Assembly (NCBI GenBank): GCA_044226015.1
Contig: JBGAHS010000005.1
Coordinates: 448,001 to 512,000, forward strand
Reading direction: 5' to 3'
DNA length: 64,000 nucleotides
Source of the DNA: Candidatus Obscuribacteraceae bacterium
GTDB taxonomy: Bacteria; Cyanobacteriota; Vampirovibrionia; Obscuribacterales; Obscuribacteraceae
The notes under the pieces are model-generated. The model was not told the origin of the DNA. It was given only the letters and a program-made list of their open reading frames with translations, and made no database searches. Within the stretch, counting starts at the first letter, position 1; the number at the start of each line of letters is the position of its first letter. Below, piece by piece: positions 1 through 64,000 of the stretch. The position numbers and the translations under genes were made by a program.

Positions 1-471
1 CAAGGTGAGGTCATGAGCGCTGAACAGCAAGCTGCGTATGACGATAAGCGAAACCAGGCATACCGTTTGTACGCCGAGAAGAAGGTTCAAGAACTTGAGA
101 AACTGAAAGCGAGCAATCCTGACAATGCTCGCCAGATAGGTGTTTTGCAGCGCTGGCTGAAGGCAGATGCTGCCATGAGAATGAGAGATCAGCAGACGAT
201 CAATTCGTTGAGACAACGTCTTGCGAACATCGAGCAGACTCAAAATCAGACGATGACAAATCTCGGCGGCGACGTATCTGCTATGCGAGAAGCCGCTAAT
301 GATGCGCGAGCTGATGATATGTTCCGTCAGCAAATGTCAATAAACTACTTCAATGAGTTGCAGTCTGAGATGGGACCGGCTAACTGGACCCACTCAAGTC
401 GCGGACCCAGCTATGGCATGGGCGGCTACGGTTTCAGTGGTGGACAGGCACTTTTCGGTGGGGGCTACTAA
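1..471 (+). CDS. Hypothetical protein, probably 5'-truncated by the window edge
   Basis: The frame is open from base 1 (caa ggt gag gtc atg). Coiled-coil-like, with a Gly-rich C-terminus. Lies 7 bp upstream of the next gene. Confidence 0.6.
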   Translation, partial: QGEVMSAEQQAAYDDKRNQAYRLYAEKKVQELEKLKASNPDNARQIGVLQRWLKADAAMRMRDQQTINSLRQRLANIEQTQNQTMTNLGGDVSAMREAANDARADDMFRQQMSINYFNELQSEMGPANWTHSSRGPSYGMGGYGFSGGQALFGGGY

Positions 472-478
472 GCGTTAA

Positions 479-1204
479 ATGCGCTTGATTGAGCGGTTCT
501 GTGCGGCTCTACTAATTGCCGTTGTCTGCTGCGTGGCTGAGACTCGCGCAGATGATGACCTGGATTTGCCGCGCGTCGTTGTGGCTACGGGCGGACCGTA
601 TGTTTCGCGCTCGCTCAATATTCAGCGCTTTCACGATGTGATTGATATTCCAAATGAGTATCTCATGCAACCCCTTTCCATGGTTTGCACAGATGGCTCC
701 ATGAACTCACCTGGTTTCGCCTGGGTGCGTGTTTTCTTGATACCCGATGACAGCGATCAAAATTATCAATCGTCGGCCGAGCCACTAGGAAGAATGCTTG
801 TTAAAGAGGATTCGTTTCTTTATTCGTCGCGTATCTATCTTGATATGAGTCGTCAATTCAAACCTGGTAGAAACAAGATAATCGTAGAGGGTGCTGGGCG
901 TCTTGGTGCTGAGTTCAGTTGGGAAATGCGATCAATCGGGCGCCCGAATTTGTCTATGCCTCCACAGTCAGCCACTATTAGTGGTGCCTGGTTCGATGTA
1001 TATGGATCCGGGTTTAGCCTGAGACCTAACGAAAACGTTGTGCAATTGGGTCCAGTTAGTTTGCCTGTTGGGCAATCAAACTTCTCGTCGTTGAAGGTAT
1101 TTGTACCTGAGCAGTTTCCGTCCGGAAACTATGATCTTTCAGTGTCTATAAGGAACTTCAAGAGTCGTGTTGTAAAGGTTCAAGTAGAGAATCCGAAAAA
1201 GTGA
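479..1204 (+). CDS. Secreted protein with C-terminal IPT/TIG-like Ig domain
   Basis: N-terminal signal peptide. C-terminal 'VYGSGFS..PNENVVQLG...LKVFVP....GNYDLSV' is typical of IPT/TIG domains. Confidence 0.6.
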   Translation: MRLIERFCAALLIAVVCCVAETRADDDLDLPRVVVATGGPYVSRSLNIQRFHDVIDIPNEYLMQPLSMVCTDGSMNSPGFAWVRVFLIPDDSDQNYQSSAEPLGRMLVKEDSFLYSSRIYLDMSRQFKPGRNKIIVEGAGRLGAEFSWEMRSIGRPNLSMPPQSATISGAWFDVYGSGFSLRPNENVVQLGPVSLPVGQSNFSSLKVFVPEQFPSGNYDLSVSIRNFKSRVVKVQVENPKK

Positions 1205-1222
1205 TTGTGCTAAGATAAGCGC

Positions 1223-1606
1223 ATGGAAGATCCCATTTCAATTATTTATCGCTCTATCAACAGTGAAGATCCCTTCTTCAAGCTGGTTGACGAATTTTAC
1301 GCTGGTGTCGAAATAGACAGCAGAATTCGTTCTCTTTACCCTGAGGATTTGACTCTTTCCAAAAAGCATTTAGCTTTATTCCTCATTCAACGTTTCGGTG
1401 GCAGAGGAACTTACACCGAAGAACGAGGACACCCTAGAATGCGCGGTCGGCATATGCCATTTAAAATTGGCATGAAAGAACGTGATGCCTGGCTGGAGAA
1501 CATGGGTGCAGCGTTGGATAAGGTGCCTGAGTTTGCTCCCTTCAGAGCAGTGCTGGATCACTACTTTGTCGAGTTTGCAACCTTTATGATTAATCAGCCT
1601 GGCTAG
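1223..1606 (+). CDS. glbO: Group II truncated hemoglobin (trHbO)
   Basis: Motifs 'LVDEFYAGV', 'FLIQRFGG..TY.EERGHPRMRGRHMPFKIG..ERDAWL'; 127 aa. Confidence 0.92.
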   Translation: MEDPISIIYRSINSEDPFFKLVDEFYAGVEIDSRIRSLYPEDLTLSKKHLALFLIQRFGGRGTYTEERGHPRMRGRHMPFKIGMKERDAWLENMGAALDKVPEFAPFRAVLDHYFVEFATFMINQPG

Positions 1607-1640
1607 CTTGCGCTGAATTAAGTCGCGCACTTAGTCTGAT

Positions 1641-2357
1641 TTAAGTCTCGTCGTCCTTATTGCTAGGAGGAGGACTTTGTGGATTCAGATGCGGCATTCC
1701 ATTCTCGAAGAGTTGCTTCAATTTCTCCATCATCTGGCGTTTCTGCTCGGGTGAAAGATTATCCATCCCAGAACGCGGCATCATTCCTGGCGGCAACATG
1801 CCTGGTGCCATGCGCATATGACGTGCGCTCTCCATCACAATTGGCATGTACTTGATTGCCGCTAGCTCGATGACCTCTGACATCATATCTGGTGCCTGTT
1901 TAATTAGTTTCTTTCCAGTAGAGGACTTAAGAAACTTCAGGAGGTTTTTCATATCAGATTCGCTAAGATGATCTTCCATCACTTTCTTAGCTGTGTCTTT
2001 GCAAAAGCCGTTGGGATCGAGCTTTTCCATAAGCCGCTCTTTGAGTTCTGGAGGCATCTTATCGTGACCAGAGCGACCATCCTTAATGCGTGCTTTCAAC
2101 TTCTCTTTCTGTTCATCGCTCATGTGCGCTTGATCGGCGATTGAGTTTATGACATTGTCCATGCGCTCTTCTTGCTTTTTCTTGAGTTCAGCTTTTTCGT
2201 CTTCTGTCAGCTTCTCAGCTTCAACTGCTTCGATAATTTGAACAGCTGTGGATGAGTTCTTGTTTGATTTTTCACTCTTGTCTTTACTTTTGCAAAATGC
2301 TGGTGCAGTTCCTGCCAGCAAAAAAGCAGATAGCATCAAGGCATTTATTTTGCGCAT
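1641..2357 (-). CDS. Secreted DUF2059-like protein
   Basis: Signal peptide. 'HLSESDMKNLLKFLKSSTGKKLIKQAP' resembles the DUF2059 motif (EL..L..F..SP.G.K). Confidence 0.6.
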   Translation of the reverse strand: MRKINALMLSAFLLAGTAPAFCKSKDKSEKSNKNSSTAVQIIEAVEAEKLTEDEKAELKKKQEERMDNVINSIADQAHMSDEQKEKLKARIKDGRSGHDKMPPELKERLMEKLDPNGFCKDTAKKVMEDHLSESDMKNLLKFLKSSTGKKLIKQAPDMMSEVIELAAIKYMPIVMESARHMRMAPGMLPPGMMPRSGMDNLSPEQKRQMMEKLKQLFENGMPHLNPQSPPPSNKDDET

Positions 2358-2396
2358 GTTAAATCTCTCGCTTGGATCTCACGAAGATTATAACAT

Positions 2397-5300
2397 TTAC
2401 GGCATCATCGACTTGAATTCAGCGTATTCCTGCTGATTTCTGGCTGATTGCATACCAATCTGGCACTCTTCTCTTGCATGGTCGTTAAATCCAGCAAGGG
2501 TGTACGCTTTAATCAGCTCAATACGAGCTTTTGTGAAAGCAGGTTGTTGTTGCACAAGGTTTTGAAGAACTTTAACTGCTGCTTCCAGGCGGTTGGCTTT
2601 GACCAATGCTCTACCGTAGTAGTATTGCTCTTCCAGGCTTAGCCCTTGGTTTGCGGCATAGGCAAATTGTGTCGAGGCGCCTACATATTCGCCAGCGCTG
2701 TACAGTGCGTTTGCCAGGTATCTTCTGGCTCGACCATCGCTCGGGTTAGTCTTGACTGCAGCTCTGAGTACCCTTATCGCATAGCCGAGATTTCCAGCCT
2801 TTGCTTGTTCATAAGCCCGTCCAACATAATCTCCAGCGAGATCGGCAGCCGTCAACGGAGTGTCTTCTCCACTTTCATCTTTCAGTGTTCTGGTTCCAGC
2901 TCTAGACTTCATCAATGCAATCGCTTTGTCGGTCTGATCGAGAGCCTTCTGCAGTTTCGCAAGTGGTTTCTTGCTCACTGCTTCTTCCAGGTCTGGTTTA
3001 GCCGGACCATACTGTTTCTTCTGGAAATAAAGCAAACCACGCTCAGCAAACGCTTCTGGTGTTGCAAAATTATGTTCAATTGCTTTTGTTAGTTCATCGA
3101 TAGCTTTGTCAGGATCCTTTTCTTTCAAAAGCAACGCGTTTTGGAAGTGCAGTTCTCCATCGCCAGGACTTAATACAAGCGCTTTATTTAGATAGTCTCT
3201 TCCCTTTGCTGTCTCGCCTTGAGCGATTTTCAGGATTGCAAGTTTCTTAGCAAAATCGACGTTTTTAGGATCGCAAGCAAGAGCTTTGACCAGAGCATTA
3301 GCTTGTTTGTCTTTGTCGTTTGTAGCGTCATAACAGTCCGCAAGCAACGAAAAAATTCTTGCTTTGTCTCCGTCTTCTCGTTTGCTTGCCAGTTCAAGCA
3401 CTTGAGCTGCTGTGTCCCATCGACTAAGCTTCATCAGAGCATCAGCTTTGATCATTAGCGAATTGACGTTGTCTTTGATTTTTATTGCTTTGTCAGCAGC
3501 TTCAATCGCTTCACCATAGTTTTTCAATTCCAGATAGGCTTTGGCTAGAGATTGTGCTGCAGAAAATTCTTCTGGTTTTATTGAGAGAACCTTCTTGTAG
3601 TCTTCGACTTGACGTTTGTAATCCGTTGGAACAGATAATGCATGCCCTAGATATGCTTCCCAGCTCTGAGGATTGGCCGCGATGATGGCTTCGTATGATT
3701 CCTTCGCGCCTTTTAGATCGCCTCCAACAAGTTTGTCTGAAGCCGCAGTCAGAGATGTTTGTCGCTGCGCTGAGTGAAATGTGAAAAAGATGATTGAAAG
3801 AACTATGCCAACGGATGATCCAACGATAATGAAATGTTTGAGCCTCTTATCCTTGAGAATTGAGATCTCTAACTTTGTGTCCTCAATTTGATTCGCGACA
3901 AATGACTTGGCGTCTACTTCGACGCTCTTTCTTACCTGCTCAACAAACAGCGAGCGACTTTGCTCACGCTCTTGCTCAATTTTTGAGCTTTGTCCAGATG
4001 GTGCTGCAGCATTTCCAGAAGCATTCATTGCTCCAGATTTTGCCCGTTGAATTTCTGATGTAAGCTGCGATGTCTGCATCGATTGAGTCAGTGCCTGCGA
4101 CTTCAGTTTGTCGAAGGTTGATTGATGGATAGGTCCTGGAGTTGGCTCTGGTTCCTCTTCGCGTTCAACTTTTACAAGCTCGTTCTTAGGCTTACCAGAT
4201 ATAGCTGCTTCGAGGTCTCTCAAGACTAACGATTGCTGGTAATCTTTGGTGTCTTCCAGATTGACGTCTTCGAAAACTTTCTCATCGCCTTCGCCAAATT
4301 TCTGCCTAACAAATGCTTTGAGTTCGGCTCTTAGAGCCATTCCTAGTGGGTCGCCATCACTGCTCGCTGCTTCAGGCACATATGATTCTGGTGGTTGATA
4401 GGATGAAGTAGAATAAGCGTTATCTCCTGGCGATACAAGTACAAAACCTGCGTTATTTGCCTCTGGAGCCACCTCTAATGATGAATTTCCGAAGGCGGCT
4501 TCCTGCATCGCAGCAAGTTCTCCGTAGCGCGCAAGTTCTTCGTCTACTGGTTCCGCAGATGGTGGCGTTGCTGCCACGTTTTCTGATGGTAACGCTACTT
4601 CACTTGTTTTGCGTTTTGCAACGGGGGTGAGTTCAATCGGCTCTTGCGTGCGTTTTACTACAACTGTTTCGCCTGATCCAGTGGGCGCTAAATCATCAGC
4701 GCGTTTTACTGAAGTTTCAGTAAGCGAAGGCTCCCACGATATTTTTGGTGTCTCCACTTCTTTTGTGGACTTTTTCTCTTTGTCCGCCTTCATGACCTCG
4801 ACGGTTGTCTTTTTTGCCCAGCCCCAAACCTGAGCCAGTCCGTCGAGCAGTGAAGAGCCAGTTTGCTCTTCCATTGCTTTATTAGTTTGCGAAAGAGTGG
4901 TGTCTAGGGCTTTGTTCGTTTGAGACTGCGCTACATCGAAAGCTTTGTTTGTTTGAGATTGAGTTGATTCTGCAGCGGGCGCTATTTCGGCAGTCTTTGT
5001 AAATGGTTCGGAAATAGCCTTGTTAGTTTGTGACTCATCGGGCGCGAAAAGATCCGCAGTTTTGTCACGAACAGGAGGCTCAGCTTTGGCCACTTTAGGA
5101 GCGACCTTCCCCTCGACTTTAGGAGCGACCTTCTCCTCGACTTTAGGAGCGACCTTCTCCTCGACTTTAGGAGCGACCTTCTCTTCGACTTTAGGAGCGA
5201 CCTTCTCTTCGACTTTAGGAGCAACCTTCTCTTCGACTTTAGGAGCAACCTTCTCCTCGACTTTAGGAGCGACCTTCTCCTCGACTTTAGGAGCGACCTT

Positions 5301-5897
5301 CTCTTCGACTTTAGGAGCGACCTTCTCTTCGACTTTAGGAGCGGACTCTGTGCTGGTTTGTTTCTCTAGCGACTCAATGACGCCCTCAGGACCCAAATCC
5401 CAATCCGCGTCATCAATACTTGCGATAAGAATATCCAGCTCATCGCCTGCGCTGGGAGTCGCTTTGGTTGGCGGTGCCGGTAGTTTAGAATCGATTTCAG
5501 GAATTGTATTTCGCTTGCATTTGCGCAATATTTCAATTGTTGGCAAATCTGGTGTTTGCCTCAGCTTATCTAGCAATTCATCAATGCTAATTCCAATAGA
5601 CTGGGCAAGCTCATCTCCCAACAAGCGACTATCCATCTGAATCAAATCGAAAGCACCGCTTTCAAGTTTCATGAAGATTGAAAGTGCTTCAAAACCATTG
5701 AGGGTTGTATCGCCGCTCTGACACTTGGCTCCTGTTATTAGGTTGCCATTTGCTATTCCTATCCACCCAGAGGCTTTAGCCGAAATAATCCTCACCACAG
5801 AGTGCTGAGAAAGGTCCGTTCTCGTGGCGCACATCAGTGCTGGTCTTATTCCGAACTTACTTGTAATGAGACCCGAGGTGAGTATATTAAGGTTCAT
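2397..5897 (-). CDS. Large bitopic membrane protein: DUF4388/PATAN-like N-terminus, long low-complexity linker, one TM helix, C-terminal TPR array
   Basis: N-terminal 'SGWIGIANGNLITGA...GFEAL......GAFDL'; TM segment 'FIIVGSSVGIVLSIIFFTF'; many TPR-like helical repeats downstream. Confidence 0.75.
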   Translation of the reverse strand: MNLNILTSGLITSKFGIRPALMCATRTDLSQHSVVRIISAKASGWIGIANGNLITGAKCQSGDTTLNGFEALSIFMKLESGAFDLIQMDSRLLGDELAQSIGISIDELLDKLRQTPDLPTIEILRKCKRNTIPEIDSKLPAPPTKATPSAGDELDILIASIDDADWDLGPEGVIESLEKQTSTESAPKVEEKVAPKVEEKVAPKVEEKVAPKVEEKVAPKVEEKVAPKVEEKVAPKVEEKVAPKVEEKVAPKVEEKVAPKVEGKVAPKVAKAEPPVRDKTADLFAPDESQTNKAISEPFTKTAEIAPAAESTQSQTNKAFDVAQSQTNKALDTTLSQTNKAMEEQTGSSLLDGLAQVWGWAKKTTVEVMKADKEKKSTKEVETPKISWEPSLTETSVKRADDLAPTGSGETVVVKRTQEPIELTPVAKRKTSEVALPSENVAATPPSAEPVDEELARYGELAAMQEAAFGNSSLEVAPEANNAGFVLVSPGDNAYSTSSYQPPESYVPEAASSDGDPLGMALRAELKAFVRQKFGEGDEKVFEDVNLEDTKDYQQSLVLRDLEAAISGKPKNELVKVEREEEPEPTPGPIHQSTFDKLKSQALTQSMQTSQLTSEIQRAKSGAMNASGNAAAPSGQSSKIEQEREQSRSLFVEQVRKSVEVDAKSFVANQIEDTKLEISILKDKRLKHFIIVGSSVGIVLSIIFFTFHSAQRQTSLTAASDKLVGGDLKGAKESYEAIIAANPQSWEAYLGHALSVPTDYKRQVEDYKKVLSIKPEEFSAAQSLAKAYLELKNYGEAIEAADKAIKIKDNVNSLMIKADALMKLSRWDTAAQVLELASKREDGDKARIFSLLADCYDATNDKDKQANALVKALACDPKNVDFAKKLAILKIAQGETAKGRDYLNKALVLSPGDGELHFQNALLLKEKDPDKAIDELTKAIEHNFATPEAFAERGLLYFQKKQYGPAKPDLEEAVSKKPLAKLQKALDQTDKAIALMKSRAGTRTLKDESGEDTPLTAADLAGDYVGRAYEQAKAGNLGYAIRVLRAAVKTNPSDGRARRYLANALYSAGEYVGASTQFAYAANQGLSLEEQYYYGRALVKANRLEAAVKVLQNLVQQQPAFTKARIELIKAYTLAGFNDHAREECQIGMQSARNQQEYAEFKSMMP
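5092..5342 (-). repeat. 24-bp tandem repeat, about 10.5 copies, encoding (APKVEEKV)n
   Basis: Unit ACTTTAGGAGCGACCTTCTCYTCG repeated head to tail with no spacers, in frame within 2397..5897. Confidence 0.97.
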
Positions 5898-5950
5898 ATG
5901 CTAGCTTTTTGGTATATACCTATCTTTAATACCACCTGCGATACTGAAGG

Positions 5951-6430
5951 TCAACGTGTATTCACAATCGGGAATGTGTATGTCTGGCTGAATGTGTAAG
6001 ACTGAGTTCCATAGGTGTTTCCAAAAAACTGAGTCGGAGCAAACGGTAGCTTCGCTGTAGATACCACTGTGACTGTGACATATGGCGATGTGTCTTCATC
6101 TGGCGGTGAGCCATTATAGTCTTCATAGACGAGGTTTTGGAGTACTGGAGGAGTCATGAAGGAGTTCGCTGTTTTGAAGGATTGCAATATGCTGTTTACA
6201 ACCTTCGTCGCTTGAGCTTTTGTAGTTGCAAGGTCTGCTTGTGGCTGTGTTTGTGCAGCAGCGCGTGCAGCGTCTCTGGCTGCTCTGTCTGTGATATGAG
6301 CGCATATCACTAGCAGTGACATATAAACGGCGAAGATAGCGAAGATAACCATAAATATCGAACTACATGCCATTTCTACAACGGCACTACCCTTTCTGTT
6401 TCGGGATTGCATTCGCTGAAACGTTCTCAT
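5951..6430 (-). CDS. tadE: TadE-like pseudopilin
   Basis: Prepilin motif RNRKG|SAVVE (Glu+5), hydrophobic helix, then 'AARDAARAAA'. Likely start is the ATG at 6430 after AAGGA. Confidence 0.85.
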   Translation of the reverse strand: MRTFQRMQSRNRKGSAVVEMACSSIFMVIFAIFAVYMSLLVICAHITDRAARDAARAAAQTQPQADLATTKAQATKVVNSILQSFKTANSFMTPPVLQNLVYEDYNGSPPDEDTSPYVTVTVVSTAKLPFAPTQFFGNTYGTQSYTFSQTYTFPIVNTR

Positions 6431-6446
6431 CTTAAAATCCTTTTGC

Positions 6447-8297
6447 TTATCCGTTGTATTGTTCACGCACCAATTGCACGAGGTGTCGAGCAATTTTTTG
6501 GAATGCGGCTCTCAAATCCTTACTGTTTGTGACAAGGTGGAAAGTGGCTCCCTGTCCTGAAATCGCTGCAATACCTCCAGTTGAAGGGTTGCTGTTTGTA
6601 GCGTTCAAGATGTCAGTTTCTCCTGGAATAATTGCTGGGTTTGTTGCTAGGCCGATTGTATAAACGGGTATGCCATTGTTTTTTGCATACACAGCAGCTT
6701 GTCGAGCATTTGTCCATACATTGTTGCTGTAAGGACCACCAGATGTAGGCTGTCCATCTGTAAACAGAACTATCGCCTTCACCGCATTGATTCTGCCATT
6801 ATTCTTGATTTGATCCACCGCGGTTTTAATAGCAAGACCTATGTTGGTGCTTCCTTTTGCTACCAACGGACGACTGTTGATACCATCACCTAGCGCTTGC
6901 ACAACAAGGTCATATTGTGTCTGGTTCAAGCCCTTGTCCAGTGGAATAAGTGGCTGAGGAAAGGGCAGATTTTGACCGTAGCCGATGTTGTCATCGTACT
7001 GACGATGGTTTTCAGTCGTATTTTTGTCGGTTCCAACACCATCGTCGAAAGTGACTAATCCAAAGTGAGCGTCGGTGTCATTGTTGATAATCTGTGCGAA
7101 CAAAGCTGTTGCTTCTTTTGCGTCTTGGATAGGTTGTAAGCACTTGTAGGCTTGCTTAAGATAGGCAGCTTTGTACCCTGCTTTCGGCTGAACAGTTATG
7201 GTCGGTGAAGTTGATGCCTTACTTGCATCGAATAGAGCCTGTGAGTCGAGATTTCCTCTTGCTGCCTCTATCAGCGTATCTACATTCGGGAAAGAATAGC
7301 CATCGGAATCGGTGAAACCGTTAAAGTGCTTTTGACCATCAAGGTTTACAACCATGTCAGTAAATATCATCGGGTCGCCATCATAAGAAGGCGATCCGCT
7401 TGGATAGTTGCCTGGTGGTCTGCCATCTTCCGGCACAACGCCACCAGATCGCAGACCTTTACCACCACTTAAATAGGCCTCTGAAAAATGGAGTTTGGCA
7501 AAGTTAGCGCCCGTCTTACTGTCTTCGATTGCTGTTAAATTTTGGAGACCCAAGCCATTTAGCCCAGTTCCTGTTGCTGGGGCGTTCACCAAGTCAAAAA
7601 TGGTGCCTTCGCAATTCATGGTGTTCGTTGTCGGAATCTTGTATACGATTCTTCCTGGAACTCCTGGGTTGCTAGGTGCTGCTGGAAAGGCCGTATCGTA
7701 CTTGCGTTTCCTGATTGAAACTAAGGTCTGGTCATCGATCGATCCTGAAATGTCGAAACATACAACCACATCCAACTGTGGTACGGCACCGTTCGATGCC
7801 GCAACAACAGGTTGTTTTGTTATGCCAACAAACTTCCCGAAGGCTGGAACCATGCCGTAGAATGCCGTCAAGCGAACTACTTTGCCGTTAGGATCGCCCT
7901 CTGGCACAGGTTTAAGCGTGTTTGGATCGAGAAATTCTATGAAAATTTCGCCTTTGAATGCATCTGGATTCTCGTTAAGTGAACCGGCGAAACTTGAGTC
8001 GGTGAGCTTGTTTCCCAGCACAGAATTCTCTTTGAAAATCTTTAGCGCAACTTGTTTTGCGTGTCCCTGTGCAACAGCTGTGTCCTTATTGTCTTGGCTT
8101 GCCAGCGTCGCAACGGCTCCGAGTGCCGCTGCGTCAGCTGCGTTCTTGAGCTGCTGTGATGCGAGATTGGCGCGAGAAACTTCAAACGCAAACATTGCGA
8201 TGAGAGGTAGAACCACCAGACCCAGTACGGTGACCATCATGATGATGCCGGCACCGGACATGTTGCGTTGCTTCAAATTCAATTTCAAGGTCATCAT
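6447..8297 (-). CDS. tadG: TadG-like pilus assembly protein with vWA domain
   Basis: Tad N-terminus 'QLKNAADAAALGA'; MIDAS motif 'DISGS'; 'GSTNIGLAI' and 'IVLFTDGQP'. Confidence 0.88.
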   Translation of the reverse strand: MMTLKLNLKQRNMSGAGIIMMVTVLGLVVLPLIAMFAFEVSRANLASQQLKNAADAAALGAVATLASQDNKDTAVAQGHAKQVALKIFKENSVLGNKLTDSSFAGSLNENPDAFKGEIFIEFLDPNTLKPVPEGDPNGKVVRLTAFYGMVPAFGKFVGITKQPVVAASNGAVPQLDVVVCFDISGSIDDQTLVSIRKRKYDTAFPAAPSNPGVPGRIVYKIPTTNTMNCEGTIFDLVNAPATGTGLNGLGLQNLTAIEDSKTGANFAKLHFSEAYLSGGKGLRSGGVVPEDGRPPGNYPSGSPSYDGDPMIFTDMVVNLDGQKHFNGFTDSDGYSFPNVDTLIEAARGNLDSQALFDASKASTSPTITVQPKAGYKAAYLKQAYKCLQPIQDAKEATALFAQIINNDTDAHFGLVTFDDGVGTDKNTTENHRQYDDNIGYGQNLPFPQPLIPLDKGLNQTQYDLVVQALGDGINSRPLVAKGSTNIGLAIKTAVDQIKNNGRINAVKAIVLFTDGQPTSGGPYSNNVWTNARQAAVYAKNNGIPVYTIGLATNPAIIPGETDILNATNSNPSTGGIAAISGQGATFHLVTNSKDLRAAFQKIARHLVQLVREQYNG

Positions 8298-8831
8298 TTA
8301 GCGCATAAGCCCCTGTGAGTTTTCGAAGTAATTACGTTGGACTACGACCATTCTGTAAGGAGCAGAGATACCTGGAATGTTTGCAAAGAATGGAACGTTT
8401 ATTAGCGGGTCAACATCAGCAGTCAGTGTAACTTCAAGTTGGAAAGTGTTGTCAGCTGTATTTGGGGGGGAGGTGAGCTTACCCGACTGTTTAGTCTGAA
8501 CCTGAGTGTTGATGTTTGTAGTAACAATTTTTGTGGACGTTGAAATGAGGTGGATACCCTGCCACGGAGTTGAGCAGAGTTGTGCAGTGCTCTGAGCCAG
8601 GTCTTTCGCAGATGGCGCATCGGTGCTTCCCACTTCGTATGACCGTGCCTTCGAGGCCGTCAATGTAGCCTGGTTGCAAGCGCTGAATACAAGTGATGCT
8701 CTAATGCCCAGGGAGCAGTAATCTACCATCGGAAAAAACAGTGCCAGCAATATAAGTCCTATAACACCGGGAGCCTCAGCAAGGAAATTACCCTTCCTGT
8801 TTCGTGAATTAGTACGTATCAACATTTTCAT
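8298..8831 (-). CDS. TadE/TadF-like pseudopilin
   Basis: RNRKG|NFLAE motif plus hydrophobic helix. Start at 8831 overlaps the upstream TGA (ATGA coupling). Confidence 0.75.
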   Translation of the reverse strand: MKMLIRTNSRNRKGNFLAEAPGVIGLILLALFFPMVDYCSLGIRASLVFSACNQATLTASKARSYEVGSTDAPSAKDLAQSTAQLCSTPWQGIHLISTSTKIVTTNINTQVQTKQSGKLTSPPNTADNTFQLEVTLTADVDPLINVPFFANIPGISAPYRMVVVQRNYFENSQGLMR

Positions 8832-9379
8832 GATCTGTTCGGACCTTTCTTTGGATTGACGAGTTCTGATTTTCGAGTTGCTGCCATTTTCGCCAACCAT
8901 TCCAAAGTCGATCTTGTGTCTTGATCGGGATTTTTGCTCAATGCATTGGTCGTAAGCTCTGTGAGTTCGTCAAATTTGCCTGCTGCCAGCAGTGCTTCAC
9001 CGGTTCTCAGAGTATATGTGGGTTTTGATGCATCGAGATTTGCTGCACGCTTTGTTGCTATTGCTGCCTCTGCAAACTTTCTTTGAGCCAAGAGCGCTTC
9101 ACCGTACAGGTAGTGTGCTTCTGCATCGGCTGGAAATTTGTCGGCGAGCTCTTCGAAGACTTTTGCAGCTTCGGGAATTTTATTTGCTTCTAGATAGGCT
9201 CGTCCCAGTTTCTTGCTTGATGCCGCGTCACCATTTTTAGCCTCTTGTTGCAGTTTCATGAATTGTGCGTCGCTGTCGCCAGCATAGGCCAATTGAGGTG
9301 CCACTGCACTCGCTGTGATGATGGCACACAGCAGAGTCAGGGTAACGAAGGTCCGTCCGGTCATACAACTACCTCTCAT
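8828..9379 (-). CDS. Secreted TPR protein
   Basis: Signal peptide ending 'LAYA'; TPR motifs such as 'AEAHYLYGEALLAQRKFAEA'. Confidence 0.85.
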   Translation of the reverse strand: MRGSCMTGRTFVTLTLLCAIITASAVAPQLAYAGDSDAQFMKLQQEAKNGDAASSKKLGRAYLEANKIPEAAKVFEELADKFPADAEAHYLYGEALLAQRKFAEAAIATKRAANLDASKPTYTLRTGEALLAAGKFDELTELTTNALSKNPDQDTRSTLEWLAKMAATRKSELVNPKKGPNRS

Positions 9380-9450
9380 GGGTGCACACCATCTCTCAGG
9401 TACTGGGGTCCCTATATAAGCAGATACCCAGTTGATCTTGGTTTACTAAC

Positions 9451-9478
9451 ATAATCTTGAAGGCAGCTTCAAGATTAT
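9451..9478. promoter_or_regulatory. Perfect 12-bp inverted repeat (putative operator) in a divergent promoter region
   Basis: ATAATCTTGAAG-GCAG-CTTCAAGATTAT between divergently transcribed genes; no U-tract follows. Confidence 0.55.
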
Positions 9479-9579
9479 CCATAGACTGGAGGAGTTTTGA
9501 AATTAGGGGTTTTCGGTCTATACTTTGCTTGTGACGGAAATTTTTTGTCGTCATTTAAGCATTAAGTTTTTGGGGAAGC

Positions 9580-10773
9580 ATGTCAAATACCGCAAAATCA
9601 GGAAAAGTCGGTGAGCTCTTGTTAGCAGCTGGTTTATTGACCAAGCAAGATTTGAAAGAGGGCATCGATTTGTCGGCAACGCTGGGTCTTCCCATTGGCA
9701 AAACGATGGTAATGTCAGGAGTTCTGCGCGAGAGAACTGTGAGGACTGCGGTTCGAATTCAATCGATGCTCAGGGACGGACTTATCGAGCGAGATACCGC
9801 AGTTAAAGCGCTTGCAAAGGCTGACAAAGAAGGTTTAAGTGTTGAAGAATCTCTCAAATCTTTAGGGCACGAGCCCATATCAGATTCTGATCTCAACAAA
9901 GTCGGACAGTTGCTTTTGGAAGCTAATGTCATTAGTCAAGCTGAACTAAACGAGGCCATCGATCACGCTCGTACGATGGGACTTCCACTTGGACGTGTTC
10001 TTGTTCTAACCGGTAGGGTCAAAGGCAGCGTTGTCTGGTGCTCACTAAACGCACAGATGATGGTTCGCAAGAAGAAACTCGGTCGCCAGAAGGCCGTTAA
10101 TGCCATCAAAGCTGTGCACGAAAAGCAAGAAAACTTCGAGGCGGCTTTGCGCGCTCAGGGCATCGAACACAGTATTTCTGAGCATCGAATGAAGTTAGGC
10201 GAAATACTTGTTCTCTCAGGACTTGTGGGTGAGGAAGATGTATTGGGCGGTGTTGAAGAAGGGGTAATCAAAGAAAGACCCCTTGGTCAAGTACTTGTCG
10301 CTCACGGTCTTTTGAGCAATGAAAGACTTGAGGATGCTTTGAAGTTGCAGGGCATGGCTGATAATAGTGTCGTTACGCCCCTTCAGGCTGTTGATTTGCT
10401 TCGAGCGATTCACAAACGAAATCAATCGCTAGAGCAAGCTTTGGACGACCTTGGCTTGAGTAAGCCCAGCTTGCCTGAGTCTCTCAAACTTGGCGAAATT
10501 TTGAAAATGTGCGGTTGGTTGACCGAGAGTGAAGTCAAAGAAGCAGTCGATCATGCTTCCAAGAATTCAAACATGTTAGGAAATATGCTTGTTTCCTTCG
10601 GTTTCATCGATGAGGCAATGCTTTTCAATGCACTTCGATGTCAGCATCTGGTCAAAGAAGGTTTGATCAGGCGCGACCAGGCAATCGTGGCTTTGCATTT
10701 GAGTCAAAGAAAGCAATGTACTCTGGATAACGCTCTGCTTGAACTTGGTTACACTAAACGCGACGCCAAATAG
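9580..10773 (+). CDS. Stand-alone multi-MshEN-like (putative c-di-GMP-binding) protein
   Basis: Four tandem units of K(L/V)G(E/Q)(L/I)L...G(L/V/W)....L..(A/G)...(P/M)(L/I)G..(L/M)V..G; no ATPase domain. Confidence 0.72.
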   Translation: MSNTAKSGKVGELLLAAGLLTKQDLKEGIDLSATLGLPIGKTMVMSGVLRERTVRTAVRIQSMLRDGLIERDTAVKALAKADKEGLSVEESLKSLGHEPISDSDLNKVGQLLLEANVISQAELNEAIDHARTMGLPLGRVLVLTGRVKGSVVWCSLNAQMMVRKKKLGRQKAVNAIKAVHEKQENFEAALRAQGIEHSISEHRMKLGEILVLSGLVGEEDVLGGVEEGVIKERPLGQVLVAHGLLSNERLEDALKLQGMADNSVVTPLQAVDLLRAIHKRNQSLEQALDDLGLSKPSLPESLKLGEILKMCGWLTESEVKEAVDHASKNSNMLGNMLVSFGFIDEAMLFNALRCQHLVKEGLIRRDQAIVALHLSQRKQCTLDNALLELGYTKRDAK

Positions 10774-10827
10774 CCAGCGCCAAAATTAATCTTGCTGATA
10801 AAGCCAAATCTATGATTTGATGTACTT

Positions 10828-11808
10828 GTGACGCTTTACATTGGGGGCTTTACGAGAACAGTTCGTTCCAATCTGACGTGGGTGCTGGCAGCGTCATTTT
10901 TTATGCTGTCCTCTTTTGACGTGGCTTTAGCGCTGGATTCGACCGCTAACCCAATTGCAGATGGACAGAAATGTTTGGAACAAGGTGATTCGGCTCGGGC
11001 ACTAGAACATTTCAACCTTGCCGCGAGAATGAACCCCGCTTCGGTCGAGGCACACTATGGACGGGCTTGCAGTCTTGCAAAGCTGGGAAGAACTGAAGAG
11101 TCAAATAAAGAATTCAAGCTCACACTTCTTTTGGGACCTTCTGAGGAACTTGCAAAAAAATGCAAGGAAAAAATGACTGTCGCTGAGCCTGCAAAGCGAC
11201 CGCCGATGCATGCTTTGACGCCACCAGCTACGGTGCAAGCCAAAGATGTTGAGTCAAGCATTGGCAAAATACTCTTTCAATCGGAAGAGCACATTAAAGC
11301 AATTCATCGCGATGCTGAAAAGTGTGCCAATGGAATTTATAATGCCCGAACTTCTTCGTTGAATAAAGCACTCGAGCAAGACAAAGCAGACGCTCAGGAA
11401 GAAGCCAGATTAATGCGAGGGCGCGGACGAAGAGGTGGGTTTAATCCCTTTGGAAATGCCTATCTGCAAGAACGGCAGCAGGAAATTCAGTTCGCCTATG
11501 AAAATCGAATGGCGCGTGCGAAAGCTGACTTTCAGCAACGTCGTAGTGAAGCCGAAACCAGAGCCATGGGCATAAAAGCCTCTGCTGAAGGGCTTGAAAG
11601 TCAGATGATTAACAAACCATCTGAAACCAGTGGAGTATATCTAGTTCCTGGAGGAACGAATCTTTATGTCCGCAACTATGGACATTTTGATCCGGTTTTG
11701 CCCGAGCCGCCAGAACCATTGCATGCGATTCCTCTCAAGTTGCCTCAGGTTCTTAAAATGCAGGAAGAGGCGAATAAGTCCAAAGAGTCAAAGAAGAAAT
11801 CACATTGA
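10828..11808 (+). CDS. Secreted TPR and coiled-coil protein
   Basis: Signal-like N-terminus; TPR 'VEAHYGRACSLAKLGR.EES'. Exact start uncertain. Confidence 0.75.
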   Translation: MTLYIGGFTRTVRSNLTWVLAASFFMLSSFDVALALDSTANPIADGQKCLEQGDSARALEHFNLAARMNPASVEAHYGRACSLAKLGRTEESNKEFKLTLLLGPSEELAKKCKEKMTVAEPAKRPPMHALTPPATVQAKDVESSIGKILFQSEEHIKAIHRDAEKCANGIYNARTSSLNKALEQDKADAQEEARLMRGRGRRGGFNPFGNAYLQERQQEIQFAYENRMARAKADFQQRRSEAETRAMGIKASAEGLESQMINKPSETSGVYLVPGGTNLYVRNYGHFDPVLPEPPEPLHAIPLKLPQVLKMQEEANKSKESKKKSH

Positions 11809-13463
11809 TTGGAAGAATGATGATTTCCAGAACTCAACTAATTACTAGTGCTGTATTATTTTATAGTCTGAGTTATATCTGTCCCTGCCTTGCTGGAACA
11901 GATTTGAACAATGCAATTGGTTTGATTAAGTCTGGGCAGTACCAGAAGGCAATTGAACTATTAGATAAGGGGGTAGATGATGACCCTACCAATGGTGAGC
12001 TTCATTATTGGCGTGGTAAATGTCTTAATGGGTTGGGCAAAAAGACCGATGCAATTTCCGAGTTCAAATTGGCGACTTTGCTAACAACTGATCTCAAGAC
12101 GAAAAATTTATGCAGGTCTGAGCTTACTAAATATAAGGTAGAGATTCCCCGTGGGTCAGTGAATGCGGGCATTTCTCCTAGCAAAAGCTTTCCAACAAGA
12201 CAAGTGGAAAATCAAAAATCAAAACCAGGCAATTCTGATCCAGATGAAGATAAGTACTTCAAGCTATCGAGCAAAAAGTTGGATTGGAATCTAAAAATGA
12301 ATCAGGACTTTGTTCGTTCAATGAGCGAGCGTACTCAAAATCTTGGCAAACTTGCTAGTGCAAGTTCGTGGCGCATGCCACCAAGAGCAATTGGTGGTAT
12401 TCCGAATTTAAGCGTCGATGGTGCGATTTCACGCGGCTCACCTCATCGGACAACTGCTCTCACTGCTGATGAAAGAAAGCTATTGTCTGGAAGCGATATT
12501 GTTATTCTTCTGGATCATTCCGGCTCTATGCAAACAATGGATTGCCCCTCGAATTCCGCAAATCTGGGAAGCAGGTTTACCTGGTGTGTTGAAGAATTAG
12601 TCAGTCTGACCAATGAGCTGGCTTCTTCCTTGCCACATGGTTTTACGATAATACCGTTTGAGAGTAAGCCAGAAGTCCATTTCGTTCGTTCATCAAATGA
12701 ATTATTGAGCGTGCTCAAGTCGCTGAGTGCGGGTGGCGGAACTGACCTTGCCGCCGCTCTAAAACAAGCATTTAAAGTGCATAGTAATCACATAACTCAA
12801 CCACTTCTCATAGCTGTGGTGTCAGATGCAGAAATTGATCTACATTCGTCTGAGCAGGCGATTGTGCAAGCGACAAGAAATTTTCCGTTACCCAATGGAG
12901 TATTTATCACTCTTTTGCAGATCGGTCACCTTGCGGAGATTCACACTTCAGATCAAGTTCACTACCTCGATAATATTGATAGACATGGTGCCGCTTACGA
13001 CGCGTTCAAGGGAATTCCATTCAGTCAGGTTCGTTCTGATGGTTTTGGCAAGGACCTATTGCTGGGACTTCGAGCCAATACATCAGCTGGCGCTGTAACA
13101 GGTAAATTTTCAACGCCTGTTTCGACTCCTAAAGCCGGTGGTTCTGTGCCACCATCAGCCAAAGCGTCCAACAACTCTAGCGCTACTGCAGGTGGTGCGC
13201 CAAGTTCGCTGCAAGAATCTTCTAAAAGAAGCGCAAACGAAGCAAATGCATCATCTCAGAGTGCTTCGCAAGCTCAGCCACAGGCAGGTTCGCAAGGAAC
13301 TGAGTCTGGCGGACCTTCAAGAAAAAATCTCGATTCGAATTCTAACGAGAACGATGGCGGCAACAAGGTCCAAAAGTCCAGCTCGCCCCCGCCCCAATCT
13401 TCAAAGTCATCAACTGTGTTGGACACACCACCTGTGATGTGGACTCCTGACTCCGCCAAATGA
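11805..13463 (+). CDS. Secreted TPR + vWA domain protein with Ser-rich tail
   Basis: N-terminal TPRs; MIDAS 'LLDHSGSM'; 'GGGTDLAAAL' and 'VVSDAE'. Confidence 0.8.
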   Translation: MIGRMMISRTQLITSAVLFYSLSYICPCLAGTDLNNAIGLIKSGQYQKAIELLDKGVDDDPTNGELHYWRGKCLNGLGKKTDAISEFKLATLLTTDLKTKNLCRSELTKYKVEIPRGSVNAGISPSKSFPTRQVENQKSKPGNSDPDEDKYFKLSSKKLDWNLKMNQDFVRSMSERTQNLGKLASASSWRMPPRAIGGIPNLSVDGAISRGSPHRTTALTADERKLLSGSDIVILLDHSGSMQTMDCPSNSANLGSRFTWCVEELVSLTNELASSLPHGFTIIPFESKPEVHFVRSSNELLSVLKSLSAGGGTDLAAALKQAFKVHSNHITQPLLIAVVSDAEIDLHSSEQAIVQATRNFPLPNGVFITLLQIGHLAEIHTSDQVHYLDNIDRHGAAYDAFKGIPFSQVRSDGFGKDLLLGLRANTSAGAVTGKFSTPVSTPKAGGSVPPSAKASNNSSATAGGAPSSLQESSKRSANEANASSQSASQAQPQAGSQGTESGGPSRKNLDSNSNENDGGNKVQKSSSPPPQSSKSSTVLDTPPVMWTPDSAK

Positions 13464-13546
13464 CGGATGAATTTCAAGGAAGAAAATTTGCTAGCTCATG
13501 TGAGCGATTCAACTATAAGATGAATAGACTGCCAAAAACTAAATGC

Positions 13547-14623
13547 TTATTTTGATATCTCATCTAATGCGGTTTTCGCTGGTTTGTTCTCTGGTGCTTT
13601 CTCAAGAATTTTATTTAAGAGTGTCTTTGCTTCGGCCTTATGTCCCGTTTTGTCCAAGAATTTTGCGTAAGCACTTGCAACGCTCGGATCGTCACCTGAA
13701 TATTTCATGGCATTTTGATAAATTGTATCCGCTTCTTTATTCTTGCCTTGCATTGCGAGTAGTTCGGCTAGTCTGACGTGTGCAGGTCCAAACCCCGGAA
13801 AGAGTTTCAACGCTTTTTGCTGATTTGCGATGCCTTCATTGAGATTTTGTGTGGAAGCCCCCGCTCCAGAATAAGCCCAGCCCAGACCAGAAAGAGCACT
13901 GGCTTGAGTTATAGGGTTGCGGTACGCTTTAACTGAATTTGTCTCCATTGCTTTTTCAAAAGGCTCAACTGATGCTGCTTTGTCTCCGTAAGCGAGAAGA
14001 GCATTTCCGAGTGCTAGATGTGTTTCAGGATTTGAAATGTCGAGCTTTACCGCCGCCCGTCCCTGTGCAACTGCTTCTTTGTACCGATCTTCCTTTAGAA
14101 AGATGTTGGACATTCTAATGTGTGGTTCTACTTTTTCCGGTCTCAATTTAGCTGCTGCCTCAAACGATTTGAGCGCTTCTGTATTCTTGCCTGCAGACAT
14201 TTGCGCAATGCCCAGGTCTTTTTTTGATGTGTAACTGTTGGGATTGAGCGCACAAGCTTCTTCTAACATTTTAATTGAATCTGTATATTTCTTTTGATTC
14301 GCATAAATATGTCCGAGGATTTTTCTAGCCCCATAACATTTTGGGTCAAGCTTTATTGCCTGTTCTTCTTCAGCTATAGCTTCTGCGTAATTGTCATTTT
14401 CTGCAAGGCTTGCAAGTGCGGCGCCCAGCTCCATGTGTGCAGTTGCGTTATCTGGATGAGCTTGAATCAGATCGCGCATTAGTGTTGCAGCCTGTCGAGC
14501 TTTTCCCTTATTGAGCATCTCATCTGCTTTAGCAAGAATTGCGTTTTCATCATCGGAGGCAATTGAAACTTGTGTCGCGATTAGGAATGATCCGCACAAA
14601 ACGAATTTTGAAAACTGGCTCAT
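13547..14623 (-). CDS. Secreted TPR repeat protein
   Basis: Signal peptide followed by about nine TPR motifs. Confidence 0.88.
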   Translation of the reverse strand: MSQFSKFVLCGSFLIATQVSIASDDENAILAKADEMLNKGKARQAATLMRDLIQAHPDNATAHMELGAALASLAENDNYAEAIAEEEQAIKLDPKCYGARKILGHIYANQKKYTDSIKMLEEACALNPNSYTSKKDLGIAQMSAGKNTEALKSFEAAAKLRPEKVEPHIRMSNIFLKEDRYKEAVAQGRAAVKLDISNPETHLALGNALLAYGDKAASVEPFEKAMETNSVKAYRNPITQASALSGLGWAYSGAGASTQNLNEGIANQQKALKLFPGFGPAHVRLAELLAMQGKNKEADTIYQNAMKYSGDDPSVASAYAKFLDKTGHKAEAKTLLNKILEKAPENKPAKTALDEISK

Positions 14624-14779
14624 ATCTTCCCTCGCTCACTACGCGCCAATTTTACTACATGAGCTAGCCTTCCTCAAAAGAGTGGTTCCTGATCTTTTTG
14701 CCTACAGAACAGTTGATGAAAAGTTCTATCAGGTTTTGCAAACCTTACCAGATTGATACTCTAGTAAAACAAACTTGGT

Positions 14780-15430
14780 ATGAAAATGACAGCTACAATC
14801 AAGAAACGCAGTTCCAAAATTGACCAGGCTGAAACCGGGCAAATTTCAACACTAACTAAGCTTGTTATTCGAAGCCTCATAACAGGTGTCTTTTTGCTGT
14901 TTTTCAGCTTGCTTTCCTATCTTGCATTTTGGGCTGTGCATTATCGGGAGGCAGCTTCTGCACCACAGCTAATTGATCTCCGGCGTTCGGGCGAAGAAGG
15001 GTGTAAGTGCGTAACTCTCTGTGCGAGTTTAGCTGATAACGAGTTAGGATTTCCTGGTCATGCCTATGTAATTTGGTCACCGAATGCTCGTGTCAATTTG
15101 GAAAATGATTTCTCTCTCGGCTACATGCCAGCAAATTATTGGGACCAATTTCATTCTCTCTACAAAAATGTGCAGGGAGCCGTATTGGAAAATGTTCGCG
15201 GCAATACCCGCAATCTTGATAGATTGACGCTTCTAGTTTCTAATTCTGATTATGAAGAATCCCTCGACTATGCCAGAAAATTCCCCAGTGCGAACTTCAA
15301 GACCGGTGAGCGCGATTGTGTCGCATTCGTGAACTACATGGCGCAAAAATTTCATCTGCGGACATACGATGCAGGCTTCATCTACCCACAAGACTACATT
15401 CGCATTTTGAAAAGTTTGAATCGATACTAA
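14780..15430 (+). CDS. Membrane-anchored hypothetical protein, possibly permuted papain/NlpC-P60 fold
   Basis: N-terminal TM helix; 'PGHAYV' followed later by 'RDCVAFV' (His before Cys). Confidence 0.5.
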   Translation: MKMTATIKKRSSKIDQAETGQISTLTKLVIRSLITGVFLLFFSLLSYLAFWAVHYREAASAPQLIDLRRSGEEGCKCVTLCASLADNELGFPGHAYVIWSPNARVNLENDFSLGYMPANYWDQFHSLYKNVQGAVLENVRGNTRNLDRLTLLVSNSDYEESLDYARKFPSANFKTGERDCVAFVNYMAQKFHLRTYDAGFIYPQDYIRILKSLNRY

Positions 15431-15460
15431 ACTTGCGATCTTACTCGTTTGAATGCACCA

Positions 15461-16540
15461 TTACTGGTGGCGTTTGAGAGAGAAATCTCCAAGAACTGCA
15501 GACTGGTATGGCATTACTATCTTTTCAACAGAACTTGTATCTAGCATATAGGTTGGCAGTTCAAGAAGCTCTGGGAATACTCGATTATCGCGAACAGCAC
15601 CTTCAAGATATGAACTTGAATGACCGCCTGTTCCCGAGCGCTTTCCAATCATGCGTACTGCCATATTCAAATGGCGGAATCGCCAGATAGCCATGTACTC
15701 ATCAATGTCGATCAGTCGCATAATTACCTGGAAAGGAGCACGCAAAACAGGATATTCACGAAGCAAGGAAATGATTAATGCTGCCCTTCTAGAGAGCATT
15801 GAAAATTCATTTGGGTCACTCGTCTTCGTGTCGACGATGAAGTAATCGCTAAATTTTGCAGAAAGTGAGTCTTGATCTTGCTCGGGCAATGAATTCTTGT
15901 ACTCTGCCAAATAATCTCGCCACATTTCATTGTACTTTTGTTCATCAAAACCAAAGCTCTGTGCAAAGCGATTTAGCCATGCAATAACGCCATGTCGAAG
16001 GTTTGGCAAATCTTCGATTTCATCGATTGTTTTTCTATCTTCTTTGGAGAAGCCACCGGTCTCTGCGCCGACTTTCTTGTAGTAGTCGCTGCCTTTATCA
16101 ATCGCATCGGTTGACTTATGTCTGGCAGTAGGAGCCAATCCTAGCATTGCTTCGATCATTCTGAACTGTTTGCTCTGAAAGCCAGATGCAGGATTCAAAC
16201 TCTTTCGAAATTCTAAAAAGTCCATAGGCGTCATGGTTTCCAGAACATCGATTTGAGCAATCAAAACTTTCCAGATTTCAACAATGCGTGCCAGCCGTGA
16301 AGTGATGAGTACCATTTCGCCTGAATTGTCATCTATGATGCGAGGCTTCTTTGTCTTTTCGTCCACGAAATGGTAAACGACGCTTTTGAGTTCGAAAATT
16401 ATGTGACGAAACCATAGCTCATAGGCCTGGTGAATCGTCATGAACAGCTGCTCTTCGTGTTTATCGGTAGCAAGGTTACCGAGTGTCATGATTTTTTCTA
16501 CATCGAGATAGTCGTTGTAATAAGGCAGCTTGTTAGACAT
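15461..16540 (-). CDS. kynA: Tryptophan 2,3-dioxygenase
   Basis: 'YNDYL', 'HEEQLFMTIHQAYELWF', 'LETMTPMDFLEFR..L.PASGFQS.QFR', 'RMIG.RSGTGG'. Likely start is ATG 16540. Confidence 0.93.
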   Translation of the reverse strand: MSNKLPYYNDYLDVEKIMTLGNLATDKHEEQLFMTIHQAYELWFRHIIFELKSVVYHFVDEKTKKPRIIDDNSGEMVLITSRLARIVEIWKVLIAQIDVLETMTPMDFLEFRKSLNPASGFQSKQFRMIEAMLGLAPTARHKSTDAIDKGSDYYKKVGAETGGFSKEDRKTIDEIEDLPNLRHGVIAWLNRFAQSFGFDEQKYNEMWRDYLAEYKNSLPEQDQDSLSAKFSDYFIVDTKTSDPNEFSMLSRRAALIISLLREYPVLRAPFQVIMRLIDIDEYMAIWRFRHLNMAVRMIGKRSGTGGHSSSYLEGAVRDNRVFPELLELPTYMLDTSSVEKIVMPYQSAVLGDFSLKRHQ

Positions 16541-16603
16541 AAGACTTTCCGCTTTACTGGGGACAGAGCGCAAAGCATATCTCATTGACTTCTGTTTTAA
16601 AGC

Positions 16604-16631
16604 ACAAGAGCCCCGGGGGCGGGGCTCTTGT
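16604..16631 (-). terminator. Putative intrinsic terminator or stem-loop after the DUF1822-like gene
   Basis: Perfect 12-bp stem ACAAGAGCCCCG/CGGGGCTCTTGT with 4-nt loop; U-tract is weak. Confidence 0.6.
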
Positions 16632-16692
16632 CGAGGCGAAGTAAATCCATTGCAGTTGCTACGCTTGTTCGGCGATGCTCAATCTAGGCGGT

Positions 16693-17898
16693 TTAGCCTA
16701 GTTCATGTTCCATTGCCTTCAAAGCTTCAGCAAGCTCGCCAGCATCAAGCAGATTCAATGCTTCGTTAACAGACTCAACTGCTGCTGCTCCGTCACCACT
16801 GCTATGAGTAGCGTAGACTGGCTGCAATGCAAGTTGGCGGAAGCCAAATGCAATTTCGTCAGAGCTTGCATCGATGAAGTTTACAACTCTCTGTCTCTGG
16901 CGTTTGATAACCATTGCAACATCGACAGCGGTTGAATTCTTCACTGAATCTTTAAGCACATCGACAACCGAGCGACCCTTGAAAATTTGCTCGATCAAAC
17001 TCTTCGCTTTATTTAACTGTTCGCCTTTAAGCGAGTGTGCCAGTTCTTCTGAAGCTAGATTTTGCAGCATTTGTTTGCGGAACACAGGCGATTCGATGTT
17101 GCTTCCCAACTGTTCTCCGAGTCTACCGATGCTGTTCTTGATGTCATCTTTGCTTAAGCGTTGAAAACGAACCTTCAATGTTTCAGCCAGACCATCAAGC
17201 TTCTTGTTCCAGACTGATGCATGTGAAAGTGTCTGTCTGACAAATGGCTTAGAAATTCCATATTGCAAGTCAGCCCAGTAGCTTTCGTTATGCAGCACCA
17301 CTTCAAGAAAATCACGTTGTTTAGCAAGCTTCATTTCTTGACGATGACCGCAGAACTGCGCAATGTCTGAAGCGTGAAGCGGAATACGACTGTACTTCAC
17401 ATCGAGTGGGCGAGCCTTTGCTACAACTTCAGCAATTTTGGAAAGGTCGAAGTTGCCGTTAGCCACACGGAAGATCAATCTGTCTTCCTTCTGGCCAGCA
17501 TGCTTGTCTTGCAAATCCCAGTCGCTTTTTGGAACGAAACCAACTACTGAAGCACTGCGGTCTGGGTTGAATGAGACTGCCAGTGTTCCAACCGGCATAT
17601 ATGAGCTGCCTGCGAGAAATCTGGGAATGCTGACGCGACCATCTTCGCCAAGTACGCGCACATCAATTCTGGCTCCGTTAACCACAATGTCGTTTACATC
17701 GAAGGTGGCAACCAGCCTATCTTCTCTTGAGTAAGCGCTGTCTTCTTCAAGTACGAGATCCAACTCTGGGTCGAGTTCCATTATAGCTTCTTGAGCAATC
17801 TGGCGTGCCATTTCCTGGCGCACATCACAACCCGTGGCTCGGCTTCGCAGCTGCGCAAGTTTTACTATTTCAGCTGTTATTGGTAATCCTTTAGTCAT
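16693..17898 (-). CDS. DUF1822-like protein (putative anti-sigma or sigma partner)
   Basis: 'DVNDIVVNGARIDVR...LAVSF....ASVVGF' resembles the DUF1822 core. Lies directly downstream of a sigma-like gene, as DUF1822 genes do in cyanobacteria. Confidence 0.55.
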   Translation of the reverse strand: MTKGLPITAEIVKLAQLRSRATGCDVRQEMARQIAQEAIMELDPELDLVLEEDSAYSREDRLVATFDVNDIVVNGARIDVRVLGEDGRVSIPRFLAGSSYMPVGTLAVSFNPDRSASVVGFVPKSDWDLQDKHAGQKEDRLIFRVANGNFDLSKIAEVVAKARPLDVKYSRIPLHASDIAQFCGHRQEMKLAKQRDFLEVVLHNESYWADLQYGISKPFVRQTLSHASVWNKKLDGLAETLKVRFQRLSKDDIKNSIGRLGEQLGSNIESPVFRKQMLQNLASEELAHSLKGEQLNKAKSLIEQIFKGRSVVDVLKDSVKNSTAVDVAMVIKRQRQRVVNFIDASSDEIAFGFRQLALQPVYATHSSGDGAAAVESVNEALNLLDAGELAEALKAMEHELG

Positions 17899-17982
17899 TT
17901 TCCGATTCTCCGAGCAGTTTCTTATTGATTTGGTAATCGATCTCTCACTTTCCCTTATCTCTAAACTGGGCAGTGGAGAAAA

Positions 17983-19422
17983 TTAGGTGGAACTGATACC
18001 CAAAAAGAATTTTTGTCTCAAAAGATTCCACTGTGAGCATTCTGGTCCAATTGCTTCTTCCAATTCTGCCCAGGTTACAAACGGACGTACCTTGCAAATT
18101 AGGGAGGCAAGATCGTTGTCAATGCCAGTTGCGAGTATATCTTCTAGGCTGCTCTTGTTTACATCGAGCCGTTTTGCATCTTGGGCTCGGCTCTTAACAA
18201 CAGCTCCTCTCTGAAAAAGGTCTGGAAGTTCTGTCTTGCTAATCAATCCTTTGCTGAGAATTTCGTTCAGGTCTTTGAATGGGCGCTCAGCCACAAGTTT
18301 TTGAGCTTTTTCTTTTGTAAGTCCCAGAATATCCTGCATGTCACGAGCTGTTGCCGTGTTTATCTCAAGCGGAACAAAGGCTGCTGTGGCTCCTTTTCCT
18401 TTGAGTTCGGGAATTCTGTTTGGTTTGACGACTCCGTTGTCGATCAATTCTTCGAGATTGTGAAACTGTCTTCCTTTTATTAGGCGTTCGATTTCACCTT
18501 CAGTCATTCCAAGCTGCTGGGAAAGCTCGCGCCGTGAGGCTGTGTTGACATTTACACCTCGTTGCCAGCATTCAGCAATTCCAGGTAGCTGTTTGTATAT
18601 ACGTTGCCTTACCAGGTCAAGTCCTTTGTCCAACAAAACCTGGCAACGAGCTATTCTTCGAGGCATTGTATCTGCCTGTATGCTCAGGCGCTCACAGACT
18701 TCTCTCATAGTCATCTCTTCGCCTGCGACTGAGCTTTCCGTCAGTCCAAGCCCGAAGATGCAATCTACGACAGTTAAAGCGTCACTTGCTGCACCTGGTT
18801 CGCCAAGCATTTGCTTCAGGTGGATTCTGAGTTGATTCAACTGGCTTACTTGCTCAGAGCTTAAGATCTGATTTTCGGGTGTGATTGCGACATCATCAGC
18901 GACTGTGTTGCGTGGGTCATCTTGCTCGGGGTCGAGATTGCAGTCCTGGAGAGTGTTCTTTTCCCAGTTTGCTTCGACCCTGATGAAGTCAATAACCGCA
19001 TTGTGTACTGTTCGCTGAATGTATGCCGGAAGCAATACTTTGAATCCGTCTTCGCTGTTACCCGCCAAATGTTTTAGGAGAACACCTTCCAGCTTTTGAG
19101 AAATCTCAACCGATAAAGATACGCTCTGGCTTTTTTGCTCATCAGCTGCAACATAGCGTTGACTGAGAAAGCGGCGCAAATTCTGGTTGGAACTTAGCAT
19201 TCGTGCCAGAATTGGCTGGTAATAATTGTCCCGGAGCAGTTTTACAAAGGGTTCTCGGCGATCTTCCAGCTTACTCGCTTTGATGAAAATGGCTTTGGCG
19301 CCTACGCGGGAGAGAAAATCTGCCATGTTGGGGCGACTTCCTGCGTCCCAATTTCGCAGCAAAGATTCCCATTCTGGGGCAAACTGAAAAACTTCTCTTA
19401 ACTCAGTAGAACTTGAGAGCAT
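17983..19422 (-). CDS. Sigma-70-like factor fused to three ComEA-type helix-hairpin-helix repeats
   Basis: Region-2-like 'AYIQRTVHNAVIDFIR'; region-4-like 'IFGLG...EEMTMREVCERLSI'; repeats 'VNVNTASRREL', 'LEINTATARDM', 'LDVNKSSLEDI', each followed by R(P/Q)F....E(L/I). Confidence 0.72.
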   Translation of the reverse strand: MLSSSTELREVFQFAPEWESLLRNWDAGSRPNMADFLSRVGAKAIFIKASKLEDRREPFVKLLRDNYYQPILARMLSSNQNLRRFLSQRYVAADEQKSQSVSLSVEISQKLEGVLLKHLAGNSEDGFKVLLPAYIQRTVHNAVIDFIRVEANWEKNTLQDCNLDPEQDDPRNTVADDVAITPENQILSSEQVSQLNQLRIHLKQMLGEPGAASDALTVVDCIFGLGLTESSVAGEEMTMREVCERLSIQADTMPRRIARCQVLLDKGLDLVRQRIYKQLPGIAECWQRGVNVNTASRRELSQQLGMTEGEIERLIKGRQFHNLEELIDNGVVKPNRIPELKGKGATAAFVPLEINTATARDMQDILGLTKEKAQKLVAERPFKDLNEILSKGLISKTELPDLFQRGAVVKSRAQDAKRLDVNKSSLEDILATGIDNDLASLICKVRPFVTWAELEEAIGPECSQWNLLRQKFFLGISST

Positions 19423-19775
19423 CGATTACCTGTGATGGTCCAAGACCAAAAGACGAAGTCGTCACTTCGCAAGGAATATTAAACCACAGTGCGACCTTCT
19501 ACACCGGCTTTTCGAGCGCCTGTATCGATTTGTCATGTCTAAGCCACTTGAAGCTGTGGGCTTTTCGGCGCTCAAGAGGATAACGTCAAGTGTTAATCTG
19601 CCTCTTCCTTTAATAACAATTTAGCTTGCTTTTCAGGTTGTTTGTTTCGTTGATATCTATTAGCTCTCTAAAGTGTCCTCAGGTAAAGCGTTTTGGCATT
19701 AATGTCAGAAAAGATTGGCGCTCTATGAGAAAATGCCAGTGATTTGGTGACTACAACGCTGAGGGCGGTTTACAA

Positions 19776-21059
19776 GTGGCTCAGGGACAAAAGTCTCGTT
19801 CCAAAGATGGGTTGGTTCAAAATCCAGCTCAGGTCGGCAATGCGCTCGCCCATGTTCTCACGTCTGAGAATGGAAGAGAAATTGTCTTAGGGCAAGCCTG
19901 GCTTGCAGCACCAGGAAAGCTAATAACTTGTGGGCATGTCGTGGAAAGGTTTGTTGGGGCACCAGCGCATCTGTTCGTCAAGTTCCCTGCCTCTGGCAAT
20001 CGCTATCAGGTGTCCAGGGTGATGCTTCACCCAAGTTTTGTGCGACAACCAGACCAGCTTGTGAAGTTTGACGTGGCAATGATGGAAGTTGCGCTGCAGC
20101 ACCCTGAATCGAGCGCAACTCCGCTGCCGTTTTCGTACGAGCAGGCCTTCACTACCAATCAGACATTATGGGCTGTTAGATATGCTGCGCATCTGGGACA
20201 TTTGAGTGCCGCCCCTCAGCCTCTAACGCAAGATGGTCGCTATCTTGGACCACTTCGAATTCACGACACTTTTCACCTTTTGCATGATTTGCCGCTCGCC
20301 CCGGGCGACTCAGGTTCGCCAATTTCAGATGGAAACAGCATTGTTGCCATCCACTGTGGAGACACAGCGACACTGCCTGGGCTAAATTTGCCAACAACCT
20401 CCATTCGGCTTGCACTCTGGGTCGATGCGCTGAGAGAGCTGGGAATAAATGAAACTGTTCGTGGTGGCAGCGCTCAGCAAGGCAGCAATCCTCTGCCGCA
20501 TGCCATTCTCTCTTTCGTGCTGGCTGCAGCAATAGCCGCCGCTGCCGGCTGGTTCTATTTTTCCTCGCAAGCTAAGCAAGCCTGGGCATTCGATAACCCA
20601 GGGCTGATGCCCGTTAAGGTATCGTTCAATGAATCGATTGAGCAATATGAGTTAAATCAGGATATCGTCATAACGATAACGCCATACTCAAATTGCTACC
20701 TTTTCGCGGTCTCTATCGACAAGGATGGTAATGTATGCGCGCTCTATCCACAGGCAGGTCAGGACAGCAGTGTTTTGCAGAAGGGCGAACAGCGAATAAT
20801 CAACCAGTTTGGAAGAACGAAATTGGCTGCAAACCCGAGTAAGGACATGATGTACATCATTTCCGTGGATGGTGATAGTCCAGGTGGGGCTGATATTGCC
20901 AAGCAAGTTCTCTCAAGTAAGGATTGGCCGCCCAAAGCGGAAGAGGGGCAGCCCTTGTTAATCAAAGGCAAGGAGTTCTTGGACAGAATAAAGGCGCTGC
21001 GTGAGCAGCATCCGGCAGATATTCAGTATTATGGGTTTATAGGACCGCACTCAAAATAG
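19776..21059 (+). CDS. Trypsin-like serine protease - TM helix - DUF4384 fusion
   Basis: Catalytic triad motifs 'ITCGHVV', 'FDVAMM', 'PGDSGSP'; TM 'AILSFVLAAAIAAAAGWFYF'; C-terminal 'CYLFAVSIDKDGNVCALYP' is DUF4384-like. No signal peptide. Confidence 0.8.
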   Translation: MAQGQKSRSKDGLVQNPAQVGNALAHVLTSENGREIVLGQAWLAAPGKLITCGHVVERFVGAPAHLFVKFPASGNRYQVSRVMLHPSFVRQPDQLVKFDVAMMEVALQHPESSATPLPFSYEQAFTTNQTLWAVRYAAHLGHLSAAPQPLTQDGRYLGPLRIHDTFHLLHDLPLAPGDSGSPISDGNSIVAIHCGDTATLPGLNLPTTSIRLALWVDALRELGINETVRGGSAQQGSNPLPHAILSFVLAAAIAAAAGWFYFSSQAKQAWAFDNPGLMPVKVSFNESIEQYELNQDIVITITPYSNCYLFAVSIDKDGNVCALYPQAGQDSSVLQKGEQRIINQFGRTKLAANPSKDMMYIISVDGDSPGGADIAKQVLSSKDWPPKAEEGQPLLIKGKEFLDRIKALREQHPADIQYYGFIGPHSK

Positions 21060-21184
21060 TTCAGGGAAAAGCAACTTTTTTTGTCGCAACCCCCTAATTT
21101 AAACTGTAATAACGTCTAACTGATGTGCGATAGGAATAAACTGGATTTATGGCTACGCGCAAGACAACTGACAGAGGACCAAAA

Positions 21185-22144
21185 ATGAGACTACGTAACT
21201 TAGTAATGGGCGGTTTGGCATTCAGCCTTGCTTTGCTGCCACAAATGGTACTTGCTGATGAAAAGCCTGCTAATGCAAAGGCTGAGAAGAAAGAAGCTAG
21301 CAAGGAAACTCCGGCTCCAATTAATGAGCTTGATCAAAATCGAAGAGGACGCGGATTTAATTTTGCTCCGATCGTTCCCACCCACGCTGTAGCTGCCCCC
21401 GTCACACACGCTGCTCCGGTTTCGCCGGTAAAAGCGCCAGTGAAGGCTGCTGCGACCTCCAAGCCAACACAAGTTGCTGTTGTGCGGCATCAAATCATCA
21501 AAGCTGTGCCAAAGCAGGTCAAACATGATGTGACTTTGACCGCGAAGCATACCGCCACTCCGACAGTGGTCGAACCAAAGCACAGCCAGAGTGCTGTTCT
21601 CGTCAACTTCAAGCAAGAGGACGGTCCAGTCATCTCTGCCAAGCTCGACAAGGAAGGCACCAGCCCCAAATATAAAGTTGGCGACAAGATGGTTGTTAAT
21701 GTAAGGGCAAATCAAGACTGCAACGTTGTTGTATTCAACTATGATTCCGCTGGAACATTGACCCAGATCTTCCCTAACGACTATCAGCAAAATGGATTCG
21801 TCAAAGCCGGTGATTCAATAGAGATTGGTGGCAGTGATAGCCCCTTCGATTATCAAATCTCGGGCAAGGGCGGACCAGAAAAGGTATTCGTTTATGCCTA
21901 CCCGACGAGTGATAAGGCAGCACCTATAACTCAACTAACCGCAATGGCTCCAATTTCTGGAACTCCTTTCCGAGGAACGGAAATGACCATCGATAAATAT
22001 CGTGATTTGGTCAATAATTCTAAAGTGTTCTTCGCACGTTCTGTGCAAGTAATGCCCAAGAAAGGTGCTCAGTTGGTTAGCCAGGCTCAACCCGCATCTT
22101 CTCCAAACAAGGTAGAGCTTACCTTCTCGGTTGACGCAAAGTAG
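21185..22144 (+). CDS. Secreted DUF4384 domain protein
   Basis: Signal peptide from ATG 21185 (AGAGGA RBS upstream); 'YKVGDKMVVNVRANQDCNVVVFNYDSAGTLTQIFPN...GPEKVFVYA'. Confidence 0.85.
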   Translation: MRLRNLVMGGLAFSLALLPQMVLADEKPANAKAEKKEASKETPAPINELDQNRRGRGFNFAPIVPTHAVAAPVTHAAPVSPVKAPVKAAATSKPTQVAVVRHQIIKAVPKQVKHDVTLTAKHTATPTVVEPKHSQSAVLVNFKQEDGPVISAKLDKEGTSPKYKVGDKMVVNVRANQDCNVVVFNYDSAGTLTQIFPNDYQQNGFVKAGDSIEIGGSDSPFDYQISGKGGPEKVFVYAYPTSDKAAPITQLTAMAPISGTPFRGTEMTIDKYRDLVNNSKVFFARSVQVMPKKGAQLVSQAQPASSPNKVELTFSVDAK

Positions 22145-22167
22145 AGCGATAGCAAGTCAGTTGTTGG

Positions 22168-22201
22168 AAGACCCCGGGCGTCTCACCGGGGTCTTTCTTT
22201 T
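22168..22201 (+). terminator. Rho-independent terminator
   Basis: AAGACCCCGG/CCGGGGTCTT stem followed by TCTTTT. Confidence 0.8.
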
Positions 22202-22211
22202 GCGTCTGCAC

Positions 22212-23240
22212 CTAATGTGGTGGCAGATTAGAACCAAATCTGACGTGTGATTCGCATAATTCTACTTGATCGTTTATGTTCAATAAATCCGAATTCAAAA
22301 GGTCTACAGAATCCTGTCCAAAGCTTCGTAGCTCATTGTTCTTTGAACTAAGCAAAGAGAGTAAGTCTCGGCTGTCCCAATCATCAAGCTTTGCTGTTGT
22401 GAGATTTCTTGCTTGTTGCAACTCGTGTTGACCTGGCGCAGTTTCCAGGTCTGCAAGTTTTACCTGCTTGGAAAAGGTGCTTGAGTTTACTTTTGCCTCT
22501 TTCATGGTTTGAATGTCGCGGAGAAACTCAATCAAATCTCTAGTTGATTGATGGGCAGTAGTGGTCTGTTCGGGTTTGCAGAACTTAGCTTCAGCCAAGC
22601 TATTTTGGGTCGAAGCTGGCACACGGTGAAGCGATTTTATGCCACTGCCAGCTCCTGCCCTGAACGCCAAAATTCCTACAGGCAAGTTTCCGGCAAAGTT
22701 TCCAATGCTATATCCAAGGTCGTGACCTGCAGCTCGAAGTTCAGTCGGTGTTTTTGCGGTGTTACTCTCTTTGAAAATCCTAAGTCCAGTATTTACTAAT
22801 GGTGCAGTGAAAATGGCTCCAAGAGCTAAAGCGGCAACTTTTCCAAAGGGTCCGGATTGAGCCAGATATCTTGACGCAAAACCGAGCGTCGCACCTATTG
22901 CGGCGTTCTCCACGATAACAGGAACTGGGATTGAAACTCTCTTACCACAGGTTCTCTCGGAGAGTGGAAGAGCAAGTTGGTCCACTCCTACAAGAGCCTG
23001 TCCTAATCCCGCCGGTATTGCCTCAGCACATGCACCAGCAATTATTGTTGAACGGTCTTTCGTTGATGACTCAGTCTTCTCTTTCTGTTTATTAGATTGG
23101 CTCGGAGTGCGCCATGAATAAGAATACGATTCGACAAATTCTTTTTGCAGGGAATTTGTCATCTCAACATGTTGGTTTGATGTGCAACTGAATCTGTCAA
23201 AAGACGACATTATAAAACTCCAGCTTGATAGGGCAAACAT
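22212..23240 (-). CDS. Hypothetical protein with Gly/Ala-rich hydrophobic helices
   Basis: 342-aa ORF with glycine-zipper-like segments. Start uncertain. Confidence 0.6.
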   Translation of the reverse strand: MFALSSWSFIMSSFDRFSCTSNQHVEMTNSLQKEFVESYSYSWRTPSQSNKQKEKTESSTKDRSTIIAGACAEAIPAGLGQALVGVDQLALPLSERTCGKRVSIPVPVIVENAAIGATLGFASRYLAQSGPFGKVAALALGAIFTAPLVNTGLRIFKESNTAKTPTELRAAGHDLGYSIGNFAGNLPVGILAFRAGAGSGIKSLHRVPASTQNSLAEAKFCKPEQTTTAHQSTRDLIEFLRDIQTMKEAKVNSSTFSKQVKLADLETAPGQHELQQARNLTTAKLDDWDSRDLLSLLSSKNNELRSFGQDSVDLLNSDLLNINDQVELCESHVRFGSNLPPH

Positions 23241-23281
23241 AATCTTGAATTTTGAAATTCACTTGAAAAAGTCTCGCTGAT

Positions 23282-23563
23282 TTGTGCACAGAAAAATCAA
23301 ATAGCACAAACCACGTAGATAACGCAGCAAGTGCAGATCTATCTGCTTCGCTGTGGTCAGCTTCCGAAGCTGGAATAGCACAAGCCAAGTTTGTAGACCA
23401 TCCAAAAGAAGGCTACTATGTGGACAATGGTGTCAGGGCCGATTACGACAAGCGAACGGGAATTCCCTATCGAATCGAGAATGGAAATGGTACTTGTACC
23501 TTTTCATATCCGGGTGGTGGAGGTGAGTACTTTGCGCCTTGCAAGAGCCGGAAGCACAAGTAG
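23282..23563 (+). CDS. Small hypothetical protein
   Basis: 93-aa ORF filling the gap and followed by a hairpin terminator. Start uncertain. Confidence 0.5.
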   Translation: MCTEKSNSTNHVDNAASADLSASLWSASEAGIAQAKFVDHPKEGYYVDNGVRADYDKRTGIPYRIENGNGTCTFSYPGGGGEYFAPCKSRKHK

Positions 23564-23584
23564 ATTAGATCGGTATTCTAACTA

Positions 23585-23619
23585 AAAATATGCTCTGGAA
23601 GTGAGTCAGAGCATATTTT
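23585..23619. terminator. Bidirectional terminator between convergent genes
   Basis: Inverted repeat AAAATATGCTCTG/CAGAGCATATTTT. Confidence 0.65.
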
Positions 23620-23621
23620 CG

Positions 23622-24194
23622 TTAGTTGATTCTGATTGGTTTTCCTGAAATCTCGTAAAGATGCAAGTAGTAAAAAGCAACGATTACGAGAGCATGGGTG
23701 ATTTGACCTGATTGAATCAATTCAGGAATTTGCTCGATTGGTGTTAGGCGAATCTCAATGTATTCGTTTCTGTCGAACTTTGGCTCGATGATTCGTTTAA
23801 CGCCACGAGCAAGAAATGTGTCGCAGTAATTACTCTGGATGGCTGGGTTTGGATGATTTCTTCCAATGTGAATCAGCTCAGAACCTTCGTATCCGGTTTC
23901 TTCAAGAAGTTCTCGTGCCCCAGCGTGCATTGGCGAGGGATCGTCGAAGTCAACCATACCGCCAGGAATTTCGAGCGTGAGCTGTCCTGTTCCGTGCCTG
24001 AACTGTTCAACCAGCACAACTTCGTTATTTTCGGTAATAGGTAACACATTAACCCAGTGTGATGGGTGCAGAACGTAAAAGTGATGCGTGCGCTCTTCCC
24101 CTGCAGGTGACGCAAGGGTTCTGTTTACGGAAAAAACTCGACAATCGGCAATTTTTTCTGATGAAATTGTTTGCCAGTTAAAACGCGCCGGCAT
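23622..24194 (-). CDS. NUDIX hydrolase (ADP-ribose pyrophosphatase-like)
   Basis: Nudix box 'GGMVD.......GARELLEETGY'; 'LVEQFRHG....TLEIPGG'. Confidence 0.92.
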   Translation of the reverse strand: MPARFNWQTISSEKIADCRVFSVNRTLASPAGEERTHHFYVLHPSHWVNVLPITENNEVVLVEQFRHGTGQLTLEIPGGMVDFDDPSPMHAGARELLEETGYEGSELIHIGRNHPNPAIQSNYCDTFLARGVKRIIEPKFDRNEYIEIRLTPIEQIPELIQSGQITHALVIVAFYYLHLYEISGKPIRIN

Positions 24195-24402
24195 AATCCC
24201 TCAAATCTGGCATGGCCAGACTTCTAGTATAAGGCCGTTTGAGCCTATTATGCCTAAGTTACAATCTAAAGTTCTGATTAATGATGCGTAGTCGATCCTT
24301 GAATAGCTCTTCCAGTAATACTTTGCCAGGTTCAGGGTTTTCCCTCTAATACTGGAATCTGGTCTTTTGCATAATTGAATTTAGATTCTGGAGTTTGCGT
24401 AA

Positions 24403-25521
24403 ATGAATAAATGTCGACTCGGCGTGGCGCTGTCCGCGACGATAACTCTTTGTATTTCACTTTCGGTTTCCGCCCAAAATGAGAAGTGGCCAGGAGGGTT
24501 TCCGGGTTCAAAGATGGCAATTGAAACGCCTCTCAAACGAATTATTTCTGGTACTCCAGGTACGTATAATTCGAATATGCGCTCCAAATATGGTGCGGGT
24601 TCACTCACCTCTAATACAGTTTCTTCGAAATTCGGACGAAGCGTCAAAACAGGTTATGTCGCATGGCACAATGATATACAGACGGCTCTCGAAGCATCCA
24701 GGAAGTCTGCAAAACCTCTCCTCGTTTTTCAGATGTTGGGCCGATTAGATCAGGAATTCTGTTGAACGAATGCAAGAATGGCGAGAACCGTGTTGTTCTC
24801 TAATAAAGAACTGGCAAAATACATCAATGAAAATTTCGAACCAGTCTGGCAATCAGTCAGAGAAGTTCCTATCGTAAATATCGACTTTGGCAATGGCAAT
24901 ACTGTAAAAAGAACCATTAATGGGAACGTTGCTACGTTCGTCTGCAAGAGCAATGGTGAGGTTCTTGATGTTCTGCCCGGGCTATACAGTCCGGATTCGT
25001 TCGAAAGCAGGTTAGAACAATTGTCTCTATTAAACAAATACATAGAGCAGTTTCCTACAAAAAACGAGGGAGATCTGCTCGCTGGCTATCACCATATGCA
25101 GTACCAGAGGCTCTTGGCTGGAAAAACAACTACAGAGTTTGCAATGAAAAACAAAGCTGACGGAAATTCCCTTATCGTCTTTACCGACAGAACATCATCA
25201 GAGCTTAAGCGATGGCAAGAACCGATCAGTTCCAAGGAGTCTTATCGAACACTTCCGTTCTCAGATAAGTTGGAAGATTGGTCACAGTTGAATGACGACG
25301 TACGTTATAACGAGACAGTTATGCGAAAGCAAATACATAATCGTTTGGAACAAATGCAGAAAGTGAAAGAGCCAGCAACGGTAGCAGGACTGAGCAAATG
25401 GATTTACCGCGAAGTGCTTCACACCGACATTGATGACCCCTACCTTGGTCTGCAAACGGTACTCGACGGAACCTATCCTTTTGAGAAAATGAATCGGGTC
25501 AAACCGCTTGGTGGCACCTAA
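24403..25521 (+). CDS. Putative selenoprotein (SELENON/SelN-like thioredoxin fold, Cys-Sec motif), 372 aa via read-through of TGA 24763-24765
   Basis: ORFs 24403..24765 and 24778..25521 share a frame and are separated only by TGA: ...GRLDQEFC-U-TNARMARTVLF.... No Shine-Dalgarno before ATG 24778. Hairpin downstream. N-terminal signal peptide. Confidence 0.82.
24783..24800 (+). promoter_or_regulatory. Candidate bacterial SECIS element
   Basis: GAGAAC-CGTGTT-GTTCTC: 6-bp stem; the loop starts 23 nt after the UGA and has G-U at loop positions 2-3. Confidence 0.65.
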
Positions 25522-25535
25522 CTTTTGATGCTGTT

Positions 25536-27830
25536 TTATGCCTGTTCTATTGTTGAGTTCCGATGTCGTTCGATTATTGCATCCTTCTGCTTTTCGACAG
25601 ACAAACCTGTTTTCAATCCGAGAACGAACCATCCCAGTGCTAAAATTCCAATTGCGAAAATGGTGTCGCCGATAACTCGAAGCCATCTCAGAATGTTCAT
25701 CAGATCTGTCTGCAAAAACTCTGCTGAGCGCGCATACCACATGCCGTGTTCGGCGCTTGCCCACGTTTGCAAAAGTCCTACGGGAAGCAAGCTAAGTAGC
25801 ACCATAAGCGAGAGTCCAATATTTATTGACCAGAATGAATAAGCTAACATTTTTGTTTTCCAAACATTCCTGCTTGCCAGACCCTTCAGGCAAAAAAGCA
25901 TTAGACCAATTCCAAGCATGCCATAAACACCAAAAAGCGCTGTGTGTCCATGTACAGCAGTAGTGTTCAAACCTTGCATGTAATAGAGAGCAATAGGGGC
26001 ATTGATCAAAAATCCGAACAAGCCTGCGCCGACAAAATTCCAGAATGCAACAGCAACGAAAAAATAAATCGGCCATTTGTAAGCAGCTACCCAATCTCTG
26101 GCATGACTTAGTGTTAGATTCTCATACCCTTCGAATCCTATTAATACCAGTGGTACTACTTCAAGCGCGCTAAAAGAAGCACCCAGAGCTATTATAGCCA
26201 TCGGGGTTCCTGTGAAATAAAGATGATGGAAAGTACCGATGATGCCTCCTGTCAGGAAAATTATGGTAGAGAATAGAACACTCGATGTTGCTGTACTAAT
26301 CGGTAATATCTTCATTCGCGTGAAAAGAAAAGCAATTACTACAGTCGCAAATACTTCGAAAAAACCTTCAACCCATAAATGCACTACCCACCAGCGCCAG
26401 TATTCTGCTATTGCCAGATTTGTCTGCCTTCCCCACATCAGTCCAGCGCAGTAGAACACCGCAATAGCGAGTGACGAAATAAGAAAAAGACCTAAGAGGT
26501 GGCGATTCTCAGAAGGCGTTTTTATTGCTGGCATGAGTGCCCGGCACATTAAAGTCAACCAGAGGAAAAGCCCTACCGCCAGGAATATTTGCCAGAATCT
26601 TCCAAGATCAACATATTCATATCCCTGGTGCCCTAGCCAGAAGTTCATTTCTAGACCCAGGCGTTGTTGCACAGCTAGCCACTGTCCGGTCATTGAACCT
26701 ATAACAATGATAAGTAAGCAGGCGAATAGAAAGTTCACTCCTGCACGTTGAAACTTTGGCTCGCTTCCAGAAACAGCTGGGGCTATGAACAATCCCGTAG
26801 CCAACCATGTGGTGGCAATCCAAAAAATACCCAGTTGTGTGTGCCAGGTGCGGGTGACTGCATAAGGTAGCCAGTTCGCCAGGGGGATTCCATAAAATCC
26901 TGCACCTTCAACACCATAATGAGCTGTGATGGCGCCTAATCCGACCTGTGCAACCAAAAGCGCTCCTGCAGTCCAAAAATATTTCAGCGTAGCTTTCATT
27001 GATGGAGTCGGTTCAAGCGCCAGCAAGGGGTCTTTCTCAGGGACTTCATTCTCCGCTGCTATGTTATGTCGCTGAGCTGCGAAGTACCATGAAAGCGTGC
27101 CAACACCGGCAAGTAGCAGTACAAAGCTAAGCACCGACCAGACGATGATCTCTCCTGTAGGTTGATTGCCTACGAGTTCTTCAGGTGGCCAATTGTTTGT
27201 GTAAGTCACCAATTTTGATGGACGATTGGTACAACAAGCCCAAGATGTCCAGAAAAAGAAGGCATTGAGTTTTTTCATGCGAGCATCATCTTTGATTGCA
27301 TTAGCTGGAATTGCGTATGCATTTCGCAATTTTTCAAGCTCTGGGGCGTTCCCAAATAACTTCGTGTAATGGGTAAAAACATTTTTGATAGCTTCAGCAC
27401 GACGACTGGAAACGGTTAACACCCTTGATTGAAGATCGAGATTATTCGTGCGTAGCTCGTTCTTAACTCGGGTCTTTATTAGTGCTTGTTGCTCATTGTT
27501 TATTTTGGCAAAGCCGTTAGAAAATTCTGCTTGAGACCAGTCGTTTGCCAACCATTCTGCTTCGCGATGCAGGAAATCAGCCGACCAATCAGGTGCAACA
27601 TATGCTCCGTGTCCCCAAATGGATCCGACTTCTTGTCCACCCATCGATTGCCAGATGTTCTGTCCATCTTTGATGTCTTCTGCTGTAAATAGCAGGCTGC
27701 CATCATCTACTTTAACGAGATTGGGAATCGGCGGAGATTGAGCATAAATTTCGACGCCGTAGTATCCAAGCACGGCGAATGACAACACAATAACTATAAT
27801 GAGACCGGTCCAGAGTTTCTTGTAGCTCAC
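25536..27830 (-). CDS. norB: Quinol-dependent nitric oxide reductase (qNOR)
   Basis: 'GSIWGHGAYVAPDW', 'RTWHTQL', 'WWVVHLWVEGFFEVF', 'GTFHHLYF', 'VHGHTALFGVYG'. Likely GTG start at 27830 with GGAGA RBS (764 aa). Confidence 0.96.
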   Translation of the reverse strand: MSYKKLWTGLIIVIVLSFAVLGYYGVEIYAQSPPIPNLVKVDDGSLLFTAEDIKDGQNIWQSMGGQEVGSIWGHGAYVAPDWSADFLHREAEWLANDWSQAEFSNGFAKINNEQQALIKTRVKNELRTNNLDLQSRVLTVSSRRAEAIKNVFTHYTKLFGNAPELEKLRNAYAIPANAIKDDARMKKLNAFFFWTSWACCTNRPSKLVTYTNNWPPEELVGNQPTGEIIVWSVLSFVLLLAGVGTLSWYFAAQRHNIAAENEVPEKDPLLALEPTPSMKATLKYFWTAGALLVAQVGLGAITAHYGVEGAGFYGIPLANWLPYAVTRTWHTQLGIFWIATTWLATGLFIAPAVSGSEPKFQRAGVNFLFACLLIIVIGSMTGQWLAVQQRLGLEMNFWLGHQGYEYVDLGRFWQIFLAVGLFLWLTLMCRALMPAIKTPSENRHLLGLFLISSLAIAVFYCAGLMWGRQTNLAIAEYWRWWVVHLWVEGFFEVFATVVIAFLFTRMKILPISTATSSVLFSTIIFLTGGIIGTFHHLYFTGTPMAIIALGASFSALEVVPLVLIGFEGYENLTLSHARDWVAAYKWPIYFFVAVAFWNFVGAGLFGFLINAPIALYYMQGLNTTAVHGHTALFGVYGMLGIGLMLFCLKGLASRNVWKTKMLAYSFWSINIGLSLMVLLSLLPVGLLQTWASAEHGMWYARSAEFLQTDLMNILRWLRVIGDTIFAIGILALGWFVLGLKTGLSVEKQKDAIIERHRNSTIEQA

Positions 27831-28009
27831 TTCTCTATCTCCACTAACGCGTTGGTTTGAATTAGCATCTGTAGCTATCTGTGGCAAGTGCAGTGGTCGT
27901 CGATGGCATTCAAGTTTCGCCATCATTAGCAATTTCCAATCTTTTAGCAGTCTGCTGCTTCCTGTTTGCGTATAGATGCATGTGTGGGACGCGTAGCGCA
28001 GATGAGGAT

Positions 28010-28711
28010 ATGATGGGCGAATCGCATGATGTTGAAGTGAAACCAGCAGACAGACTTGCAGAGGCGGGCATTGTCCTGGTTCAGCAAGCAGGAATGGCGC
28101 TGGTAAACGATGCCTATCAATTTCCCGTTGTGAGTTCAGGGAAAATTGTCCCTTCTGGTAACGACGGCACTCTCAGCGTGAAGGGTCCTTATGATGAATA
28201 CCTGAAAACGTTCATGAAGCAACGCGATGATGGTAAAACATATTTTGGGACGTGGACTCACACGGACATTCTTGATTCGCAAAAGCAAAAGAATTCTGTG
28301 AAAGACGAAGTGAATGGTGGCGATTTTACGGTTATCTTGGTAAATAATAGGCTCGGCAGCCACACCGACTTCAAAGACGCGAATGGTGACACTCTCTTTC
28401 AAATGGATGGTCAGACTCAATTGACGCCGAAAGATGGTGTTATAAGAGACTCTATCAATGTTCTCTCGGACAATGCCGGAAACTATATGGGAGAAGTACA
28501 TCTGGTTGCGAAGCCAGTTGCTGGAAATGTACTGGATGTGACGGCGCAGTACAGATATCACGATACATATCTTGGCGATGTTGAGTTAGTTATGACTCTT
28601 GATCCGAAAACGAATTACACTTCTGCTGATATTCAAATTGCAAAAAAATGGAATCCACCACCGCCACCACCACCAGTGGCACCTGCTACTGCAACCACTC
28701 CAGCAAAGTAG
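28010..28711 (+). CDS. Hypothetical protein (beta-rich, Pro-rich C-terminus)
   Basis: ATG 28010/28013 after GAGGA; no recognisable family. Confidence 0.6.
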   Translation: MMGESHDVEVKPADRLAEAGIVLVQQAGMALVNDAYQFPVVSSGKIVPSGNDGTLSVKGPYDEYLKTFMKQRDDGKTYFGTWTHTDILDSQKQKNSVKDEVNGGDFTVILVNNRLGSHTDFKDANGDTLFQMDGQTQLTPKDGVIRDSINVLSDNAGNYMGEVHLVAKPVAGNVLDVTAQYRYHDTYLGDVELVMTLDPKTNYTSADIQIAKKWNPPPPPPPVAPATATTPAK

Positions 28712-28712
28712 A

Positions 28713-29876
28713 TCAGTTTGGCGGCAATTCAGCCAGCAAAAGTTTGATGGCATTGCCACCCATTATCTGGCGAATCTGCTCATCTGAAAACCCTTCGTCA
28801 ATCAAAGCTTGAGTCAACAAAATCATATTGGATGCATCAAATGGTACAGTTACAGTGCCATCGAAGTCAGAACCCAGCGCAACATGTTCTACCCCTATTT
28901 TGTTTGCTGCGTACCTAATTGACTTCGCGATTGCTGCCACATCGCTTGCGCCAACGGACGTGGGCCAGAAACCGATACCGATTAAACCGCCAGTTTTTGC
29001 GATTGCCCTGATTTGTTCGTCTGAGAGATTTCTTGGGTTATTACAGACACCCTTTAATCCTGTATGTGAAACCAGGAGAGGTCTCTTGCTGATGTGAACA
29101 GTGTCGTAAATCACTTGCTTAGATGCATGGGCTAAGTCTACTAACATATGCTTTTCTTGCATTAGCCGTATCATGTCTTTGCCTTTAGCGGTCAGCCCTG
29201 TATCATGCATTCCGTGTGCTGAAGCACCAAAGTCATTGTCGAAAAATTGTGTCGGTGCCATCATGCGGACGCCGTTTTCGTAGAAAAGATTGATGTTAGC
29301 CAAATTTCCATCGAGTGCATGAGCTCCTTCGATACCGAGAAAGCCAGCGGTGCATAACTTATTTTGCTCTCTAGTTTTAAGGTAGTTATTCAAATCTGCG
29401 GAGGACTTGATCAGATAGAAGCTGCCTTTTGAATTATCTGAGAATCTTTGCAATTTCTGGCACTGATAAATAGTTCTTTCTTTGAGACTATTCCAGGTTT
29501 GGGGTGGCCATCTCTCGGCGATTGCAAGAAGAGTGATGTCGTCAGAGGCTGCTGTATTCTTCTCAAGTTCAAGATTTGACGGCACTTTCGAAACAATTGT
29601 GAAAGCTTGAAGAGCAAGATTTCCTTCGATCATCCGGGGCACGTCCACGTGTCCTACTTCGTTTTTCACAAGGATGTTGCGGTTCCACAAAAGAGTGTCA
29701 GCATGGAGATCCACGATGATCAGAGTTTTGTGCAGATTCAGTGCGTGAGCACTAATTTCTGAATGCTTGTCTGCACTTATTCTGTTGAAATGCCGTTCTA
29801 CTGCCATTGGCAAGCTGAAGTAGAGCATTAGCAAAACAACAAAAGCAAGAGCCAGGCACAGTCCGATTTTCCGCAC
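28713..29876 (-). CDS. Membrane dipeptidase (peptidase M19)
   Basis: 'VDLHADT', 'GHVDVPRM', 'IEGAH', 'VDLAHAS', 'VSHTG', 'RNLSD', 'LGSDFDG'. Confidence 0.93.
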   Translation of the reverse strand: MRKIGLCLALAFVVLLMLYFSLPMAVERHFNRISADKHSEISAHALNLHKTLIIVDLHADTLLWNRNILVKNEVGHVDVPRMIEGNLALQAFTIVSKVPSNLELEKNTAASDDITLLAIAERWPPQTWNSLKERTIYQCQKLQRFSDNSKGSFYLIKSSADLNNYLKTREQNKLCTAGFLGIEGAHALDGNLANINLFYENGVRMMAPTQFFDNDFGASAHGMHDTGLTAKGKDMIRLMQEKHMLVDLAHASKQVIYDTVHISKRPLLVSHTGLKGVCNNPRNLSDEQIRAIAKTGGLIGIGFWPTSVGASDVAAIAKSIRYAANKIGVEHVALGSDFDGTVTVPFDASNMILLTQALIDEGFSDEQIRQIMGGNAIKLLLAELPPN

Positions 29877-29947
29877 GAATCACTCCTGAAATGTCGAGGA
29901 GATTATTATTGTAGTTGATTGCGAATAGTCTCTGTAGTCTTCTTTGT

Positions 29948-29987
29948 GCTGTCATTGAAAGTTCATTTCAGCCGTCATTGAAAGCTC
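29948..29987. repeat. 17-bp direct repeat pair with 23-bp period in a divergent intergenic region
   Basis: GCTGTCATTGAAAGTTC...GCCGTCATTGAAAGCTC (15/17 identical). Confidence 0.7.
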
Positions 29988-30318
29988 GTTTCCTCAGTTG
30001 TTCTCTGAACAGATATCGGTTGCCTATTCTTTGGCAATCCTATTGTGGGGGGGGGATGGTTGTGATCGAATCGACACCGAATCCAGCGAAGCTCTTTCTA
30101 GGACATGATTGGGCAGAACCAGAACCAATCAGAACCTCATATGTTCACTCAACGCCTACACTGCGTATGCTTGCAAAATCGTTCGAAACCCTGCATTCAC
30201 GCCAGAGCTGGCTGCTTTGCCTGGAGCCAGATTATTTAACCTGGGATGAGTGATTACCGTCTTTTAATCTTTCTCCGCGCGTGGTACATAAGGGGTATCC
30301 AGCGGCGGTATTCCAGAA

Positions 30319-31413
30319 TTGCGTAGATTCGGGCTTCTGTTAACTCTAAGTCTCGTTTTTGGCGGGCAATCGTGCCTTGCCGATGACGTTAAATTGTCGC
30401 AACTGCCGCCTCCGCCTCAGCCCTCGATGTATTTGCAAGGTGGCGTACAGCAGACTTATCGGGTTCCAGGTCCCCAGCAGTATCAATATTGTCCACCGAT
30501 GAACGGATTTGCAACGTATCAGCAAGGCTGGTACGCATTGGGCACACAACAGTACCAGGTGGCAGCCGATTACTTCCAGATAGCCGGTGACCAAATGGAA
30601 GCTACCATGGGTCAGACTAAGTTTCTGGCGGAAGCAAGATTCGCTGAAGGTCAAACCAGGAAGTTAATCGGTCAATACGACCGCTCTCGTGATTGCTATA
30701 AACGTGCAATAGCGATATTTGAACAGACTGACCCGAAGAGCTTTTACCTTAATGCTGCAAAGTCTGCCCTTAAGGAAATGCAGCCTAAGTTAGATAAAGT
30801 GCCAGCTCCCAAATCAAACAAGCCTCTCCGTGCTGAGGTCAAGCAGAGTCAGGCTCTCTTAACTCCTATGCCTAACCCTGGGTTTGAAAAGGTTGAAGAG
30901 AATGTGCCGTTGAGTGGCAATGTGACGCAGTTGGATAATGGCGTTGATATCTCCACTTTGCACGACGGTGATTTCTTTAATCGGTCTCGCGGAACCTTAC
31001 CGCAGGCTGCTGGAGTCGATATCAGCGATACATTTTTGAAAGATGCCGTTCATAAGTCATTCTTGAAAATGAATTGCATGGAGACCACCATAGTTGGTGC
31101 CAACCATTACACTGCGAATACTGAGTACAAGGCTCTCCGCTCAAAAGGCAAACCCATTGCAGTTGGCGTAGGAAGCGATTTGTTGTGCCCCACAGCTGAG
31201 TTGAGAATCAACGGTAAGATTTGCAAGGTTCCTATGGATCTTCCGGGCATTTCGCCAAACTCTCGCAACGTTTTGCTTGTCACAGATGACAGACACATTT
31301 TAGCTTTGGACCCTCGAACAAGCGAAGTCTGGAAACTCTGTAGCAACTTTAAGAAGAAGATTCCAGATTTCTGGTGGTGGAAGTTGCAACGTCGCAAGGG
31401 TGCGAAGTTCTAA
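30319..31413 (+). CDS. Secreted protein with TPR-like region
   Basis: Signal peptide; TPR 'LAEARFAEGQTRKLIGQYDRSRDCYKRAI'. Confidence 0.75.
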   Translation: MRRFGLLLTLSLVFGGQSCLADDVKLSQLPPPPQPSMYLQGGVQQTYRVPGPQQYQYCPPMNGFATYQQGWYALGTQQYQVAADYFQIAGDQMEATMGQTKFLAEARFAEGQTRKLIGQYDRSRDCYKRAIAIFEQTDPKSFYLNAAKSALKEMQPKLDKVPAPKSNKPLRAEVKQSQALLTPMPNPGFEKVEENVPLSGNVTQLDNGVDISTLHDGDFFNRSRGTLPQAAGVDISDTFLKDAVHKSFLKMNCMETTIVGANHYTANTEYKALRSKGKPIAVGVGSDLLCPTAELRINGKICKVPMDLPGISPNSRNVLLVTDDRHILALDPRTSEVWKLCSNFKKKIPDFWWWKLQRRKGAKF

Positions 31414-31628
31414 CTAAGTGCTTGTACTTTTGTTCGGAAGCACCAATCATCTTCTTAGAAAACTTTTTGAGTATCTTAGACTCTCCAGTTTGCTCAGCAT
31501 CAGCTGAGCGCAATATGTTATTTCACAACAAAGAGCTGCATAGGAACTTATCCTGTGAGGCTTTGCACGTTGTTCACACGTACTCCGTTGTTAACTAATA
31601 TTAGTTGGCCTACTGGGAGAAAGTTGCA

Positions 31629-32207
31629 ATGGCTGAAAACGGAGTTGAATCCACCAATCGTGTTGTCGAGCATTCATCGGACAGGGGGGGGTCTGATCCA
31701 TTCTCTGAATATCGAATTCCGCAATTCAATGCGCCTGCTCCGGGGCAGGGTGGAACGTTCGTTGAATGGCAGATGGATCGCAAGTGCAGTTCGATGTTAC
31801 ACAGCATGAGCCTGACGGGTGATTTTGTCACCAGCACTGCCAAAGACAATCCTAACATTGTAGTTGCACCTACTGCTCTTAGTCGAATGACCCAGGCAGA
31901 TATCAATCAATGTGCTGCAACAATGCCAGCAACATCTTATTATGCGAAACGCGATGCGAACGGCGATGTGAATTACATAGGATATCGGCGTTCTGCGCCG
32001 GAATTTCCGAATCCGATTGAGCACCCTATTGCTACTGCCTTTTTTGGACCTGGGATTGCTTTTGTGAAAGCCTATGAAGGTATCAAGCACATGTTTAAAG
32101 ATGATGCTTCCATCAGAATCAAAGACGGAATGGCTATTTATAAAACATCCTACTGGTACGATGTTCAAGATGGTTCCAACCAGGTTAAGGTCAGGCTCGC
32201 AAAATAG
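31629..32207 (+). CDS. Hypothetical protein
   Basis: ATG 31629 after GGGAGA; followed by a hairpin with U-tract. Confidence 0.6.
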   Translation: MAENGVESTNRVVEHSSDRGGSDPFSEYRIPQFNAPAPGQGGTFVEWQMDRKCSSMLHSMSLTGDFVTSTAKDNPNIVVAPTALSRMTQADINQCAATMPATSYYAKRDANGDVNYIGYRRSAPEFPNPIEHPIATAFFGPGIAFVKAYEGIKHMFKDDASIRIKDGMAIYKTSYWYDVQDGSNQVKVRLAK

Positions 32208-32266
32208 CTGAATCTTTGGAAGATTCTGTAGATCTTCAATCTGATTCGCTCTGATCATGAACTGAG

Positions 32267-32299
32267 AAAGCTCGGGTTATATTGACTCGGGCTTTTATC
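32267..32299 (+). terminator. Putative terminator
   Basis: AAAGCTCGGGTTA/TGACTCGGGCTTT stem with G-U pairs, then T-rich sequence. Confidence 0.5.
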
Positions 32300-32348
32300 T
32301 TGATTAGAGCGGTTAGATTAGGACATTCAAAACGGCTCGGAAGCCAAA

Positions 32349-33974
32349 GTGTGTTTAACTAATAGCACTTTCCCGGAGCCTACCTTGAAAACTATTTCAG
32401 AACACTTGTCGAAGTTAAAGCTATTGTCCTCAGCGTTGGCTGTGAGTGTTTGTGTTACCAGTTTTTTTTCTGGTTCAGTCATCGCACAACCATATCAGCA
32501 AGACTCGTCTCAGAGTGACTCGATGAACGACAATGATGAAGATATGAGCGACGATGTTGATCGAAACGGAAATTCATCTGCACAGCGATTCAATGAGTGG
32601 CAGCCAGGTCAATTTCGTCCAGAGCCAGAGGTATTGCGGAGGGCTGTACAAAACGAAGCTGGTGGAGGAAATGGTGACTCTGTGCCAATGAACGGAGGCG
32701 GCGAATTTCGACAGAGAAGAAATGAAGAAATGAATGGTGCTGCTCCTGCTTTTGAACGAGGCGGAATGAATGGACCACGTCCTAATAGCATTGGTATTAA
32801 TCAAGAGCGCTCACCGGGAAATGGAGCCGCTGAGCAAGGTGGTCCAGTTTCTAACCAGGGTCCTCGTCTGCATGATGTTGATGCAATTATTACTAATGCG
32901 ATGCAACAGTATGCTGTGCCTGGAGCTTCGATCGCGATAGCCTACCAGGGACGCCTCGTTTATGTAAAAGCTTATGGCGTTGCTAACATTCGCACTAACG
33001 AACCGGTCTCAGAAAGCACCTTCTTCAATTTGGGAAGCTGTACAAAAGCGGTTTCAATGTTTGGCACTCTGCGCTTGCAAGAGCAGGGCAAGCTGAATTT
33101 AGATGATACCGTCTACAATGTCATTGGTCAGCCGCCTCTACCACGGCGGCAGTGTGACCCTCGTGTTTTCCAGATTACAGTTCGCCAGCTTTTGCATCAC
33201 TCTGGTGGATGGAATGACGATTCTGGATTCATAAAAGCAGGTAAGGAAGTTCGTAGAATTGCTCCGAATGGAATGCCGTACAAAGAGGCTGTGCGAGTCT
33301 TGTTTATGACTCCGCTAGATTATGCTCCGGGCACTCAAGCTAAATATGCTAATGGACAGTGGAATCTGATTAAGTACGTGATCGCTTGTGCGGCACAAAT
33401 GCCTTATCGTGAGTACATGCGGGCTCAACTGGCAAGCATTGGTATAACGGATATGCACAACGAGTCAGAGGGTCATGTTGACGGAGAGGCTACGCGTTAT
33501 ACAGGCAACCCTCCAAAGGTTTACCCCAGCGGACAGAGAAACGTTCCTCTGGAGCCTGCTTTTGGTAACTGGATGGCTACGTCCGTTGATATGGTGAAAT
33601 TCATGACGGCGCTTGATGGCTCACGAATTCAGGGGATTTCTCGCGAGTCGTATCAGCAAATGATTGCGCCTTTGCCACCGCCAATGGTGAATGAAAAGGA
33701 CGGAAGCCATTTTGGACTTGGAATGGATATTGTTCGCGAAACTGACAAAGGGACGTTCTTCTCTAAGAATGGTGCTAAGCCCGGTGTACATTGCCAGATT
33801 GTGCACCTCCCTATCGGAGTTGATTTTTGCATCATGATGAATGGAGGGGGTCAAGCTGCTGACGGAAGCAATATCAACCCAATGCCAATCGGAAAGATTG
33901 CAATACTTATGAACTCAATTCAAGAATGGCCAGATCGAGATCTCTTTCCGCGCTTTCAGGATGCTGCGCGCTGA
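32349..33974 (+). CDS. Serine hydrolase, beta-lactamase class C/S12 family, with long disordered N-terminus
   Basis: 'VPGASIAI', SxxK 'SCTK', 'ITVRQLLHHSGG', YxN 'YAN', 'KNG'. Confidence 0.9.
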   Translation: MCLTNSTFPEPTLKTISEHLSKLKLLSSALAVSVCVTSFFSGSVIAQPYQQDSSQSDSMNDNDEDMSDDVDRNGNSSAQRFNEWQPGQFRPEPEVLRRAVQNEAGGGNGDSVPMNGGGEFRQRRNEEMNGAAPAFERGGMNGPRPNSIGINQERSPGNGAAEQGGPVSNQGPRLHDVDAIITNAMQQYAVPGASIAIAYQGRLVYVKAYGVANIRTNEPVSESTFFNLGSCTKAVSMFGTLRLQEQGKLNLDDTVYNVIGQPPLPRRQCDPRVFQITVRQLLHHSGGWNDDSGFIKAGKEVRRIAPNGMPYKEAVRVLFMTPLDYAPGTQAKYANGQWNLIKYVIACAAQMPYREYMRAQLASIGITDMHNESEGHVDGEATRYTGNPPKVYPSGQRNVPLEPAFGNWMATSVDMVKFMTALDGSRIQGISRESYQQMIAPLPPPMVNEKDGSHFGLGMDIVRETDKGTFFSKNGAKPGVHCQIVHLPIGVDFCIMMNGGGQAADGSNINPMPIGKIAILMNSIQEWPDRDLFPRFQDAAR

Positions 33975-34056
33975 TTGCATATGATTGAAGAACTCATCAG
34001 GGATTTAGAGACTTGGGCGATCGGTGAACCTGGTTGGAAAGACTCTAGGAACTGAT

Positions 34057-34671
34057 CTAACCTACGATTTGGTAGTCTGTTTCAGATTCTTTTATTCTAG
34101 ATGTTGGATTGTAGCCTTTATAGATACTGCCCATTGAAATTGTGAGTTCGCCTTTTGGAAGTGAACGCAGTATTAGCTGATCAGTTCCCAAAAATGTTTC
34201 GGAACTCCATTCCTCTTCCGAAATGCGGAATATGTACTCAACTTGCATACGGTCCTGGTAAACGATTACATATTCGGAAAGAGTGGGAATCTTAAGGTAA
34301 GCAATCTTTTTCTCACGCAGATCAGTAGCCATAGTAGTAGGTGACAGAATTTCAATTAAAAGCGTGGGTTGGCTTTTGTAAACAGACTTAGCTTCAAACG
34401 GCTCACAAGTTACCATAATGTCCGGGTAATAAAAGCAGTTGGTAGCTTCGACTCTTACCTTCATGTCGTTGTGGTAGAGTCGGCATTCCGTGTGCTCCAA
34501 ATGATTTGCGATGGAACGCGCTAAGTTTGAACAAATCAGATTGTGTGCTTCGGTGGCGCCAGACATGGCAAGAATATGACCATTAACATACTCGTGCTTT
34601 TGTGCAGCATTTGATTCGGCCGCGAGATAATCGTTGACAGAACTAAGCTTGAATTGATTCTTTCGTTTCAT
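34057..34671 (-). CDS. Uma2 family (DUF820) putative endonuclease
   Basis: 'KHEYVNGHILAMSGAT.AHN.I', 'YPDIMVTC', 'LIEILSPTT...D..EK..AY'. Likely start ATG 34671. Confidence 0.92.
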   Translation of the reverse strand: MKRKNQFKLSSVNDYLAAESNAAQKHEYVNGHILAMSGATEAHNLICSNLARSIANHLEHTECRLYHNDMKVRVEATNCFYYPDIMVTCEPFEAKSVYKSQPTLLIEILSPTTMATDLREKKIAYLKIPTLSEYVIVYQDRMQVEYIFRISEEEWSSETFLGTDQLILRSLPKGELTISMGSIYKGYNPTSRIKESETDYQIVG

Positions 34672-34863
34672 ATAAGCCTCCGCTTCATTAATTATACGCA
34701 CAAAGCAATCTCGGCGTGTTAAGTACTCTCGAGTGTTACTACGCTTCAAAGTGAATGGATTCACACGTCTGTGCATCTTTTTCGTAAATGACTGGCGGCA
34801 AGTCAGGCGCATCGCATTTGCTAAGGTTGTTTGCTGTAGCTTGTTGGTTCGCGAATAAAAATA

Positions 34864-34891
34864 AGGAGCGCACCATATTTGGTGCGCTCCT
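34864..34891 (-). terminator. Rho-independent terminator of aconitase
   Basis: 12-bp stem AGGAGCGCACCA/TGGTGCGCTCCT, followed by TATTTTTATT on the minus strand. Confidence 0.8.
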
Positions 34892-34913
34892 CTCTGCTTG
34901 TTTGTTGAATGGA

Positions 34914-37190
34914 CTACTTGCTAAGTACGCCTTCTCTTCTCATGCGAATGAGGTTGAGCGCTGAACCTGCTTTGAACCACTCAATTTGTTCAGCCGTCAT
35001 GCTGTGGTTGAGCATGATGATTTCTTCTTTGCCATCCTCATGCTTTAGCTTCGCTTCGACTTGCTGTCCTGGTGTCAGTTTACTCAAGCCGAGGATGCTC
35101 ACGCGATCCTTCTCTTGAATCTTGGCATAATCATCTGGATTTGCAAATGTGAAAGGCAGAATGCCTTGCTTCTTCAAGTTCGTTTCGTGAATTCTGGCGA
35201 AGCTTCTGACGATAACAGCTTTGCAGCCCAGATAACGAGGCGACATAGCAGCGTGCTCACGGCTAGAACCTTCACCATAGTTCTGGTCGCCAACCGCTAT
35301 CCATCCAATGCCATTGGCTTTGTAGTTGCGAGCAACAGTTGGGTATGCTTCGTATTTTCCAGTGAGAATGTCTAGGCCTTCACCATTCTTGTGTGTGAAT
35401 GCATTGAGGGCACCTGTGAACATGTTGTCGCTGATGCGATCGATATGACCACGGAAACGAAGCCACTTGCCTGCCGGTGAAATGTGGTCTGTTGTGCATT
35501 TGCCTTCTGCCTTCATGAGGACGGCCAGGTCGCTATAGTCTTTTCCATCCCAAGCTTTGAACGGCTCGAGAAGAGCAAGTCTTTCGCTTGTTGGGTTTAC
35601 TTCGATTGTGATTTTGCTGCCGTCTTGAGCTGCAGCAATGAAACCCTCCAGCCTGCTGATGAATCCCTTAGAAGGAATTTCAGGCGCTGGTGCAGGCGGA
35701 GTCAGCATGACTTCACCTTTGTCGGTTTGAATCTTGTCTTTCAGCGGGTTGAATGAGAGTTTGCCGCCGAGCGCAAACGCAATGACGATTTCGGGGCTGG
35801 TGATGAATGACATTGTTTCTGGATTGCCATCATTTCTTGCGCTGAAGTTTCTGTTGAATGAAGAAACGATGGAGTTCTTTTGTCCAACCTGTATGTCATC
35901 ACGCTTCCATTGTCCGATGCATGGTCCACAAGCATTAGCAAGAACAGTTGCGCCGATTTTTTCCAGCGATTGCATCTGCCCATCGCGCTTGATGGTTTCG
36001 TAAATTTGGTCGGAACCAGGTGATACCATTAAACCGACTTTCGATTTGATGCCAGCCTTCGATGCCTGTTCTGCAACATCAGCTGCTCTGCTCATGTCTT
36101 CGTAGGACGAATTTGTGCAGCTGCCGATAAGAGCATAGGTTAGTTCGTCTGGATATCCGTTTTCTTTTACGTCATGAGCCATTTCTGAAATCGGACGCGC
36201 TTTGTCTGGTGTGTGTGGACCAACCACGTGTGGCTCTAGGCTATCGAGGTCTATTTCAATAACCTGGTCGAATATGTGTTGTGCATCCCACTCGATTTCA
36301 GGGTCGCCAACGAGTATGTCCTTATAGTCTTGAGCTAGTTTGGCGATGTCGGCTCTATCGGTTGCCTGCAAATAGCTGACCATTCTGTCGTCGAAGGGGA
36401 ATACTGAAGTGGTTGCACCAAGTTCGGCGCCCATGTTGGTGATGGTGGCTTTGCCTGTGCAGCTAATCGATTTTGTGCCTGGTCCGAAGTATTCTATAAT
36501 CGCTCCGGTGCCACCAGCTACGGTGAGAATACCTGCTAGCTTCAAGATGATGTCTTTAGGAGCGGTCCAGCCTTTGAGGCTTCCGGTGAGATGTACACCG
36601 ATTAACTTCGGCCATTTCAAGCCCCATGGTTCACCAGCCATAACGTCAACTGCATCGGCTCCACCGACGCCGATGGCGAGCATGCCGAGCCCACCAGCGT
36701 TTGGTGTATGCGAGTCTGTGCCGATCATCAATGTGCCTGGGCAAGCATAGTTTTCCAGAACTACCTGGTGGATAATGCCCGAACCTGGCTTCCAGAAGCC
36801 GATGCCGTGTTTGGAACTTGCTGTGCGCAGAAACTCATAAACTTCTTTGTTCTCATCCAGCGCCACTTTCATGTCTTCGCCGGCGCCGCGACGAGCTTGA
36901 ATTAGGTGGTCGCAATGCACTGTCGAAGGCACCGCCACTGTTTTGAAGCCGCCCTGAATGAATTGCAAAAGTGCCATCTGCGCGGTTGCGTCTTGCATCG
37001 CAACTCTGTCAGGCTTAAGCATTACTACGCTTTCGCCCCGCTTTGGCATCTGATTAGGATCGTCAAGGTGAGCGATCAAAATCTTTTCTGCTAAAGCTAA
37101 TGGGCGACCATATTGCTTACGCGCATTTTCGACTCTTTTAGTCGCGGTTTCATACAGTTTCTTGACATCGTCGAGTTTTAGCTGGCTCAT
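34914..37190 (-). CDS. acn: Aconitate hydratase (mitochondrial-type)
   Basis: '[14 protein letters not shown]', 'HCDHLI', 'GTDSHTPN', '[11 protein letters not shown]', '[11 protein letters not shown]', 'TTDHISPAG', '[11 protein letters not shown]'. Start ATG 37190 with AGGAG. Confidence 0.96.
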
Positions 37191-37359
37191 TACATGCTCC
37201 TGTTCGTTCACGTACAAAAAATTGTCGCTTAATCTGAAAGGGAAATGGCCAAATTTTCTAATTCTATTTATATGCGGTCAGTTTCTGGCTCATTTTAGTG
37301 TCGAAGTCAAGAAGATCATGGTCGGCCAAGCGAAAATTTTCTTGCGTTGTTCCAATCTT

Positions 37360-38697
37360 TCACTTTTTCTCTGTCAGCTGTGAAAGAAGGTGCTTCAGTC
37401 CTTCTTGCATTACTGCATCTTCTGCGCCAAGTTTGTCTTCGACGCGAATGTCGGGGCTAACTCCCTTGCCTTCTATCCTCTCGCCGTCCAGTTTGATGTC
37501 TACTACTGCCAGGTACAAAATTGCCCTGTTGCCTAGCTTGTTATATTGACCCGCAACCACATAGCCCGCAGTAGTTTCGCCTATCAGTGTGGCGCGCATT
37601 CCTTTCTTGAATCCATGAGCAATCATCTCCTTGCCGCTTCTGACTCCGCCATTGATGAGTACGACTAAGGGCTTGTTGTAGTAGTTGCGGTCAGAGCCAG
37701 AGCCTGTTCTTGAGTGAGTTTGAACGTCTGGATATGCAATGGATGGACGGAAAAATATGTCCATGTCCTCGTAATTCGCTGCACCATAGCCGTCGCGCAG
37801 GTCGAGGATCAAACCGTCGGTGTCCTTTAGAGTTTCGCAAACCGCAGACTGAAGTGTATCGCTTGCGCCTTTGCCGCCGCACCAGAAGTGAACGTATCCT
37901 ATGGCTTTGCCCTGCTGTCGAACAATTTTTGTGCTCTTTTCTGTTGCATTCACATAGCCTTTGAGAAAGTCTTGTTTGACTGGAGTTATCTTAAGATCAA
38001 CTCTTTTGCCATCCCGTTCAATGACTGCAGAGCAGGCTCTGGAAGAAGTGCCAATCCAGTCGGCAAAACTACTATAGTCTCTCCCGTTTAGTGAGATGAG
38101 TTTGTCCCCACGATGAAAACCCGCTTTCTCAGCGGGACTTCCATCGAGCACATATCTGACGAGGTTGTATGGAACATTGTGACCACCGATGCCCAGTCCA
38201 CTGAAATCGGCATCAGTTTCGCCTTCTTTGTGTTTCGGGTTCATCGCCTCAAAGAGGCTTCGCATGAAGAAGAACGTCTCATCGTTCATTGTTAGCATTT
38301 CAGTATGGCTTGTGTGAAACTTCTGGAGAATTCTGTTGATCCGTTCGGCATACTTTCTCAAGTCTGTCTGGGCATTCAGACCATCCTTTGCAGCTGCGAA
38401 CTCAGGTTTCCATATTTCATTTACCGCCTTGAGATCGTAAAAACGCTCTCTCACTAGCTTATCGATGGATGTACTTAGGCTGGCTGCTTCACCGGCTTTG
38501 AGAGTAAACACATTCGTTTGCAAGTTAGAGCTGGCTTTTGGAAAAATAGCCCTATTAGTAATCGCTCTTTTTGCGGCAGCCTTCGGCTCTGCGCTGGCAC
38601 GTTCTGACGGCGCTAAAAACAAGCTTGAGCAAAGTACCAGGCTAATAGCAATTGCAGCGCCTTTCGTTTTCGCTTGCCATGCTCGAATTTTCGCCAT
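37360..38697 (-). CDS. S41 family peptidase with PDZ domain
   Basis: PDZ 'GSPAEKAGFHRGD'; 'LILDLRDGYG'; 'VRSGKEM'; 'IEGKGVSPDI'. Confidence 0.9.
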   Translation of the reverse strand: MAKIRAWQAKTKGAAIAISLVLCSSLFLAPSERASAEPKAAAKRAITNRAIFPKASSNLQTNVFTLKAGEAASLSTSIDKLVRERFYDLKAVNEIWKPEFAAAKDGLNAQTDLRKYAERINRILQKFHTSHTEMLTMNDETFFFMRSLFEAMNPKHKEGETDADFSGLGIGGHNVPYNLVRYVLDGSPAEKAGFHRGDKLISLNGRDYSSFADWIGTSSRACSAVIERDGKRVDLKITPVKQDFLKGYVNATEKSTKIVRQQGKAIGYVHFWCGGKGASDTLQSAVCETLKDTDGLILDLRDGYGAANYEDMDIFFRPSIAYPDVQTHSRTGSGSDRNYYNKPLVVLINGGVRSGKEMIAHGFKKGMRATLIGETTAGYVVAGQYNKLGNRAILYLAVVDIKLDGERIEGKGVSPDIRVEDKLGAEDAVMQEGLKHLLSQLTEKK

Positions 38698-38958
38698 CTT
38701 TTGCCTTCCTGTCTTCCTGAATTGCTCTGTTTCACGGTGAATTTATCGCTGTGCAACTACGCAAACGAAATTATTTGCTTTAGATGCACCATAGGATCCA
38801 CCGCCATAGCTCTGTCTGAGGAACAGAGATTTTGTCGCCTAGTCTAGCAATTATTCGAGCTGATGTCTGAACTGGAAAGTCGGATTAAATTCCGATATCA
38901 CAGGACACTTTGGGACTTATTTGGTAAGCTATGACCTGACTGAGTGGCTGGTAAAAAT

Positions 38959-40383
38959 ATGTCTAAACGCAATCCCTGGATTTACATTCCGACTCTGTAT
39001 TTTGCAGAAGGGCTTCCCTATACGGCAGTGATGCTGATGTCGGTGGTTTATTTTAAGGACATAGGCATCGACAACAAGCTGATTGGGCTTACTAGCGCCC
39101 TTCAGTTTCCCTGGATTTTTAAATTCGTTTGGGCGCCCTTAATCGATTTCTTCGGTTTCAAAAAGAAGTGGATTGTGGTGGCGCAGATGGTGCTTGGCGT
39201 GTTTTTCGCTTTGCTTGGCGCAACCACAATGGCACCAGACCCATTCAAAACAGGCGTCATCGTGATGGCTATTCTGGCGTTCGCTTCAGCCACTCATGAT
39301 GCTGCAATAGATGGTTATTATATGGAGGCTTTAGACAAGCCTAAGCAAGCACTGTTTGTCGGTGTTCGCAACACTGCTTTTCGTCTTTCGATGATTTTTG
39401 GAACCGGTGGCATGGTTTACTTGGCTGGGCATCTATCCAAGGAAATGGGCAAGAACATGGCATGGATGGTGGCATTTGAAATTATCGCTGCTGTTATGCT
39501 TCTTGCATTTGTTGTACACGCGCTCTATCTCCCTTCAAAGGAAACAAGGTCGCTTGAACCCGAGGAACTTACTGAAGCTGTTCCATCCAAAGCTGTAGCT
39601 CATGCTGTGGCTGGTGCCAGCTCCGCCGCGAGTGGCTCGACCGGCGGAGCTGACACTATAAGTGGTGCTTCTGGGCGCCCATCAATCTCTTCGGAAAACA
39701 ACGAATCCGACTCTGTCAGTGTCAGCAGCGACCCAGATTCGAAAAACTATTTCAAAGCAATCTTCTCTTACTTTGCACAGCCAGGCATCATAGCTATTGT
39801 CTGCTACATTTTGACATTCAGGCTTGGCGATGCTCTCGTTATGAAAATGATTCCGCCATTTCTTCAAGACCCTTCCGCAAAAGGTGGGCTGGGTCTATCT
39901 GTAGAAGAAGTAGGCACCATCTATGGCACAGTAGGTGTTGGTTTCTTGCTTCTTGGCGGAATTGTAGGCGGCTGGTTAGTCAGCAAATTCGGACTCAAGA
40001 AAACCTTCTGGCCGGCAACACTGGTCATGAATGGAACCATCCTTTTATATTGGGCGCTAGCGATGACACATCCTTCATCCCTCAGCTGGGTCTATGTTGT
40101 CAATTCGCTTGAACAATTCGGATACGGTTTTGGTATGGCAGCATACACAGTGTTCCTTCTATCGACTGTTGACGAAAAATATCGTTCTGCTCATTACGCT
40201 GTTGCTACGGCTATGATGGCGTTAGGACTGATGTTGCCGGGTATGGCAAGCGGTTACATTTACGAGGCCGTTGGTTACGCAAACTTCTTTCTTCTAAGCT
40301 TCGCCCTAACCTTACCTGGTATCATTTCTATCTGTTTTCTTCCTTTGTGGAAAAAAGATAGAACTCAGTTGGTGTCTACTTAA
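38959..40383 (+). CDS. ampG: AmpG-like MFS permease
   Basis: 'PTLYFAEGLPY', 'PWIFKFVWAPLID', 'SATHDAAIDGYY', 'AHYAVATAMMALG'. Confidence 0.82.
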   Translation: MSKRNPWIYIPTLYFAEGLPYTAVMLMSVVYFKDIGIDNKLIGLTSALQFPWIFKFVWAPLIDFFGFKKKWIVVAQMVLGVFFALLGATTMAPDPFKTGVIVMAILAFASATHDAAIDGYYMEALDKPKQALFVGVRNTAFRLSMIFGTGGMVYLAGHLSKEMGKNMAWMVAFEIIAAVMLLAFVVHALYLPSKETRSLEPEELTEAVPSKAVAHAVAGASSAASGSTGGADTISGASGRPSISSENNESDSVSVSSDPDSKNYFKAIFSYFAQPGIIAIVCYILTFRLGDALVMKMIPPFLQDPSAKGGLGLSVEEVGTIYGTVGVGFLLLGGIVGGWLVSKFGLKKTFWPATLVMNGTILLYWALAMTHPSSLSWVYVVNSLEQFGYGFGMAAYTVFLLSTVDEKYRSAHYAVATAMMALGLMLPGMASGYIYEAVGYANFFLLSFALTLPGIISICFLPLWKKDRTQLVST

Positions 40384-40394
40384 GAGGTTGCGAC

Positions 40395-41363
40395 GTGCGA
40401 TATCGAAGAATTGGCAAGTGGGGCGTCAAGGTTAGCGAAATAAGTATTGGAAGCTGGCTTACATACGGCGGTCACGTCGACGAGAACAACTCTGTAGAGC
40501 AGATTCAGTACGCCTACGACAATGGCATCAACTTCATCGATACTGCAAATGTGTATGCGCTAGGCAAGTCGGAAGAAGTAGTCGGAAAAGCAATCAGCAC
40601 CATTCGTCGAGATTCTCTGGTTCTGGCAACAAAAGTATTTTTTGAAATGGGCAATGGTCCAAATGACCGTGGGCTCTCTCGAAAACACGTGATGGAGCAG
40701 TGCCATGCCAGCCTTCGTCGCATGAAAACAGACTACATCGACCTCTACCAGTGTCATCGTTACGATCCCGGCACACCGATGGAAGAACTGGTTCTCACCA
40801 TGGACATTTTGACTCGCCAGGGCAAAATTCTCTATTGGGGAGTCAGCGAGTGGCCTGCTGACAAAATTATGGAAGCTGTGGAGATTTGCGAAAAGCTCAA
40901 CGCGCCGCCTCCTATATCGAATCAACCTTGCTACAACATGTTTGCAAGAAACATCGAGCCTGCAATCATTCCAGTGTCTGACAAGTTTGGAATAGGTCAG
41001 GTGGTCTATTCGCCGCTGGCGCAGGGCGCTTTGACAGGCAAGTATAAGCCCGGTCAACCGCACCCAGAGGGCAGCAGAGCTATGCGTGAAAAAGAAGGCT
41101 ACTGGTTGCGCGGCGATTTGTTATCGGATGAAACGCTTGAAAAGGTTCTTGCGCTGAGCAAAATCGCTGAAGAGCTGAATGTTTCAATGTCAATTCTTGC
41201 CCTTGCATGGTGTTTGCGCCTGCAAAGTGTCTCAAGTGTGATCATCGGCGCGACGAGTACCAAACAGATTGATGAAAACGTGAAAGCCAGTGGAGTTAAC
41301 ATTCCTCAGCCCATGCTCGAGAGAATTGAAAAGATTCTCAGCGGAGTACCTTTGCGGCAGTAA
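40395..41363 (+). CDS. Aldo/keto reductase (Kv-beta-like)
   Basis: 'GINFIDTANVY..GKSE', 'LATK', 'DYIDLYQCHR', 'YSPLAQGALTGKY'. Confidence 0.93.
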   Translation: MRYRRIGKWGVKVSEISIGSWLTYGGHVDENNSVEQIQYAYDNGINFIDTANVYALGKSEEVVGKAISTIRRDSLVLATKVFFEMGNGPNDRGLSRKHVMEQCHASLRRMKTDYIDLYQCHRYDPGTPMEELVLTMDILTRQGKILYWGVSEWPADKIMEAVEICEKLNAPPPISNQPCYNMFARNIEPAIIPVSDKFGIGQVVYSPLAQGALTGKYKPGQPHPEGSRAMREKEGYWLRGDLLSDETLEKVLALSKIAEELNVSMSILALAWCLRLQSVSSVIIGATSTKQIDENVKASGVNIPQPMLERIEKILSGVPLRQ

Positions 41364-41443
41364 TTGGGCACAAAAGGACGTTGCCCAAAGTCTGATCGTA
41401 TATCATTAGGTAAGGTACAGGTCTGACGACCGGGAGAACTTAT

Positions 41444-42340
41444 ATGTTCAAGACTCAGAGGGTAGCTCTGGCGTTTGTCGCCGCGCTTTCAATTCTTTTG
41501 CCTCTGGCAAACCAGGCATATGCTGGCAAAAACGAGGGCTCTAAAGTGGAAGCAACGGAGAAGAACACAGAATCTAACGGTCAAACAGCGCGTTTCGGGT
41601 CAATGCCTGCTACGACTAATACCGTGGTGGTGGTTTCGGAGAGTGCCCGGGTTGTGGTCAAACGAAGCGCTGACGCCAGTGAAATTGTTTTATCAAGTAA
41701 CTGTCCCAGAAACTGGGCGCTGAAAGGTAACCAGGTTAGGCAGGCAGGCTTTTCTGGTGAACCCAAGAAAGGTACTGCGTTATTAGCTGATGGATTGGGG
41801 AGTCGGGCGATCGCAGGCGGTAAGGTCTATGTGTTTCCGCCTGGACCAATGAAGGGACTGAGCATGGGTCCTGATGGCGTTAAGGTCGGCGGGCAGCCGA
41901 TTGAACCGCTTAAAGGTTCAGACATTCCCTGCAATTGCAGTGGCGATGATTTGCTTGAAATAACCGTTCCAACAACTTTTATTGGTGATTTGAAAATCGG
42001 CGGCGCCGGTAAGTCCAAAATCGAAGTGGACACTTGGAAAGAAGGCGGCTTCGAGTGCATGATGTTCGGCGAGACTTCGTTGCAGGCAGGCAAACTCGAG
42101 TCATCTAAACTTGCTTTCGACAACCGCGGCAAGGGCGGTGCGACCATAGGCGAAGTGGATGCCAAAGTTTTCGTTGCCAATGTTCAAGGCGAAAACGCTG
42201 GTTCTATCATTGTTAAGAAGGGAAAAGCTGAAATCAGCAATGCTACAGTGCAAGGCAATGGTACTATTGAACTCCACGGCGATTTCAAACAGCTGAAAAA
42301 AGCTGTGGATGGAACTGGAAAGATTGAGGTCAAACCATAG
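41444..42340 (+). CDS. Secreted protein with DUF2807/GIN-like beta-helix C-terminus
   Basis: Signal peptide; repeated 'G.G.I' beta motifs such as 'VQGNGTIEL.G' and 'VDGTGKIEV'. Confidence 0.65.
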   Translation: MFKTQRVALAFVAALSILLPLANQAYAGKNEGSKVEATEKNTESNGQTARFGSMPATTNTVVVVSESARVVVKRSADASEIVLSSNCPRNWALKGNQVRQAGFSGEPKKGTALLADGLGSRAIAGGKVYVFPPGPMKGLSMGPDGVKVGGQPIEPLKGSDIPCNCSGDDLLEITVPTTFIGDLKIGGAGKSKIEVDTWKEGGFECMMFGETSLQAGKLESSKLAFDNRGKGGATIGEVDAKVFVANVQGENAGSIIVKKGKAEISNATVQGNGTIELHGDFKQLKKAVDGTGKIEVKP

Positions 42341-43660
42341 ATGGTTTTTGTTAGCTTCCCGACAAAACGCGCTTTCTTAGCCTTGAGTGCGTCGCTCTCG
42401 CTATTGACTCCTGTACTTGCTGATGAAGCTGGCACTCCTGCAGAACAGCCGAAGGCAGAGACATCTACAGGCACCGGATCGACGGCTGAATCGGCTGTGG
42501 AAAAGCCAGCTAGTGGCGAAACAACAACCGAGCGAGTTGAGCCGAAGGTTGAAGCTAAGCCCGAGTCAGCAGCTGAAGCCAAAGCCGACCCGCATAAGTC
42601 TGCCGAGCTTGAGAAGGGAATTATTGAAGCTAATGCACGCACTCATGCCGTTGAGAAAAGGCCAGCAGCGCCACCGTCTCACCCGACTGCTCAACCAATG
42701 CGGCTCTATGGACGTATTGAAGAACTCTGTGCTGGCACTGGCGCAAAAATTCCATTGAAAATGGTTGCAATGCAGCCTGTGCGTGATACCAGTTATGATA
42801 CCAAGCTCAGTGCTAATGCCACCAAGTTGAATGCAGGTGCTTCTCAGCTGGTGCAGTCTTTTCCAATTGATTATAGAGGCACCTGGAGTGGAGAGTTAAC
42901 GCTGAACTCAGTCAACTTTGACCCCAGCTACTTTAGCTGGAGTCCTGAGGTCGCCAACAAAGAAGCGCGTATGATGCGCCCTGGCATGAAGGGGTCTTGC
43001 TCAATAACCTTCTATCAGGGGGCTAACAACAAGATTGCTGCTGAACCATCGCAGGTACTTTTCCAGGCGATGGACACTCTTGCTGGCTCTGGAGGTTTAG
43101 GTCAGTTAGGGGCGATGGCGAACAATCCTATGTTTGCTAACATGCAAAACATGCAGGTTCCTGTAACTCTGGCTCTCAAATTGGGCGCACCCGTGCAAGC
43201 TTTCGAGCATGGTGTCACTGGTGACCAGATGAGCAAAGAGGTCATGAAGAACACGCTTAAAGAACTTGGTCGAGGGTATCTTGAACAAGATGTCGTCACT
43301 AAAGATACTGATCGTAGCGCAGATGGAAGAGCTAAAGTCGGTTATTCAGAAAGTGTGCTTCGTTTTACTCGTTTGAACGATCAGCAACTGTATGTGCAGG
43401 CTGCCTATGTTTACTACAATACACAGGCAAAATTCCAGGCTAAGTATATTCTATATGGAACACTGAACCGCACCTATGGTCAAGCTCCTGCGACGACAAC
43501 AAACCCTTACGGTACTCGCACTATGCCCAACCCTTTCGGTGGCATGATGCCGGGAGCTGGCGGCATGGGCGGTATGGGTGGTGGCGCTGGTGGTGCTCAG
43601 AGCTTGCAAGACGCGGCTGGTGCTTTACAGAAGATGTTGCAACAAATGGGTGGAAGGTAA
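42341..43660 (+). CDS. Secreted hypothetical protein, paralog of 44269..45243
   Basis: Signal peptide 'PVLA'; shares several motif blocks with 44269..45243; Gly/Met-rich tail. Confidence 0.75.
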   Translation: MVFVSFPTKRAFLALSASLSLLTPVLADEAGTPAEQPKAETSTGTGSTAESAVEKPASGETTTERVEPKVEAKPESAAEAKADPHKSAELEKGIIEANARTHAVEKRPAAPPSHPTAQPMRLYGRIEELCAGTGAKIPLKMVAMQPVRDTSYDTKLSANATKLNAGASQLVQSFPIDYRGTWSGELTLNSVNFDPSYFSWSPEVANKEARMMRPGMKGSCSITFYQGANNKIAAEPSQVLFQAMDTLAGSGGLGQLGAMANNPMFANMQNMQVPVTLALKLGAPVQAFEHGVTGDQMSKEVMKNTLKELGRGYLEQDVVTKDTDRSADGRAKVGYSESVLRFTRLNDQQLYVQAAYVYYNTQAKFQAKYILYGTLNRTYGQAPATTTNPYGTRTMPNPFGGMMPGAGGMGGMGGGAGGAQSLQDAAGALQKMLQQMGGR

Positions 43661-43672
43661 CTGGTAGAGGTC

Positions 43673-44188
43673 ATGGAAAAAGATTTAGAAGAACTTGCCG
43701 AAGTTGTTGAAGATATGATTCTTCAGCTCAGTTATCCCGGATTTGAAGAGCGGTCGCTCAAGATTAGCCTGCCTGAGCAGGTGAATAAGTTTCACCCAAA
43801 AGTATATGCTCAGTCCTTGAAGCACGAAAACAAGCTTGTAAGGCTTGCTGGCTTGCGCTGGTTTCAAGAACATACTGGTATCGCGAAGTCACATCTGCGT
43901 CTTTTGGCTGAGTGCTTAAGTGATGGCGATGAATGGGTGCGCAAAGAGTGCGTTCATTGCCTCGAAAAGCTTGACGGGTTGCCAGAAAACCTTGTCGAAA
44001 AAGTTGCAGAGCTTTTGAAAGATGCAGACAAAGACGTGAGGAAGTCTACTGCTAAAGCGCTTGGTAAAATCGGCGGAAAGTCTCAAGTGGTTATTGATGC
44101 TCTGAATGTGGCTGCCGAAGACGCGGATCATGAAGTGCGTTGGAAGGCACAAAAAGCCTTGCGCAAACTTGGAGCCTACGTAGCCTGA
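43673..44188 (+). CDS. HEAT repeat protein
   Basis: 'LSDGDEWVR', 'LKDADKDVRKSTAKALGKIG', 'EDADHEVRWKA'. Confidence 0.88.
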   Translation: MEKDLEELAEVVEDMILQLSYPGFEERSLKISLPEQVNKFHPKVYAQSLKHENKLVRLAGLRWFQEHTGIAKSHLRLLAECLSDGDEWVRKECVHCLEKLDGLPENLVEKVAELLKDADKDVRKSTAKALGKIGGKSQVVIDALNVAAEDADHEVRWKAQKALRKLGAYVA

Positions 44189-44268
44189 GTGTGCTGATAA
44201 GTTAAAGCAGGCTGGAAGCCAGCGCTTCCAGGGCGCTGCAAAATGGGCAAACATGGTTTCCACAAGCA

Positions 44269-45243
44269 TTGAGCAGAGCAAAAATGGGCAAAGCAATGTG
44301 TGTGCAGTTGCAGAAACAAATTCTCGTTTTGCTCTTTTTGTTCGGGCTAGCTGCTATTGCATTATTTACCCATTCGGAAGTTCGGGTGCAGGCTCAAAAT
44401 GCTGGTTCTGCTTCTAATACAGATACTGGTACTGACACTCGGTCTAGTTCATCGGGATTCGATTCGTCGTCAACGCGATCCGGATTGCCGTCATCGGGAT
44501 CCGGCTCCTCTTCATCGGGATCCGGGTCTACTTCATCGGGATCTCTGAAGTTATTTGGTCGTATCGAGCAACTTCGTGAGGATACAGGCGCGAGCATCCC
44601 TCTAAAAATGCAATCTATGAGCCCGAGGCGAGATGCGTCGCTTGATGCCGGGACTAGCGAACCAAAAACAGCAAGCACAAGTTTTGATTCTATTGGTATA
44701 GATCTTCGAGGCAGCTGGTCCGGCGAACTCCAGATAGTTTCCTCCTCATTCGATGGCAGCTATTTCACTTTTGATCGTGTCGAAGCTGAGCGCGAGTCGG
44801 CACTCTTGAAGCCAGGCTCTCGAGGTTTTACAACAGTGACTTTCTATCGAGGAAAGGACAGTGCAACTCATATGGATCCCTGCAGAATTGTGTTCATAAC
44901 AAACCTGCCAGGTTACGGCGACTATACATATGCCCTTCATCTTGGTGATTTGAAAACTGGAACAGGTGTAACTGGAAACGAGTTAAAGAGTCAGCTAATG
45001 AAAAATTCTCTAAAGGAGTTGGCCCCTGGTGTAATTGAGCAGGAAATTGTGACTCGAGATTACGATAGAAACCCGAAGACAAATAAATCGAAAATGGGCT
45101 ACTCAGAATCGGTTTTGCGTTTTACTCGAATAGACCAAAAACATATTTATTTGCAAGCCGCTTCGGTGAGTTACGATAGTAAAGGCAAGTTTCAATACAA
45201 AGTGATGCTTGCTGGAAACATGTTTCGAGCTCGCGGTGATTGA
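44269..45243 (+). CDS. Secreted hypothetical protein, paralog of 42341..43660
   Basis: Signal or TM N-terminus, Ser/Gly linker, shared motifs. Start uncertain. Confidence 0.75.
   Translation: MSRAKMGKAMCVQLQKQILVLLFLFGLAAIALFTHSEVRVQAQNAGSASNTDTGTDTRSSSSGFDSSSTRSGLPSSGSGSSSSGSGSTSSGSLKLFGRIEQLREDTGASIPLKMQSMSPRRDASLDAGTSEPKTASTSFDSIGIDLRGSWSGELQIVSSSFDGSYFTFDRVEAERESALLKPGSRGFTTVTFYRGKDSATHMDPCRIVFITNLPGYGDYTYALHLGDLKTGTGVTGNELKSQLMKNSLKELAPGVIEQEIVTRDYDRNPKTNKSKMGYSESVLRFTRIDQKHIYLQAASVSYDSKGKFQYKVMLAGNMFRARGD
44491..44544 (+). repeat. 21-bp tandem repeat (about 2.5 copies) encoding an SSGSGSS linker
   Basis: TCATCGGGATC at 44491, 44512 and 44533. Confidence 0.8.
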
Positions 45244-45251
45244 TTGGGACC

Positions 45252-47144
45252 ATGCTTACTAAAATTGAGATAGGCAGCACCTTTGACAATAAGTACGAAA
45301 TCCTAGCGGAACTTGGTTCAGGAGCCAATGGGACAGTTTTTCTTGCAGAGGAGACTGCACTCAGTCGCAAAGTCGCAATAAAAGTATTGAATATTGGTGC
45401 AGCATCGGTGAGTCGCGCTCGCTTTGAGCGTGAAGCCAAGGCGCTCAATCAGCTGAACCATCCAAATATTATTCACGTTTATCGCTTTGCGTTTCTGGAA
45501 GAGAATCCATTCATGGTGATGGAACTCGCTGAAGGGATTTCACTGCGCAAGTTGATTGATAGAGAAAAGAATTTACCCTGCAATCTTGCAGTCGACATTG
45601 CTATTCAGGTCGCCAGGGCTCTTCAGGCTGCCCATCAGCATGGCATCATTCATCGTGACTTGAAGCCTGAGAATATAGTTTTCGATGAGCAAAGTAAAAG
45701 CGTTAAAGTGTTGGATTTTGGACTCTGCAAGCATGAAATGCTCTCTCCAAATCAACAAGCCTCTCTAACAGAGACAGGGCTAATTTTAGGTACGGTGCTT
45801 TATATGAGCCCCGAGCAGTGTATGGGGAAAGAGCTGGATGTAAGGACAGACATTTATTCCTTTGCTTGCATATTGTACGAGCTGATTACCGGAACTCCGC
45901 CATTCACGTCCGAGAATGTGGCAAGAGTTGGTTTGATGCATATAAGTGAGCCCTTTCCTAAACTGCGAGAATTGTCTCCCGCTTCCGGATTACCCGAAGA
46001 GCTAGAGCAATTCATCCTGAAATGCTGCCAGAAAGATAAATCAAGTCGCTATTCTAGTTTTGATGAAGTCATGGAAAGCCTTCAATCGATTAAGGAACTT
46101 AATTCAAAAGCCAGGTTCAATACCAGAGAAGCAAAATCTCCACTTATTTTTCGTTTAGTAAAACGCATTACGCCCAAAATGTATGGTGCTGCTGCTGCTG
46201 TTCTTGTGCTGGCAATGATCTCGCTGGCATCGTATCTGGTGCTCACAGATGAGGGCGTCGAGTTGTTGGCAGCAGAAGTACAAAATAGCTTAACAGCAAA
46301 CGATGCGATTCCCCTGTTAACAGAAGGCGTGCACAAGCTTGTGCGAAATAAGCGAAATGCACTAGCCTCTAAAGTTGTAGAGAAATCTATTCATTCTAAG
46401 ATATTTTCGAAGTGGCCCACACTAGACAAGGAGGGCTTGCTTGATGCCTATATCAAAGAATTTTTGTTGATAGAAGATGACGAAATGGTTTTGAATTTGC
46501 GATTGCAGGCTCTTGAGATTGCTATCGACGCGGCGCGCCGAAATGAAAAGGAATCAAAAGAGCAATTCGCCTATGCAACACAGATTTCGAAAGAGCTGCT
46601 TAAAACTGATAGCAACAAAGCAAAACAGTGGAAATCAATTTTAGCGGTGACACAAAAGCTCATAGGAACCTACGGTGTTTTTCGCAAAACAGGCTACCTT
46701 TACGAGATGGTTTTGCTTTCCGAAGCATTACTCAAGCTAGAGAAAGGTTTTAGTTATGACGGACTACATACTCTGGCAGAGCAATGTTATTTCACCGGCG
46801 AGTGTGCTTTCGAGGCATCAAATGATGAGTTATGCAAAAAATATTGTGACCATGCAGTTAGGGTTGGTCGAAAAATTGAGTTTTTGAATGTACTTGCAAG
46901 AACCCATGTTACCCTCGGAATGCTAGCTGTTAGGCTGAGAGACATAGATGAGGCTAAACGCCAGAGAGATCTTGCCATTGAGGCATCAAAAACCTTGTTG
47001 CTTTCTACCGCAAATACAAGAAGACAGCAGCGGCTTATAGAATCAATAAAACTTGGGCGCCCAATCACATCATCGGAATTTGAGCAAAAACACCCTTCTG
47101 AGCAACGAGCACCTAGCGTCTTTGCTCCTTTCTACAATAAATAG
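45252..47144 (+). CDS. Hanks-type Ser/Thr protein kinase with TM helix and helical (TPR-like) C-terminus
   Basis: 'LGSGANGTVF', 'VAIKVL', 'HRDLKPEN', 'DFG', 'YMSPEQ', 'DIYSF'; TM 'AAAAVLVLAMISLASYLVL'. Confidence 0.93.
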   Translation: MLTKIEIGSTFDNKYEILAELGSGANGTVFLAEETALSRKVAIKVLNIGAASVSRARFEREAKALNQLNHPNIIHVYRFAFLEENPFMVMELAEGISLRKLIDREKNLPCNLAVDIAIQVARALQAAHQHGIIHRDLKPENIVFDEQSKSVKVLDFGLCKHEMLSPNQQASLTETGLILGTVLYMSPEQCMGKELDVRTDIYSFACILYELITGTPPFTSENVARVGLMHISEPFPKLRELSPASGLPEELEQFILKCCQKDKSSRYSSFDEVMESLQSIKELNSKARFNTREAKSPLIFRLVKRITPKMYGAAAAVLVLAMISLASYLVLTDEGVELLAAEVQNSLTANDAIPLLTEGVHKLVRNKRNALASKVVEKSIHSKIFSKWPTLDKEGLLDAYIKEFLLIEDDEMVLNLRLQALEIAIDAARRNEKESKEQFAYATQISKELLKTDSNKAKQWKSILAVTQKLIGTYGVFRKTGYLYEMVLLSEALLKLEKGFSYDGLHTLAEQCYFTGECAFEASNDELCKKYCDHAVRVGRKIEFLNVLARTHVTLGMLAVRLRDIDEAKRQRDLAIEASKTLLLSTANTRRQQRLIESIKLGRPITSSEFEQKHPSEQRAPSVFAPFYNK

Positions 47145-47365
47145 ATGGCGTGCGGCGAATCAGGACAGAGAGAGCAGTAAGCAACCGACGCTTGGGGCGA
47201 TTATTTTCGTCCTGATTGGGAGAAACCGGGTGGCGCCAGACAGGAGATTCTGCGAGCCTTGTTGAGGCTTGGCTATTTCTCAGTTTACTAAGATAAGCAA
47301 ACAGAGTCTGAATTTCGGGGTGGCTCATTATCACTGCTCGGTGTCTTGTGCACCAGAGATTTGCT

Positions 47366-47941
47366 ATGAACAAGAAAAATGAATCTATAAAAGCTGCAGC
47401 ATTTCTAGCTATTGGAATTATGTTTGGCGTGTTGATTATGCTGAGCGCCCAATTTACTGGCTCTTCAGAGAAAGGAAGAGCCAATCAGTCATCGACAAAG
47501 ACAAACGAGGGTGCTGCTACGCAAAGCTCGACCGAACGCAATGCATCTGCAGAAGTTTCAGGCACTAATGGCGAGGGGCAAACTCAGACCGCCCAAGCTG
47601 TATCGCGTCCCAATATTGCAGGGTTGAAGCCTTGTCCTAATCCGCTTGATGTGGCGATGTCGCAATTAAATGCTCCTATGATGTATCAAGTGCAGGGTAA
47701 TCAATTGGTACCATTGCAAGAAGGTCAAACAATTACTGTGGCACCGGGTGATACCATGCCGTCTGTTTCCCCCGGCTATCAAGGCGCAGGAGACATCGTT
47801 CAAGCTGGACCATATCAACAAGTTTCTGGTCAGTATCATGCCCTTCCAGCTTTACCAGTTGGACGAAATGGACTGCTCGCTAACCCTTGTGTCGACCCTC
47901 CATCAGTTCATGGCATAGCTTACACAAGGCAATATCAGTAA
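47366..47941 (+). CDS. Membrane-anchored hypothetical protein
   Basis: N-terminal TM 'AAAFLAIGIMFGVLIML'. Confidence 0.6.
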   Translation: MNKKNESIKAAAFLAIGIMFGVLIMLSAQFTGSSEKGRANQSSTKTNEGAATQSSTERNASAEVSGTNGEGQTQTAQAVSRPNIAGLKPCPNPLDVAMSQLNAPMMYQVQGNQLVPLQEGQTITVAPGDTMPSVSPGYQGAGDIVQAGPYQQVSGQYHALPALPVGRNGLLANPCVDPPSVHGIAYTRQYQ

Positions 47942-48046
47942 TTTCGTGTTTCCTTTTTCTTCGTCGGCATTCTTTGCACCAACAGTCTTTATTTCTGCAA
48001 ACTGGACATGCTATAACTCTGAGTCATCGTATGCTGCGGAGCTTGC

Positions 48047-48937
48047 ATGGTCGAGAATAATTATTCTCAAGATAAACTTGATAAAGCGAACGTTTTTGCC
48101 GAACTAGCTAGAAGAGCTTGGGCTGGACGAGATTATGCAAAAGCACAAGAATATTATCTGCTGTCCTTGAAGTTGTTGGAGTCAGAATTTGGTTCCGACC
48201 AACTTGCTCTGGTGCCTGCCCTTCACGACCTTGGTTTACTTTCGCGAGTTCGTGTGCGTTATGACGAATCTGAAAAGTACTATATAAGAGCCTTGAAAAT
48301 TTGCGAGCTTAAACTCGGAGCTGAAGCCCTTGGAACTGCAACGCGATTGAATTATCTGGCTGGTTTGTATAACGCTCAAGCCGAATTCCAATCGGCTGAA
48401 CTTCTTTTGTTACGCTCCCTTTCAATTTATAAAGCTCAGCTTGGTGAGGCTAATCAACAGGTTGCATTGATATTGATGGCACTTGCAATTCTTGCAAAGC
48501 GACAGCTGAAAGAGGCTGATGCTAAGGCATATAGGGATCAAATGCACAAAATAAATGCTGAGTTAATGCGCATTGATGATGTAAAAGTCGCGCTTAGCAA
48601 GCTTGCTGACTTCTTTTACACTCAAGGGAGGCTAGATGATGCAGACCTGGTATTTCGCTATGGGCTCATTCTGGGTGAAGAACAAGAGTTTCCACAACAT
48701 CCTTTCGTTGCAGAATCTTTGCTGGGCTTAGCCAGGTTGTACGCTGACTATGAAGCCTGGCCGGAGTCTATCTCGCTTTATGAACGGTCAATAGATGCAT
48801 GGGATAAGTTAAGTGTTGGTGAAGGTTCAGAATTGAAAGCTGCTTTGCTTGAGTATGCTGCGCTCTTGCGTAAGCTGAAAAGAACAACAGAAGCGGATCT
48901 ACTTGATAAACGCGCAGAGCAGATCAAAGGAACTTAG
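48047..48937 (+). CDS. TPR protein (kinesin-light-chain-type repeats)
   Basis: 'TATRLNYLAGLYNAQAEFQSAELLLLRSL', 'HPFVAESLLGLARLY'. Confidence 0.88.
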   Translation: MVENNYSQDKLDKANVFAELARRAWAGRDYAKAQEYYLLSLKLLESEFGSDQLALVPALHDLGLLSRVRVRYDESEKYYIRALKICELKLGAEALGTATRLNYLAGLYNAQAEFQSAELLLLRSLSIYKAQLGEANQQVALILMALAILAKRQLKEADAKAYRDQMHKINAELMRIDDVKVALSKLADFFYTQGRLDDADLVFRYGLILGEEQEFPQHPFVAESLLGLARLYADYEAWPESISLYERSIDAWDKLSVGEGSELKAALLEYAALLRKLKRTTEADLLDKRAEQIKGT

Positions 48938-51000
48938 TATTTCTTGTTCAAGATGTCAGCGTATTTGAGCGTCATCTCGGCATGGAGTAATTGTTGGCTC
49001 CGCTTAGCCCTGATGAAGTCGACCATTTGAACACCAGCCATCAAGCTTAGTCCGGTAGATGGCAAGACGTTGACCTTATCTATGAGTCCATTAATAGCTT
49101 TTAGCTTGTCAGCCGCATTCAGAGTGTTCAACACACCCCCCGACGCAAGCATCGAAGATCCTTCGGCACCAAATGCGGTATTACGAACAAGTGATCTCAA
49201 GCTGCCCGGTGCAAGCCCGGTTACTGCTGTAGCAAGGAAGTAGAACTGCCTTGCATTGTTTGCATACTCTCCAAGTTTGCTCTCCCTGGCTCCTGCATTG
49301 TTGATTACGCCGCTGAGACCGACAGTCATGCGGGTCGTTCCTGAAGCTAACTGCCAACGGAGCACTCTTGTAGCTGCTGTCGACCCCTCGGTGGCTGCAA
49401 CTTCGGCACTTGCTCTCAATGCAGATGTTAGTGCTACTTTACTTAGCTGCGCAGCTGCCACTCCTCCACGCAAGAGCTCAAAGCCTGAAACCGTTAGCCC
49501 AATATCAAGGGCAGACATTCCTACTTTTTCACCGTAGTACCAGGTCTGTTGCGTTCCTTTATATGAGGATAGATTTTCGGCTTTGATAAGTGAGAAACCG
49601 TTATTGTTGGGAACTACTACCAACTCTGTCTTGTCGAATTCTCTTCTTATGCTAAGTCTTTTGCCAACTTCCTGGGCTCCAAATAGATTTTGGTAGCTCC
49701 ACCACGGAACGCTTTTTGCTTGAACTTCTTGATTGACTTCAATTTTGTTTCCTTTTGGGACCACGTTGAAGTCGCTAGAAATCAAGTTTACGCTTTGAAG
49801 CGTTTCCCCATCGCCTGGCTTTCCAGCGTCACCGGTCAACCCTACAAGATTTCCAAGTCTGTCTATTCGCGCCTTTGTCTGGGTTCGCTCCATATCGCCC
49901 CAGTAGACTGCACGTTCTGAGTTGCTGCTAAGTTGTTCAAGCTGACTGACAATGGGCATGAGGATCTTTCTTTGATTAGAAACCCAGTCTGTGAGTTCCT
50001 TCATTCTTGCTTGACCTTCCGGCGTTGAAAGAGCTGCAGCATCAGGTAATGCCAGGTCGATGTGTTTAATTTCGTTATTTTCTCCGCGGACCACTTGGGC
50101 CCCTTGCGGCAAATTATTCTTGAATTGCTCACCGCCCGGAACGCAGGAGAGTTCATTCATAATCTTTATCTGGACTTTAGCTTGAATTGCAGCATCTGCA
50201 TAGGAGCGCATGGTTTCCAGTGCTGGACTCTGTTCAGTGCCAAGGGCATCGGACCAAGATTTCGGCAGGGCATAAGTCTTTATGTCATTTTGCAAAGTTT
50301 GCATATTCGCCGCGTCTGCAACAACTTGCGCTGTCAAAATCCAATTGATTGCTTCATCTAATTTGCCTACGTCTTCATTTTGTGGTGGCAGATCAGTGTT
50401 GATACCAATAGATAATGGCTGCTGTTGAGCGTTGGGATCTTCCTTTTCTACAAGTCCAATTTGTCCCATTTCCTGAGAAAGGGCGGGCAAGAATGTGTTT
50501 TCCAGTTGTCCTACGATCAGTTTGTAGGCGGTTTTGCTCGCGTTTCCAAATTCGCCTCTGGATTTTTCATCTTCAACTTGCTTCAACAAGTTTGCATTTT
50601 CGGATGCGTTTTCTTTGTTAATAAAACCCGGAAGCAATTTGATGATTCGCTCTTGCATTCTTGATTGCGGAGGACCATCAGTACCAAGTGTTAAATGAAG
50701 ATTCTCCATGAATTTCTGTTTTGCTTCAGGAGAATTATTGAAGTTAAAGGCGCTTTCCGTACGGGACAATCCAGAAACTGGATCTACTGATAGCGCCTTT
50801 GCTGCAGGCATCTCTATCAGAGTAATATTTGCAAATCCTAATTGCGCAAGATCATTATTTTTTGAATTTGGCTTGACTCCAGCAAGAAGCAGTGAGTCGC
50901 TTTCCAGAGCTTTTGACTCCGATTTGTCAGCATTCTTTTCAGTCGGCGGTATGACGATTGCTTCGTCCTTCAGCTTGCCTGCTTGTATGCTGTCTGCCAT
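48934..51000 (-). CDS. Large hypothetical protein with C-terminal Ala/Gly-rich hydrophobic helices
   Basis: 688-aa ORF; no signal peptide; no recognisable family. Confidence 0.7.
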   Translation of the reverse strand: MADSIQAGKLKDEAIVIPPTEKNADKSESKALESDSLLLAGVKPNSKNNDLAQLGFANITLIEMPAAKALSVDPVSGLSRTESAFNFNNSPEAKQKFMENLHLTLGTDGPPQSRMQERIIKLLPGFINKENASENANLLKQVEDEKSRGEFGNASKTAYKLIVGQLENTFLPALSQEMGQIGLVEKEDPNAQQQPLSIGINTDLPPQNEDVGKLDEAINWILTAQVVADAANMQTLQNDIKTYALPKSWSDALGTEQSPALETMRSYADAAIQAKVQIKIMNELSCVPGGEQFKNNLPQGAQVVRGENNEIKHIDLALPDAAALSTPEGQARMKELTDWVSNQRKILMPIVSQLEQLSSNSERAVYWGDMERTQTKARIDRLGNLVGLTGDAGKPGDGETLQSVNLISSDFNVVPKGNKIEVNQEVQAKSVPWWSYQNLFGAQEVGKRLSIRREFDKTELVVVPNNNGFSLIKAENLSSYKGTQQTWYYGEKVGMSALDIGLTVSGFELLRGGVAAAQLSKVALTSALRASAEVAATEGSTAATRVLRWQLASGTTRMTVGLSGVINNAGARESKLGEYANNARQFYFLATAVTGLAPGSLRSLVRNTAFGAEGSSMLASGGVLNTLNAADKLKAINGLIDKVNVLPSTGLSLMAGVQMVDFIRAKRSQQLLHAEMTLKYADILNKKY

Positions 51001-51024
51001 TTCACATACCGGAAAGTTAATTTG

Positions 51025-52137
51025 CTACCAGGTTTCCGGAGATTGACCGGCCTGAGATGGGGTTGGGCTAATTAGTTCCAAAATCGGCGGAATTACGATG
51101 GCTGCTGCACCGAACCTTCCAACCGTCCTTGCTCCTCTGGCACCAAGTCTGCCACCATTTCTATAGTCAGCGCGGAATTCGTTGCGCACGTCGTTTGGCA
51201 CAAGATTTGTTCTTTCCGTAGTGCCCCACTTGATCTCTCTATATTTGTTAAAGCCCTGCTCGATTGATAGCATCCAATCTGCAATTTCTCCACGCTGGCG
51301 CGCACCCGCGGTTTTGTATTCCTTGGATAAGTAATCGATTACTTTACGGGTTTCTTGTTCGAACTCCTGCGGATCTTTCGATTGAAATCCCGATGGCATT
51401 GGAAAAAATTGTTCTTTGCTAACTGGGGCGGATTTGCCCGGAAGCCCGAACCAAAAGCCCGGTTTAACTGGTTCATTTCCGACCGGTTTACCTTCGATTA
51501 TTGATCGCAATGTCTTTTCGGTTTTGTCCAAGAATGCATTGGCTTCGGGATTACTAGTGTCAAGGTCAGCTGTTTTAGCATCAAATAACGATGGTTTTGA
51601 TTCAATCATCGTCACAAAGGGGTGATTTATTTTCTGATAGTTCTCTTTGGTCGAAGTGACATCTAGAAAAAACAATCTTCCCGTCTTGTTGTTGATAAGA
51701 ACGAAGTCAACATTCATATGATCGAGCGGCGAATTCTTTTGTGTCTGCAAAGCTATCCAGCCTTCGCTGGCCAGACCAGTAGCTCTGAGCACGTCATTCA
51801 TTGCTTTGTAGGTTCCATACTCGGTTCGACCACTCGAATTTCCCTGAGTGTCTTGCGCCATGCCCAAACGACCTATTGCGTCCTGAATGCCAGGACGAGC
51901 CAGTTGCAAGATTCTAATTGCAGTCGGATATTGTTCAGCGACATTGACAGCAGGCTTAGTTGTTTCCGCGGGTTTCGATACGTCGCCTTGCTTGGCGCCG
52001 TCGTCCTGCTTGGGGGCGCCCTCTGGTCTCGGTACCGCCGTAGCCTCGGAGCTTAATTTTGCTGCTGCTTTTCCCGACTCTTTTTCAGCCTGGTTTGCGT
52101 CTTTTGGTTCGCCAGCGTCTTTTTCTTTGTCACTCAT
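51025..52137 (-). CDS. Hypothetical protein with PD-(D/E)xK-like nuclease motif
   Basis: 'E.....LDHMNVDFVLIN..TGRLFFLDVTS.K'; disordered N-terminus; likely start ATG 52137. Confidence 0.55.
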   Translation of the reverse strand: MSDKEKDAGEPKDANQAEKESGKAAAKLSSEATAVPRPEGAPKQDDGAKQGDVSKPAETTKPAVNVAEQYPTAIRILQLARPGIQDAIGRLGMAQDTQGNSSGRTEYGTYKAMNDVLRATGLASEGWIALQTQKNSPLDHMNVDFVLINNKTGRLFFLDVTSTKENYQKINHPFVTMIESKPSLFDAKTADLDTSNPEANAFLDKTEKTLRSIIEGKPVGNEPVKPGFWFGLPGKSAPVSKEQFFPMPSGFQSKDPQEFEQETRKVIDYLSKEYKTAGARQRGEIADWMLSIEQGFNKYREIKWGTTERTNLVPNDVRNEFRADYRNGGRLGARGARTVGRFGAAAIVIPPILELISPTPSQAGQSPETW

Positions 52138-52332
52138 TTGCTTTTCCAACTTCAACTTAACTCTAAAAAGGCCAGAGTTGCCGATCCTAGCTTAATATTC
52201 GGATAGCTGAAGCGAATTTAACATGTGCAAGTTTACCGTCCCGCAATGCATAAAAGTGCAGTTGCTATTCCAATTCTCTTGTTGGAAGCAGTAGTGGCAA
52301 CATATAAATGGTGGGTCGAGCTTAGGTGTGCC

Positions 52333-53016
52333 ATGTCTAGTATGGATTTTGACTTAAAAACGGGCATTTTCAGCTGCAATTGGGCTTCTGACTGGAAGAA
52401 AGTCCAGGTTAAAGTTAACCAGGCGAAAGACGCTGCTGCGTCTAGTGCCGAAAATAGTGTTACCGAAGCACTCGTTGTAAACACATTGAGAGCTGGTGAC
52501 AAACCGGAAACCATCTATTGGTTGCTTCGATATTATGTCGAGTCTAACTCGAATGGATCTTTAATCAACACTGATCGGGGCAAATCTCTCTACATCGATT
52601 GTGACCGCTTAGAAAACACGGTCTCAGTTTATGTTGGTTCAACTGAGAGTATTACCTGTATAGGTGATGAAGATGGGCTAAAGATCTATACGATGGATGT
52701 TCAAGAGAAGTATGAATATACATGGTACGCATTTCTAGGCGCTGCGCTTAAACGCCATTACAGTGCAGAAGCTATTCTTGATGAAGCACGAAGAAATGAA
52801 ATGAAATCAGAAGCAATAGTTCCAACACTATTTTTTACTATCGGAAATACTTCTTCTTGTGTTTTGCGTACCGACTGGTGCGAGACCTACAACGATGCCT
52901 TCGCTCCGTTAGAGATCTTGGGCTATGAAGGATATATAGATTCATTGCCAACGCATCATAGTGGCAATGTGGTATCAGTATTCAATATGAAATCTTCAAA
53001 AAAACGGAACAATTAG
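52333..53016 (+). CDS. Hypothetical protein
   Basis: ORF divergent from 51025..52137; probable ATG 52333 after AGGTG. Confidence 0.55.
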   Translation: MSSMDFDLKTGIFSCNWASDWKKVQVKVNQAKDAAASSAENSVTEALVVNTLRAGDKPETIYWLLRYYVESNSNGSLINTDRGKSLYIDCDRLENTVSVYVGSTESITCIGDEDGLKIYTMDVQEKYEYTWYAFLGAALKRHYSAEAILDEARRNEMKSEAIVPTLFFTIGNTSSCVLRTDWCETYNDAFAPLEILGYEGYIDSLPTHHSGNVVSVFNMKSSKKRNN

Positions 53017-53032
53017 ATTGCGTAAGATTGGC

Positions 53033-53485
53033 TTAAACAGCTGACTCTAGCTCTGTTAAGGCTGCGTTTACGTCTCTAAGAAATGTGTCTTCGTTGAGCA
53101 GTCGCCCGCAATATTCGTATTCAAAGTATTGTTCCAGGAAATTTAGATCATATTTGATGATCTTCAACAGCTCGTCTACGCGACTGCGAACTTTCTCATT
53201 CACAGATTGCAATTTATGTATCGTAACTAGCTTTCTCTCATCTAGATCACTGTTACTGGACATATACATATGCAGCAGGGCTATAACCCTGCTATATGCC
53301 TCTATAAGGCTGTGAAAATGATTTGCTATAGCTTTCTCTTCCAGCGTCTGTCTTTTTTGCGCTAAAAGCAAAATAGCCTCATCCATAAGCAGAATATTAG
53401 TACAAGCACGCTGGCTAAATAGCACGGCTTGTTGTAGAGGCGGCAAATCGGTTTCTATTTCTTCGTGTTCTTGAGAATTCTGCAT
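53033..53485 (-). CDS. Hypothetical alpha-helical protein
   Basis: 150-aa ORF with GAGA upstream of the ATG. Confidence 0.6.
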   Translation of the reverse strand: MQNSQEHEEIETDLPPLQQAVLFSQRACTNILLMDEAILLLAQKRQTLEEKAIANHFHSLIEAYSRVIALLHMYMSSNSDLDERKLVTIHKLQSVNEKVRSRVDELLKIIKYDLNFLEQYFEYEYCGRLLNEDTFLRDVNAALTELESAV

Positions 53486-53612
53486 AATCGTCTCGGGACT
53501 GGTCGGTACTAGGATAGCAGTTTCGATGCGAATTTCTCACCTGTTGTGTTTCTCCTTATTTCCGGGATAACAGCACAGATTCGGGTTCACTGAAACGCAT
53601 GGTCTATGAAAC

Positions 53613-53644
53613 AAAACCGCCGAGCCTGTGGACTCGGCGGTTTT
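53613..53644 (-). terminator. Rho-independent terminator after the RHH gene
   Basis: AAAACCGCCGAG/CTCGGCGGTTTT stem. Confidence 0.8.
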
Positions 53645-53665
53645 AAGCTTTTGTACCGGCTTGCT

Positions 53666-53872
53666 CTAGGAGATTGGGCTGGTGATGGTCGATGGTGTGG
53701 ACTCGATTGTGCTAACAGTCATGTGGGACTGTTGGCTGCGTCTGAAATTATCAAGATAACGGCGAAGAGCTTCGCGTATCAAGTCAGAACGAGTTCTGTG
53801 CTCGCATTGAGCAATGAAATCGACCTGTTCCAGCATAGCTGGTGGTAGAGCAATTAGTACTTTCTTTGGCAT
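53666..53872 (-). CDS. CopG/ribbon-helix-helix transcriptional regulator
   Basis: 'KKVLIALPPAMLEQVDFIA..EHRTRSDLIREALRRYL'; GGGGGA RBS. Confidence 0.88.
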   Translation of the reverse strand: MPKKVLIALPPAMLEQVDFIAQCEHRTRSDLIREALRRYLDNFRRSQQSHMTVSTIESTPSTITSPIS

Positions 53873-54186
53873 CTGAACGTATCCCCCGCGTGTCCCAGCA
53901 CAACTAAATTAGACCCCAGCATCTGAAAGAAGTCCGGGAAGTTGTATTGACTATAATCAAATTACGTGATCGCGTACCGGCTTTTTTGAATATCGCCATC
54001 GCGATCTAACAGTAATAATTTACATGTCAAAACGATTGCCGTAAAGGGCTAGAACCCGCATAAAATCGCATTTCCTCGTAAAAACACTTAAACTGTTTTT
54101 TCATTTCTTCAAAACGTAGTCAGCACAAGAACTCGACAAAAAGTAAGCGGCTCGACATGTATGAGACTATCACTCAAAGACATATC

Positions 54187-54202
54187 CCCCTATATCTGGG
54201 AT
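54187..54202. promoter_or_regulatory. NrdR-box-like palindrome upstream of xth/RHH
   Basis: CCCCTATATCTGGGAT versus consensus acaCwAtATaTwGtgt. Confidence 0.35.
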
Positions 54203-54340
54203 ATAGGCTCGCTTGCAAAAGAATCACTAGTCTTTTGAAATGATTCGTGCATATAATTTTTTTGCTACTGCCTTTGGTGGCATCGTGAACCATATATGGT
54301 TGCATCCAAAAGGCTATGCTTTGAAGGTATATTCATTACT

Positions 54341-55111
54341 ATGATTTTGGCAACTTGGAATGTGAATTCCATCAATGTGCGGCTTCCACAGCTGCTTTTA
54401 TGGCTTCAAGAAACGAAGCCGAACGTGCTTTGTTTGCAAGAAACGAAAGTCGTTGACGATAAATTTCCCGAGGCAGAATTAAAAGCTGCTGGGTACTACG
54501 TCGAGTTTGTTGGCGAAAAGTCCTACAACGGGGTGGCTATTCTCTCAGACAAGCCTCTAAGCGACGTAGAGAAGGGTTTGCAGCGGGAAGTAGGTCCCGG
54601 CTCCAAACGAATCATTAGCGCTCGCTACGAGGGCGTTCGTATTGTCGACGTCTACATTCCAAATGGCGGGGAGGTCGGCTCTGAGAAATATGCTTACAAG
54701 CTAGAGTGGATCGCCGCATTAAAAGAGCATTTTGAGCGCAGGTTTAAACCGGAAGAACAACTAGTTGTAACTGGTGATTTCAACATAGCTCCATTAGATT
54801 TAGATGTGTTTGATCCAAAAGCCTGTGCTGGCGGCATTCTTGTCAGCGAAGGTGAGAGGAAAATACTTGATGATTTCAAATCTTGGGGCTTGACAGATGT
54901 ATTTCGAGAATTGCATCCACAGGCTAAGTTGTTCTCCTGGTGGGATTACCGGATGATGGCGTTCCGCAAGAATATTGGTTTCCGAATCGATCATATTTGG
55001 GCCACGACAAGCCTTGCAAGCAAAGCCAAATCAGTTTACATCGATAAAGAACCGCGAAAATTTGAGCAACCCTCAGATCATGCACCAGTGCTTGCTGAGT
55101 TCGCGCTATAA
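54341..55111 (+). CDS. xth: Exodeoxyribonuclease III
   Basis: 'ATWNVNSI', 'CLQETK', 'YNGVAIL', 'VYIPNG', 'GDFNIAP', 'RIDHI', 'PSDHAPV'. Confidence 0.96.
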   Translation: MILATWNVNSINVRLPQLLLWLQETKPNVLCLQETKVVDDKFPEAELKAAGYYVEFVGEKSYNGVAILSDKPLSDVEKGLQREVGPGSKRIISARYEGVRIVDVYIPNGGEVGSEKYAYKLEWIAALKEHFERRFKPEEQLVVTGDFNIAPLDLDVFDPKACAGGILVSEGERKILDDFKSWGLTDVFRELHPQAKLFSWWDYRMMAFRKNIGFRIDHIWATTSLASKAKSVYIDKEPRKFEQPSDHAPVLAEFAL

Positions 55112-55467
55112 CTCCGCTAAGTTCTCCTGCCTTGCGCGAAGCCCGTTTTGACTGGGTTCGCAGAACTGATATTGGGTCTTATATTGATACCAGTTCATCT
55201 ATTTAGTGGTGGCACCTTGGAATCAATGGGAAAATTACGTTGCGTTTTGTTCGACAATACAACAGACTTGTTTACACGCCGCAATATTGCAACGTTTCCG
55301 CATTTCTTGTAAACGCCTGTCAGCAAGCGATTCCAAGGTGATCGCGCTTGCGGTAAAGTTAATAAACATTGCGGAACTACTTGTGGTGGCAACCGATTCA
55401 GCCAAGCTGTAGAAAACTTTTTGGGTGAGTGACGAGTCGCTATTTGAAAGGAGTTTGATTGCTCACG

Positions 55468-55487
55468 TATTCCTATATATAGGAATA
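55468..55487. promoter_or_regulatory. Perfect 20-bp palindrome, NrdR-box-like
   Basis: TATTCCTATATATAGGAATA. Confidence 0.45.
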
Positions 55488-55738
55488 TCTTTTCGCATCA
55501 GATTTTGCAGGTTTCATACAATGTTTTGCAAAAATGGCTTGATTAGCGGAAGGAAACCGCACAACATAGGTATATACGTTGCATGCAGTTTCTGGTATCA
55601 ACAGTGGTGCCACTTCAACATCCCTTTGTGTACTTATATGGGGGCTGATCAGCAGCCGCCACCATATCTGGTATTGAATTCTGCTGAAATGCTGCCCAAT
55701 ATCAACGTGTTTCAGATATGTTTACGATTGTATAGAAG

Positions 55739-55766
55739 CGAGAGCCCCCATAAATGGGGGCTCTCG
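55739..55766 (-). terminator. Stem-loop, putative terminator of the acyl-CoA dehydrogenase gene
   Basis: 12-bp stem CGAGAGCCCCCA/TGGGGGCTCTCG; U-tract is weak. Confidence 0.55.
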
Positions 55767-55835
55767 GATAGTTATTCATTTCAATGAGAAACGCTCAACT
55801 TGTAGAGCTTGCAAGTTTACGATAACGAACTTGAT

Positions 55836-57740
55836 TTAGTACGGAAACATGATTTCTGCATGCTTTACGGTTGACAAACCAGGCATTCCGCCTTCAATGA
55901 TCTTTTCGGCAAGTTTACGGCAATCTTTGAAGTATTGATCTGACGGTCTTTCGCCTGTTAATTTGCGAGTAAAGTCCTGGCAGAGTATATCTGCTGCTCC
56001 CAACATTACTTCATCATTGAGCTGCTGGGCATGAAAAGCAGTAACAAGCATGGTTACAAGGTCTTGCACGCGTTGAGACATGTCCGCGATTCTGCACTGG
56101 CGGTCAGCCAGTCGCAACTGGTGGGTCACCATTGCATGGCTGAGTTCTATAGGAGAATTGCTCAGTTCGTGCAATGCGAATTCTACGTGTGGTCGCATTT
56201 TTTCATGAACTTTAACGCTGTTAGGAATTGAATGAGAGCCAGCCATTTCCTTTCCAATGCGCCAGAAGGCATATGGGAAGAGTTCATTGCGAAGGGCCAT
56301 TACATGTGCTGGATTCACAGGGTTGAAGTTCTTGATCTTTTCGCGCTCAAGCGCTTTACCAACTGGTTCAAAGAACTGAGTTCCATGTGCCTTGGCAAGA
56401 GATTTGAAGAATGCCATTCCGAGCATTTCTCCTTCTCCTTCATATATGCATGGAGCAAGGAAATCGTGCACGTTATCACCAAACATGTGACCGTGCATAA
56501 AAGAACGACCGCCATGTGTTTTCATGAAATATTCGATGGCAACTTCTTTTTGAGCTTCGCTTCCAAAGATTTTTGCGATGATGCATTCCAATTCGCCTCT
56601 GAAACCCAGGTCTAAGAGATAAGAGCCCCAGTTTACAAGAGCATCAGCCCCGCAGATTAAGGCTGCGGTTCTGGCAATTCTACGCTTGACGAGTTCTCTC
56701 GTCTCAATGGCTTGTCCATAGGTCTTGCGATATTTTGCCCAGGGCAATATGTTGGCGAGCATTAAACGCATGCTTCCAGCTGCGGTGGCACATAGTGCAA
56801 GTCGTCCTAGATTGAGACCATGGTAGGCGACTGTCAGTCCGTCGCCCACTTTAGGTTTCAGCAGGTTTTCTTTTGGAACCTTGAAGTCTTTGAAGATGAG
56901 ACCGTTATTGAAAGCATGCTTCAGCGCGTAAAGTCCATAATGAACTACCTTGAAATTCTCGTTTTCCTCTTTGGGTAATTCTGCCACCAGTGCTGATGGC
57001 TTGCCATCTACGAGGCAAACCAGCCCTACTGTGCGGCCAGGAATTGCGTTAGTAATGAAGAGCTTTTCTCCATTAACCACATAATGGTCGCCTTGAAGTA
57101 CTGCTGTCGTTTTAAGGGCGGTCAAGTCTGAACCAGCCCCTGGTTCTGTAAGAGCAAATCCTGATAATTGCTCACCAGATGCTAATTTAGGGAGATATTG
57201 TGCTTTTTGCTCTTCTGAGCCAAATGATGAAACAGGGTCGACAGCACCGATGCAGCCATGAACCGAAGCCAGTCCAGCTGTTGTGGGGTCAACCATCGCC
57301 ACACGCGTTAGAAAGTTCATGAAGTGCTGAATTGAAGCACCTTGACCGCCGTACTTGGGCGAAATCAACATTCCCCAGTACCCAGCTTTGGCCAAATCAG
57401 CGATATGCTCAGCACTCACTTTGCCTGTGGAATCATAGATGGTGCCTTTATCACGGTGGGCACGAATCGACTCGATGCAACGGTCCATCGCAGCCAGACA
57501 AGGCGCATCGGTCGTCAACGGCTTTGCAGCAAAAAGCTCGAGTGGAACTTCCTTGTCCCACACTGCCTTGTGAATAGGGCTGTTCGAGGTTTTATATTGC
57601 GGCGCGAAAAGCGATTCGACTTGATCATCTGCTTTATCTACAGCGCCAGTTCTTTTGGCTTCTTCTTCACTTTTGCCGCCAAGCCTCATTGCTGTTTCGG
57701 CAAAACTCAGTTCATTATCTTCGTTTTGAGTTGTAGTCAT
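55836..57740 (-). CDS. Acyl-CoA dehydrogenase family protein
   Basis: 'GFALTEPGAGSD', 'VNGEKLFITNA', 'LNLGRL', 'RKTYGQAI', 'THGGR', 'IYEGEGE'. Confidence 0.93.
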   Translation of the reverse strand: MTTTQNEDNELSFAETAMRLGGKSEEEAKRTGAVDKADDQVESLFAPQYKTSNSPIHKAVWDKEVPLELFAAKPLTTDAPCLAAMDRCIESIRAHRDKGTIYDSTGKVSAEHIADLAKAGYWGMLISPKYGGQGASIQHFMNFLTRVAMVDPTTAGLASVHGCIGAVDPVSSFGSEEQKAQYLPKLASGEQLSGFALTEPGAGSDLTALKTTAVLQGDHYVVNGEKLFITNAIPGRTVGLVCLVDGKPSALVAELPKEENENFKVVHYGLYALKHAFNNGLIFKDFKVPKENLLKPKVGDGLTVAYHGLNLGRLALCATAAGSMRLMLANILPWAKYRKTYGQAIETRELVKRRIARTAALICGADALVNWGSYLLDLGFRGELECIIAKIFGSEAQKEVAIEYFMKTHGGRSFMHGHMFGDNVHDFLAPCIYEGEGEMLGMAFFKSLAKAHGTQFFEPVGKALEREKIKNFNPVNPAHVMALRNELFPYAFWRIGKEMAGSHSIPNSVKVHEKMRPHVEFALHELSNSPIELSHAMVTHQLRLADRQCRIADMSQRVQDLVTMLVTAFHAQQLNDEVMLGAADILCQDFTRKLTGERPSDQYFKDCRKLAEKIIEGGMPGLSTVKHAEIMFPY

Positions 57741-57950
57741 TGTCAGTAGCCGTCCATTGATGCGCCAATTCCTAGATCTGCATCATAGTATACGTTCTCC
57801 TGCGGATGCTTGCAGGATGAATGCTCGCTGTTTATCGCGTTAGTGTCGCAACAGAACTGTGACTTTCCCAGCTTAATTAATGAAAAGAATGATGAAAGAA
57901 GCTAATTTATACATCCCTTGTTCAGAGTCAGGAATAAATAGGAGGGCTTC

Positions 57951-59513
57951 ATGAGCCAGAGTCCAGTACTCGAGAATCCGCTTAAGGAAGGCATAAGAAT
58001 TGAGCGTGCCGCCGAACCTTGCGCAATGGTGATTTTTGGCGCTCACGGAGACTTGACGAAGCGAAAATTGATTCCAGCCCTCTATGCTTTGTACATCGAC
58101 GGCTTCCTGCCTCGTGAGTTTTGTGTTGTCGGCATGTCACGCACCAAGATGTCTCACGAAGACTTCCGCAAAAAAATGAAAGAGTCAATGCAGCAATTTG
58201 CTTCTGACATTGCTCTTGAGCCACAGAAGTGGGAGCGCTTCGAGTCTTGCTTGTATTATTTGCCTGGTCATTTTGATAAGGAGCACGGCTTAGACGAGCT
58301 GGCCACCTTGCTTGATGATCTTGGCAAGCAATATGGAACGAATGGAAATAACCTTTTCTATCTGTCGACTCCGCCAAGTCTCTACGATCCCATAATTGAT
58401 AGGCTTGCTGAAGCCAAGCTTGTGGAAAGTCGTCCGGGCAAGCATAGTGTCTGGCCCCGCATCATTGTTGAAAAGCCATTTGGGCGCGATTTGAACACGG
58501 CGCTTGCGCTTGATGAGCATTTGCATCGCGTTTTCAAAGAAGAACAAATTTTCCGAATCGACCATTATCTGGGCAAAGAAACCGTCCAGAACATTATGGT
58601 TTTGCGTTTTGCAAACGGAATTTTTGAGCCAATTTGGAACCGAGAACATGTGGATCATGTTCAAATCACAAATGCTGAAACCATTGGGGTAGAAGGGCGC
58701 GGAGCCTACTACGAAGAAGCTGGAAACATGCGTGACATGATTCAAAATCACATGCTTGGACTTGTTTCGCTTGTGGGAATGGAGCCTCCGATCTCTCTGG
58801 ATGCTGAAGCAATTCGTGATGAAAAAGCCAAGGTGCTTCGTTGTATTCGACCGTTCGACATGACTAAGCCTGATGAGTTCGCTGTTCGCGGGCAGTATGG
58901 TCCAGGTTATATTGCTGGACATGCGGTGCCTGGCTACAGAGAAGAAGAGGGTGTGCCACCAGATTCGCATCGCGAAACTTTCAGTGCAATGACATTGTTT
59001 ATCGACAACTGGCGTTGGGCTGGCGTACCGTTTTATGTTCGTTCTGGAAAACGTCTTGCCAAGCATGTGACTGAGATTTGCGTTCACTTCAAGAAAGCGC
59101 CGCATCGTTTGTTCAATCAAAGTTTGCATGCGGCTGCCGAAACGACAGGACCAAATATTCTTGTTATGAAGATTCAGCCAGACGAAGGTATCTCACTGAA
59201 ATTTTTGACAAAGCAACCTGGCACAACTACTAACTTGCGCTGGCTAAGTATGGATTTCAATTACGGTACTGCCTTTGGTCAACGCACACCTACAGCCTAC
59301 GAGCGCTTGATTCACGATTGCATTTCTGGCGATGCAACTTTGTTTTCTCGAAGTGATGCTGTTCAAGCATCTTGGGAATTGATCGGACCTATGGTCGATT
59401 ACTGGGACCAGAACAAAGATGTAGAGATGCCGAATTATGCTGCAGGAACCTGGGGACCTGCTGAAAGTGATTCGCTGCTGGCACGTTTCGATGACGTCTG
59501 GAGGACACTCTAA
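57951..59513 (+). CDS. zwf: Glucose-6-phosphate dehydrogenase
   Basis: 'GAHGDLTKRKLIPAL', 'EKPFG', 'RIDHYLGKETVQN', 'RDMIQNH', 'RWAGVPFY.RSGK'. Confidence 0.97.
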   Translation: MSQSPVLENPLKEGIRIERAAEPCAMVIFGAHGDLTKRKLIPALYALYIDGFLPREFCVVGMSRTKMSHEDFRKKMKESMQQFASDIALEPQKWERFESCLYYLPGHFDKEHGLDELATLLDDLGKQYGTNGNNLFYLSTPPSLYDPIIDRLAEAKLVESRPGKHSVWPRIIVEKPFGRDLNTALALDEHLHRVFKEEQIFRIDHYLGKETVQNIMVLRFANGIFEPIWNREHVDHVQITNAETIGVEGRGAYYEEAGNMRDMIQNHMLGLVSLVGMEPPISLDAEAIRDEKAKVLRCIRPFDMTKPDEFAVRGQYGPGYIAGHAVPGYREEEGVPPDSHRETFSAMTLFIDNWRWAGVPFYVRSGKRLAKHVTEICVHFKKAPHRLFNQSLHAAAETTGPNILVMKIQPDEGISLKFLTKQPGTTTNLRWLSMDFNYGTAFGQRTPTAYERLIHDCISGDATLFSRSDAVQASWELIGPMVDYWDQNKDVEMPNYAAGTWGPAESDSLLARFDDVWRTL

Positions 59514-60697
59514 TGAATGTAGCTCAGGGGGAAAGCAAAGGAGAGGCTGTCGACTTATTTCTTGCGGGCAAATATTCGCAAGTCGATGTGCGCAAAATCG
59601 AAGGCGAACTGAGCAAGCTGTGGAATCAAGCGGCTAGCGGAGCTGATGATGATCAACAAGTCATTAGAGCATGCTCTAGCAATTTGATTCTTTATACAAA
59701 CCGTGATGATGCTGAGACGACTGATGCAAACATGCTAGATGACGTACTTTTAGCGCATCCGTCACGTGCGATTTTGACAATCTGTCGTGAATCGAATGAC
59801 AAGAAGTTAGATGCCTGGGTTTCAGCACGATGCCACCTTGCCTCTGCGGGTGGTAGCAAGCAAATCTGTTCGGAATTAATTACTGTTTTGGCTGAGGGTG
59901 AAGTCGAACCCGAGTTGATAAGCGTTATTGAGTCTCTTTTGTTAGGTGATTTACCTACATTCTTATGGTGGACTGTTGCCGATCTCAACGGTGAGAAACT
60001 GGGTCCATTCTTAAGTAGAATCAACAGGTTGATTGTCGATTCAGCATCAGCTCCATACAGTTTTAATTTCTTGCGTGGGCTCTGGCAGATTGTGGACAGT
60101 TTCGAAGGAGCGCTCGGTGTTGCAGACCTCAACTGGCGCCGTTTGCTTGGCATCAGAGCCGCTATTGCCGAAGAGTTCGAACGTGCGCCGTTTGGTCTTG
60201 AAACTTTTAAAGACATAAGAAAGGTACGTATCGCATCTTGTGGACAAGAGTTTCAAAATGACGATTGTTCGCTTCAGTCAATGTATTTTATTGGCTGGTT
60301 AGCGAGTCGCCTTGGTTGGGAAGCTCAATCTTTCGCAAAAGAAAAGGGCAGCAAAACCCCAACTAAAGCAGTTTTTGCTGCTGGAGAGCAATCGGTTGAG
60401 GTTGAGTTCTCGACACTTGAAATGCAAGAAGTTGCTGCGGGCTCTATTTACGAAGTTGAAATCGAGCTGGAATCTAATCGCTGTCTGCGAGTTTGTCGTG
60501 ACCCTGCTGGCGATACCGATAGTCTTGTGGTCATGGTCAAGGAAAACGGCGAGAGGACCAGAGAGGTTCTTGCTGAAGACAACAACAAAGACCGTGTTCA
60601 TTTGATGGGGTATGAGCTGGAAGAGCTATGTTGTGACAAGCTTTTCGCGCCGGCGCTGGAAAGTGCCTACCAGCTATTGCATCTATTAGAAGAATAG
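59513..60697 (+). CDS. opcA: G6PDH assembly/activator protein OpcA
   Basis: Between zwf and pgl; 'HPSRAI', 'ICSELI', 'LLLGDLPTFLWW', 'LIVDS', 'DLNWRRL', 'GWLASRLGW'. Confidence 0.93.
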   Translation: MNVAQGESKGEAVDLFLAGKYSQVDVRKIEGELSKLWNQAASGADDDQQVIRACSSNLILYTNRDDAETTDANMLDDVLLAHPSRAILTICRESNDKKLDAWVSARCHLASAGGSKQICSELITVLAEGEVEPELISVIESLLLGDLPTFLWWTVADLNGEKLGPFLSRINRLIVDSASAPYSFNFLRGLWQIVDSFEGALGVADLNWRRLLGIRAAIAEEFERAPFGLETFKDIRKVRIASCGQEFQNDDCSLQSMYFIGWLASRLGWEAQSFAKEKGSKTPTKAVFAAGEQSVEVEFSTLEMQEVAAGSIYEVEIELESNRCLRVCRDPAGDTDSLVVMVKENGERTREVLAEDNNKDRVHLMGYELEELCCDKLFAPALESAYQLLHLLEE

Positions 60698-60727
60698 GTT
60701 TCAGGCATCCAACAAACTGGAGACAAA

Positions 60728-61477
60728 ATGACAACGGACATCAAAAATCGTGAGCTAATTCTTTGCCAGGACAAAGAGGATCTTGCGGATAAGGCGGCAA
60801 AATCCTTTTGCAAAATTGCAAACGAGATTCTCGCCAAAAAAGGAGTCTTGAATCTAGCTCTTTCTGGCGGCTCGACGCCAAAATTGATTTATGAAAGACT
60901 ACTCAAAGATGATCTAGTGAAGTCTATTGATTGGGGGCGCATCGCCTTTTTTGTCAGCGATGAGCGCTGCGTACCTCACTCTAGTTCTGATAGTAATTGG
61001 GGAAATGCGAGTCGGCAATTACTTCAACCACTGAATATCACTTCTGCGATGTTGCACCCAACCGAAGAGCAGGACACGAACCCTGATGATTGCGCGGAAA
61101 AATATGAGGAGCACATTCGCAATTTGGTGAAGCCCGGTCATAATGGGTTGCCTTGTTTTGACATAATTTTTCTCGGCATGGGTCCTGATGGTCATACCGC
61201 TTCTCTCTTCCCCGGCAGTAAAGGTGTTGAAGAGAAATCGAAGCTGGTTATCAAAAATCATGTGGAAAAACTGAACGCAGACCGCATTAGCTTCACTTTT
61301 CCCTTAATCAACAGTGCAAGCAACGTTATCTTTTTGGTGGCAGGTGAGGATAAATCAGAAGTGCTTGCGGAAGTTATGGCGCATTCCGGAAAATATCCTT
61401 GCGAGCATGTGGATACACCAAACGGCAAAGTAAGCTGGTTTGTGGATCGCTTCGCTGCCTGTCACATGTCACTTTAA
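60728..61477 (+). CDS. pgl: 6-phosphogluconolactonase
   Basis: 'ALSGGSTP', 'DERCVP...DSN', 'LGMGPDGHTASLFPG'. Confidence 0.96.
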   Translation: MTTDIKNRELILCQDKEDLADKAAKSFCKIANEILAKKGVLNLALSGGSTPKLIYERLLKDDLVKSIDWGRIAFFVSDERCVPHSSSDSNWGNASRQLLQPLNITSAMLHPTEEQDTNPDDCAEKYEEHIRNLVKPGHNGLPCFDIIFLGMGPDGHTASLFPGSKGVEEKSKLVIKNHVEKLNADRISFTFPLINSASNVIFLVAGEDKSEVLAEVMAHSGKYPCEHVDTPNGKVSWFVDRFAACHMSL

Positions 61478-61553
61478 GTTTGCTGATTCTTTTTCACGCT
61501 CTTTTCACGTAGGAACTGAGAGTATTCAACTGAATAATTAGAGGTTGAATCTC

Positions 61554-61805
61554 ATGCTTGAAGACTTCCACGCTCGAAAAGCAGCAGAAGATGAATCGTC
61601 TGCTGCAAAAACAGAACACGCACTTTTTGAAAACGCTTACGATTTGCCAAAACCTGGTTTGACGAAAGTGGCAGCAAATGATCTTGCCGATTGGACTAGG
61701 GATCCTATAAATTCCGGAATGCTCAACGGAATTCTGGCGCCCGTCTGGCCACGCAGAGAGTCCGTTGGTGGAGGTCTAAAGAGATATTTGAAGCCTGGAT
61801 CTTAA
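61554..61805 (+). CDS. Small hypothetical protein
   Basis: ATG 61554 preceded by GAGG; fills the gap before a convergent gene. Confidence 0.45.
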   Translation: MLEDFHARKAAEDESSAAKTEHALFENAYDLPKPGLTKVAANDLADWTRDPINSGMLNGILAPVWPRRESVGGGLKRYLKPGS

Positions 61806-61868
61806 TTATTGTAAGTGCTAGATTGGCGTCTGGTACTCAGGATCAGTTATTGGATCTTCTAAGCGTAG

Positions 61869-62660
61869 TTATTTTTCTGCCAGAACCTTGTCGAGTTCGG
61901 GCTTGATGGCCTCAAGCATTGGCTTGTAGCCTGTGTCTTGAGTCGGATGTAAACCATCATACATAACGACTTTGCTCAAGCTTCCATCTTTTTCAAGCAA
62001 TTTGTCGCTGATGTCCAGGAAGTAAATGTGCTTTGATTTATCAGCAAGTTTTGAATAGAGCTTGTTGGTTTCAATGATTCTCTTTCGCAGAATTGTTCCT
62101 GGCTCTTCATCGCGAGGAAGAATGCCTAAAAGAAGAATCTTCATTTCCGGATACTTCTTATGTATCTCAGCGAGGCAGGTTTTGGTTCCTTCGCAGATTT
62201 CTTCGTTTGTGCTGTTGTACTCGCCAGGGCGCACAGGCAAATTGTTTGTTCCGATCAGTACCACTGCGGCTCTGGGTGGTGTGCCACCAAAGTCGAGTTC
62301 ACCATTTTGCAAGCGCCAGAGTAAGTGCTGAGTGTAGTCACCTGCGATGCCTACGTTTGAAGCTTTAGGACCGATTATTTTGTGTAATAGATCGACGTTC
62401 ATCCAATCAGTAATCGAGTCGCCGTAGAATACGATGTCGATATCGCCTGCTTTTACTTTTTTCACTAAAAGCGCATGCTTTTCTGGCCAGTCTTCATCTG
62501 TTCTGGTGGCTGGAATTGCGGCGCTGGGAATTTTAGAGCTCGCCTTTGCTGAGCCTTCCTTTGTAGGAGTCATGTTTTTAGCGATAGTCATTGTTGTTCC
62601 GGAGAAATAGGTGCCTGCTACCAGAGTACAGAGTGACATAAGTAGAACGGCTTTGCGCAT
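61869..62660 (-). CDS. Secreted SGNH/GDSL hydrolase (PAF-acetylhydrolase-like)
   Basis: 'FYGDSIT', 'GIAGD.TQHLLWR', 'IGTNN', 'DGLHP'. Confidence 0.92.
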   Translation of the reverse strand: MRKAVLLMSLCTLVAGTYFSGTTMTIAKNMTPTKEGSAKASSKIPSAAIPATRTDEDWPEKHALLVKKVKAGDIDIVFYGDSITDWMNVDLLHKIIGPKASNVGIAGDYTQHLLWRLQNGELDFGGTPPRAAVVLIGTNNLPVRPGEYNSTNEEICEGTKTCLAEIHKKYPEMKILLLGILPRDEEPGTILRKRIIETNKLYSKLADKSKHIYFLDISDKLLEKDGSLSKVVMYDGLHPTQDTGYKPMLEAIKPELDKVLAEK

Positions 62661-62680
62661 CTTTTTTTATTATCCTCATA

Positions 62681-63865
62681 CTATTGTTTGATTTTTGAAA
62701 CAAACGCTGAAATTCTCGATAAGGCCAAATTTATATTGTTCAAGCTGGTGGCGTAAGAGCAGCGTATGAAGCCAGCACCAGCCGCACCGAAAGCGGTGCC
62801 AGGTACTACCGCAACATGCTGATCGTAAAGTAATTTCTCTGCGAATTCTTCACTGCTTAAACCGCTGGCTTCGACGTTGGGAAAAGCATAGAATGCTCCC
62901 TGTGGAAAATGGCAGCTTAAGCCCATTTCGTTGAAACCATCAACAATCAATAGTCGTCGCTGGTTATACTGTTGAACCATTTCTTGAACAGCCGCTTCAC
63001 CATAAGTGAGAGCTTCTAGTGCTGCTTTCTGTCCTGGTGTTGGCGCACAAAGCATAGTGTAGGCGTGAATCTTCATCATTGCATTGATCACATCTTTTGG
63101 TCCGCAGGCGTAGCCCACTCTCCAACCAGTCATCGCATATGCTTTGGAAAAACCATTTAAAACAATTGTGCGTTCAAATGCACCAGGAAGAGAAGAAACA
63201 CAAGTGTGTGTACCTTCATACACCAGTCGATCATAAATCTCGTCGCTAATAACAAAAAGATTGTGCTTCTTGGCGTAATCAACAACTTGCTGGAGTCCAG
63301 CTTTATCCATACTGGCTCCTGTTGGGTTTGATGGATAACCAAGGAGTATTGCCTTTGTTTTCTTGCTGCGAACCTTGTCTAGTTCTTCGACGGTGACTGC
63401 AAATCCATTATCGGCAATCGTGTTCATCACGACAGGCACTCCACCAGCAAGACTAACGCAGGGCTTATAGGAAACGTAGGAAGGCTCTGGAACTATGACT
63501 TCATCGCCCGGGTCTAGGATTGAACGCATCACGAGGTCGAGCGCTTCTGAAACTCCAACGGTGACGAGAATTTCCTCCTCAGGGTTGTATTCGACTTCGT
63601 AAAGTCCTTTCAAATGATCAGAAATAGCCCGGCGCAATTCAATCAATCCATAATTGGAGGAATAAGTTGTCTGTCCTCGCTCGATCGAATAGATTGCTGC
63701 TTCGCGAATTGACCAGGGCGTGGCAAAATCAGGTTCGCCCACACCAAGAGACACGACGTCGTGCATCTTCGCCGCAATATCGAAAAATCTTCGAATACCT
63801 GAAGGTGGTAATTCCGTGACCGTTCGAGCTAACCCTGGATGCGTGGTATGGTCCTTCGTTTCCAT
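62681..63865 (-). CDS. Class I/II PLP aminotransferase (YugH/AlaT-like)
   Basis: 'PSGIRRFFD', 'LGVGEPDF', 'PSNPTG', 'SDEIYD', 'NGFSKAYAMTGWRVGY'. Confidence 0.95.
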   Translation of the reverse strand: METKDHTTHPGLARTVTELPPSGIRRFFDIAAKMHDVVSLGVGEPDFATPWSIREAAIYSIERGQTTYSSNYGLIELRRAISDHLKGLYEVEYNPEEEILVTVGVSEALDLVMRSILDPGDEVIVPEPSYVSYKPCVSLAGGVPVVMNTIADNGFAVTVEELDKVRSKKTKAILLGYPSNPTGASMDKAGLQQVVDYAKKHNLFVISDEIYDRLVYEGTHTCVSSLPGAFERTIVLNGFSKAYAMTGWRVGYACGPKDVINAMMKIHAYTMLCAPTPGQKAALEALTYGEAAVQEMVQQYNQRRLLIVDGFNEMGLSCHFPQGAFYAFPNVEASGLSSEEFAEKLLYDQHVAVVPGTAFGAAGAGFIRCSYATSLNNINLALSRISAFVSKIKQ

Positions 63866-63866
63866 T

Positions 63867-64000
63867 TTACGGTGTCACAAGCAAGCGGTTGTCTTCATCT
63901 GCATCCACAAAGAGATCATTATCCTCTTTATACTTGCGCATCATGAAGTGTGTCTCGGTGCCTCTGATACCATCTATAGTGGCGAGTTTCTCTGCTACAA
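63867..64000 (-). CDS. Lrp/AsnC family regulator (YugG/AlaR-like), C-terminal part only
   Basis: Translated by hand: ...VAEKLATIDGIRGTETHFMMRKYKEDNDLFVDADEDNRLLVTP*, directly upstream of the aminotransferase. Confidence 0.85.
   Translation of the reverse strand, partial: VAEKLATIDGIRGTETHFMMRKYKEDNDLFVDADEDNRLLVTP

Follow-up and report, generated by a model that had tools for sequence, protein, structure and literature searches.

The window, by which we mean the whole 64,000-nucleotide stretch of DNA analysed, holds on its forward strand a reading frame (24403-25521) with exactly one TGA, at codon 121 (U121), directly after Cys120. Calling ORFs under translation table 11 broke this one frame into a 120-aa ORF (24403-24765) and a 247-aa ORF (24778-25521). 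The original prediction had taken TGT-TGA at 24760-24765 for the only stop between two same-frame ORFs, which the read-through frame bears out, and had noticed the lack of a ribosome-binding site before the ATG at 24778. We found no GGAG within 22 nt upstream of that ATG, as against a GGAG 9 nt before the ATG at 24403. Judging from the sequence comparisons below, the apparent stop codon almost certainly encodes selenocysteine (Sec, U) in an exported redox protein. The features of the gene are as follows:

24390-24393, forward strand: Shine-Dalgarno-like GGAG, 9 nt upstream of the ATG (from the sequence)
24403-25521, forward strand: full coding sequence, 372 aa, with the putative selenocysteine at codon 121
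24403-24474, forward strand: signal-peptide-like N-terminus, residues 1-24 (basic, hydrophobic, ending in V-S-A; by inspection)
24511-24531, forward strand: K-x-x-I-E-x-P motif in the N-terminal arm (pLDDT under 50)
24652-25047, forward strand: thioredoxin-fold domain, residues 84-215 (pLDDT mostly above 90; VIA-align and profile searches)
24760-24765, forward strand: Cys120-Sec121 codons, TGT TGA (register test against eight CxxC proteins)
24783-24800, forward strand: bacterial SECIS hairpin with a 6-bp stem, a 6-nt loop and G-U at loop positions 2-3
24859-24927, forward strand: subfamily-specific conserved beta-hairpin insertion, residues 153-175 (conservation and secondary structure of the model)
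25048-25518, forward strand: C-terminal region, for the most part helical, in which H230, D299, N303, E304, H312, Y335, D345-P346 and G349 are conserved

The gene is flanked by a divergent NUDIX hydrolase gene and a convergent nitric oxide reductase gene. The latter (NorB/COX1 domains; 25536-27932, reverse strand) has its 3′ end 14 nt from the selenoprotein stop and is not a conserved neighbour. The gene neighbourhood showed no conserved neighbours beyond close kin and none pointing to a substrate, and scanning the locus for promoters and terminators gave hits at chance level only.

Public gene callers call the 3′ part as a separate gene, as would be expected if the TGA had arisen by nonsense mutation or misassembly, or if it really ended one gene ahead of another. 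However, contigs of four runs cover the codon without a variant (three samples from three studies, one of which may be the source of the window DNA), and an independent contig from 2016 differs at only three other places and has the same TGA. The same TGA also recurs across genera and in two phyla, a split would cut a thioredoxin fold, Cys homologs are continuous through the site, and the SECIS hairpin is tied to the TGA. We regard this reading, which has hardly any probability left, as already refuted by conservation of the sequence.

Performing a phmmer search of 1.84 billion representatives, we obtained 1,917 clusters (50% identity) at E ≤0.001. Within the best 150 of these 1,917 representatives, 97 start just after the site, as judged from the protein only, and 53 span it; the residue there is Cys in 49 of these and W, S, E or G in the other four. 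In a search for named relatives, nearly all of the 120 matches listed are confined to the stretch beyond the TGA, and the named hits are all hypothetical proteins, the closest being hypothetical proteins of ‘Candidatus Obscuribacterales’. Searching the ESM Atlas with a natural Cys homolog (P0006) likewise returned hypothetical-protein clusters only, and a single-protein scan of GTDB contigs yielded no relative among 64 stretches.

At the DNA level, the site codon of the 30 best homolog loci (our own included) is TGA in 28 and TGC in two, a conservation beyond chance. Looking for TAA/TAG or Cys in homologs had been proposed with the original prediction, and the outcome favours the selenoprotein. 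The TAA of two loci, L034 and L037, was considered as a refutation and rejected, as both have TGC at the site and the TAA is the true protein end. These two loci (genomes G112 and G208) are recent Sec-to-Cys copies that kept the hairpin stem, altered its loop and lost the signal peptide. In the second phylum, Vulcanimicrobiota, TGA stands at the site in seven of seven distinct sequences.

Of 301 genomes of the class, 86 matched the protein family. Two weak matches in the class carry both TGA and TAG, and one match in the phylum carries TGA. The genome itself has two paralogs with TGA in the same column, on contigs C6 (197441-197989, reverse strand; L015) and C8 (157295-157735, reverse strand; L047). 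Both belong to subfamily B, with T-U-S-A-G at the site and a SECIS stem at the same offset; the window gene belongs to subfamily A. Two members, L066 and L152, diverge further: their sites read G-U-M and S-U-M-G, their TGA falls in the same column, and they have long branches and may be further subfamilies. Sampling 351 genomes of the phylum added 17 further matching genomes, and all 12 loci read have TGT and an S-C-A-N-S motif. These Cys-type homologs (L159-L170) have a CxxS site and about 430 aa; they come from other classes of the phylum, and in one family 13 of 38 genomes have them.

The loop of the SECIS hairpin starts 23 nt after the UGA, and its geometry (spacing, 6-nt loop with G second, 6 bp) fits the model described in passages of PMC13188914. 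The same passages give an energy criterion of -7.5 kcal/mol; the window hairpin has -7.1 kcal/mol as minimum and -7.7 as ensemble energy, and its homologs range from -5.3 to -15.6. Compared with shuffles over 40 nt, the hairpin is not unusual (z -0.54). Taken alone it is a weak signal; the comparative signal is strong. We counted stem pairs out of six and compared them with synonymous resampling that preserves the protein. The mean was 5.86 against 3.46 resampled in subfamily A (28 sequences), 5.88 against 2.75 in subfamily B (17 sequences), 6.0 against 2.93 in the A-type sequences of Vulcanimicrobiota (seven sequences), and 6.0 against 2.98 in the bacterial SELENON types described below (five sequences). 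The cyanobacterial Cys forms gave 3.0 against 2.88 (12 sequences). In the Sec forms of two phyla the hairpin lies at a constant distance from the UGA, and none of the 12 cyanobacterial Cys forms has it. A stem with an altered loop is retained in the two close Cys forms, and one sequence of subfamily C has only four of the six stem pairs. One stem pair is changed on both sides, being A-U in subfamily A and G-C in subfamily B. By these comparisons, the hairpin is conserved beyond what the protein requires.

Sec usage in this lineage had been implied by the original prediction, and the machinery for it was found in full. In the genome, which is 92% complete, selA, selB and selD exceed their curated cut-offs, and there is a tRNA-Sec gene (selC; Rfam 64.7 bits). 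Elsewhere in it, 17 tRNA genes are densely arrayed over about 2.3 kb (contig C10, 356333-358584). An alternative code, in which UGA is decoded as Trp or another standard residue, has next to no probability: W does stand at the site in one representative, but of the 2,281 frames in the genome that run to 400 codons or more (genes and shadow frames pooled) 600 end in TGA, the sole tRNA with a UCA anticodon is tRNA-Sec (default settings), and homologs carry Cys at the site. The refutation tests set beforehand have thereby all been run, and none refuted the selenoprotein reading.

Among the 301 genomes, selA is present in 78 of 96 from the same family as our genome, in 3/3 and 2/2 of two other families and in 0/199 elsewhere. 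The protein family is present in 82/96, 3/3 (a weak set of matches), 0/2 and 0/199 of the same groups; outside the three families, all 199 genomes lack both. Within the 96 genomes, 72 have both, eight have neither, six have selA only and ten have the protein family only, nine of these ten being <90% complete. These counts include kin, so the genomes are not independent. Most relatives that have any member of the protein family have two to seven matches per genome, and it may be this family that the Sec machinery of the aerobic lineage chiefly serves. The selD and formate-dehydrogenase-like matches of the genome contain no internal stop. Screening the genome by dicodons for selenoproteins picked up none of the three known paralogs and therefore cannot show that other selenoproteins are scarce. 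One further selenoprotein, unannotated, is of the SelW/Rdx type with a C-x-x-U motif (L158, 1230-1577, reverse strand; contig C1 at about 284,000); it scores over the TIGR02174 cut-off, and a hairpin loop begins 21 nt after its UGA.

Turning to the protein, hydropathy scanning showed a hydrophobic N-terminus in all 28 Sec forms and in neither of the two close Cys forms, and we infer that the protein is probably exported and works outside the cytoplasm. The K-x-x-I-E-x-P motif occurs in 22 of the 30 loci (N-terminal, C-terminal or repeated), in 60 of the 150 representatives and in none of 120 SELENON sequences; within subfamily A it recurs once or more. A structure model built from an 86-row alignment had a pLDDT of 78.9. 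Its best VIA-align match was 3f9u (Z 11.1, rmsd 2.2, 107 residues), followed by 3ph9 (Z 9.7), 2ju5 (Z 9.2) and 2dlx (Z 8.6), and the nearest folds of the model are DsbD-gamma, DsbH, DUF255, AGR and UAS domains.

An ungapped register test against eight CxxC proteins of the genome was positive only with U placed at the first Cys, in 8/8 groups. By this alignment U121 is at the attacking-Cys position of CxxC, in agreement with the predicted placement of the UGA at the redox position of a thioredoxin-like fold. The site therefore reads U-x-x-A, with Cys120 at the Trp position of thioredoxin and Ala124 replacing the second Cys. In the alignment, the cis-Pro position appears to be Asn in the subfamily of the window protein. 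Subfamily B has T-U at the site, and a large Cys clade has CxxS. As the vicinal Cys is missing from subfamily B and from the S-C-A-N-S clade, it is not required family-wide.

The window protein shares its fold with the Thioredoxin_7/DsbD-gamma/DsbH, AGR and UAS proteins. Unlike the first of these groups it lacks CxxC, and it reaches only 15.1 bits there, within a Pfam range of 15-17 bits, against a cut-off of 27 bits. The NF041383 family (VPGUxxT selenoprotein), like other catalogued bacterial selenoproteins of the thioredoxin fold, also has Sec at the N-terminus of helix 2, and it gave a weak profile match (E 0.008); however, the window protein scores 15.8 bits against a cut-off of 275 and has no VPGU motif, and three of the 86 members match this family weakly. 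No Pfam or NCBIfam family exceeded its cut-off for the window protein, the 86 alignment members, the two paralogs or the bacterial SELENON types. Searches of PDB sequences gave no meaningful match, and the family profile found none there.

The original prediction had also proposed a bacterial relative of SELENON, drawing on an approximate active-site motif of that protein. This motif matches the retrieved starfish SELENON (P0157), and the kinship held for the C-terminal thioredoxin domain, by profiles and tree, and failed for the rest: the window protein has no SCUG, EF-hand or central domain and thus is not a SELENON ortholog. On these comparisons it is a distant domain-level relative and not a SELENON member. 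BLAST of the window protein against P0157 gave one 58-residue alignment with 28% identity. A family domain profile of 100 rows, from which SELENON was excluded, hit the best animal SELENON at E 1.6e-10 and found 109 of 120 listed SELENON at E ≤10, 64 of the 120 being under 1e-3. The best unrelated segment for this profile among 120,300 genome segments had E 0.013. That segment (contig C11, about 173,700-174,100, reverse strand) encodes an exported protein that begins in a thioredoxin-like manner; it may be a remote member of the family. With the narrower profile A1, 11 of the 120 listed SELENON had E below 1e-3. The opposite search, with a SELENON-domain profile built from 88 of the 120 (the Sec codon having been dropped in many by gene models), ranked the two paralogs at the top of the genome (E 4.5e-5 and 0.26, the second level with an unrelated segment at 0.27) and missed the window protein (7.1 bits), of the three paralogs the one most distant from SELENON. 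Aligning family and SELENON by hhalign gave 83% probability and E 8.6e-6 over 74 columns (residues 89-162).

We also built a tree of 57 rows and 143 columns, with an outgroup from one genome and two subfamily C rows omitted as long branches. It separates the family together with SELENON from eight ordinary thioredoxins at a support of 98/98. Animal and near full-length bacterial SELENON form a 100/99 clade, with the window protein outside. Subfamily B joins the SELENON clade at 95/95, subject to a long-branch warning, and subfamily A, that of the window protein, is left without a resolved place.

The near full-length bacterial SELENON relatives came to light by scanning GTDB for a degenerate SCUG pattern, which gave 44 loci, 42 of them chance and two real (L105 and L102). 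L105 is a gene of a Vulcanimicrobiota MAG; L102 is labelled Burkholderiales but appears in a Vulcanimicrobiota sample. In all, 4 of 201 Vulcanimicrobiota genomes hold such relatives, as five genes:

L105, 2179-3372, reverse strand: near full-length bacterial SELENON relative (G301)
L102, 1-828, forward strand: near full-length bacterial SELENON relative (G302)
L140, L144 and L145: near full-length bacterial SELENON relatives (G368 and G390)

G368 has two of them in tandem. The L105 protein matches starfish SELENON at E 3.9e-25 with 83% cover; a search with the starfish protein itself returned 402 proteins, and most of the 120 listed are named selenoprotein N. Both the L105 and the L102 genomes contain selB. 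L105 and L102 adjoin genes that resemble pilin or pseudopilin genes by inspection. These bacterial relatives share with the window gene the domain and the in-frame TGA, and their SECIS stem lies at the same offset as in subfamily B. They differ from it in having S-C-U-G, the SELENON central domain, a mostly lipoprotein-like N-terminus and another SECIS loop.

Animal SELENON and the window protein have in common the G-x-L-D loop (a four-residue insertion), the Cys-Sec dyad and Arg at U+4 and U+7. The catalytic site of SELENON lies outside the cytoplasm, as it presumably does in the window protein, and both genes have a coding-region hairpin centred about 26 nt after the UGA. Passages of PMC12839072 list SCUG, Sec462 and Arg466 as SELENON features and make no mention of bacteria. 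In contrast to SCUG, the window protein reads F-C-U-T. Its N-terminus looks like a cleavable signal (inspection and hydropathy) where SELENON has a type II anchor, and it has its own beta-hairpin and C-terminal helical region. The window protein gave no EF-hand match; starfish SELENON gave weak sub-cut-off ones (E 5.5e-5). The central domain was not found, the alignment being restricted to the 58 residues.

We consider it very likely, from these profiles and the tree, that the thioredoxin domain shares ancestry with the catalytic domain of SELENON. Could the likeness instead come from the thioredoxin fold and a convergent Cys-Sec pair, with no special common ancestry? The 28% identity extends over 58 residues only, the SELENON profile misses the window protein itself, and the tree has long-branch warnings, few columns and a one-genome outgroup. 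Nevertheless, no ordinary thioredoxin-like segment of the genome comes near the score of SELENON, the four-residue G-x-L-D insertion and both Arg residues are common to the two, and the near full-length bacterial relatives share the SECIS stem at the subfamily B offset. Convergence of this kind is therefore improbable, and shared ancestry of the domain is the reading that we keep.

As to the common position of the hairpins, scanning metagenomes yielded 30 loci, of which 29 have animal-like sequences and one is bacterial. Two of the animal-like loci (L120 and L132) have a SELENON exon with an apparent intron from about 31 nt after the TGA, in the region of the selenocysteine redefinition element (SRE). 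In 21 distinct animal-like sequences, with these two loci omitted for the apparent intron inside the hairpin, the SRE pairs best in the bacterial stem register (4.19 of 6 pairs against 3.07 resampled). At least five pairs form in 11 of the 21, and neighbouring registers give 3.4-3.5. It is the upper stem of the SRE that shares this register with the bacterial stem, and the codons involved are homologous. Unlike the bacterial SECIS, the animal SRE is longer and has no conserved loop. Passages of PMC8704476 state that stem, loop and spacer of the SELENON SRE matter, and a derivation of SREs from bacterial SECIS is speculated upon in part of PMC4561486; the matching position makes the speculation, as worded in that part, directly testable. 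We tentatively suggest, at somewhat less than even chances, that animal SELENON came from the bacterial selenoprotein superfamily, of which the window gene is a domain-only member, and kept the in-frame SECIS as its disease-relevant SRE. If true, the change of a bacterial SECIS into a eukaryotic recoding element would here be traced at gene level for the first time. Convergence set by ribosome geometry may instead account for the register match.

Taken as a whole, the evidence makes it probable that the gene encodes an exported, SECIS-dependent selenoprotein that is kin to the SELENON domain and likely acts as a periplasmic thiol/disulfide reductase. SelB bound to the hairpin at 24783-24800 would, with near certainty as far as the sequence tells, deliver Sec-tRNA to UGA121. 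The signal peptide would then be cleaved, and the protein would act outside the cytoplasm. Sec121, at the start of helix 2, would be the attacking nucleophile on a substrate disulfide. As a second CxxC cysteine is lacking, resolution of the mixed bond most likely falls to the adjacent Cys120, through a vicinal selenylsulfide, by analogy with SEPN1 C427/U428, for which passages of PMC7474598 propose such a bond and treat U428 as the attacking residue. Re-reduction may come from a DsbD-type system; DsbD-gamma-like CxxC domains, identified by resemblance, are present in the genome. By the same analogy the window protein may be likened in action to the SELENON catalytic domain. That it reduces specific envelope proteins in the periplasm, choosing its substrates by the beta-hairpin and the C-terminal helical region, is the role that we favour by a small lead over its negation.

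A real selenoprotein could also use its Cys-Sec dyad mainly to reduce peroxide or to bind metals or metalloids. The missing resolving cysteine of CxxC, the apparent Asn at the cis-Pro position and the conserved His/Asp/Glu residues of the C-terminal region would suit such an activity, and passages of PMC13188914 link several catalogued CU-motif selenoproteins to metals. On the other hand, the nearest folds are of the DsbD-gamma, DsbH and AGR/UAS types and not peroxiredoxin or GPx, metal-resistance genes do not recur as neighbours, and the homolog SEPN1 traps protein substrates via residue 428, according to passages of PMC7474598. We hold the peroxide or metal activity to be unlikely, at about one chance in four, and keep the thiol/disulfide reductase as the working role.

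A Poribacteria SelenoN ortholog is reportedly described in a doctoral thesis, so that the occurrence of SELENON in bacteria is in itself probably not an entirely new finding. In our literature searches, with the BSepDB family tables outside their scope, we met no account of SELENON relatives from bacteria or of selenoproteins from this lineage, and the part of PMC13188914 (2026) that tabulates 119 prokaryotic selenoprotein families has no SELENON-like entry. The 1,917 clusters, their hypothetical-protein names and the lack of an entry among the 119 families together suggest that annotation is cutting a large selenoprotein family in two. As far as comparative evidence goes, the bacterial selenoprotein encoded here is real and uncatalogued, and its kinship to SELENON has been tested at the level of the domain. 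In humans SELENON is a myopathy gene; the substrate chemistry of its product is unclear, and as of 2020 it had no solved structure according to passages of PMC7474598. Soluble bacterial homologs, natural Cys versions included, would be tractable models for its catalytic domain.

Elsewhere in the window (16693-19422, reverse strand), the DNA encodes a 401-aa unknown protein and a 479-aa protein; in the latter a sigma-factor-like region is apparently fused to ComEA-like helix-hairpin-helix repeats, as seen by inspection.
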